Source of the DNA: the human T2T-CHM13v2.0 reference genome, Homo sapiens
Length of the DNA: 64,000 nucleotides
NCBI RefSeq assembly: GCF_009914755.1
Contig: NC_060925.1
Strand: one strand, 5' to 3'
Below the pieces are notes generated by a model that did no database searches, had not been told where the DNA came from, and was given only the letters and a program-made list of their open reading frames with translations. Numbering within the stretch: the first letter of the stretch is position 1; each line of letters starts with the position of its first letter. Shown here one piece after another: positions 1 through 64,000 of this stretch. A program made the position numbers and the translations under genes.

Positions 1-121
1 CATATTCTTTACAGTCTTTTCTTCTGAGAAATCTCTTTTTGCCTAGTTATAGTCATATTGTATAGTCTTTAATCCCCTGTTTTCCCATGTAATTACAAGC
101 TGTCTGTGGGCATTATTATTT

Positions 122-432
122 GTTTTTGGAACAGGGTTTTACTCTGTCATACAGGCTGGCGTGGAGTGGCATGATCATGGCTCACTGTAGCCTCAAACTC
201 CTGAGCTCTAGGGTTCCTCCCACCCCAGCCTCCCAAGTAGCTGGAACTGCAGCTGGGGTGGGAGGAACCCTACAGCGAGCCACCATACCCACCTAGTTTT
301 ATTTTTATTTTTTTGTAGAGATGGGGTCTCACTGTGTTGCCCAGCCTGGTCCAAACGCTTGGCCTCAAGCAATCCTCTCACGTCAGCCTCCCAAAGTGCT
401 GGGATTACAGGCGTGAGTCACTGCACCCAGCT
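122..432 (-). mobile_element. Alu (J-like) with internal inverted duplication
   Basis: Alu antisense hallmarks cctcccaaagtgctgggattacaggcgtgag and gcctcccaagtagctgg. Confidence 0.9.
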
Positions 433-860
433 GGTATTATTATTAATGGCTGTAAAATACACTGTTTTTCTCTATTGTGAGAGATTTAGATTATAATTTT
501 TCATTTCTTCATTCAATATTTATTGAATATTTATTAAGTGCCCATCATGTACCTGGCTCCATGATTTGTATTTTAAATAATACTGCCATCAACATCTTTG
601 TGCATAAAGCTTTTTTTCCCCCATATATAAGATTATTTCCTTGGTAGTAGGATGGCTGAGTCAGAGGAAATCAGCATTTTTAAGACTAGATAAAAAATGG
701 CCGTATTGTTTTCCCAAGGTGTACTGATTTCCATCCAGACCTTTTGTGATTAATGATCGAGCCTCTCTTTCTGCCCCTCCTGGGCAGATCCCTGTCTCTT
801 CTTTGAAGAGTCATCTGACTTCTCAGTTGTCACCTTTACATCACTGTGCTTTCCCCACAG

Positions 861-1351
861 GTGGCGTGGGCGTCAAGTGTCCGCTGACAGAACAAGGCAA
901 GCAGTTGGCTATTCAGGTGTCCAACATCCTAGGCATGGACTTCTGTGGCATTGATCTCCTTATCATGGACGATGGCTCCTTTGTGGTGTGTGAGGCAAAT
1001 GCTAATGTTGGCTTCCTAGCCTTTGACCAGGCATGCAACTTAGATGTGGGTGGGATCATTGCAGACTATACCATGTCCTTGCTGCCAAATAGGCAGACTG
1101 GAAAGATGGCTGTCCTCCCAGGACTGTCGAGTCCAAGGGAGAAGAACGAGCCGGATGGCTGTGCTTCAGCTCAGGGAGTTGCAGAGAGCGTCTATACCAT
1201 CAACAGTGGGTCTACCTCTAGTGAAAGTGAGCCTGAACTGGGAGAGATCCGGGATTCCTCAGCAAGCACAATGGGGGCCCCACCCTCCATGCTGCCCGAA
1301 CCTGGCTACAACATTAACAACAGGATTGCTTCTGAGTTAAAACTTAAGTGA
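861..1351 (+). CDS. RIMKLA: RimK-like ATP-grasp ligase A (N-acetylaspartylglutamate synthase A), last coding exon
   Basis: Acceptor ttccccacag|G at 860/861 (phase 1). Translation GVGVKCPLTEQGKQLAIQVSNILGMDFCGIDLL...VCEANANVGF contains the ATP-grasp/RimK GIDLL and E-x-N motifs and ends ...ASELKLK with TGA at 1349-1351. Part 746-860 of the tracked ORF is intronic. Confidence 0.95.
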
Positions 1352-4051
1352 ATTCCTGCTTTTTGGCAGCATTTAAACCAAATCCTACTGCTTCCCTAGT
1401 AGTTTTGAGTGAATAAAATCTGGACTAATGTGATTTCATTTGCACAGAAACTAGAAATCCCATCTGGGCACTCAGCATTTTTTCTAACGATGATTTAAGC
1501 AAATGGCCTAGCTTTGTGGTTTTTACAAAGACAAATATAAAAACACTCAAGAACAACGTCCCGACTGATCAATATGAGACTGATGTCTGCTGTGAGCACG
1601 TGGATATTACGGCTGACGCTAAGGCACTGACTCTGCTGTTGCTTCTGACTTTTAGCAGTAGAACCCATTAGCTCAAAATGGCTCTTGGAATTATGTACTC
1701 AAAAGCAACCACGGGATGGAAGCATGTGCAGACGAGGTGGAATGTGACTGCAGTAATAGGTTCTTCACTAAGTGTGTGTGTGATGCTTGGAAAAGACACA
1801 GTTCAAACACTATTAGAGGATCGATCTCTGCTCCCCATCAATCACCATCTTGACCATATTTCTCCGACACTCAGGATATGGTGTTTTAGGGAGCTTCCTC
1901 ATTAGCATTTTCAGTGAAGCACTTTGTAGAAAGTGAGATTGAACGTTCTTTGACTTCACAGGTTGGCAAATGTCCTGCTTTGTAACTGGGCCTTTCTACA
2001 AATTGCTTTGCCACTCTGAATTTATAGACCCTGCTTCAACTAACGTCAGCTCTAGCAGCTTCTTGCACCTTTGCTGCCTTTGGCCTCAGCTGGAAATGCA
2101 CTTCAATGAGCTAGTGGCCACTCAGTTTATTTCTTAAGCGTGCACTAGAATCTAACACCATGGACTTTGTTTTTCAATGGACTCTGTTCACTTGTCATCC
2201 AGAAGCCAGTGGGTTTTTACCATAGAAAGCTACTTGGAGATCATCATTCTTCCCCTCCTCTACTGAAACTTTGTGTACTGCTTAGCTGTAGGGGGTTTTC
2301 TTGTATGAGTGGGTGTTGGAGGTCTATTGAGTAGATGGGAGCCATTGGAAACACTCCAATCCCCTTGAAACTCTACTTTTATCTAAGATCCAGACACCTG
2401 TCCTTACCCACTTTTCCAAACGGGGAAGACTCAGGTATCAGGAATTACCCATTGCACATTTTGCGGGGGGGGGGGCTAATGTAGACATGACACCAAGTGC
2501 TTTTCATTTTAATTCTCTAAGCAGTAGATGAGATCTTTCCCTTGGGAGAAATCACAGAGATGGAGTTTTCCATTTCTGCTTATACGAAATATGACTGAAA
2601 ATGAACAAAGCCACCTTTTTAACCAAATACACTAGAACATATGCACTCAAGAGTTAGCATAATTGGAGTTATTTTCTTGATGTTGCATGTGCCAAGAACA
2701 CTTAGGGTTCCCCTTTGGGATTACCTTTGAAGCCATGCAAGGCAAGAGGCCTCACAACTTTATAGTCAGACCTTGTGTTTTATCCAACCCCTCCTCCTGC
2801 CCACCAAGATCATCCTGAGCTGCTTCACCCATTTTATTTAGCAGACTTATTTTCTAATGCTCTTTAGCTGTTAAAAAAAAAAATCATTCCTCAAAAAATA
2901 GATCTACCCTTAAAGGACAAAGATTTACCAACACTGAAGACCCTTACAAGTTGACAGTTTCTAAAGAGGGTTCTAGGAATGTTCTGTGTAAGGTCAGCTT
3001 CACTGGAATAAACATACATCTTCCCAAGGTGACTACTTCAAAGGCAACACTACCCATTCGGGTGCAGAAATTACCGTACTTACTCTGCCATAAATGTAAA
3101 ATGTGTATAAAGTTAAGCTATTGCATTTTTTCATAACACATTTAAATAGAAATTGGCTTTTAAAGTATTGTAGTTAAAACCAGATCTCACCAAGTAATAG
3201 TTGTGCAATTGACAAATGTTTGGTGCCATGTAATGGAGATGTCACACTACACAGTTGTAGTTTAAATGCAGTCCAACATAAGGTGCATGCCACTGAACTG
3301 TAACCCTAGTAATGTGTCTTGTACAGTTGAAAAATAATACTTCACCTTTATATAGGTTAAGATATGTACCTTATCTTTACCACTCAGGGTGGCTTTAAAA
3401 GACGGACAGCTTTAGGTTTGTTCTCACTGGAACTGGTTACACTTTCTGTGCAAACTTAACCAAGTGATGATCGTCTGGAAGCTGCATTCCCTCATTTCCA
3501 CTGTTTGGTGTGAATCTAGTCTCCCCACTTTATCTAAAAGGAGGCTAGCAGGGCCCCAGCCTGAGCAGAGCAGCTAGAGAGTGCTTCCAGATTCCTTTGC
3601 CAAAGGAGGCCCATTTTCCAGCTGTGAGTGACATCTGTAGTCATTGGCTTCATTGCCTGGCACTAGCCCTGTCTAGAAGTGGAGAAAGCTGGATCACAGC
3701 TGGACCACAACCAGCCCCAATCCAGGATTTCCCATACCATGCTGGCTGTGGGCTCTGTGAGCCTCAGCCAGGTGGCCAGGCTATACTTGTCACAGCTGGC
3801 CACAGGCCTGCTGAAGGAACATGGGGTGTAGAGCCAGAGCCTGGTTCTGGTTCTCCGCTTGAACAGCTGACCTCGTGCAATCACAGGAACTCTGCGTCTC
3901 CATGTTTCACTCAGATAGAGAAAATGCCTCCTTTGTTTACCTCTTTGAAGCTGAAGTAAGTGAGACTGGTGCATGTAAATTAATGGTAGTAGAGCACCTC
4001 CCACATCTGATTTTATAACAGTTTCCCATCACTCCTTAAAGAAAAAGGCCA

Positions 4052-4572
<521 letters not shown>

Positions 4573-7500
4573 TTATCTGGTAGTAGCATCTTGAAACTGG
4601 TCAAAACTTGAATGCCAATAGCTCAGTCACTCAGAATATACGATTCTGCACTTGGGAAAAATGTCTTCATGCTGTTTTTCTGATCGGGTATGGGGTTGCC
4701 AGAATGAGGATTTGGGGCTTTAGGTCTTTCGGATCTCAGAAACAATATAAGTAGATCATAAGCCACTAGTGTCACAATTTCAGGCCCATTGCTTCCAGCT
4801 AAAAGGAGATTCCATGACCATGGGGACCAGGAGAGGAGGAAAGGGAAAAGGGAAAGGTCTGGAATAGTTTTGTGAAAGAAATAAAAAATTGGGATGATTT
4901 GGAATTCTAGTAGGAAGGAGGAAAAAATGGCTCTTCTGTGGGCTGTTTTAATGAAAGAATCATGAATATGTATTGATCAGAGGTAGATGTCTTTGAAGCT
5001 GTTCTGCATAAAGATAATGAGATGCATGGATTTCCATCCACCCTGGAGAAGTGGGGGAGATGTGCTTCCTCCCTTCTTTAAATCCTGAGGAATGCTGGTC
5101 TTGAGAACACTGAATGCAAATCTGAGGAAGATGTAAGCGGCTGGCTGGGGAGTTTTAGGACCACCCAAATAAAAGCTGACCCTCCCAGAGGCTAATGAAC
5201 CACAGTGCTGTGTGCAGGCATAGCCTTAGCAGGTCAGTTTAAGGAGTCAGGTCAGAGAATAAATCCAACCTTAGTCAAGTCACTACAGTTTAATATTTTC
5301 CTTTGCAACTGGAGGTAAGCCTGTTTGCCATTAGTCTGAGTGGATGTCTTGGGAAGGCCCCTGAAAATAGCCATATTTGTCACTGTCCCTAAAGTGAATG
5401 TTCATAGATCTGGGACTGTTTTTGACTGTACCTCTGAGACTCAAGATCAGGACAGATTGTTACTTTAAAATGTTACCTGGAAGACGATTCTTCTAAGGGC
5501 TATAATGTTATAATCTTTTCCTAAAACTAAATCATGCCTCCATTCCAGGTCTATGGCTAGACTCTGCAGCCCTCCCTCCTAAAACCACAGGGCTGAATGT
5601 GGAAACTTTCTTCTTTTAAGCCTTTCCATTTCCTTCTCTAGGTACAGCTCCTGTGCCAATATGCACTGTCTCAAGCCCTGTGCTGGCATTCCAACCTGGT
5701 TTGGTAATTTTGCTGTGAGGTTCATGTTCTCTGGGGCTCCAGGGCAACACTAAGAAAGTCGCTTATGATCCCCATTTGAGACCATGGAATTAGCATTTTG
5801 GAGACCAGTCTAGTCCCCCATTTCATAAGTAGGGAATCTTACTTAGTTCCAGAGGCCATGTTCACTTGCTAGTCAATAGCAAGGCTGGACTCAGGCAGTC
5901 TGATTCCTCATCCACTTTGGCATACTGCCAGAGGTAGCTCCATCCCTCCCTGGAATCTAGCACATGCTCCCATCCTGGGCCTACCCTCCGCCTCCTCCCC
6001 TTCTGATGAGCCTCTGTTCTGGATCAACACGGTGTTGATGTGCCAGCTGTCAAGGGTTCAGCACTTGGATGGCTTCTAGGTGAGAGCCCCAAAGGCATGT
6101 ATATTTCCATGATGCAAGCTGGCTCATGGCCCGCACCGTCTTTAGACCAGCCAAGACCATTTAACTCTACCCCACACTTTCAGTGGTGGGATGTGAGGAA
6201 GAAAGCCCATGCCAAGCTAACTGAAAGCTTATTTGGCTCCAATTCGGCTGATGTTCCCTCACTGCAGAATGTCCTGGAAACCAAGGGTTTGCAGCTCCTA
6301 AACCTATTGCATTAGGCACACCCAAGAAGAAATCCTGTTCGATGCACATGCTCCAGTTTCAATCAGCAACAAGGTCAAAAGTTTCCCCCCACTTTCTGTT
6401 CCACAGTGCGTTCCCCTTGCAGCCAGACATTAGGCACAGATTCATCCCTATTGTAACCCAAATGTCAGCTGAGGGCTCCTTGCCTCTTGACATCCAGAGA
6501 GGTCTGATAACTGGGCTCTGTTTCTGAACCTCTAGATTTCTGTGATTTCTCAAAGACTTATATTTTTGCAGCCACTGCTGACTCCACACTTCTGCTACCT
6601 CATTTTAAATAGCGTCTTATCCCTGCAATGCATCAGCTGAGACATGAAGCTCAGTTTCCTCGCCCATTTCCACATAGCAAAATTCAAGCGAGTGAGTGTG
6701 TGTGCCTGCGTGTGTCTCAGTGACGTGGGAAGGAATGGCAGATGCTACAACAGTGCAGACTCGGCACCCCATTTATAGAATGTTCTTTTTATATACTATG
6801 GAGGAATCTCCACTCACCTTCCACTCCACGTGGTCCCTGTCTCCTGTCCTTGGGACAGAGCAGTTCCATTTATATTCTCACATACAACCAGATGGATAGC
6901 CATTCCTTTTCTTAATTTGATTCCTGCCAACACCCTAACCGTCATGACTTCACCTTTTACCATGGGTGGCTTATTAAAAACATTTTCCTGGACGAAGACA
7001 GTTCCCTCCCCAAGCGGAATTCGAGTGCCATCTCTTAAGGTGATGCATTTTTAATTCCCACTGCACAAGCCAGGCATCACAATGACCATATTCACCACTC
7101 GTTGTCAGGGGTACACCTTTTGGAAGGCAGCGTGGGCTAATGTGAATGGTACTAGTCTGAGTCAGATCCAGTTCAAATCCAGGTAACTTAAAGCTTGTGT
7201 GACCCAGGGACACTTTACTTCAACTTGTTAAACCTTAATTTTGTCACCTATAAATGTGATACATAAACAAACTTGAATGTGTCGCACTTAACCACATGCC
7301 TGGCTTTCCATAGGTTCCTTTCCTCTTGCTTCCCCCACTGTGAGCAACACAAGCATCGCCTTCTTGTGATCATGGCTCAGTGCCAAGGGATAAAAGCTGG
7401 CAGACAGCAGCTTTACAGCTGGGAAAAAGAGCTGCTGGGGGCAGGGCTGGCGGTAGCTCAAGCATGCTGTGGTTCAGGCTAATGACTGGAAGGTCCCATC

Positions 7501-8052
7501 CATCCTTGAGATTTTATGACGCTATGTGCAAGATCTAGCGAACGTATTTGGCTAAGAAAAATCCTGGAGGAGAGACTGCCTCAGACAACTGGGGGGCTGG
7601 AAAGCCGACCTGGAAAGCAGCCTGACCTTGGATGATTTAGCACCTGGGTTTTTTGGCTCTTCCTGTATTAGGTTTGCTGGCTTCGCATCAAATGGAAGGA
7701 GGTGGTGCCAGGGACGTGAATTAAACCTGTCAAATAGAGGGTGAGGGGAGTGCAGAAGGCTGGGGGAAGGAGGGGCTGTGTGGGGAACTCTGATAGTCTG
7801 ACAGCACCATCTGGACTTGGCAGGGATGACAGCCCTGAGATCAGATGGAACTAACCAATAAAGCTGCTAAAATTCTGCTGTCCTGGGCCTATCCGGAGTG
7901 GGACTCCCGTAATCTCCTATTTAGAAGGAACACTGATCTGCAAGGGGAGAGCTGGGGCCCTTAATCATTCTGCAGAGCTGATAACGGTCACTGTGGAGGC
8001 AGGACTAGGCGGGTGCCTGGTTTGCTTAGTCCCACCTTGAGGTCCCGAGTTC

Positions 8053-8470
8053 CAGTGGTGTGCCGAAGTGGTTTGCACTGGCCCATGAGAGTGGATTGTT
8101 GAATTTCCAGGAATTTTGTAAGCTGGTTGGTAAACACAGCCACAGTGACCATTAGAGATTATATTAACCTGCAATTAAATAAAGTATGTTAAAAACAGTA
8201 ATAAATACTCAAAACTCATCACTTCCTAATTATTTTACTATTATCTATGTTCTTGAGGATACTGACATCTATTGTATTGGTATGGTGTGCTACAATATAA
8301 TGGCGTGCTATTGCACATCTCTTCCCAACCTGAACATTCAGTGACATCACATCAGTAGCTGGGGAATCGGCCCTATTGAGAGTATTTACACCACAGAGAT
8401 TGGCAAACACTCTATATCAAGACCCCCCTCCCCGAGAGCTGGTTGTTAAACATTTGTCAGCACACCACTG
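8053..8470. mobile_element. hAT-type MITE (MER63-like)
   Basis: Perfect 11-bp terminal inverted repeats cagtggtgtgc (8053-8063) / gcacaccactg (8460-8470). Confidence 0.7.
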
Positions 8471-10687
8471 CTGCTGGGAGACAGAGAGAAGAAACTGATA
8501 CACGTGAGCACTGAAACATCTTAGTTCCAGGGAGGTAGCATTTGTGTTGTATTTCTCAGAAGCAAGTGTCCTAGTGTAATGTGCACAAGTGGCATGAAGT
8601 TTAACACCTAAAAGACTGCTTCTCTGCTTGTTCTGTCTAACTTCTGTGATTTCAACACTTGAGAAAGATGTTTACTTTGCTACTAAACTTATTGGAGTGA
8701 TTTGTAAAGTTCACTGTCACCTGTGGGCAGTAGTTCAGCTAAATTCCCTCCAGGAAAGTGGACTGTAGCTTTTCCTGCCTAACTGGCAAAATGAAAATAT
8801 GCTGAAAAGAATACATCTTAACTAGGCACCAGAATAGCTCATTTCCAAGTGGTTTATACAGCAATAACAGTGTTAACTTCTCCAACAGAGACGAAATCAT
8901 TTATAAATGATTGTTTTGCTGTTTTTGCTTTTTATTAAAATTATTACTATGGAACAGAATGCTTTGTTTGCCTTTGTCTCCAAAATTCTGTGCCTTTTGG
9001 TGGTTCTTGTAAAGTAAGAATCACATGCTGAATCTACATTTTATTATTTTCATATCATAAAATGAGGAAGAGCCTTCACAGAAGAAACTTCACCCTATTC
9101 ACTTGCACACCAGCTGCGTTCTGAAAAACTATAATTTTCCTTTCAAACGCAGAGTGCCGTCTGAATTGTAATACTGCCAACTCTCAACTGTCAAGATGAT
9201 GGAGGAAAATACTAATGCAGATGGCGTGAGCTTGTCACGGGCCTGCTCAGCGTGCTCTCCCGGGCTGACATTCGAATTAAGATTCAAATAGCAAGTGAGA
9301 GCTGAAAGCTGTTTAAAATGGCTGTGTGGTGCAGTAAGGGGTCTCAGGGGATTGAAAGAATCTGTGTACTCACCAGAAGAACTCTGACAGGTCAGGCAGG
9401 GCCCTCAGGACTTGTGTTTGCCTGACATTTCAAGAGGCTTCCTGGGAGAAGCGGTGATAAGACCCTGGGGGACTAACAGTCAAAACAAGGCTCAAGACCC
9501 TTGAACTAAGGCTATTCCCCAGCTTCTGAGGGTCAGGGAGTCCAAATTGAGGTCAGAGCATCAAAGGGATAGTGCTTGATTGCTGCAGCCGAGGATGATT
9601 TGGGGTATGACATTATGTACCATTCATATTGTCCTTGAACCCAAACACTGGGGAATGTGGCCTATGTTTCTTTCTTCTTCTCTTACATGAAAATCGTCAA
9701 ACTACACAAAAGTGGAGAGAATAGTAAACTCCCCAGAAAAGGACGTTTCCATTTGCCTTTACCACATATAAAAAGATTAGCAGTAATCCCTTGATACCAT
9801 CTAATTCCCAGTCCGTATTCAAATTCCCCCATTGTCTCAAAGAGAACTGCATTTAGCTCCATGGTAGACCAGCGTATTTGGTGAGAAAGGAAGTACTTTG
9901 GAAAGGTTGCTGATGGCTTCCCTACCCTCTTGACGGTGGCTCTGGCAGAAACCATGCTGCAGGGGCACAGGTGGAGAGATGTTCAGGCTGGCTGCAGATG
10001 CCTTTCCAAGTTGTGGGATCTTGGGATTTCCTCTCCTCAAAGAATAAGCCTGTGACACTTCCCCTTCTACTTCCCAGAGTTACATGGTGTCCCTCTAGGA
10101 CTCTCCCAGCTTCATGCTGCTGGCACCCACTTGTCTATCACGCTGGTATCCGCTGCTTTTCCTGCAGCTGCTGCTTTCACTAATGGCACTTCTTAAATCT
10201 GGTGAGAGGCTTCTCTCAAAAATGATCGCTCTTCCACTAACCTTAGGTCTACTGTACTCTTGGTGAATCACAGCTCTTTAGAGCTCCTCAAGGGCCTAAG
10301 CATCTTTTGTTAGAAAATTCTGGCTGAAATTCTCATGAGATGGGTCAGGGAACCTTGGAGTGGCAGCACTTGTGTCACATCTAAAGGCACTCCTCTGACT
10401 AAAGAGAAGTGGCAGCTGAGCACACTGCCTGCCCAGGGATTTTCTTCTGCTCTAAAGGACATTATTAAGACAACTGGTCTGTACTGTATTGCCTGATAGT
10501 ATCATATCAATGTCAATTTCCTCATTTTGGTGATTGTTCTAATAAGAATACGTAAGAATGTGTCCTTGTTTTTAGAAAATACACATTAAATATCGAGGGA
10601 TAGAGGTACATCATGTTTGCAATTTACTTTCAAATGGCTCAGAAAATAATGGGTTTCTAGAGAGAGAAAATAAAGCAAATGTGGTAA

Positions 10688-11415
<728 letters not shown>

Positions 11416-12342
11416 TGAGTGCACAATGCCAACCACTTGCTGAAACCACACACACACAAAATAAAACAGAACTACAGTGGTCATTTTTGGCTGCTACCTT
11501 CCTCAACCCTTACCTCCAACTTGGTTTCTTGTGGTAAAACTTGACTTTTAAACCATGAACCACCTTTTTTCACTGAAAACTTTTCTTTTTCTTTTTTGCC
11601 ATGTTCATTAAGATGTTCCAGGAGATACACAATCCTGAAAAAGGTCTGCAAGGGATAATGCTTATAATATATAATTCTGGTTTTACATCTTGCTCCCAAT
11701 ACTAACCTTGTTCGTATGTTTTTAAAACCTGCTACTGCTTATTTAAATATTAGCTATTAAAAGTGTGTGTGTATGTATGTACATAATATAAAATATTTAT
11801 CACATTGCACTGATCTTGATGAATATTAGGAAAGACATATGTTTTGTGTTTGGCAAAATGATTGCATGGTTCCGTCATCCAAATAATGCTTCACCATCTT
11901 TTCTGAAGCATTTTCTTTGCCAATTGTTTGTTTTGTGTGACCTATTGTGTTTGAGAAATGTTGTACCTCACAGAGTCATCATGAGAACAGAGACACCTCA
12001 TTTGTACAATGTGTATCTGTAATGGGACATGGCAAGGCCTGGTGCTAGCAGTTTGGTTCCAATCTTGGTCATCTGAGGCCCTGTGGCACAGCAGAAAGCC
12101 ATGGAGCGCAATGATAAAATGTTATATAGTGAGAGCGTAGAGCAGCAACTCAGAGTGAATTTTTGTTAAATAAAGATTCATAGACGATATGATATATTTG
12201 TAACAGTGCATATGTGCTTGCTAGTGGAAAATTTTAATCAGGCCTTTCAGAGATGATCCTTCAGCTCCACCCTTATGAATTCTGCTGAAGACGCTTAGGA
12301 AAGATGTGATCACCAGGTGGGAAGATAAGAGACACTCTATAG

Positions 12343-12710
<368 letters not shown>

Positions 12711-12829
12711 AAGTAAACCACATTTTGTAGAGCTGTTCAGAACTGAGATGATTTCCTGCATCAATAAATCATATATAAAAATGAAATATATTTTCATTGA
12801 AGAGTAAAAAAAATTAGGGCAAAATAAGA

Positions 12830-15050
<2,221 letters not shown>

Positions 15051-15052
15051 AT

Positions 15053-15541
<489 letters not shown>

Positions 15542-16706
15542 TCAGAATAGGTAAGTTCTAATATTTTCTTTGAAATTATCTGCTGAAGAGTTGTTGATCC
15601 TCCTCCTTACCCCTCCAGTCTTCATTAAGAGTCTATTTGAAAGAGCTGACTCATATTTGGGGTTACGAGTTAAGAGCTAAGAAGAAGGGGCTCTGTCTTT
15701 AAAGAGAAGAAGAAAGTGCTACACAGTGTTGACTGGAGACTGAGAATTCATCTGAGGCTGAAAATTAGATCAAGAGATGGCTGAAAGACAAGTAAGCCCC
15801 TGGGACTTCATAGCCATCATGGAGAAGCATAAGAATGCCCACAAGTATGGAAGTGGGGGCGGTGAGAGCGGGGGGTGGGGGGCGGTTTCCAGCTGATTTT
15901 ACCTGAAGGGGCAGGGTGACCCATCTGACTTATTTTTATTATATGTGTCTGAGTGAATTAATTTACAGTGAGGAACATAAAACTCTCTGACAGGTTCTTG
16001 ACCTGCATATCTTCTCCCTGGGTGCAGATCTACTCACGAAGCAAAATGCTGCTTGGCAAGTCTGGAGAGGAACTAAGGGAGAAAAAAAAGGATATGCTAA
16101 ATTACCAGAGTCATCAAGATGGGATGAGCTGATATAGCTGTGGCCACATCTGGGCCATTTTACAACAGTAATGGATGAGGCTATAGGGAGATCAAGGTCA
16201 CAAACCAATGATGTGAGAGAGCTGGAATTTGAGCTCAGGCATGTCTGAGTCCAAGGCTCACCCTCTGTCCTCTCCATCACAGGGGATCTTTCAGAATGCC
16301 TCTCCCCTAGACTGTATAGATGGCCCACATCTACTTCAAATTATTGTCTGAGATAAGAAAGATGCCACCCTGGAATGGCATCTCAGTCAATCCATACTGA
16401 AGCTCCTTGACAGGCCCAGGGGCCTCCTCTGGCACAGGAAGACCTTATATCTAATTTATGCCTGCATTTTGCTATTTGTTTTCTATGTGTCTCATGTCCT
16501 TTTTGTTCCTCTATCTCACCTTTTCTTTAAGTGGGTATTTTCTAGCATACCATTGTAATCCCTTTGTTGATTTTTAACTATTTTTAGAGTTATTTTCTTA
16601 GTGATTGCTCTATTATAATGGGTACTTTATCACAATCTACCTCAGATTAACGCTAAGTTAATTCCAGCATGGAATTAAGAATAGAGAAACTTTGTTCCAA
16701 TATAGC

Positions 16707-16712
16707 TTTATT
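16707..16712 (-). terminator. ZMYND12: Likely ZMYND12 poly(A) signal AATAAA
   Basis: tttatt on the + strand, about 385 nt past the stop codon. Alternative ATTAAA at 16802-16807. Confidence 0.55.
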
Positions 16713-17097
16713 CCCTACCCCCTCCTTTACCCCTCCTTTAGCAAAAGTGTATGAAACATGCATCGTTGGAAGACTTCTGGGAAATGACAAACTATTTGTA
16801 GTTTAATTACAAATACCATATTAGTGATCTGACTACATATTACTCAGTCATACAAAGTCATGATAAATCAAGTACAAAGGTCATGACAAACACAGTTTTT
16901 AGTGATTTCTATGCCTAAAGCTTTATATTCCCTTAATATGCTGTGTAAGAAAAAAATAACAGCTATGTGTGCAATCCCAGGGGAAGAGGGTGGAAACTTC
17001 AGCAGTCTACAGTACCTCAAAGCAGTTGTGCAAGGCTGGAATATATTAGATCTTCAGTAGCCCCTGGAATAACCCTTGATGCAGAGCTCATGGGTCA

Positions 17098-17220
17098 CTA
17101 AGTAATGGGATGGTCTTCAGTTGAAATGAGACTTAATAACTCTTGAATGGTGCTTTGCTCATGGACATCAAGCTGTTGTTCTTTGGCTAGACTGAGGGCC
17201 CTCATGCCATATTCCTGTGC
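17098..17220 (-). CDS. ZMYND12: ZMYND12 exon 8 (last; AQEYGMRALSLAKEQQLDVHEQSTIQELLSLISTEDHPIT*)
   Basis: Acceptor tctatttcag|GCA. 123 nt. TAG at 17100-17098. Not in the ORF track; translated by hand. Confidence 0.92.
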   Translation of the reverse strand, partial: AQEYGMRALSLAKEQQLDVHEQSTIQELLSLISTEDHPIT

Positions 17221-17659
17221 CTGAAATAGAATTGCAGTGACAAAAGGAAGTTGTCACAGGAAAGCATAACACTGGGAAGCCCCATCTGTGCTCAACTCCA
17301 GAAACATGAGAGAGAACTGACCACCTTTTCACACCACCCACTGAGCTCTTGTTGATAAACCTGTAAACACACTGGGCCCTTACAGCTAGCCACATGTGCG
17401 CTGGGCAGGGCACCAGAAAAAAACCCCACCTGACTTGACAAACTAAGTACAAACTAAGTATACCTTCTTAACAAAGTGAGATCTTTGTAGGACCTTAATC
17501 AGGCCCTAGAGGCCATCACTGGAGGGCATAGAGGTGACAGGTGCCACAAGTAAATTACCACTCTGGGGTGGTCCTGGAGACCATGTGGCCCAGAGTTTTG
17601 ACTTGGAAAGAGGCTCCCCTTTCTTCCTCCCTTCTTCTCTTCCTTCCTTCCTTCCTATA

Positions 17660-17990
17660 AATTGTTATTGAATGGTTACCATGTTCCAGGTCCTGTGAGT
17701 ATAGGCAGAAATTCCTATTCTCATGGAACTTACAGTGTAGTAGGGGAGAAAGACAATAAAGAAGACAAATAAGTAAAACACGACAGTATCTTAAATGATA
17801 AATGCTAAGGAAAAAAATAAAGCATGAAAGGGGATAGGAAGCATTAGAGGTAGTAGTGGGGGTTTGCAGTTTTAGACAGGGAGAGCAGGGAACGCTTCAC
17901 TGAAAAGAAAACAGCTGAGTCAAGTGAAGGCCTGAAGGAAGTGAGGTGCCAGTCTTGATGGATAGATAGATGTGTGCCTTTTGTCTAAGG
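17660..17990. mobile_element. L2 fragment
   Basis: ttattgaatggttaccatgttccagg...ctcatggaacttacagtgtagtagggg, typical of the L2 3' end. Confidence 0.55.
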
Positions 17991-18399
17991 TCTCTTGTAG
18001 ATCTAACACACCCTGGGGTAATGACTTCCTTGAGTACACAGTGGAAAATTGGACATTGCACCGTAGAAATGAGGTTTTGTCCAATGTAAATTTGAAAGTT
18101 CAGTGGAAATATTTTCCTATTCCTCACCCATTCCTACCCCTATCCCAGGTAGGGTTAGTGCCCTGTGCACTGTGCTCCCACAGTGCTCTGGGCTTCGCTG
18201 TCACACTCTATTATAACCTGTGAGCTCCTCCAGGCCTGGTATACTGCAGGTGCTTAGTAAAAGTTAGCTGAAGAAAGAAAAGAAAAGAGGGAGGAGGGAG
18301 GAAAGGAGTCTTAAATTTTCCCATGTCACCCACACAAAAAGGGCTCCCTCCAACCAGCCTCCTCTCTCTCCCCCTGCCAACTGCTTTTTCTTCTTCTTC

Positions 18400-18723
18400 T
18401 TCTTCTTTTCTTTTTCTTTTTCTTTTTTTTTTTTTTGAGACAGGATCTTGCTCTGTCACCCAGGCTAGAGTGCAGAGGCACAAGCACGGCTCACTGCAGC
18501 CTCAATCTCCTGGGCTCAAGTAATCCTCTTATCTCAGCCTCCCGAGTGGCTGGGACTACATGTGCACACCTCTAGCCCGGCTGATCTTTTTATTTTTATT
18601 TTTAGTAGAGAGTGGGTCTCATTATGTTGCCCAGGCTGGTCTTGAACTCCGGGACATAAGCAATCATCCCTCCTCAGCCTCCCAAAGTACTGGGAATACA
18701 GTCATGAGACACTGTGCCTGGCT
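18400..18723 (-). mobile_element. AluJ
   Basis: Diverged Alu with a T/C-rich tail. Confidence 0.9.
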
Positions 18724-19504
18724 AGTTTTCTTTATAACAGTTTCTACTATCTGAAATTATATTACACATACATATGTTTATTTCCACTCCTCCAAAAAAC
18801 ACCAGTGCCATAGAGATAGGAAACGTATGGATCACCACTGTATCCCCAGTCCCTAGATTAGTGCTTTACAAATGGTAGATTTTCAATAAATGTTTGAATG
18901 AATGAGAGAATCAACCAATAAGTCAATAAACCTGAGATATGCTACTTGCTGTCTGTAAGACATTGGGCAAAGAATTGACCCTCTCGGTGCCTCAGTTTCC
19001 TTGTTTGTAAAGTAGAGATAATAAAATAGCTACCTCATTAATGTTGGTGTAAGCATTAAGTATGATAATTATGTAAAGGGTTTAGGCCAATAACTGGTAG
19101 GTAAAAGTACTCAAAAAGTTACTTTTTGAATCATTTCATGGCAATGCATTTCTGCCTGAATCCCCGCAGCAACAGGGAACTCAGTAACTGAGTGGAGTTA
19201 GAGCGGCTACTTCATCCATCCAAGGCTCCCCAGAGCCTTCCTGCCCTGCAGGCTTCCCAGCACTGCCTCAGACTCTCTTTATCTATGCAAGACTGGGAAC
19301 CCTCGGGGGAAGAAGACAATCCAATTTCCATTATGCAGGCTAGACTCAACACAGGAGAAACGTCGTGAGCATCTGAACCTCTTTGGAGTGAGGGCTTGCT
19401 CTGAGGGCAAAAGCTATTGGAATTGGGCAAAACACAAATTTTGAGTTCAACTAGTTGAATTTCTACCTTCATTTTAGACGTGTTGCTTTTTTAGGGAAAC
19501 TTGC

Positions 19505-19650
19505 CTTTGAAGAATTCATCATCAGGTAGTAAAACATGACCAGGATCTTCAGAACAAAGATGGTTTTTTGGGGGGCTTTGTCAGATGTAGATTCTCGAAT
19601 GTTCAAGATTGAAGTCAGGATGCGAATGGCTTCTGCTTCTTGGGCTTCAT
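19505..19650 (-). CDS. ZMYND12: ZMYND12 exon 7 ((D)EAQEAEAIRILTSILNIRES...MMNSSK)
   Basis: Acceptor tgcag|AT. 146 nt. Ends at the non-canonical donor AAG|gcaagt. Lies inside ORF 19469..19717. Confidence 0.92.
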
Positions 19651-20784
19651 CTGCATTGGAAGGGGAAGAAAGAAAAAACAGGCTCTTGGCAACTGAGTCT
19701 GCCCTCATCAAAAGCACTCAGCTGTTAAAGCGCCTGGTCTGCTGAAGCCTTCCCAAGGGCACTGGTGGAAATAGCACCAATTACAGCAAGTTTTTTACCT
19801 AGAGGACTCCCTCCAGGTGCAAAGCAGGAAGCTCCGAAGCAGGAGTTTCAGACCGCTTTCCAGCTTTGCTTAGCATGCCATTATCAGAGTAGCCTAAAAA
19901 TAGGCTCACTCCCACAGGTCCCAAAGTTGCTAAGGTTTCTCTCTTTCGGAGTCCTGAACTCTAGATCTCTTGGGCTTACAAACACAGATAATCTGCCACA
20001 GGCAGATTCCTTGGGTCCAACTCAGATTCCACTCTACAGCTGAGAGGAGAGAACTGGGGGAAGGGACTTCTTGCAGCTGCAGCAGCTTAACTCTTCTCGT
20101 CTAGGCCATAGATGCGTAAGCAACAACCTTCATGCTTCCCTCTGAGAGTCTGTTTACTATTTTCCCCAGTAGTTTTTGGTCCTACTTTAGTCATCATTTA
20201 CTGAGAAGTCACTACATGCATTTAAAAGCACTTATACAAGTACTAAGCTTAGAGAAAAAGACGAAAAGGATATACACCATCATGTTAAGGTTGGCTATCT
20301 TTGGATATCTATGATTTCCAAGTTTTCAGCTATAACATGAACTATTTACATAATGAGAGAAAATTCAATAAAGTTATTAATTTTTTAAACTTTAGCTCAA
20401 AACCTCTCCTCCAAAGAGTCTTCCTTCTTCAACACCACCCAGCTGTCCTCACCTCTTCATTCTGGGACTCATCTTGTAACATAATTTGTACTCACAGGAA
20501 TGTTCTTTTGTTATTGCCTATAGGTTCTATATCACCAACTGCACTGTATGTCTCTTTTGAGCAGAAACTAGATCCTCTGTGTCTTTTCATTGTCTCTGAG
20601 GGCATGATGCTGTACGGTACTATTCAACACTTAGCCCTTTGCTGGCCCGGGGAATACAGTTTAATCCAACTGGGCCCTGCCACTGAGAAGCTCACTGTTC
20701 AGTAAAGCATGAAGTTAAGGCACCAGAAGAAATCAGCAATGCACCTTCTGTGTAGAGTCTACCTTGGCTTACGTGTCCTGGAGC

Positions 20785-21323
20785 AAGAGTCCCCAACCCC
20801 CAGGCCATGGACCAGAACTGTTTTGTGGCCTGTTAGGAATCGGGCTGCACAGCAGGTGGTGAGCAGGGGTGGTAGGGGCGAGTAAAGCTTCATCTGTATT
20901 TACAGCCACTCCCCATTGCTTGCATTACCACCTGAGCTCCACCTCCTGTCAGTTCAGCAGCAGCATCAGATTCTCTTAGGAGCGTGAACCCTATTGTGAA
21001 CTGTGCATGCAAAGGATCTAGGATGTACACTCCTTATGAGAATCTAATGCCTGATGATCTGTCACTGTCACCCATCACTCCCAGATGGGACCATCTAGTT
21101 GCAGGAAAACAAGCTCAGGGCTCCCACTGATTCTACATTATGATGCATGGTATAATTATTTCATTATATATTACAATATATTAATAATAATAAAAACATA
21201 GTACACAATAAATGTAATGCACTTGAATTCTCCTGAAACCATTCCTCCCACGCCCCCCAGTCCATGGAAAAATTGTCTTCCATGAAACGGGTCCCTGGTG
21301 CCAGGGAGAGATTGGGACTGCTG
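20785..21323. mobile_element. MER1A-like hAT-Charlie DNA transposon
   Basis: Termini gagtccccaacccccaggccatggacc ... ggagagattgggactgctg; about 540 bp. Confidence 0.8.
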
Positions 21324-21635
21324 CCCTGGAGGGATAACATAGAAATGGATGCTCTGCAGAAATCACAGGGGGCTTTGATGTGGTCTTTTTTTCCCTCTAA
21401 ATCTGTCCCTTAGTAACCCCCGAATGGCTATGTGTGATGATAGGGATCTGAATTCTTCCCAACACTGGTAAAATCTCTTTGATCCCCGTGTCTCAGTTTT
21501 CTCCATCAGCAACATGGGGAAGGTGGCAATGGTGTGCTTCATGACAGGGACAGCTGCTTTCCCTCTTAGGGACAAGGTCTGTGTATTGGGTGAGATGAAG
21601 TCACTGCTCTCCCTTCAGGGAAAACTGCCACTTAC

Positions 21636-21747
21636 CCAAGCCAGTGTCATTCTCAAATAGTTTGCCCAGTAAATCCATTTGTTGGATGTGAGCCTGTGAG
21701 AGGACTTGATAGTGATTGTTCAAATATGCATGCCAGATCTCAGAGAC
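21636..21747 (-). CDS. ZMYND12: ZMYND12 exon 6 (VSEIWHAYLNNHYQVLSQAHIQQMDLLGKLFENDTGL)
   Basis: Acceptor cccaacag|GTC and donor TTG G|gtaagt. 112 nt. Phases fit both neighbouring exons. Confidence 0.92.
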
Positions 21748-22019
21748 CTGTTGGGAAAAGAGATGGTAATACAACAAGCAGGCCAGACCTCAGCCGTCGG
21801 ACCAGGCAGGTGAGGAGAGTAGCGCATTTGGCCGGGCTTCTGGACAACCTGGAGGTTCTCTCTCTTACTGTGCCTGGAGGCAGAGGGAACCCTAGGAGCC
21901 CAAACAGGCCTGGCCAAGGTAAGTGTGACAAGTGATGGGCTGAAAAGGGCCTGTGGCAGCTCATCTTGGGGTAGCCCTAGTGGGGTCTAATAACAGTGGT
22001 TATCTTTTGTATAGCACAC

Positions 22020-22210
22020 ACAACACGAAACCTTCACATCCTCACAACATCCTGATGTAATATTCTTATTATTCCCATTTTACATGTAAATAAACCGAGG
22101 CTCAGAGAAGATCACACACGACTTCTGGTAAGAGCTGTTAAGTGGCATAGCCAGAATTTAAACCCTGGTCTATCTGATTCTAAAGCTTTTAAACTACAGC
22201 AAAATGCCTC
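22020..22210. mobile_element. MIR
   Basis: Core ttattcccattttaca...aaaccgaggctcagagaag. Confidence 0.65.
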
Positions 22211-22782
22211 TTTCTCAGAAGCAGGTCTAAAACATGAATCAACAATCAGCAGAAAGCCTGTATTACACATTTATTACACAAATGATTGCCTGCTAAGTGA
22301 GGTGTTACTATATGGATACAGCTGACATTTTAATATATTGGAAACAGTTTAAAATATTTTACATGTAAATATGGAAATTTCTCATGTTCTTGGATCCCTT
22401 GACAGGATCTTGTAGCAACAGACTTCCCTTGGAAATCTCCTTCTCTATCGCACACTTCAATAAGCCCACATTAGCTTGCTGCTATGGGTATGACACAGCA
22501 TACAACAGTCTATCTGAAGGGGTTTGGCTCTTACTGACCTGTCCTTCATTATTCGTTAATCACCCTACGGATGTTAAGGGTTAGTCTATTTTGGTAGTGG
22601 AGACACTGGAAGAAAGAAAATGGAGTATATCATGTATCAGGCTATATAGTCTTGGGCAAGCCACTTCATCTCTCTGTGCCTCTCTTTCTCATGAATGGTA
22701 TGTTTTTCATGAATAGTCTAATACAAGTTGTAAGACACCAAGCCTAAGAGTGAAGGCTCAGCTCCCACATTCCCCAGCTCAC

Positions 22783-22905
22783 CTTGGTGTACAATGTGTC
22801 TGCCAGGTCCAACTTTTTAAGGTCATAGAATATATTAGCCAGGTGGAAGTAGCCTCCTGAAGTCCTAATGTCCTCTGTTCCAAATGCACAACTGGCAAAA
22901 TAAAT
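22783..22905 (-). CDS. ZMYND12: ZMYND12 exon 5 (IYFASCAFGTEDIRTSGGYFHLANIFYDLKKLDLADTLYTK)
   Basis: Acceptor ctgctatag|ATT and donor AAG|gtgagc. 123 nt, phase 0-0. TPR-like helix pair. Confidence 0.92.
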
Positions 22906-22944
22906 CTATAGCAGAAGGAAGAAGGAGAGTGCTTGAGTTCCTTT

Positions 22945-23799
22945 TGCAAATCATATATCTGATAAAGGACTTGTATCTAGAATACATACAAAAAACTGTT
23001 ACAACATTCCAATTTAAAAATGGGCAAAAGATCTGAATTGACATTTCTCCAAAAAGATATTCAGATGAATAATAAGCACATGTATAGATACTAACATAGT
23101 AATTAGGTAAATGCAAAACAAAGCTATAATGAAATATCACTGCATCTAGGATGGCTAGAATCAAATACAGAAAATAAAAAGTGTTGGGAAGGATATGGAG
23201 AAAATGAAACCCTCACACATTGCCAATGGGAATGTAAAAGGGTGCAGCCTCTGTGGAAACAGTTTGGTAGTTCCTTAAAAAGTTAAACATAGAGTTACTA
23301 CATGACCCAGAAATTCCTCTTCTAAGTACCTACCCACAAAGACTTGTACGTAAATGTTTATATCAGCATTATTTAAAATACACAAAACATAGAAACAACC
23401 AAAATGTCCATCAACTGATGAATGGATAGACAAATTGTAGTATATCCAGGCAATGGAATGCTAATCAGCAATAAGAGGAATGAACTGTTGATACATGCAA
23501 CAACATGGATGAATCTCAAAATAATCACCCTAGGTGAAAGAGGTCAGATGCAAAGGACCACACATGATGCTGTCTGTATGAACTGTCCTGAGAAGGCAAA
23601 TTTGTAGAAACAGGAAGTGGTTGCTGGGGCTGGAACAGGAATGGGAAATGACTGCGCATGGATACAAGGGATCTCTTTGGGGTAATGGAAATGTTCTGAA
23701 ACTTGATTGTGCTAATGGTTGCGCTACTCTGTAAATTTGCTAAAAATAATTTAATTGTACACGTAAAATGGGTGAATTTTATGGTATATATCAATAAAG

Positions 23800-23800
<1 letters not shown>
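22945..23800 (+). mobile_element. L1M 3' end
   Basis: tcatatatctgataaagg...aaatgtccatcaactgatgaatggata...tcaataaagct. Confidence 0.85.

Positions 23801-23803
<3 letters not shown>

Positions 23804-23840
<37 letters not shown>
23804..23840. repeat. (TG)n microsatellite
   Basis: About 18 perfect TG units. Confidence 0.95.
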
Positions 23841-23843
<3 letters not shown>

Positions 23844-23878
23844 AAAAAGCTAGGCTAAGGAATCTGAGCTTGTGCTAA

Positions 23879-24470
<592 letters not shown>

Positions 24471-25592
24471 TACTAATTCTTAACTGTGTGGCCCAGCTCA
24501 GGACAGAATGTGCCTCTGCTTAATTTGTTGGAGGATGTAGAGTATAGAGAGGAAACACAAAGAATTGTATTAGTCAGGAGCCCAGGTGGAACTAGATGGC
24601 ACCCTCAATAAGATTGCCTGAAGATAGTTTAGTGGAATTATTACTTGACATGTAGAAGGGTTAAGAAACCAACAAGGGCTAGGGAAAAGCCCTACGAGTA
24701 AAACCAACAAAGCCTAGTGAAACACCAGGGACTACCAACAGCAAGAAACTATTACCATCCCTACACCTGAAACAGCAAGGGGAGGAAACAAGGTTACCAG
24801 GGCCCAGCAAGAGCTAGCACTATGGAAGAAGGCTGCCTGACAGGAGCTGTGGCCACAGAGGAACACTGTTCCTGACAGATCAGGGGTGGGGCAGAGAGGC
24901 AGCAGAGAGAATCAGTACCCCAGCCTTTTTCTCCTCCTACTCTCCACTCCCCTACTATGCCTTCCACTCTCCAAACCCAACCAAGGCCAGAGAGCAATGG
25001 AGTCCATAGAGGTTGTGTAGTCCATAGAGGTCAGGCTCCCAGGGCATAGAGTAGGGCAGAGAATGGATATGGGTTAGTGGAATTTAAAGAATAACCAGCG
25101 TAAAATTTAATTTACGGGCATTGTACAGGCGGGCAACCAGAGGAAGGGCTGCTTGGTGCAGAGGCCAGAAGAGAGGCTGAAGAGAGAACCAACCTGCATG
25201 GAGACTGCAGTCTGACTCTACGCTAACTCAGATTTCACGCCCAGGAACTCTTTTCTCTGGTAATATTTTCCAGTACTGAAATCCTAATAGAAACCCCTTA
25301 AATTTTGAAAGAACAATTCAGTTATCATCCTCAACATCCCATCTAACTTTGTACAGAGTTTTATCATCGATAAGTGCTTTCTTATACATCTAGCTCTTTT
25401 AAATTTAATAACCAACACTCTGAAGTAGAGATATTACTGTTATTTTTTAAAATAATAGCCAAGGTACTATACATTTATTGTCCTATTATTAATCTTCGCA
25501 ATGACCCAGTGAGACAGAGACTATTTTATTATTCCTGTCTTGCAGGTGATAAAAGAGGTTAAACAAATTTTCCAAGACGATGTGGCTAGTGA

Positions 25593-25925
<333 letters not shown>

Positions 25926-26144
25926 AGCAAAGCCCTTCTCTTAACGAGTATGCTGTTTTGCCTCCCTTTACTCTTCAGGGCAACTGAAACTTCAGGAATA
26001 TGTGACCTGGCCAAGGTTGAATAGCTATGAAGTAGAAATGCTTGAACTCGGGTCGGTAGAATTGTGTTATGGCTAACATCCCACCAAATAATCAGTTGTA
26101 AACAGAAAGTTTTAGAGAAATGCACAGTTTTAAAAAAATTAAAC

Positions 26145-26208
26145 AGATTTTGGAAATATACAGGTGTTATAATTTAGATTTTGGAAATATACAGGTGTTA
26201 TAACTTAG
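26145..26208. repeat. 31-bp tandem duplication
   Basis: agattttggaaatatacaggtgttataa at 26145 and 26176. Confidence 0.95.
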
Positions 26209-26217
26209 CTTGTTTAC

Positions 26218-26387
26218 ATCATTGGCCAGATGATAACGGGCCTCTTCATAGTTTTTCTTAGCTATATAGAGAAGTCCCAGATTCCGATGCAGTAAAGAGT
26301 GGGTGGCATTACTACAGTCAGTTGATTTGAGGACTGTCCACTGGGCTTGGAATAGATATTCTTCAGCCTGAACGATTCGGCCCAGAC
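26218..26387 (-). CDS. ZMYND12: ZMYND12 exon 4 (GLGRIVQAEEYLFQAQW...EEARYHLAND)
   Basis: Acceptor gggcag|GT and weak donor GAT|gtaaac. 170 nt. TPR-like. Lies inside ORF 26167..26439. Confidence 0.92.
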
Positions 26388-26499
26388 CTGCCCAAAAGCA
26401 GAAAAGAAGGTTATAATTCATATCCAGGCCAAAGAACACATGAGGAAATATGAGTCATTACCCATTCACTCATGTATTCATTGACTCAAGTATTTATTG

Positions 26500-27380
26500 A
26501 CACAGAAAAACTCATACAGGAATGTTCACAGCAGCCTATTTGGAAGAGTAAAAAAAAAAAAAACAGAAACAATGTAAATGTCCATCAGCTGATGAGTGGA
26601 TGAACAAAAGGAGGCATCTCCATCTCCATCTCCATCTCCATCTCCATGAGTGGAATATTACTCAGTCATAAGAAGGAATGAAGTAGTGCTACCTGCTATA
26701 ATGTGGATGAACTTTGAAAACACTATACTAAGTGAAAGAAACCAGACACCAAAGGCCACATATTGTATGATTCCATTTATATGAAATGTCCAGAATAGGC
26801 AAATCCATAGAGACGGAAAGTAGACTAGTGGTGGCCAGGCGACAGGGGGAGTCCAATGCAAGGGAGGCACTAACAGGGGGTCCAATGCAAGGGAGGCACT
26901 AAGAGGGAGTAACTGCTGACAATTACAGGCTTTCTTTTAGGGGTGATGAAAATGTTGTGGAAATAGATCATGGTGATTGTTGCACAACCTTCAGAATGTG
27001 CTAAAACCAACCACTGGATTGTCCTTTTTTTGTTGTTGTTGTTGTTTTTTTGAGGGAGTCTCACTTTGTTGCCCAGACTGGAGTGTAGTGGCGTGATCTC
27101 GGCTCACTACAACCTCTGCCTTCAGGTTCAAGTGATTCTCATGCCTCAGCCTTCCAAGTAGCTGGGACTGCAAGCATGCACCACCACGCCCCACTAATTT
27201 TGTATTTTTAGTAGAGACAGGGTTTCACCATGTTTGCCAGGCTGGTCTCAAACCCCTGACATCAGGTGATCCACCCACCTCGACCTCCCAAAGTGCTGGG
27301 AATACAGGCGTGAGACACTGTGTCTGGCCTTAATTGTTCTTTAAAAGGGTAAATTTTATGATATGTGAATTATATCTCAA
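26500..27380 (+). mobile_element. L1M 3' end with (CATCTC)n 26615-26647, ~30-bp duplication 26842-26902 and an inserted antisense AluS 27024-27329
   Basis: aaatgtccatcagctgatgagtggatgaacaaa...tatctcaat; internal repeats are directly visible. Confidence 0.8.
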
Positions 27381-27719
27381 TTGTGAAATATATATATGCA
27401 TATTTAATACCCTTTCTGTGCCAGGCCTTGTGTTGGGTGATGGGGAATCAAAGTGCAACATGAAAACAAATATATTTACAATATAGTATAATTGCAATAG
27501 CAACACAAGCTTTGGAAGTGTCAGAGGATAGGAAATGTTTAATTCTATAGATGAGATGGAGAGGGACACTGAAGCAGAGTCTGAGCTGGGTTTTGAGGAT
27601 GAATAGAAGTTTTCCAGGTAGATAAGGCAGGGAGAGCATCCCAGGCAGAAGTAACAGCATGTGCAATGTCATAGAAATATGAAATAATATGTTATGTTCA
27701 TAGAACTATATAGAGTCAC

Positions 27720-28400
<681 letters not shown>

Positions 28401-30292
28401 TCGGCCTGTGATGCTGGAGCACAAATTGTGAAAGACAGAATGGCAGAAAATGAGGCTATGGTGGTAGGCAGGGGGCAGGTCATGGAGGGCTTAGTGAGTT
28501 ATACCAAGGAACTTGATGCATGTGGATAAAAACTAGAGGATTTTCAAAAAGGGCGAGAGAATCAGATTTAAATTTAGAAAGATCCTCTGGAACCAATGTG
28601 GAGGAGGGACCAGAGGGGAGGAATAAAGGTAGAAGATTCACTGGAAGATGTCTGAAATAGTTCGGACAAGCACGCTTAAGAGCCTGAAACAAGACAGTGA
28701 ACTAAGGAGGAGGAGATCAAAAAGAGACAGGAAGTAGAATGGACAACACACGGTTACTAAGTAATGTGGAAGGTAAGAGAAAGGAAAGCCACATTTATTG
28801 CTAATATTTAGATACTCTTGACACTTAAAGCTTTTTGTGTATTACATATCATCTTTATATATACAGAGGCCTGCCTACCTGCTTGACTCCTGGGGAAATT
28901 TGTCAGAACAGAATAGAAAGCCACTACGTCAGTGTGCTGCAGGGTAGGAGGCGTGCTCTGGGGGCGAAGCATTGGTGTGATAGGTGCTGCAGCAGAAATG
29001 GCATCAACAAAGGGTTAAGAGGTAAGGACACGAACCCCTCATAAGCCAACCCTCTGCTCCTCTGTGTCCTTCCTGTCAGACCTAGTTCATATGTAAGCAT
29101 GCTTTTATTCTAGTTGTAACCCTACATCACTGAATTAAAGGAAAAGAGATGAAGAGGAAGCAGTCTACAAGAAGAAGGAAGTAACTTTGCCTGATGGAAG
29201 GTCAAAGTGCAAACTAAAATGGGAAACTACTAGATTAGGAGCACGAGGCCTAGTCCCTGATCCTGGCTCATGTGAACATGGCAAGTCACATCTTCCCTCC
29301 AGGCTTTGTCTATAAAATATGAGGTTTAGGCTGAAGTCCTCTCACATTTGAAGAAGCAAATGACTCTTAACTAAGATTGTTTAGATGGGAAAAAAATGGG
29401 ACAGGGCATTGACAAATATTGGAAATTTAAAATTTTCAACATCCAGTTCTCACTCAAGGAGGCAATGCCAAAGAATGAAGACTCCAAGGCCCAGCTGAAC
29501 CAGCATCTAAACAAGCATCAGTCCTAAAGGAAAAGGCATACTTGGGAGAATAAACTGTGAGGCTAGAGAGAGAGAGTACGGTGAGAAGAATGGGCTACTA
29601 CTAGCCCATGAGATTACAGTCAGAACTAAGCTTGTGACCAGTGAGTGCGTAAGTTCAGGCCTGCCTCTTATGGACAGTGCCTACCTGGAGAGGCATAGGG
29701 TGAAGTGGAGGTGGTGGAGACATAAAGGAAGTGATACTATCCCTTAGGGTGATTTTACTAGTGTATGGAATTGGGAAAGGACAGCCACTTACAGACCAGT
29801 GGTACTTGTCTGAAGGGTGAGGCAACAGGCTTACACTGGGTTAACGGCAGATCTGGGAGATATTATGGGAGAAGATTTTGCAGGACTTGGTGATGAAAGT
29901 GAAGGAATGCAGCATACAGCAGTCACAGCTGAGTCAAAGGTTGTGGCTGTGAGGTGCCCAGGGGAAGAAAAGGGAATCTGTATTTATTGAAGACCTGTTA
30001 TTTGCCCAACATTGTGCTAGTCCCTTTGCATCGGTGGTCTAAGTCTGCTAACAACCCTGTGAAATAATCATCAGATGAGGAATTTGAAGAGGAGGCAACT
30101 TCATTCATTCATTCAACCAAACATATATTCACCTAATTGATTGAGTCTCTATCACAATGCATGATGCTCAATGCACACTAAGACATGATCCCTGACTCCA
30201 AGAAGCTTAAAATCAAGTGAAGTAGGCATACAATAAATAGACAAAACATGAGTGCTGTGAAGGAAATGAACAGAACACAGTAACCAAAATCC

Positions 30293-30524
30293 TAGCTCAC
30301 TGCAGCCTCCACCTGCTGGGCTCAAGCAATCCTCCCACCTCAGTCTCCCAAGTAGCTGGGACTACTATAAGTGCATGCCACCATGACCGCCTAATTTTTT
30401 TGTTTTAAGAGATGAGGTCTTGCTAGGTTGCCCAGGCTGATCTTGAATTCCTGGGCTCAAGAGATCCTCCCATTTCGACTTCCCGAAGTGCTGAAATTAC
30501 AGGTGGGAGTCACCATGCCTGGCC
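30293..30524 (-). mobile_element. AluJ (partial)
   Basis: gctcactgcagcctcc...ctcaagcaatcctcccacc. Confidence 0.85.
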
Positions 30525-31161
30525 AGTTTAAGCAGACACCTGAAGGATGATCAAAAGCCAGCCACGTATGAGAGAGAAAAGAGCATCCCAGGCAGAAGGA
30601 ACCATATATGTGAGAGCTCTGAGTGAGGAAGAGCTTGGTGCCTACGATCACCCAGACAGTAAAGAAAGAGATGATATTTGAACTCAGGCTCTCCTGCTTC
30701 CAAATCACTCCAGTCTGAAGTAATCTCTAAGATGGGAAAGAAACATGTGCACAGGAAAGTGATTTCTTTAGACTTCCAGAAACGTTAGCAAGGTTTTAAA
30801 CCAATGACTGTGAAGTTACAGTGAAATCTTCCATTTAGACAGTACTTTCCAGACTTCAAAGCACTTTCATGGTCATTACACTCGAACTCATTTCACCCTT
30901 AAAAGAATCCTGTGAAGACAACTCAGATTCAACACATACTTACACAGTGCTCACGAGGTTTCAGGTACTGTGAAATTATCTTTTTAGTACCTTCTCTGTG
31001 CTAAGTACTGGGCTGAGTGTGAAGACATCCGTGATAATTAAGAATAGACACAGATCCAGTTCTCCCCTGAGCTTACAGTCTACTGGAGCAGGGAGACAAT
31101 TAAATAATCTCATCAATGAATACAATTATTAATGGACTAAGTGCTCAGAAGAAAGGAGTAG

Positions 31162-31469
<308 letters not shown>

Positions 31470-31487
31470 AGAAAGGGTAGTTCTTTA

Positions 31488-31901
<414 letters not shown>

Positions 31902-32700
31902 TTAATTTGGTGAAGGGAAGAGGAGGAGAAGCAGAGAGAGTGGCTACAGAAAAGCCTTTCCAAACAAGGAAATCATCATGCTTCTGAGGAACTGAGAGAA
32001 GGCCGGTCGGTGTAACTGGAAGGGAGGGAGAAAATAATTCAAGAGAGACAAGGTGATAGAATTGAGGTGAGAGAATTTGTTAACGGCTAGATCAAGCAGA
32101 GCCTCATGGGTTGCTTTAGAAATTTGATCTTTATTTAGAGGAGTGATGGGTCACATTTTTGTATGCAAACCACATTGGAGGGAGGCCAGAGATGATGTGG
32201 GGAGACCAGTTAGTAGGCAGTGGTCTAGATGAGAGATGATGAGACTTGGGCTAGGGTGACTTTTCCAGAATCCCATAGCTAGCCAGTGTCAGAGGTAAAC
32301 AGAACCTGGGCTGTATTTTCTTGTCCAGTGCTTTTCTCATTACTTTGGAGGAAAGACAGTCTGGAATGGGGTGTCAGACCTGGGCAGGGTGAGCAGGGCA
32401 TTCCTGCAGGCAAACAGCCTGTTATGGGGAGTTGGAACCCACACAAGTGAGGAGGGATCCATGCAGCAGAGGCAGCCTGGAATGGGGAGTCAGGGCCCAT
32501 GGAGCGGGAAGAGGTATCTATAAGGTGGAAAGGACGGAGTTAGAGAGCGGGGATTGATTCATACAGGGGAACTCATTAATATGTAAATAAACCAATGAAA
32601 GTGAAAGCTGTCAGCAAAGGGAGTTGCAATTAAGGAATGGAAGTAAATCAGATTGAACCCTATGGTGCTGTATTAGATCTGGATCAAACAGTATAGACTA

Positions 32701-33184
<484 letters not shown>

Positions 33185-34828
33185 TCACTTTCCACTGAAA
33201 GAGATCAGGGCTCTTTAGAGGTATGTTCCAGAAAGCAGTCAAGTGAGCAAAGAACAAATGGGGTTGTATCTGGGAGATGCAGAAGCCAGCTTGAGTGGGG
33301 TTTGTCACTGGTCAAATCAGGGACAGTTTGAGGATCAAATTAACGATAGTAATGGATTTAAGCCCATTGAATAAAGATAAAATACTGATACAAATAACTA
33401 AATGAATACATTGAAAATTCGATGAGGAATGGGATATTTATATAGTTTCAAAGGACGTATCCATGAAATGAAAATTAAAGTTATTAATTACAGAAGGGTG
33501 AAAGAGTAACATTACAGGGAGGAAGACTGGCAGACGCCATCCTAATAAAGTAATTAAAATGAACATCATCAGTAATGAAAAAAATGAAAACATGCCAGTT
33601 TATAGGATGGGATGAGAACACAGCATCACCTCTGTACTGTTTTTGCCAAAAATCCATAACGTGAGTCCCATCATTAGGAAATATCAGACAAACTCAAATT
33701 GAGAAATGTTTTATACAATTGGCCTGTAACCTGTAAAAGTGTCAAGATCATAAAAGTCAAGAAAAGGTTGAGAAACTATTCCAGAGTTTTGTTGCCAACA
33801 CATGGCAACAAAATGAAAAGTGTGACCCTGAACTGTATCCTTTTGCTATAAAGATGTTATTGGGAAAATTCGAGAAACTTGAATGGGGTCTTCTTAGATG
33901 ACAGGGTCCCCTTGTGTGGTTCCCACAAAGACATTCTCCTTCATAACCACAATACAATATATCTCATTTACTAAGGGGACACTGAAGTATTCTAAGGATA
34001 GGGAATCAGGTGAACAACTTACTCTCAGAGAACTCAGGGGATAAAAGTTCTTTATATTGTACTTAATTTTAACAGTTTTACTTTTAAAAAAGTTTTACTT
34101 TTAAAAAAGTATTTTTTTAATGGTGGCTATTAAAACATATGAAGCATTTTTTTAAATGGTGGCCACCATGTAGGGTATCTGCTAAGTCTGCTCTATACTC
34201 TCAGAATTGCCCCTCCCATCTATAGGGGTGGGTTCCTGTATTTCTGAACTATGTGGCTCTGATCCCAGGGAATAAAGGTGGATTCCACACTCAAGCCATG
34301 TCAACAAAATTCTGTCTTCTACGAATTTGTATTTGGAAATCAGAAGCTAATTAGTTTCTATTGCCTACTTCAAACCTAGAAAACACGTAAACTGAAAAAC
34401 TCCATCTGACATTTTGGGGTAGCTGTCTTCTACAGTGAGCATAGGGTAGACAAATCTGGTCTGCAGAGAGGGAAAATAGCAAAGCAGATAGATACCCAGA
34501 GAGAAGTAGATACAGGAGACAAGGCCCAAGAGAGAACGAAAGGCACTCCAATTCTAGTCCCTCATGAAGCCTCAGCTCCTGTAGGATACTACAGCACCCG
34601 CACAAAGTTCCTCCTTTTTGTGCAGGCCAGCTTGAGTGGATTTCTGCCAGTTGTAGACAAAAGTCTGTGACATCTCCTTCCCTACCTTGTGCTAAACTTT
34701 ACAGCAACCCTGCTCCTTCTACAATAGGTCTCTTGGTGCCACTGTCAAGGGTGACTCTTTGATCATTGGTGTGACCCAAACATAACACCACTTAAGGGAT
34801 CCAAGGATCTCAAGTCGGTTTCACTCAC

Positions 34829-35000
34829 CAAGGCTGGCCTCGGCCAACAGCAGGTAAGCAGGCACAAGCTCTACGGAGCTCAGGCCATACAGCTTCACAC
34901 GGAAGCGAAGGGACTGCAAAGCTGCTGGTACAGCATCTTCGTGTTTCCCTTCAAAGAGGTATTTCTGGGCTATGGTGTAGCAGAATTCAATCAAATACTT
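34829..35000 (-). CDS. ZMYND12: ZMYND12 exon 3 (KYLIEFCYTIAQKYLFEGKHEDAVPAALQSL...LLAEASL)
   Basis: Acceptor ttccacag|AAG and donor CTT G|gtgagt. 172 nt. Lies inside ORF 34821..35087. Confidence 0.93.
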
Positions 35001-35693
35001 CTGTGGAAGAGAGAAACAGACTATCTGAGACAGTCTAAAGTTAAAGGCAAAGGTGGATGTAGATGGCCCTGGGGATAAGGCCAACACCTAATGACCCAGT
35101 TAAAGGCACATAGTGAGCCTGCCTGTATTAGAGTGGACGTGAAGCCCCACATAAGTGATATAAGAAAGCAAACTCTGGACTATGAGTTCCTTAAGGCCCA
35201 GGAACATGTGTATTTTCATCTTAGTTCAGCGCTTGGCATAGATGAATGCTCAATATAGAGTTATCAGATGAATAAATGAGTATTGTTTTTACAGTTCTAA
35301 TAAAACTTTACTTTAGCAAAGCTAGCATGTCTCAGGACAATCTGAAACTTTCTGCCTTCCTAGTTGAGTTAATTTTGAGAGAAACATCTCATTTTCCCTT
35401 CCAGAATTATCCTGTTTAGCTAATATCACAAAAAACTTTAACTCTGCATTGTTCTAAGGCCACTATCAAAGTGTCATAACACTAAAATGGATGGATCTTA
35501 TGTTTAGAGATTTATGGCTTATAATAAGGGGCTAATTTTTTAGAGTGATTGAGATGCTCAATACTCAATAATACTCAACACTATACATAATAATAGTGGC
35601 AGGTTTTGGTAACCTCCTTTATTTATTCAGTAGTATATCCATACATCATTCTTAACCCTCCTATTATGTGGCCAGACTCTTGGCATCTGTGGA

Positions 35694-36097
35694 TGTTATG
35701 GGCTGAACTGTGTCCCCTGCCAAAATTCATGTGTTGAAGCCCTATCCTGCAGTCTGTCACATGACTATAATTGGAGCTAGGGCCTGTAGAGTGGTGATTA
35801 AGTTAGAATGAGGCCATTAGGGTGGGCCCTAACCTAATCTGACTTGTGTCTTTATAAAAAGAGGAAATTGGACACACAAAGAGATACCAGGCATGCTTGC
35901 ACACAAAGGACCATGTGAAGACACTGTAGGAAGGCAGCCATCTGAAAGCCAGGAAGAGAGGCCTCAGAAGAAACCAAACCTGCTGACCCCTTGATCTTGG
36001 ACTTCCCAGCCTCCAGAGCTGTGAGGAAATAAATGTATGCTGTTTGAGCCACCCAGTTTGTGATATTTGATTGTGACAGTGCTAGCAGACTAATACA
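35694..36097 (+). mobile_element. MLT1-type (MaLR) solo LTR
   Basis: TG...CA ends; tgttatgggctgaactgtgtcccc...ttgatcttggacttcccagcctccag...actaataca. Confidence 0.85.
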
Positions 36098-36279
36098 GTA
36101 AGTATTTAGTAAATGTGGAAAACAACAGACTGGATGGTGTTGAGGACTTAAAAAGATATAAAACAAAGTCTCTGCCCTCCGTGAGGTTACAATTTAGTGA
36201 TCCCAACACAGTTCGAGCCTTGTCTTGGGCAGCTTCACCGCACCTACGACTTAACCTTGGAAAGTGCCGTAGGCCCTAC

Positions 36280-36421
36280 CTGCCGCTGCTGCAGCTGCTG
36301 CAGGCCATGCTGCCGTTCTTCCTCTGAATTGTAGAAGGGCATGGAAGTGCGCAGTGGAATCAAGAGCTGACATATTTTCTCATGGATGCTGTCCCAGTCA
36401 GCCTTCTGATGTACCACCCCA
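36280..36421 (-). CDS. ZMYND12: ZMYND12 exon 2 ((C)GVVHQKADWDSIHEKICQLLIPLR...QQLQQRQ)
   Basis: Acceptor ttgtcag|T and donor CAG|gtaggg. 142 nt. Completes the MYND zinc finger (C-x3-H...W-x3-H-x3-C). Confidence 0.93.
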
Positions 36422-36675
36422 CTGACAACGGAAACATAGACTTTATGATCTTTATATTTGGCATGACTTAAGATTCCATTAACCCTCCTACTGGCCTATC
36501 CCTAGACACCAGAAAAGTAAGCCAAATACAAACCAGGCAGGGAGCTCAAAGCCATTTCTGAGACTCAAATCTCTTTCCTTTCATGTGGTTATTTGATGAT
36601 GTATAAACTGTGTTGGGATTGGAGAGTATGTTGTTTCTGCAGGCACACATTCACATTCTGAAGTCACACAGGGAT

Positions 36676-37725
36676 GCTGGCATGCAATTGCTCATAGTGT
36701 TCTCTTATAATCTCTTTTATTTCTGCAAGGTTGGTAGTAATGTCCTCACTTTCATTTCTGATTTTAGTAATCTGAATCTTCTTTTCTAGGCCAGTCAACC
36801 TAGCTAAAGGTTTGTCAATTTTGTTGGTCTTTTCAAGGAGCCAACTTTTGGTCTCATCAGTTCTCTCTGTAGTTTCTTTATTCTCTGTTTTATCTCTGCT
36901 ATAATCTTTAATTTTCCTTTCTTCTGCTAGCTTGTGTCTATACCCAACACAGGGCTGTGCATAAAGGAGTTTATAAATATGTTTTAGTTTGCTCTTCTTT
37001 TTCTAGTTTCTTAAGATGAAATGCTAGGTTACTGATTTGAGATCTTCTTTTCAATGTAATGTATATTAGTATAAATTCATATGAGTACTAAATTCATACA
37101 GTAACCTCTGAGTACTGCTTTGCCAGCATCTAAGTTTTAGTATGTTGTTTTTGTTTTCATTTATCTCAAAGCATTTTCTAATTTCCTTTGTAATTTCTTC
37201 TGTGACTCATTGGTTAAGAGTGTGTTATTTCTACATATTTGTAAATTTACCAAATTTCCTTGTTATTGACTACTAATTTCATTCCATGTAGGTGGAGAAC
37301 ATACTCTGTATGAAATCAATCTCTATAAATTTATTGAGATTTATTTTATGGTCTAATATATGTTCTATCCTGAATAATGTTCTATACGCACTAGAGAAGA
37401 ATAGGCATTCTCATGTTATTGAATGGTGTTCTACAGATACCTGTTAGGTCTAGTTGGTTTATAGCGTGATTCAAGTCTTATATTTCCTTGCTGATCTGTC
37501 TAATTGTTCTATGCATTACTGAAAGTGGGATATTTGATCTTCTATCTAGTTGTTCTATTCATTACTGAGAGTGGGATACTGGATCTTTCATCTAGTTGTT
37601 CTGTTCATCACTGAAGGTAGGATATTGAAGTCTTCAACCATTATTATTAAATTGTCTATTTTTCTCCCCAGTTCTGTCTGTTTTTGCTGCATGTATTTTG
37701 AGGCTCTGTTGTTAGATGCATAGTC
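36676..37725 (-). mobile_element. Old L1 ORF2 fragment with ~46-bp tandem triplication (37492-37627)
   Basis: T-rich antisense L1 phrases (tttgtcaattttgttggtcttttcaagg, gatattgaagtcttcaaccatt). Confidence 0.8.
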
Positions 37726-37824
37726 ATGGGTTTTTGCATTTCTATTGCTTATTACACATTTTCACTTAAATGTAAGTTAACTGTTTGATTCCATTTATAC
37801 ATATTTCAAAACAGGTAACAATAA

Positions 37825-37960
37825 TCTAGAGGAGGGATCAGAAAAGCTTTTCTGTAAAGGGTCAGATAAATATTTTAGGCTTGAGAGCTATAGGATCTCT
37901 GTTGCAACTACTCAACTCTGCTGTTGTAGCACAAAAGCAGCCACAGACAATATATAGCCA
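37825..37960. mobile_element. MER58-like fragment
   Basis: ttttctgtaaagggtcagataaatattttaggct...tctctgttgcaactactcaactctg. Confidence 0.7.
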
Positions 37961-38803
37961 TGTTCAAGCACCTTCTTGGACAATATTGCCACCTTCTTGG
38001 ACAATAGAAATGCAATTAAAGTATATTCTTTACAAGTTGTGACTGCTACCAAAGAAATGACAGAAACCATTTAAAATGTTTTTGGGGAGGTAGAGAATTA
38101 TTATAAACAGATCAATAAAAGCACTTAGCCAGGATATAGCTGAGTTCCACAGGGAATTTATCAAGTGGGGCTTGTAAGCAATGGAAATGTTAACTTAGAT
38201 GCCTGAACTTTTGTTCCACTGAGAGCCACTAACATATCTTGCCTTTCTAAATAAAGTGAGCTTTATTTATATATTTGCGGGCTCCCTGCTTATTGATCTG
38301 TCCCACCTGTAACACCTAACACAGGGTCAGGGATAAAGTAGGAATGGATAAATGCTTTCAATCAGGGCTCACAATTAAGTAGCTTGTGAGCCACATGTTT
38401 TGTTTGGCTATTATCATGTTTTTTTTTAAGCTGAATTTGAATATCTTTAGGTAGGGCATTCATTCTACAATTCACCACTGATCCTATAGCTTCCTATTAT
38501 TGAATACCACTTCACTGTTTGTTTTCTTAGTGATCTGCAATATTTTTTGCAATAATTTTTCCTTTTGTTTGACATATGAAGCGCAAATTTAAATGCCGTC
38601 ACTGGCCAGGAGAAGAAAACGAATGGTGAAGTGGTATTCAAGAACAGGAAGCAATAGTATTTGTAGTGAATTACAGAATGTACGCCCTGACTAAAGACAT
38701 TTAAATTCATGCAAACCTATGGTACTGAAGTCTCTTTTACTTGTCACCAATGTTTTAGTATGTACTTCCATAAAATTACCTTTTCTTAAAAATGTTCTAC
38801 TGT

Positions 38804-39121
<318 letters not shown>

Positions 39122-41065
39122 CTATTCTCTGAGAATGGTCATAATCCACTATAGAGCAATATGCACAAGATTACACACAATATATAAAATAAATGTATTC
39201 AGAGAAAAGAAGGAAATTCACCAAAATTTCAGGTTATTAATCCCTGGGTTGTGGGACTATGGCTTATTTTTCTTCTTGATTTTTTATATTTTCAGGTTTT
39301 CTGCAGTGAGCATGAATTGCAATTATAATCAGGAAAAAAATTCTTTTGCAGAAAAAAACTTTCACAAATTCAGACTGACTTTCTTGTTCCTTAAACTTGG
39401 GATGATGAAAAGGAACATTTACTGTGTGCCAACATGGTTCCAGGAAGGGTACTAGATGCTTTACATTCGACCATCAAAACCTATAGAACAACAACCTCAG
39501 TTTTGTTTTATCAAAAAATCTTGAAATCTGCAAGACCCAAAGACATAGAAATCTGGAGAAAAGGAAGCAAAAAAACAAAAGGAGAAGGTCTTAAAGAGAA
39601 TTAAAAGCAAGTAAAAGAAAAAAAATCGAAGATAAGGGCATAGAAGATGATAATTTATACATGCATTTATCAGATATTAGTGCCAACTATGTCTTTTTTT
39701 TCACATTTTTATTTTTTGGCCCAAGGGATAAAAGCACAAGTGCCAACTATTTCAAGACACTTTGCTAGAGACTATGGGGCATACAATGACAGGTCGGACA
39801 TAGATCAAAAGTTAGCATACTTGACAGTCCCTCTGTACACATTTGACATAGTATCTAGCATTAATGGAGCATAACAGAATTGAAATAACACACTCACCAA
39901 CAATTAAAATGAAGAGAAATATGAGTCATCTGAGAGATACAGAGTACTGTAAAGTTAGTTCAGAGGAAGAAGGAATTACTTCCGGCTGGAGGGATACAGA
40001 GGACAGGGGTGTTTTAAGGAAAAAGTCAGTGCTCACACCAAGCAAAAGGATTGAATCTTTCCCAAGCCTGAGTGGCAGGTTTTACCCACGGCGGTTTACT
40101 GGCCATCTCTCTGGGGGTGACCCAAAGGCCTCTTAAACTCTATGCCTACAACCAAATCTGATGCCCGTCATCTTTTCCCCGTGTTCCTTGCCCAAGTTAA
40201 TGGGTTTATTATCCATTTAGTTTTATTCAACAGATGTTCATTGAGTGTCTGGTATGTGTGGCCACTGGGTCTAGTAAAAGACATAGACATCAGACAAGCA
40301 AACACAATAATATAAAAGTACAGAAAAAGCAAAGAAAAATGGTACTGTGAGAGAGAAAAGTATGACGGGGAGTTGAGACTGGGTTTAGACCTCTTTGAAG
40401 AAATGACATTTAAACTGAGAACTGAAGGATGAAAGGGAGCCAGGAAGGCTTGTAGTTGAAGGGGAGGTTCCTAGCAGAGAGAACAGACTGGGAAAAGAAA
40501 CTGAGGGAAGAAAGGGCTTAGCAAATTAGAACTTCAGTTCTCTATAACTACAGCAAAGAAAAAATGGGGTGAGTGTGGTGGGAAGTGAAGGTAGAGAAAT
40601 AACCAGGGCCTTGTATTTTCTGTTACAAATTCTTAATTATATTCTAAAGGCAAGGAAGCCACCAAAGAGGAGATAGCAATGAAAACACAGATACCATCCC
40701 TGCCCTTGTGGGGCATACAGCCTAATGAAGGAAATAAATAAATGATTTCAGTCCATGTCCTAAGTGTTAGGATAGGGGACATACTCAGTGCTTTGAGAGC
40801 ACTGAGGAAGGACACCTAGGCCAGTATGAGAAGGTACTGCAACAGCTTCTTGATCTGTTATGCAGCCGTCAGTGTCTACCTTCCTCTGTATCTGCCACAC
40901 TGCAGCCCATCCTCTTTCCTTAACACAAATGAGAGCATGTCAGCTCAAAACCATTCATGGTTTCCCAGGAGATAAATTCCAAACCCTTGATCTCATGTCA
41001 CTGTCTAGCCCTAACCTTTATCTTCTTGGTTTAAACTTCTACTACCTATCACAATGATGTTCCAA

Positions 41066-41312
<247 letters not shown>

Positions 41313-41524
41313 TAAGAAACAATTCAGGTAGGATTAACCTGATACTTTCTACTCATTCTGTGCTCTTTTTTGTTGTTGTTGTTTTCTCTAAATGGTGATT
41401 GTGACTTATTCATAAACTGCTAAAGGGCCCTGGCCTGCAGTTTGAAAATCACTGACTGCTCCCTCCACTACTACGTTCTCCACTCGGCCCTTAGCAAACT
41501 CTGTTCTTTTGCCATTTGCCCTAG

Positions 41525-42065
<541 letters not shown>

Positions 42066-42249
42066 TGACGAATAAGTGGGAGATGAGACAGACGAGGCCA
42101 CGGGAGTCTTAGGGGCCTGTCTTAAAGCCGTTTTGAGGTGTCCCTTGCAGAGTCAGGGGCAACGGCTAACGCAAGGTACCCAAGCCAGACCCGGGAAAGG
42201 GAGAGAGGGAGGGAGTTATAGCGCCCAGGTGCCACGTTTCAGGGCCTAC

Positions 42250-42359
42250 CAGTAATAAGTGACTGTGCAGGCCGCGCACACCCGCTCGGCTGGGGCTTCG
42301 CACACCTCACAGCAGAGTCTGCGCCCCTTGGGGACTGCCAGTGGGTAGATCACATTCAT
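42250..42359 (-). CDS. ZMYND12: ZMYND12 exon 1 coding part (MNVIYPLAVPKGRRLCCEVCEAPAERVCAACTVTYYC)
   Basis: ATG at 42359-42357. CxxC...CxxC...YYC start of the MYND finger. Donor TG|gtaggc. The eight exons sum to 1098 nt = 365 aa + stop. Confidence 0.93.
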
Positions 42360-42927
42360 GGTGCAGCCAGCAGTGCTGGTCTCTAAGACGGTTGCCCAGC
42401 AAGGATACGCTGAACCCCGGCGTCACGTGACGATCGCGGGGCTGCGTACTTGCCAGCATTTCAAGGGCAGAGGGCGGCGGGACGTGACTCGACTAACATC
42501 TGGGTGTATTGCTGAAGTTGGAAAAGGGGAAGAAAGAAAGAAAAAGCAGCACAAAACCCACAAGTCCCACGGGTCAAATGGCCGAGAAACGACTCCCAAG
42601 GAGTCCAAGTCCAGAAAGGCCCGTACAGTGGCCGGTAAGGGTCAAACATGGCCAGTTCTTCACCCAGGCTAGGAAACGAACGTGAGGGAACGTGACCCTA
42701 CCAGATGCCCACCCAGCCGGGGATCCCCCTCGTTGCAGTGTCACTTTCGCTGGGCTCTGGGGCAGAACAACTACGCATTTCCAGACTTGGCGAGATCGGG
42801 ACCTAGTGTCAAAAGAAGGGTAGTGAACCGCCCACTCAGTACGGCGCGGCGCGTACACCAGGTAGGCGAGAAGGGGCGTGGCGCGGCGGCCGCGAAACGT
42901 GCGCAGGCGCCGGCCGCTGCGCTGCAG

Positions 42928-43435
42928 ATGGCGGAAATGGATCCGGTAGCCGAGTTCCCCCAGCCTCCCGGTGCTGCGCGCTGGGCTGAGGTTATGGCTC
43001 GCTTCGCGGCCAGGCTGGGCGCGCAGGGCCGGCGGGTGGTGTTGGTTACGTCAGGCGGCACCAAGGTCCCACTGGAAGCGCGGCCGGTGCGCTTCCTGGA
43101 CAACTTCAGCAGCGGGCGGCGCGGTGCAACCTCGGCCGAGGCCTTCCTAGCCGCCGGCTACGGGGTCCTGTTCTTGTATCGCGCTCGCTCTGCCTTCCCC
43201 TATGCCCACCGCTTCCCACCCCAGACTTGGCTGTCCGCTCTGCGGCCTTCGGGCCCAGCCCTTTCGGGCTTGCTGAGCCTGGAGGCCGAGGAGAATGCAC
43301 TTCCGGGTTTTGCTGAGGCTCTGAGGAGCTACCAGGAGGCTGCGGCTGCAGGCACCTTCCTGGCAGTAGAGTTCACCACTTTGGCGGACTATTTGCATCT
43401 GTTGCAGGCTGCGGCCCAGGCACTCAATCCGCTAG
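42928..43435 (+). CDS. PPCS: Phosphopantothenate-cysteine ligase exon 1
   Basis: [10 protein letters not shown]...[26 protein letters not shown] (CoaB/DFP motif). Donor CTA G|gtgcgt. 508 nt. Confidence 0.96.
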
Positions 43436-43608
43436 GTGCGTGCCCTAGGAGTACCCCTTTTGCCTGGAAGCACAGCCTTTCTTTCCAGCCACTTATCCCC
43501 TTACCTCCTGCTTACCCACGGATCTCAGCTGGGGAACCCGAGTTGAGAAGGAGCTGATCCTATATCGTACCTCGCCGATTTGTTAACACCTTGTGTTTCT
43601 CTTTGCAG

Positions 43609-43712
43609 GCCCTTCTGCGATGTTTTACCTGGCTGCGGCTGTGTCAGATTTCTATGTTCCTGTCTCTGAAATGCCTGAACACAAGATCCAGTCATCTGGG
43701 GGCCCACTGCAG
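43609..43712 (+). CDS. PPCS: PPCS exon 2 ([35 protein letters not shown])
   Basis: Acceptor ctttgcag|GC and donor CAG|gtgatg. Contains the AAVSDF motif. 104 nt. Confidence 0.96.
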
Positions 43713-43923
43713 GTGATGGGCGCTTCTCTTCCAGAGATCTAATCCCATATAACCAATCTTGGGTTAATTTCCTCTTGATCTGGAGATGGCCTTTCTGCAT
43801 CTGTATTCGCTAGGCACAGGGGATACAGAGATGAATAAGACACCGCCCTCCCTCATGGACCTCACAATCTAGTGAGGGAGCTGGACACAGACATAATTAC
43901 AATACAGAGTGATAAATGCTCTA

Positions 43924-44646
<723 letters not shown>

Positions 44647-45517
44647 TTAGTTGGGGGCTATTGTAGGTTAAGGAAGAAATATGGATAAGGTAGATGTGGT
44701 TGTGATTTTAGATTTTTGGAACCTTCAGGAGTTCTTAGTCATTTATTGGGTGATACAGGTAGGATTTTATTAGGAGAAACTCTTATCTGTGGGGCATTTG
44801 CCGACTTTGTAGAATAGTTTATTGAGGTCCTACACTGCTGTAGGACTTAGAGATGAAAGCAGTGAAAAGAAACATACCCTGCCTTTGTGTTGCTTCCTCT
44901 GCAGAGGAGACAATAAATAAGTCAAATACATAACTCGTTTAGTAGTGATAAATGCTAAGGAGAAAAATAAAGTATAAATAAACTGGTATATGATCCCTAT
45001 CACACTAACAGCTTTTTTTTAGGGCAAAGTCTGATGATTAGCTTAGTGATTTCACGCTTTTTAATCTCTGGGATCTTTAGTTTATCCCACAGTTTTTAGT
45101 TCTATCTTGAAAGTAACAAAGCAACTGAACATTACCCTGAGAAGGGATTGGGGATGAGGTACTAGGAGTTTTGGTCAAGTGAAAATAAAATCAGTTTCCT
45201 CACTGCTAAGTTGTGTTACATGTGACAATTTAAAAATGGAATCTAATAGCCATTCTACCAATGCAAGAAATATTTTAGGCTGAGAGGTTTAAAAACCCAA
45301 CTTTATTTAGGCTTCTGCCAAATATTTGTATGAACAGATTATTTGTATCTGTTTATTTGAGGGTTTGGTTCAAAAATAAAGGGACATGCTTGAGAAAATA
45401 TTAATGGTGGTAAGGTTGGCAGAGCATGGCAGGGCTTATTCAGAAGGCATGGTTTGCCCCAGAATATGTATGGAGCCTTGAATTTAGGCATCGCTGTGAA
45501 CTCTACAGAGCCAAGGC

Positions 45518-45815
45518 TTTTTTTTTTTTTTTTTTTTTTGTGAGACAAGGTGTCGCTCTGTTGCCCAGGCTGAAGTGCAGTGGCATGAACACAGCTCACT
45601 GCAGCCTCAACCTTCCAGGCTCAAGTGATCTTCCCATCTCAGCCTCCTGAGTAGCTGGGACTACAGGTGGGTGCCACCATGCTTGGCTAATTTTTGTATT
45701 TTTTTGTAGAGACATGGTTTTGCCATGTTGCCCAGGCTGGTCTTGAACTGGGCTCAAGCGATCCACCCATCCTGGCCTTCCAAAGTGCTGGGATTACAGG
45801 CCAAGCCACTGTGTT
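45518..45815 (-). mobile_element. AluJ (PPCS intron 2)
   Basis: Diverged full Alu. Confidence 0.9.
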
Positions 45816-45963
45816 CCCCTAAGACTTTTTAAACTAAACATTTAACTGAAAAGTTTGATGGTTGAGAAATCCCACTTAAATTTAATTCCTTAGTTTCCCA
45901 TGAGATTGACCTGGTAGGTAATGACCATTGTTTGCTTATTAAGCTTTTCTTTTTCCAATACAG

Positions 45964-46287
45964 ATAACAATGAAGATGGTGCCAAAACTGCTTTCTCCTT
46001 TGGTTAAAGATTGGGCTCCCAAAGCATTTATAATTTCCTTTAAGTTGGAGACTGACCCCGCCATTGTAATTAATCGAGCTCGGAAGGCTTTGGAAATTTA
46101 TCAGCATCAAGTGGTGGTGGCTAATATCCTTGAGTCACGACAGTCCTTTGTGTTTATTGTAACCAAAGACTCGGAAACCAAGTTATTGCTATCAGAGGAA
46201 GAAATAGAAAAAGGCGTAGAGATAGAAGAGAAGATAGTGGATAATCTTCAGTCTCGACACACAGCTTTTATAGGTGACAGAAACTGA
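45964..46287 (+). CDS. PPCS: PPCS exon 3 (last; ITMKMVPKLL...FKLET...VVAN...GDRN*)
   Basis: Acceptor ttccaatacag|ATA. 324 nt. Total CDS 936 nt = 311 aa. Confidence 0.96.
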   Translation: MTMKMVPKLLSPLVKDWAPKAFIISFKLETDPAIVINRARKALEIYQHQVVVANILESRQSFVFIVTKDSETKLLLSEEEIEKGVEIEEKIVDNLQSRHTAFIGDRN

Positions 46288-46737
46288 AGTAAAAAGCCCT
46301 TATAGGATCAAAAATTGTTCAGGGCTCTTAGAGATGGTGAAAACTACAAAAAAAACCATGGCTTTCATATGGACAGATAAAATGAAAGAAAGGGAAAAGG
46401 CAGTGGTGTGTAGGCAAATATGGTTTGGCATTTGTCTTTTAATGACACCTGATATGATGTCATTTTGATTTTGAAATTGAACACTAGAACTGTTAATCAC
46501 CTTTAAAAAGAAGAGCTTATTGGGAATTATATATTCCTTAAAATATACATGGGGGCCTGAATGTCAGCCATCTTTATACTATAGAAAAAGGATTATGGAT
46601 GCATGAATGGTCATGCTTTGGAGATCAAATATTGGTTGAATGCCTATGTATGTCAGGCCCTGTGCTGAGCCATGAGGATTAAAAAGATGAATAAACATAT
46701 CTTGTTTAGGAAATGGATGTATAAAAAAATCAAGTGC

Positions 46738-46743
46738 AATAAA
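46738..46743 (+). terminator. PPCS: PPCS poly(A) signal AATAAA (second candidate 46690-46695)
   Basis: AATAAA followed about 35 nt later by the GU-rich tract tgttttgttttgtttg. Confidence 0.7.
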
Positions 46744-47705
46744 GTGTGTGTCCAAAAGCTGACACAATGGAAAGGATGTTTTGTTTTGTTTGAAATTTAT
46801 CAAATATAGTAGTAGGAAAGAAGGATACCTCCCTGAAGATAGATTGTAGAATGGTGAGCTTTTCACTGCATTTACTTTTTGCTTCTTATTGTAGATTCAC
46901 CTCATGTTTGGGTAATAGTTTACATTTCAAGTATTTTAGGACTGCTTTTCAGTTTAACTTAATATGTCCTTCCACCTGGGACCAGGCAGGGGCCACTTGG
47001 TGATCTCTGTCCTGAGGGATGCATTACAGTGTGGTAGAGTATGGGCTAGAAGTCAACTTAGCCAGCTGTGCCACCTATTAGCTTTATAAACTTAGGCATT
47101 TGACTTAATCTCAGTGTCCACATGCATAAAATGAGGATAATCTCTCTGCAAAGTAATGCCATTTATTGTGAGGATCAAATGAAATAGCAAAAAGAAAGCA
47201 TCAGTCTGGTGCCTAGCATTTGATTCACACTCACTAAATGGTTGCAATTATTGTTTTTCTCACTTAGCAAAGCAGTGTTACACCACTGCCCTGCTTAATC
47301 TTTGAATCCTTGAGAATCTTTGAAAAACTTTCAATACTTCTCTTGCTGTCCTACGTTTTGGGTTTGGAGTGCACAAGTAGCATAGTGCAAAAAAATTCCC
47401 TAAATGATCTGTAGGATAGTCCAGGTGCAATTTGAAAAATTAGCATTGATGACTAAGGTAGAAGCAGGTACTGTGTTTCACATAAATATTTGACTTAAAA
47501 TACAATTCATGGTGTTTCATGGAGTAGGGAAGGGTAGCCCCTGTGTCTGTCTGATAATAGAAGTACAATAAATTTAATTGAGAAGATTTGACAGAAATTC
47601 TAAGACTGAAATACTTCATTAATCAGGAAATGTGACCTTGAACAGAGGAAAAATACTGCAGCAGTCAAGACTGTTCTGGAAGCAGCAGTCCCTTTGAACA
47701 AAAAA

Positions 47706-48205
<500 letters not shown>

Positions 48206-49399
48206 ACCCAGGCTCCTTTGACAATGATTTTAAGTGAACTTCAGGTCCAATTTGCAAAACCCCAAAAGCAGTGGGCTCTGTCAGTGGCTGCAGTACTGAA
48301 GGGCAAGAAGTAGAATATGTTCTTCTCTGCATTCATAGCTTTATGTGGATGATGACTGTCATCTTTGAATGTACAATGGGGATATATGGGGTTAAAAGTA
48401 GAAGTGATCTTAATGTTTGTCTTTACCATAATTATTACCTCCCTTGGGAATTTTATATCCTGTCTTGTTAACGCTTAAAAACAATCAGTGTTCTACATGA
48501 AATTATTTAGTGTTTTCCACTTCAGTTTAATTTATATTCAGAGCACTTAGATTATTTACACAAGTAAAAATTCCAGGGGGGTGGGGGAGAGTGTGTGTGT
48601 GTGTTTTAATAGCAAATGGAAGTGTATAAAGAAAAGGAACATGAGTCAATGAGGGTAACTAAGAACCTGATCTTGGATGGAGGATCAAGGAATGTCTCCC
48701 TGAGTAGGTGATACTTAAACTGATAAACAGGAGTGAAGTGGGCTACAAGTGCTGGTGGTGAGCCTTTTAGTTCAGAAAAAAACACTTGCAAGAGGTCTAG
48801 TGCCAGAAGGAGAGGTTGAGGCACTTTATTATATAAAGAGTAAAATACGTCCGGATAATGCATGTAGAACCAGCAAAAATTTGTGAAGTATTCTCTTGGG
48901 GAACTAGAGTAAGACCAAGAAATGTTGTGTTTGGGATACCAGCAAAGCAAGGGCCCCCAAAACATGACTAAAATCGAGTTTGATAATTAACTAGAATTTT
49001 GCAATAAGAGCATCTAAAAAGATGATATAAATTGAGTATGTTAAATTTTGTGTCATTTATAAGTTTTTATTTTGCATTACATAGGTGGGGAAGATAACGT
49101 TCATCTTACCTGAATTTTCAGTGCTTAGGACTTCTAAAGGGCTTCAGCCTTAGGGACAATTCTAGTCAAGCCCAGTTTCTTCCTTTTTACAATAATAAGC
49201 TGGATCCAAAAATTGTGATTTATCTTACGTGCCCCACGTGGCTAGTGACACGATCTAGGCCTAAAATTCAGAGCTCTTGAGCTAGCACTTCCTGCCCCTT
49301 TAAGAATGAAGGAACTTGTAGAAAAATAAATCCAAGGTTAGTAGGCAGGGGCTCCAGCTGAGTCCTGGCGGGAAGTTCTTTGAGAGCTAGAACGCCCCA

Positions 49400-50200
49400 A
49401 GACAAAATGTATTCGCTAAGTCGCAAACGCTCGACATGTTACCATGGTTACAGCTGTCTCCAAAGCCAATGGAATGAGTTGTACTATCGATACGGCCGGG
49501 ACAACTCCGCCCCCGACCCGAAGGCCAATGGTGTGAGACATAATAACAGTCTCCACAAGAACCACAGTCTCTGGTTCCATTGGCGTGCGTCGTCTCTATG
49601 GTTCCCGCCGGAAGGACGCGTCTGCGTCTCTGCGGCGAGCGCGGTTGCTATGACGCCCAGGTCTCCGTAGGCACCTGCAGCTAGCAGCTGAGCGCGTAGG
49701 GGCCGAGCGACCCCGGGACGCTCGCGGCACCCTCCGCAGGAAAATTTCCGACTTGGTTCTTGAGGTTCCTGCCTCAGCCCCAAGGAGGAAAGCACCCATT
49801 CTCCCCTCTTTTCCGCATTACGGGCCTTTTCTGCTTCTCCCCAGTATGGTCCGAAACTACAGGAGGGGAACCCCTCCTGGCCCGGCCTTTCTATTCCCTG
49901 GCTGGAGTGATTCCGCCTGAAGGAGAATTCGCCCGTTTTCCCCGGACCCAGCTGCCACAAGCATTTAGTATTAGGCTGCCGCTTATTATTAGAGCGGGCT
50001 TAGAACATCCTCAGCGAGGTAGGTCGGCGTTCCTTTTCTCACTTAAAGGTGAGGTGTCGAGACGCGCCCCTGGACAGACAACGCCCGAAGGTCCAGGCCA
50101 CTACGAAGTCCACGGAGGGGCAGCTTTCCCCTACGTGTAGGCCCGCGAACAAAGAACTACCGTTTTCTGATTTTTTTTGGCCGATGTTCGTCATGCAGAA
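49400..50200 (+). promoter_or_regulatory. CCDC30: CpG-island promoter / non-coding first exon of CCDC30
   Basis: X-box GTTACCATGGTTAC 49438-49451. CCAAT at 49466 and 49525, ATTGG at 49579. GC box at 49507. Half X-box GTTGCTATGACG at 49644. Plus-strand donors GAG|gtaggt (50019) and AAG|gtgagg (50049). Gene name comes from recalled gene order, not from coding sequence in the window. Confidence 0.7.
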
Positions 50201-51475
50201 CCTTGAATCCCGATGAAGATTTGGAGGCCTTTTGTATCCTCAACATCAGAGGTCATGAAGTCAGTTACCTTCTGCCTTTCAAGCTACAACTTTTTCCACT
50301 TCTCTCATCACTCCAAGCACCAGCTTTCTCATCCTGCTTATTTCACAGCCATTTTAACTTTTCCCTGTTCACGCTGCACATTATTGAATGTCCATTTGTC
50401 TGCACCACCTCTGTCATCTATAGACCACCTCCTTCTGCTTTCCTGCTACAATGCTTTGCGTACCTAAGTATTTCGCATTCTCCAGCTCTGCAGTCATTGG
50501 GAAGATTTTCTGTTTTTCTTTGCACTATGGCAACCTTTCAGTCTTGGGTAAACTAGAGACTAGGAGAAGTGCAAATTGGTAAATATAAACATTAAATACT
50601 GTAGGTCTAGTGTGTTTTGAAAATGGAAAAAAAAATCAAAATTGCAGTATTGGACCCATTTCAGGCTTACATAATGAAAGAAGGTTGTTCCTTGTTTCAT
50701 TAAATTTTATTGATGTGTTTATCAATGTGAAAAGGGCATTCAAAGTGATCATGTAAGACAGGATTTCAACTTTAAGCCCATATGAACCCAACACTGGGGA
50801 TATGATGTAATTTTCTGGAGAGGAGATGATTGAAATAGTACTTGTGCCTTCTTTTCCTGTCAATTTCTGAATCAGAAAACATTCTTTGTGATGTAAGCCA
50901 ATAAATGAAAACAATAAGGAGTGATTGAAAATAAATATTTTTGGCAAGGGAGCAGACACAATTGTTCTAAAAAGGCTGGAACAGAGGGCCTTAAATATGG
51001 CATAAGATTAATTTAGATCCAGTGCAATTTTATTTTAGCTTGGAAAGCTTGACTTAATTTGTCTTACAATACGCATTCCTTGTTGAATCTTACTATTTCT
51101 TCTTCAGTATTCAGGTTTAAAAGTAAACCTATTTTGAGGACATACAGAACATACACATTTTAAACAGCTATTTGGGGCTACAATGATTTGGATATTTTGA
51201 TTTCTCAGTCCAATAGAAGCAGTCGTTTGTGATGTCTCATGCTTAGAGCCAGGTCAAGTTTTTAAATACTGAGAAATTCAGCTTTCTCCTCTAGAATAGA
51301 TCGGAAAACAAAAACAAGTTCTGCAGCCTTTTCAATCTTGCACATTAAATTGGAACTGGATAAAACCTAACTCTTGAAAAAAGTGTTAGATGCTATATTG
51401 TAAGGGGCTTTCCTTTCCTTTCCTCTTCTAATATGTATTTATTGAATAGCAAGGCATAAATTTAAAAACAATTTA

Positions 51476-51682
<207 letters not shown>

Positions 51683-51702
51683 ATTCCTGTCATTCTAGGA
51701 CA

Positions 51703-52025
<323 letters not shown>

Positions 52026-52029
52026 TCTA

Positions 52030-52240
52030 GCACAGTTTTAAACCTGGGGAGTGGGGTGGGGTTTTGCCCCCTGTGAGACATTTGGCAATGTACGTAAGCA
52101 TTTTTAGTTGTCACAACTAGGGATATGCTACTGACATATAGTTGGTAGAGATCAGGGATGCTGCTCCATATCTTAATATGCACAGAACTGCCTCCACAAC
52201 AGCTCAGAATGTCAGTAGTGCCAGGGTTGAGAAACTCTGT
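52030..52240. mobile_element. MER20
   Basis: gacatttggcaatg...ttgtcacaact...cagggatgctgct...gttgagaaactctg. Confidence 0.85.
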
Positions 52241-52739
52241 CTTAACACATCAACAGTTCATTTTTTTGTTCTGTCACTCTTGCTTAGCTGTGTACATTTT
52301 TACATAGTTATGTACATTTTGCCTTTCTTTTTCACTTTATATTTTAAACATTTTTTACATTGCTACAGTGTTTTCAACTTTTGAAAAAAGTATACTAATT
52401 TTATTTGGGAATTGAAAAACTGTGCATAATATGTATTTTATTTAAGATGTGTGTGAGTTTTAAATTATATTTGTGTGAAAGGAGTGGAAAATAGAAGAAA
52501 GAAAGGTTACAGTGAAAAGTCACCTGACAGCATATTTCAGTTTTTGTGGCTGTGCTATGTACTTTGTTCCCTAGAGTCACTCAAAGATTTTGGAATCCAA
52601 AGCTCAGCCTTTGCTCAGAGGCAGGAGATGTGCTATGGCGTAAGATAGGGTCCTGGCCCCTGCAATGCAGTTGGAGAGTACCTACCAGGAGAAAAAACAA
52701 GGAGACTGCACCCATTCTCCTTGTCCTCTTCTCGTTTAA

Positions 52740-53252
<513 letters not shown>

Positions 53253-55456
53253 TAGGTACAGTTTAGATGTCAGAGCATTTATAATTTAGTTTTATTACTT
53301 CAAGATCTAGTTTACTAGAATTTAAAAGTTAATCATCAGGTCTCAATAAATCCACTGGGAAAATGTTTGTTTGGGGATCTCATAGCACCATTCCAGGTAG
53401 AGTGACCTGAATGTCAAAATTTGTGGAAATATAAGCAGCATGATAGGGACCAATAAGTATACTGACATGAATGGCTAATGTCAAGGTGCGGCAGAAGACA
53501 AGGCTAGAGAGACTGGGAGGAACCAGATTGTGAAGAATATCTGGTCCCAAGCTAAAGGGTTTGAACTCTACATGAAAGCAACAAGAAGGTTAAGCAGCAA
53601 GTGATTTGCATTCAGGAGGATCAGTCTGGAGTTTTGCTGAGAATGGATTGGATGAGGGCCAGCCTGGCAGCAGGAACATCAGTTAAGGTTGCTATTATAC
53701 TAAATTGAACAAATAGTAGGCAAGCCTAAACTAAGGCAGTAACCCTAGACATGGAGAGGATGAATTAGAAAATGATGAAAGAAGTACTGCAAATTCAGTG
53801 ACTGGTTGCATACCAGAGTAGAATGAATAGGAAGGAGGATCAAGGATGACTCCTGGGTTTCTGGCTTGGGAAACTATGTTGACAGTGATTTTAACTATGA
53901 AATAGAGAAGGAGGAGGGAAAGATGAATGGGTTGTTCAAGCTGAGTTGTTCACTAGAAAACTGGACACGCATTGGTCTTAAACAGTAGACTCATTTTATA
54001 TTGCCCTCTTAGCTTATAGCCTCTTCTCTGGAACTTGGATCTGTCTGCCAAATCTTGCTTAAAGAGTAGGCCCTCAGAGGCCATATTTGTACCTCTACTT
54101 CCAACCCATTCCATGTACAACTGACTGAATGGGGAAAATACAGGTAACTTTGGAGAGGGGGACACAGCCTATTTGGTGAGCAACAAACAATTGTCTCTTT
54201 CAAAAATTTGAACTAAGAGATACAAAGATAGAAATGGCTTAATCTAAAAAGTCACATTCGCTAAGGACTTGAATAGTTCTTTTCAGCCTTGCTGATGAGC
54301 AAGCAGAGGAAGTTTTTCTCTGTAGAGAAGCAAGAGGAGCAAACTCGCAGGGAAGCTCAGAGACAGAAGACCTCATGGGTCAGGAGAGACTGTTAATGGC
54401 TGTGTAGTTCTGTATCCAATTCCTGTGTAGCCACATTTAGTTTCCAGCATATGTCCTTGTACCTCATCCACTCAATAACCCTCATATAGTAGTTGGGATT
54501 AGCTGGTTGTGTGAGGGACAGAAAGCCCAAAATAATAATGCGTTGAAAAAGAAAGAAATGTATTCCTCCCACATAAAAGTCAAAAATAAAACAATCTATA
54601 ACTGGTGGGGCAGCACCTTGAAATGGTCAGAGACCCAGATTTCTTCTCTCCTGATATTATAGCATCCATGGCATGTGGTTTCCAGCTTATGGTGCCCAGG
54701 ATAGCTGCTCAAGCTTCAGCTATCTTGTCTGAATTCCAGCTAGTAGAAAGGAGTAAGGAGCAAGAAAGGGGGCATCACATTCCTTAAGGACAGTTTCTGG
54801 AAGCACCACATAATTCCATTTACACCCATTGGTCAGAACTTGGTCACCTGGCTGTATCTATCAGTAAGGAAGTCAGTCTTGTGATCAGTCAAAACACTAA
54901 ATATCTTATTTCTGTGGAAGAAGGGAATAGTAAATATTAAAGGACACCAGCAGTCTCTGCCACACTCACCTGTATTTGTTCCAACTTCAATGTGTTTCTG
55001 TTTCTTGCCACTTCTTCTAGATTGATCTGGAGCATAGCAGAGAGAGATTCTTATTTAATCTTTCAAACAACAGAGTGAGGTAGGCATTACTATTACATTT
55101 ATTCTACAGACAGAATAAAAATTTAAAGAAGTTACCTGACTTGTGTAAGTCACACAATTACAAAGTAGCGAAGCCAAGGTTTGAGCCAAGGTATATTAGA
55201 CTCCTGTGCCCAAGCTATTAATCACATGGTAGTGAGAAGGGCAGAGAGCTAAAGGCAGGGTTTTCCTGGAAATGGCAGCATTTGAAGGGATGGAAGAGGA
55301 GGAACCCAGGAAGCATACTGAGAAGGAAAGGCTAGAGACATAGGAGTCAAAACAGGAGAAAGTGACATCACAGAACAGAATTAAAAAAAAAAAAACTTTC
55401 AGGGAAGGAGTGAAGACGTACAGCAAAGAGATCATATGTTAAAACAAACAAAAACA

Positions 55457-55695
55457 GGGCCAGACACAGTGGCTCACGCCTGTAATCCCAGCACTTTGAG
55501 AGGCTGAAATGGGAGGATCACTTGAGCCCCGGTGTTCAATTCCAGCCTGGGCAACATATAAGACCCTCGTCTCTAAAAAAATAATTTTAAAAATAAGATG
55601 GGCATGTTGGCACATTTCTGTAGTCCTAGCTCCTCATGAGGCTGAGTCAGGAGGATCACTAGAGCGCAGGAGTTTGAAACTGTAGTGAGCTATGG
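55457..55695 (+). mobile_element. AluJ (3' truncated)
   Basis: ggccagacacagtggctcacgcc...gaggatcactagagc. Confidence 0.85.
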
Positions 55696-56629
55696 ATATG
55701 GCATTTTGAGTTCATTGTTGACTGATAATTTGAGTACAATGGTAAGAGCAGAAGGCAAAATGCAGCAAGTGTAAGAGTGTGGAAGCCAAGCACAGAAGCC
55801 ACAGTATAGGAGTGTGGGAGACAAATTGTCCAAAACAGGACAGTAGCTAGAGAGGTATATGGTGGGGCTAAAGGAAGGTTATTTCTTGTATCTTTAAGAC
55901 CAGAGATGTCTTGAGCTGAGGACAAGAGAACAGTAGAAAAGGAGATAAGGAACATACAGAAAAGAAAATGCTTCCCTAAGGAAGCAGTATGGGATGGGGC
56001 CTAGAATACAGGTAAAGGGATTAACCTTGATCAGGAGGATGGGAAGCTCTTCCACTGAGAAGGGAAAGAGGACAAGATTGGTAAAGATGAAGGTTGGTAT
56101 GTTGATGAGGAGAAGCAACTGACTGTTTTATGATGACCTTTGTTTTACTAGTTCTCTGGGAGACAAGGTCATTTGCCAAGAGTGAGGGGAGAGATGAGAT
56201 ATTCAGTTTGATGGGAGAGGTAAAAGTTTTGAATAGTTGCTGAGTGAAATAGTAACAGAAACTAGCAACTCATAAATGACCCAGCGGTTGAGAAGCTTGG
56301 CTCAGACCAGAGGCCATGAATTTGTAATGGTTCAGATTTGCATGCCTGTTTGATTTTGTTCTCTATCGGCACTCAGCAACCTAAAATAGGTGGATAATAG
56401 TCAAATGCATGAACTTTTACAGGGCTGAGATTTGCAAGGAAGGTGGGACAAAGGGGTAAGATAACTGGGGATGTTGGTGAAGGATTGAAATGATCAACAG
56501 TTGGGTTTAGGCTTGAGGGGCAAACAAGTGAAGCCAAAGAGTATCTGGTAGTTTGAGAGAGGATGTAATGGTCCAGAGATTGGAGGTCTCACTGTAATTG
56601 TAGAATTCTTTTAGTTTAAGAGAGCAACT

Positions 56630-57345
56630 GCTTCACACCCATTAGGATGGCTATTTTTTTTTTTAAAGTAACCCAAAGTAAGTGTTGACAAGGATGTGAA
56701 GATATTAAGACCTGCATTGCTGGTAGGAACGTAAAATGGTGCAGCTGCAGTAGAAGACAGTAGGACAGTTCCTCAAAAAAAAAGTTAAACATAGAATTAT
56801 ATATCTAACAATTCCACTCCTACGTATATACCCCAAAGAATTGAAAACAGGGATTCAAATACTTTTACACCAGTGTTCATAGCAGCATCATTCACAATAG
56901 TTGAAAGGTGGAAACAACTCCAATGTCCATCAACAGGTGAATGTATAAATAAAATGTGCTATGTACATACAATGGAATATTATTCAATCTTAAATGAAAT
57001 TATGATTAGCGATACAACATGGATGAATCTTGAAGACATTATGCTGCATGAAATAAGCCAATACAAAAGGACAAATATTGTATGATTCCATTTCTATGAG
57101 TTGTATAAAATAGGCAGGTTTATAGAGACAGAAAGTAGAATAGAGATTCCCAGGGCCTGGGGGTGAGGGGAATGAGAAGTTATTGTTTAATGGGTATAGA
57201 GTTTCTGTTTGGCATAATGAAAAATTTCTGGAAATGATTGTGGTGATGGTTAGACAACATTGTGATTGTACTTCATCCCATGGAATTTTATTAAAAATGG
57301 TTAAAATGGTAAATTTTAAGTTATGTATATTTACAACAATTAAGA
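56630..57345 (+). mobile_element. L1M 3' end
   Basis: cttcacacccattaggatggcta...acaacatggatgaatcttgaagacatt...ttacaacaatt. Confidence 0.85.
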
Positions 57346-58392
57346 AAAAGGGGGAAGAAGCATAGAAGGTGTTAGAGGGAGACACATGGAGTTTAGGATG
57401 GCAGGGTTTCAACATTAGCTCAGGCTGTTGATAAGGACTCAGGTGTAGCCATGAGGATGGGCAGCTAAATAAAATGTGCATAAAGATCACTGGCTTTGGG
57501 AGAATGGTCAAGTGAAGGAGCTTGGGTGATTTGTGCACTTGAGTATTGACCTGAAGCCTGTACCGTCCTACTGATCAGCAAGGATCAGATCCAAAGGTAT
57601 TTTCCAATATCCTGATCCCCTTTTCCTTTTAACATCCTCCAACCTTAGACTCCCCTACTCCACCCCTACAGCATGGGGATTATGCTGTTGGGCAAGCAAC
57701 CCACAGTACAGGACTTATAATAATTTAAGCATTTATTTTCTAATTACCTCATCAGTTTATCACAACTGCTTTTAGCACTTTGAGGTATTTGCTTCCAGTC
57801 TTTTCTTTGTGTGTCTGGTGTTTACATAGTTATAATAATACTTTTGCATTGTGCTTTTTCTCTTAGCATTATCACATATTTCTTAGCATTTTTCCATATT
57901 GCCAAATAGTCCTCATAGGATGCTATGTATTCTTAGTATCTTGGGCTCTCTGCTACCCAGGACTAAAACCACAAATAACTGTATGATGCTCAAAGACCTT
58001 GTAGGGAGAAGGGGGAAGATATGAGTGGGGACCAGGTGAAGGAGGTCGGGGGAACAGAAGAAAATTTTTAGTTATATGTCATGAAGAGGACCTACAGAGG
58101 TGCAGGATTCAGACTTGGGTGTTTTTCATCAGTATGAGTATCAGCTGATAATTAAAACCATTTATCATCTATAAATACTGTTGATGTGGAAATGGTAAGA
58201 CTCTAGAAAACTTAGCAATCAAGGAGAAAAATAATAAAAATATGGTTTTGCTTTTAAAAAGCAAAATAGTATATTTATGTGGACTGAAGTACAATAACAA
58301 TTATGTCTGTCACTGCAATTTGGGTCAGATTAACTTGGTTAAAAGTTGTATTTGATTAGAACAGCAAGTCCTATTAATAGTTAGTGGTTTTA

Positions 58393-58627
58393 ATCACTTG
58401 AGGTCAGGAGTTCGAGACGAGCCTGACCAACATGGTGAAACCTCGTCTCTACTAAAAATACAAAAATTAGCCAGGTGTGGTGGCACACACCTGTAATCCC
58501 AGCTACTCAGGAGGCTGAGGCAGGAGAATCACTTGAACCCAGGAGGCAGAGGTACAGTGAGCTGAGATCACACCACTGCACTCCAGCCTGGGCAACAGAG
58601 GTAGACTCCATCTCAAAGAAAAAAAAA
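58393..58627 (+). mobile_element. AluS (5' truncated, with TSD)
   Basis: TSD aatagttagtgg. Confidence 0.9.
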
Positions 58628-59483
58628 TAGTTAGTGGCTCTAGTAACACAGATATCACTTCATCGATCAGCAGATATTTATCTTTCATATACTGTCATAC
58701 TGCAAACTGTTATGTCATGATTACTTGCAACCTAAAAAAATTGATATTGATAGCAGGCTTAGACCAAGAAGTTGCAGAAAAGAACTGAATTAATGAGAAG
58801 TCAACATAAATTATAAGACATATTCTGTGAGTAAAATAAATCCTGGATAGTATAGAATTAGGGGCCTCTCTAGCTTCCAGAGGAATCCTTTTATTTCTAA
58901 ATATGCAATAAAAGGAACAAAGACTTCTTTGGACTTTAAAAAAGAAACAAGAGCCCTTTGGGAGACTTTTCAGATAAAAGTTGCAAACTTTAGAACAGAC
59001 AGAAAAGCTTTTTTTTTTTCCATTGTACATAATTTTCATTAAGTATATCATGTCATTTGTTATTTTAGAAGATACACAGTTGTTCAAAGCTTACATTTTT
59101 CGGTATTACCAGCTGTTTCATTTAAGTGCTCATAACTAGATAACAACAGGAAAAGTAAAATATACATTGTAGAGAGTCTGACTCTAGTCATATATACATA
59201 GACTTCTTTATTCCTGCTTTCAGTTTTCCTCACATAGCAGCTTTGTATGTGTATTGCCAGCTATATTTTGTTCTTTAGAAATATCTTGGATTTTCCAAGA
59301 TATATATACATACACATACATAAGTGTGATGAAGGTTCAGGTAGCTTACTAGCTTTCTATTGCTAGTACCCTAAAGACTAGTACTCTAATAAGGAGACTA
59401 AGGTGGCACCCACATAGATATCTTGCATCCTCAGTTGTGTGTGTGTGTGTGTTCATATACATATGCTTATTTCTTCTATCAAG

Positions 59484-59606
59484 GGAAAAGTTCAGTTAGA
59501 AGACATACTTCACCATCTTGAAAAAGAAGAAATCAATCCCCTTGCTACTACAGAAGAACAACTCTGTTTGGTGCTTATTCCAGCCAGCACAGTGAAGACA
59601 GGCTGA
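59484..59606 (+). CDS. PPCS: Putative alternative last coding exon of PPCS (GKVQLEDILHHLEKEEINPLATTEEQLCLVLIPASTVKTG*)
   Basis: Phase-0 acceptor ttcttctatcaag|GGA matches the phase-0 donor of PPCS exon 2. 40 codons + TGA. ATTAAA twice, at 59723 and 59736. Confidence 0.55.
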   Translation, partial: GKVQLEDILHHLEKEEINPLATTEEQLCLVLIPASTVKTG

Positions 59607-59665
59607 GGACTGCTACCACAGATGTAGAAGAGCTTATAGTGAAGCACATGGGTGAAACAAAAGAA
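59484..59665 (+). pseudogene. Frameshifted relic coding exon (putative ancestral CCDC30 N-terminus)
   Basis: AG...GAA|gtgaga boundaries. Three frame blocks: GKVQLEDILHHLEKEEINPLATTEEQLC / WCLFQ / QHSEDRLRTATTDVEELIVKHMGETKE. CCAG tandem duplication at the second shift. Confidence 0.6.
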
Positions 59666-61723
59666 GTGAGAACTAATAGCATAGAATTTTAAAGACACCT
59701 GTGATTTTGTTCATTGCCCTTCATTAAATTGACATATTAAAAACTAATGTTTGGCTATCACTGTATAGTTTGAAAAGCACCCACGTGTAGACCTTTTTTT
59801 TTTTCTAATGAAACATGGCAACAGTCTGTGTTGGTTTCCATTAAGACTCCATGTATAGGATGTTGCCCAGTGATGACTGGCTGAACATCTAAACAGGACT
59901 GCTCCAGGTAGCTTTCATTATCTTGGTAAAGTCATCCTTCTCTCAGGAGCTGACCTTCTAGGTGACTCTTTTTTTTGAAGGCTTGGAAACTAATGTCGGC
60001 ATAGTATCAGTGGATCTGCTTCTCAAAGGTGGGCTTGTATTAACCAAAGTCATAGAGATGAGACACCTCCTTTTTAATTGACAATAAGAAATATAATTGC
60101 CAGAGGAACTAAACATGTATTTTTGGTGGCTGATGTATTCTCTTACAGGCACATTATGTGGGAAGCCAACTTTTAATTAGATGTTTACTTGGTGAACAAA
60201 TGATTCTAACTTTTTATAGCATTGGCTGAGATAGCCAGGTTTCCACAATAGGGCTATCTATATCTACCCTCGTTTCTGGACCTCATATCCTAGGACCAGG
60301 CACCTAGTGCTTAGAGGAGTAGATAAAGCTATTTTTTTTTTGGCCCTATTGTTACTCTCTTGGATGTTTCCAATACTCATCAACATACTTTCTTTAAATG
60401 AACTAATGAATTATCTCAGGTTGCCTGGGAATCACTCTGCTATGTTTTCACATCTCAGCTTCACACAGGTAACATTTTTAAATTTAATTCTTAAAGGACA
60501 ATCCAATCTCCAAATTCTAAAGAAGAATGCAGCTCCTTTAGAATGAAAAGCAGTATAGCATCATAGAGTGTGAACTTTAACATTAGGCAGATGGGGGTGA
60601 AAAGTTGCCTTTAGCATTATCTTTCTGTTTAACCCTGGGCAAGTTACTCAACTGCTTTGAGCTTGAAATTTCTGTCTGTAAGATAGAGATGTTAATAGCA
60701 TCTTCAAAGGGATTTGTGAGATTTATACAGGTTAGTGTGTATAAATTACCCATGTACTTGGCACCTAGCAAGTGTTCAATAAATGATAGCTATTATCATT
60801 AGAAATGGATATTGTTCCTGCCATTTTAAAGAGGAAACGAAAGCTTGCCAGGAAGTGATAAAGTTGAACTGTGATTCCTATGTTCCTTCTATACTATTCA
60901 TCTTTCTGTACATATTTTAAGGAGTTTTCCTATAGGCTTCCAAAGAATTCACCAAAATGCAATTCAGTTATTTCGGTAGTCTACTTCTAAGCACTTTGGC
61001 GTACTAAGAACTCAGTCTCTGGTTTCTACCCATCAGAGTATGAATTCTAGCTCCTCCCCTTATTCCCTATGTGACAAGGCAAGTCTCTTAGCCTCTCTAA
61101 GCCTGCTTCTTCACCTCCAAAGTGGGAGAATAATAGTCCCATGTGGTTGTGGAGACAATTAAATATTTGATGTACTTAATATAGTGCCTGGAGCATATTC
61201 GCTTTCTACCTGTTATTATGCACATAAAAGTAGCTTTTTGTGAAGCCGTTATATTAACTGCAAGCTTTTCAAAGAATACACAACAATTTTTAATGTAATC
61301 TCCTGTTAACATTTAATCATCTTAGCCATCAGTTTCAGCATAGCAGTATAAACCTAATTATTATGTAGATTTTTTTCTGTTCATGGATATCATGACCATA
61401 TTTCCTAAACCACAGAGAGGGAAACTTGATTTAAAACCTGGTATGTTGATAGAAAAAAATATTAGAGATTGGGACTGTCCCAGAAATTTGTGGTTACATG
61501 TCATCATACCTATGGGAAACATAGTGTATGATAATGTAAGACAGCTGGAAGGGAGTTTAGAGCCAGATGCCAACACTTGAGGAAAGCTGAGTTTTCTGTT
61601 GATTTCTCAGATTATAGTCATGATAGAATGGTGATCTCTTAATTGCTCTTTCACTTCCCGGACCTTTAATATGGATTAAAATATGAGCCATGGACTAAAA
61701 GTAAGAAAATGTGTTTTTTTTAG

Positions 61724-61847
61724 GTGGAAAATTATGCAAACTGTATTTGTAACCTAACAGAGGGAAGAGAAGCATTTTTTCATGGTTATGATGAAAAGGA
61801 AAATGAACAGCTTAGACATGAGTTTAAAGAGCTCCAACTCAAACAGA
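61724..61847 (+). pseudogene. Second relic coding exon (VENYANCICNLTEGREAFFHGYDEKENEQLRHEFKELQLKQ)
   Basis: Acceptor gtgttttttttag|GTG, phase 0. 41 open codons with a heptad/E-K-Q-rich pattern. Degenerate donor A|gttgtt. Confidence 0.6.
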
Positions 61848-62214
61848 GTTGTTTTTCCTTTTGTGGGCATGTCATTTTAAAACTTCTTCCCTAATTCTAG
61901 AAATTAACATATGACATTATAGAAAATTTGAGAAATGTATGCTCTTATAAAGAAGGGAAAAATTATATCTTCTACCCCAAGAAAAGTATAATACTTCTAA
62001 TGTTTTAAGTGTATTTTCTGCCTGTCTTTTAAAAAAGTATGTATTCTGAAATAGTCTGAAATGTGTATGAGAGTGCAGGGTATTTTCTTTCAGTGTCTAT
62101 TACAGCACTTACCACACTATATTATAATCAGTATCAGCTCCTCTGGAGTAGAGATCATGTCCTAGTTTTAGTGATTTGTGTCTCTCACAGTACCTGGCTT
62201 GTAAAGTACCCAGT

Positions 62215-62683
62215 TTAGGGGAGGCAAAACTTTACCTCTTCCTCTTTAGGTTTTTTTTTTCCCAGCTGAGCCTGAGAATTAAGTTGATATAAAACAGATT
62301 AACAGGAGAAAAGCATACACATTTATTTAAATTGGAAATAAATGGAGATGAAGACCCAAAGAAGCACTTAGAATCAATCTCTCATATACTGAATTGGACA
62401 GACAATAGTAAGCTGTGAAATGCAACTAAATATATGGAAAGGCTGAAAAGATAAGAGTTACTTTAACAAGGTCTGTAAAGAATTCTCTTGGCCTCAACTT
62501 CCCATCCTTAATCAGAAGAGTGTTGTTTTCCTTCTAGCAAAGGGAGGGCATCTTTGAACATGGGAATTTCATCTCCTGCTTTTAAGAAATGGAAGATCAG
62601 AATGATCTTGCACCTGCTGTTTTTCAAGTGTGTTTAACTCAAAATAGTCAATATACCAGAGTAGTGTATTTTTAACTCCTTCA
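62215..62683 (-). mobile_element. ERV1-class solo LTR (MER34/MER39-like)
   Basis: Minus strand begins tgaaggagttaaaaatacactactctgg; LTR-like composition. Family assignment tentative. Confidence 0.5.
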
Positions 62684-62798
62684 CTAGCATATTAAGGACT
62701 TAGAAAATATTAAGTACTTCAAAGCTGCAAAGGAAAATACAGATAGAACCCTTTTAGAATATTCTATATTTGTGTAGGTACACACTTAGGTGCTATTA

Positions 62799-63076
<278 letters not shown>

Positions 63077-63502
63077 TTAGGTGCTGTTATTATACTTATT
63101 ATTATATATGGTCAGTGATTATATTTACCACACATTTATTATTTTCTGTACTCAGCATTTTTCCTTGCATCTCAGATATTCCATTCGGGATCATTTTCCT
63201 TTTTTCCTTTTAGAAATTTCTTTTACAAGAGTTCGTTGATGGAAGTTTTTTTTTTTGTTTTTTTTTTTTGCCTAGGTGTAGAGAAAATTGAGTTAATTAT
63301 AGGACATATTACTGTACTGTACCCTCATTTTTTCCTTTCTTGCTTTCTACTGGGTAGACTGAATTTTCTTCTCATGATTTAAAGTTAATATTCTATTTTT
63401 GTTTGTATAATGGTTGCATTTTAAGAGTTTTCTTTAATTCTGGCTTTTTTTTTTCCCCCCTCTACAAAGCTTCTGGAAAATTTCTTCCGGCATTTCTGGT
63501 AA

Positions 63503-63870
<368 letters not shown>

Positions 63871-64000
63871 ACGTGTTTTTGCAATATAAATTAGCTCATG
63901 ATGATTGATAAATAGGAGAATGATGTCATTATAATGCAAAAGTTCATATACAGTTTTCCCTAGCATGTTAATGATTTGGACTGCCAGTAAGCCTCAGTTT

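What the first reader, a model, noticed from the sequence alone, without database searches (positions are those of the whole stretch)
59484..61847. Fossil N-terminal coding exons: a half-dead CCDC30 hidden in its own 5' region
Seen: two non-repeat segments with proper acceptors (tcaag|GGA at 59484; ttttttag|GTG at 61724), and a good donor GAA|gtgaga at 59666. With two frameshifts in the first segment corrected, they join in phase 0 into one helical/coiled-coil peptide: GKVQLEDILHHLEKEEINPLATTEEQLC-WCLFQHSEDRLRTATTDVEELIVKHMGETKE|VENYANCICNLTEGREAFFHGYDEKENEQLRHEFKELQLKQ. Neither segment is in the ORF track. From memory (unverified), CCDC30 orthologues in non-mammalian vertebrates begin with a similar pattern (EQLC..W.LFQ...H..E..EV..Y...I..L.E.R.A....E.ENEQL). 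Inference: the gene lost its N-terminal part by exon pseudogenisation and kept the promoter about 10 kb upstream, so the human protein would start much further downstream.
Basis: partly seen in the sequence, partly recalled or inferred. Interest (0 to 1): 0.85.

Follow-up and report, generated by a model that had tools for sequence, protein, structure and literature searches.

The report
Decayed N-terminal coding exons of human CCDC30
Human CCDC30 still carries the broken remains of exons that code for the front of the protein in seals, and the human protein now starts further downstream at a start codon supplied by an Alu-type repeat.

Summary

A predicted fur-seal 'CCDC30-like' protein (P0064) runs in one open frame through the second half of segment 1, all of segment 2, two further coding stretches, and then the true CCDC30 exons. 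A walrus PPCS isoform reads the whole of segment 1 in one frame. Against it, human has a net 5-base loss and a 4-base duplication.

- A third fossil exon lies just past the window end (67016-67094). It has a stop and a frameshift.
- One seal coding stretch of about 64 residues has no human trace.
- The human RefSeq Select start codon lies in an antisense Alu-type exon.

Limits:
- The comparison rests on four predicted models (two pinnipeds, two bats).
- Both bats have stops inside segment 1.

This is a new example of a known kind of event, of moderate interest.

The parts
49647..50259 (+). CCDC30 first exon (non-coding, alternative donors at 50018, 50251 and 50259). This is the retained promoter-proximal exon.
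   Evidence: RefSeq transcripts listed; sequence and frames.
59484..59665 (+). It survives as an optional non-coding CCDC30 exon and as the last exon of a PPCS read-through isoform. Relative to the walrus reading it has a net 5-base loss near 59565 and a 4-base insertion at 59581-59584, which is a tandem copy of the neighbouring 4 bases.
   Evidence: Walrus P0001 residues 205-265 read the exon in one open frame. Frameshift-aware alignment. tblastn. Single copy.
61724..61847 (+). The frame is still open (41 codons plus 1 base). The AG acceptor is kept and the donor is very weak. It is in no RefSeq transcript.

Three further parts of the same feature lie beyond the window end and cannot be listed as rows. 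Numbering is continued, chr1 position = 42284000 + coordinate, and the sequence was read from locus L002.
- 66823-66928 (+): Alu-type antisense exon holding the RefSeq Select start codon at 66914.
- 67016-67094 (+): third fossil exon, with a TAA stop, a 3-codon gap and a net 2-base loss.
- 69025-69178 (+): first coding exon shared by human and fur seal.
   Evidence: **Segment 2**
-.
- P0064 residues 70-109 match it with 27 of 41 identical, E 8e-9.
- Genome-wide E 5.5e-4.
- Donor count 2 of 7. Single copy.

**Parts beyond the window**
- Coding start and exons; repeat mask; sequence.
- 24 other matches of the repeat in 70 kb.
- Minus-strand match to the signal-recognition-particle RNA model, E 6.5e-5, below the gathering score.
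- Third fossil exon: 19 of 27 identical to P0064 residues 174-200.
- Shared exon: 35 of 54 identical, E 2e-15.

Best explanation
Segments 59484-59665 and 61724-61847, together with a third piece at 67016-67094 just past the window end, are decayed former coding exons of CCDC30.

**Ancestral state (inferred).** In an ancestor shared with carnivores and bats, these exons coded for roughly 190-200 residues of helical protein in front of today's first conserved coding exon (69025-69178). They did so together with one stretch that human no longer shows.

**What happened in the human lineage (lesions shown).**
- Segment 1 took two frame-shifting indels.
- The third exon took a stop and a frameshift.
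- Segment 2 kept its frame but has a very poor donor and is not spliced into any listed transcript.

**What the pieces do now.**
- The promoter exon was kept.
- Segment 1 survives only as an optional untranslated exon and as the acceptor for PPCS read-through transcripts.
- Translation of the main human transcript starts at an ATG inside an antisense Alu-type exon, five codons before the first conserved exon.

**Shown versus inferred.** The homology, the lesions, the annotation and the repeat origin of the start exon are shown. That the ancestor translated these exons, and when the loss happened, is inferred.
For: 1. Fur-seal 'CCDC30-like' P0064 (found, sequence) has one open frame. Residues 44-69 match segment 1's last frame piece. 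Residues 70-109 match segment 2. Residues 174-200 match 67013-67084. Residues 202-255 match exon 69025-69178.
2. Genome-wide, all 6 matches of P0064 lie in the CCDC30 locus. They include exons 83456-83571 and 85176-85274.
3. Walrus PPCS isoform X2 (P0001) reads the whole of segment 1 as 61 open codons. The frameshift-aware alignment places human's net 5-base loss and 4-base insertion.
4. About 160 codons upstream of the shared exon are open in the seal and in frame with the main coding sequence. By my arithmetic, (61/64)^160 is about 5e-4 for a chance open frame.
5. Splice sites flank all three human pieces. The pieces are single copy and not in repeats.
6. The human Select coding start at 66914 lies in a masked, 7SL-related, minus-strand repeat.
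7. A single-sequence structure model of P0064 puts residues 46-122 in one long helix with block pLDDT of about 67-88. This fits the coiled-coil character of the rest of the protein.
Against: - All comparison proteins are automatic gene models, not sequenced proteins.
- The seal model does not use the first half of segment 1. It starts from a low-confidence 43-residue first exon (pLDDT 32-50) that maps to human intron 1 (50451-50555).
- Two bat PPCS isoforms (P0004, P0006) stop inside segment 1 at two different codons. So the first half of segment 1 is not kept open across mammals.
- The walrus's 33 or so extra open codons could be chance. By my arithmetic the probability is about 0.2.
- Seal residues 110-173 have no human counterpart. 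The best frameshift-aware score was 32, against 33.3 +/- 3.1 for 40 shuffles. That stretch could be a carnivore addition.
- Identity in the fossil pieces (58-70%) is no lower than in the true shared exon (65%). Relaxed constraint in human is therefore not visible at this depth.
- No DNA of other species was available, so there is no dN/dS and no dating.
- Non-mammalian CCDC30 was never seen.
- The search with the segment 2 frame alone found nothing. The length filter explains that result.
Confidence: 0.8

Rival explanations
1. The exons are old but have always been 5' untranslated exons in mammals. The open frame in the two pinniped models is an artefact of gene prediction stretching the reading frame upstream as far as it stays open.
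For: - The seal model needs a doubtful first exon.
- Two bats have stops in segment 1.
- Identity in the pieces is about what DNA-level conservation of a transcribed exon could give.
- No experimental protein evidence was seen.
Against: - About 160 codons across at least four exons are open and in frame with the main coding sequence in the seal. By my arithmetic this has a chance of about 5e-4.
- The human counterparts carry one stop and three frameshifting indels in about 385 bases. So such a frame does not stay open without selection.
- The encoded sequence is helical like the rest of the protein.
Confidence: 0.12
2. The coding use of these exons is a gain in the carnivore or pinniped lineage. 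Untranslated exons became coding there, and human simply shows the ancestral non-coding state.
For: - Only pinniped models show the open frame.
- Seal residues 110-173 are absent from human.
Against: - Gaining a 160-codon in-frame extension across several exons is far less likely than losing one.
- Human's differences are indels and a stop inside otherwise well-matching sequence. That is the signature of decay.
Confidence: 0.05
3. Segment 1 is only what RefSeq says it is, an alternative last exon of PPCS. Segment 2 is a chance open frame with no past as an exon.
For: - PPCS NM_001287511.2 codes through 59484-59606.
- PPCS-CCDC30 chimeric RNA is reported in normal and tumour tissue (passages of PMC4824105 and PMC6463592).
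- A 41-codon open frame alone is common.
Against: - Segment 2 matches residues 70-109 of a protein that continues into true CCDC30 exons, and the junction to segment 1 is exact.
- Segment 1 is also an exon of CCDC30 NM_001355224.2.
Confidence: 0.03

Closest known systems
Lineage-specific loss of coding exons in a gene that stays active (exon-level pseudogenisation); the category is recalled general knowledge and comes from no call
   Same: Exons sit in the expected place with splice sites, align to an orthologue's coding sequence, and carry frameshifts and a stop. The rest of the gene keeps a long open frame.
   Different: - The loss removes the whole N-terminal end, including the old start.
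- One dead exon lives on as an untranslated exon and as the tail of a neighbouring gene's isoform.
- The timing and the lineages affected are not established.
Alu exonisation supplying a new 5' coding exon (known phenomenon, recalled; I read no paper on it)
   Same: The exon with the Select start codon lies in a masked, 7SL-related repeat on the opposite strand. It has a pyrimidine-rich acceptor and a strong donor.
   Different: The repeat contributes only five codons. It appears to act as a replacement start for a gene whose own front end decayed. The order of the two events is unknown.
PPCS-CCDC30 read-through (chimeric) RNA and PPCS isoform NM_001287511.2
   Same: The same exon, 59484-59665, is the acceptor. 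The chimera is listed in the passages of PMC4824105 and PMC6463592 that I read and in RefSeq. Predicted models make the same PPCS splice in walrus and two bats.
   Different: Those sources treat it as a fusion or an isoform. None that I saw notes that the tail is the old CCDC30 reading frame. None notes that the human isoform's stop at 59604-59606 follows from the human 5-base loss.
Xenopus Ccdc30, a basal-body-associated protein needed for centriole amplification in multiciliated cells (bioRxiv 10.1101/2025.05.20.655211; passages read)
   Same: It is the same gene family by name. The two morpholino sequences in the paper's methods imply that the frog's first coding exon holds the start codon plus two codons and ends in phase 0. 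That phase is the one in which segment 1 begins.
   Different: I never saw the frog protein sequence. Whether it aligns to the human fossil exons is unknown.

Membership tests
Decayed coding exon of CCDC30 | Lies on the gene's strand between its first exon and its first conserved coding exon, in the same order as in the orthologue | tested here: met
   P0064 pieces hit 59588-59665, 61724-61846, 67013-67084 and 69016-69177, in that order, on the + strand. Annotation.
Decayed coding exon of CCDC30 | Significant protein-level similarity to the coding sequence of an orthologue that continues into undisputed CCDC30 exons | tested here: met
   E 8e-9, 4e-4 and 7e-5 in 70 kb. All 6 genome-wide matches lie in the locus, including three undisputed exons.
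Decayed coding exon of CCDC30 | Disabling lesions in human relative to the open orthologous frame | tested here: met
   - Segment 1 has a net 5-base loss and a 4-base insertion.
- The exon at 67016-67094 has a TAA stop and a net 2-base loss.
- Segment 2 has no frame lesion, only a donor matching 2 of 7 consensus positions.
Decayed coding exon of CCDC30 | Not part of any human coding sequence of the gene | tested here: met
   None of the 10 CCDC30 transcripts codes upstream of 66914. Segment 2 and 67016-67094 are in none of the 19 transcripts listed.
Decayed coding exon of CCDC30 | Coding in outgroups (marsupials, birds, reptiles, amphibians, fish) | not testable with these tools
   The three protein searches could not reach full-length orthologues because of the length filter. 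No vertebrate DNA collection is on hand.
Decayed coding exon of CCDC30 | Codon-level purifying selection where the frame is kept, and relaxed selection in human | not testable with these tools
   No DNA of other species. Amino-acid identity of the fossil pieces (58-70%) is like that of the true exon (65%) and does not discriminate.
Alu-type exonisation | Exon lies inside a high-copy, 7SL-derived repeat in antisense orientation | tested here: met
   - The masked repeat 66757-66951 contains exon 66823-66928.
- It has 24 other matches in 70 kb at 73-79% identity.
- It has a minus-strand match to the Metazoa_SRP model, E 6.5e-5, 25.9 bits against a gathering score of 70.
- The subfamily was not determined.
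Alu-type exonisation | The repeat-derived exon is used in mature mRNA and holds the start codon | tested here: met
   By annotation only. The exon is in 10 of the 11 CCDC30 transcripts listed, and the coding start at 66914 is used in 7 of them, including the Select one. I saw no RNA or protein data.

The most novel reading that the evidence does not exclude
Human CCDC30 lost its front end and gained a replacement start.
- At least three, probably four or more, ancestral N-terminal coding exons (about 190-200 residues) died in the lineage to humans.
- An antisense Alu-type element then supplied, or had already supplied, the spliced-in exon and start codon that keep the remaining open frame of about 930 codons translated.
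- Different stops in two bat families hint that mammals shed this N-terminal module repeatedly.
- If so, the human protein may lack a part that the frog protein uses at basal bodies.
Probability: 0.4. Interest if true: 0.6.

Novelty: new member of a known kind. Interest (0 to 1): 0.45.

Why it matters
- **Annotation.** Two of the three fossil exons are unannotated. The origin of the human start codon in a repeat is not stated in the annotation I was given.
- **Transfer of function between species.** Frog Ccdc30 is reported to be needed for centriole amplification and to form a ring at basal bodies (passages read). If the frog or seal protein carries about 200 N-terminal residues that human lacks, results from model organisms may not transfer directly. 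Human variants in this 5' region should then be read as non-coding.
- **The PPCS isoform.** The odd C-terminal tail of PPCS isoform NM_001287511.2 is explained. It is the first 28 residues of the old CCDC30 frame, followed by 12 out-of-frame residues and a stop created by the human 5-base loss.
- **A case for study.** It offers a clean, datable example of exon decay coupled to a repeat-derived start.

Tried and rejected
**Searches that led nowhere**
- Pfam scan of the three human pieces: nothing above noise (best E 0.081, Ca_hom_mod).
- Pfam scan of P0064: nothing above noise (best E 0.031).
- Protein search with the 56-residue open frame over segment 2: no candidate. This is a consequence of the length filter, not evidence of absence.
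- Atlas search with segment 2: best score 0.79, unnamed clusters, uninformative.
- Atlas search with P0064 residues 44-203: only generic vertebrate coiled-coil fragments at 0.95-0.96. A 'CCD30' fragment cluster came at rank 12. This is a lead only.
- PDB sequence search with P0064: nothing (best E 0.26).
- Search for a human counterpart of seal residues 110-173 by tblastn and by my own frameshift-aware alignment over 61848-67012: no signal above 40 shuffles.

**Ideas considered and dropped**
- Direct splicing of segment 2 to 67016 or to 69025 does not fit, because the phases do not match.
- Segment 2 plus the annotated 29-base exon 63470-63498 would enter 69025 in frame and stay open. The 29-base exon shows no likeness to the seal protein, so I treat this as coincidence.
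- An ATG in exon 1 that is in frame with donor 50251 and with segment 1 could be an old start. I could not test it.

**Literature**
- Three searches found no paper on these fossil exons or on a repeat-derived CCDC30 start.
- Supplementary tables of PMC4824105 and of the Xenopus preprint were closed. They may hold junction coordinates or protein identifiers that bear on this.

**Coverage of the PPCS search**
- Of the 63 hits, I read 41.
- The 22 unread were four fish and otherwise fungal or protist entries.
- 3 of the 41 had a tail resembling segment 1.

Full report
**What is in the sequence**

- The stretch 59484-59665 begins after a pyrimidine-rich tract ending in AG and ends before GTGAGA.
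- The stretch 61724-61847 follows a run of T and an AG. It is open for 41 codons plus one base.
- Both stretches are outside masked repeats and are single copy in the reference genome.
- Segment 1 is not unknown. RefSeq has it as a non-coding exon of CCDC30 NM_001355224.2, and as the last exon of PPCS NM_001287511.2, coding to 59606.
- Segment 2 is in none of the 19 transcripts listed.

**How I reached comparison proteins**

- No vertebrate DNA collection was on hand. The protein search admits only proteins of 0.55-1.75 times the query length.
- The open frame over segment 2 alone found nothing.
- I then searched with PPCS exon 1, because PPCS isoforms that end in segment 1 would fall in the permitted length range (63 hits).
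- I read 41 of the 63 hits. Three carried a tail resembling segment 1:
  - walrus P0001 (273 residues);
  - the bat Glossophaga, P0004;
  - the bat Hipposideros, P0006.
- The last search used P0001 with the region set to residues 205-265. It returned one further protein, P0064, a 353-residue 'coiled-coil domain-containing protein 30-like' of the northern fur seal.

**What the comparison shows**

P0064 maps to the human locus piece by piece. Coordinates above 64000 continue the window numbering into locus L002 (chr1 position = 42284000 + coordinate).

| P0064 residues | Human position | Result |
|---|---|---|
| 1-35 | 50451-50555, in intron 1 | matches |
| 44-69 | last frame piece of segment 1 | 15 of 26 identical, by my count |
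| 70-109 | segment 2 | 27 of 41 identical, E 8e-9 in 70 kb |
| 110-173 | none | no match |
| 174-200 | 67013-67084 | 19 of 27 identical |
| 202-255 | exon 69025-69178 | 35 of 54 identical |
| 280-352 | exons 83456-83571 and 85176-85274 | matches |

- All 6 genome-wide matches lie in the CCDC30 locus. P0064 is therefore an orthologue and not a paralogue.
- Walrus P0001 reads the whole of segment 1 as 61 open codons and then runs into the intron, as the human sequence would.
- Against the walrus, human has a net loss of 5 bases near 59565 and a 4-base insertion at 59581-59584. The insertion is a tandem copy of the adjacent four bases (bases read). The two changes sum to the observed 182 bases against 183.

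- *A third fossil exon.* It lies at 67016-67094, about 3 kb past the window end (locus L002). It has AG and GT in place. Relative to the seal it has a TAA stop, a three-codon gap, and a net 2-base loss in a run of A.
- *A missing stretch.* Seal residues 110-173 have no detectable human counterpart between segment 2 and that exon. The best frameshift-aware score was 32, against 33.3 +/- 3.1 for 40 shuffles. The stretch was either deleted in the human lineage or added in carnivores.
- *The phase of segment 2.* It ends in phase 1. Its donor matches 2 of 7 consensus positions, fewer than any of the 20 annotated donors in the 70 kb. The consensus used is recalled textbook knowledge.
- *The origin of the human start codon.* The RefSeq Select transcript starts coding at 66914, in exon 66823-66928.
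  - This exon lies inside masked repeat 66757-66951.
  - The repeat has 24 other matches in the 70 kb.
  - It has a minus-strand match to the signal-recognition-particle RNA model, E 6.5e-5, below the gathering score.
  - It is therefore an Alu-type element antisense to the gene. It contributes five codons before the first conserved exon.

**Best explanation**

- These are former coding exons of CCDC30 that decayed in the lineage to humans.
- The main argument is the seal frame. About 160 codons upstream of the shared exon are open and in phase with the rest of the protein. By my arithmetic with uniform codons, that has a chance of about 5e-4.
- By contrast, the human counterparts carry one stop and three frameshifting indels in about 385 bases.
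- A single-sequence structure model puts seal residues 46-122 in one long helix of moderate to good confidence. It gives the first 43 residues low confidence. This fits a coiled-coil extension preceded by a doubtful predicted first exon.
- A rough estimate, using recalled neutral rates and not any tool result: full neutrality since the human-carnivore split would have left about twice as many disabling lesions as are seen. So the loss may be younger than that split. This needs alignments to test.

**Evidence against, and limits**

- Every comparison protein is an automatic model.
- The seal model skips the first half of segment 1.
- The two bats have stops inside segment 1 at different codons. 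The first half of that exon is therefore not kept open across mammals, and the walrus's open first half could be chance.
- The fossil pieces are as similar to the seal as the true exon is. No relaxation of constraint can be read from identity alone.
  - The only related fact I found comes from the Xenopus preprint's two morpholino sequences.
  - They imply a first coding exon of a start codon plus two codons, ending in phase 0. That is the phase in which segment 1 begins. This is weak, indirect support.

**What is known**

- PPCS-CCDC30 chimeric RNA is listed in the passages of PMC4824105 and PMC6463592 that I read.
- A DUX4-bound LTR first exon of CCDC30 is mentioned in PMC12057663 (passage).
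- Xenopus Ccdc30 is reported as a basal-body ring protein needed for centriole amplification (passages).
- Three literature searches found nothing on these fossil exons or on the repeat-derived start.

**Verdict**

- The event is a new example of known processes: exon decay, and repeat exonisation giving a start codon.
- Interest is moderate. It matters mainly for annotation and for comparing human CCDC30 with model organisms.

Noticed in passing
window 50451-50606 (+): An ATG-initiated open frame in CCDC30 intron 1, about 190 bases past the exon 1 donor. Its first 35 residues match residues 1-35 of the fur-seal model, with 23 of 35 identical. The open frame is 52 residues. It could be an unannotated alternative first exon or just conserved promoter-proximal DNA.
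   Followed up: partly
L002 2823-2928 (= continued window numbering 66823-66928): The exon holding the RefSeq Select start codon of CCDC30 is derived from an antisense Alu-type repeat. The same stretch also gives a plus-strand match to the mir-3135 precursor model, below its gathering score (44.9 against 80 bits).
   Followed up: partly
window 63470-63498 (+): An annotated 29-base exon (NM_001395384.1). Segment 2 plus this exon would enter exon 69025 in frame with no stop. It has no likeness to the seal protein, so this is probably coincidence.
   Followed up: partly
window about 59436-59452: A short TG dinucleotide run about 30 bases upstream of the segment 1 acceptor.
   Followed up: no
window 59484-59606 (+): The C-terminal tail of PPCS isoform NM_001287511.2 is the old CCDC30 frame for 28 residues. 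It is then out of frame for 12 residues because of the human 5-base loss, which brings in the stop. The same PPCS-to-segment-1 splice is predicted in walrus and two bats.
   Followed up: yes
G000:C6:137608325-137608538 (-): Two adjacent matches to PPCS residues 20-54 and 178-207 on chromosome 6. They look like a processed PPCS pseudogene fragment.
   Followed up: no
window 19499-19507 (- strand; donor of ZMYND12 exon 19505-19650): This exon appears to use a GC rather than a GT donor, in an otherwise perfect consensus context.
   Followed up: no
window 50213-50251 (+): An ATG in CCDC30 exon 1 opens a 13-codon frame that ends in phase 0 at the alternative donor 50251. It would therefore read straight into segment 1's original frame. 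It is a candidate for the old start codon, but I could not test it.
   Followed up: no
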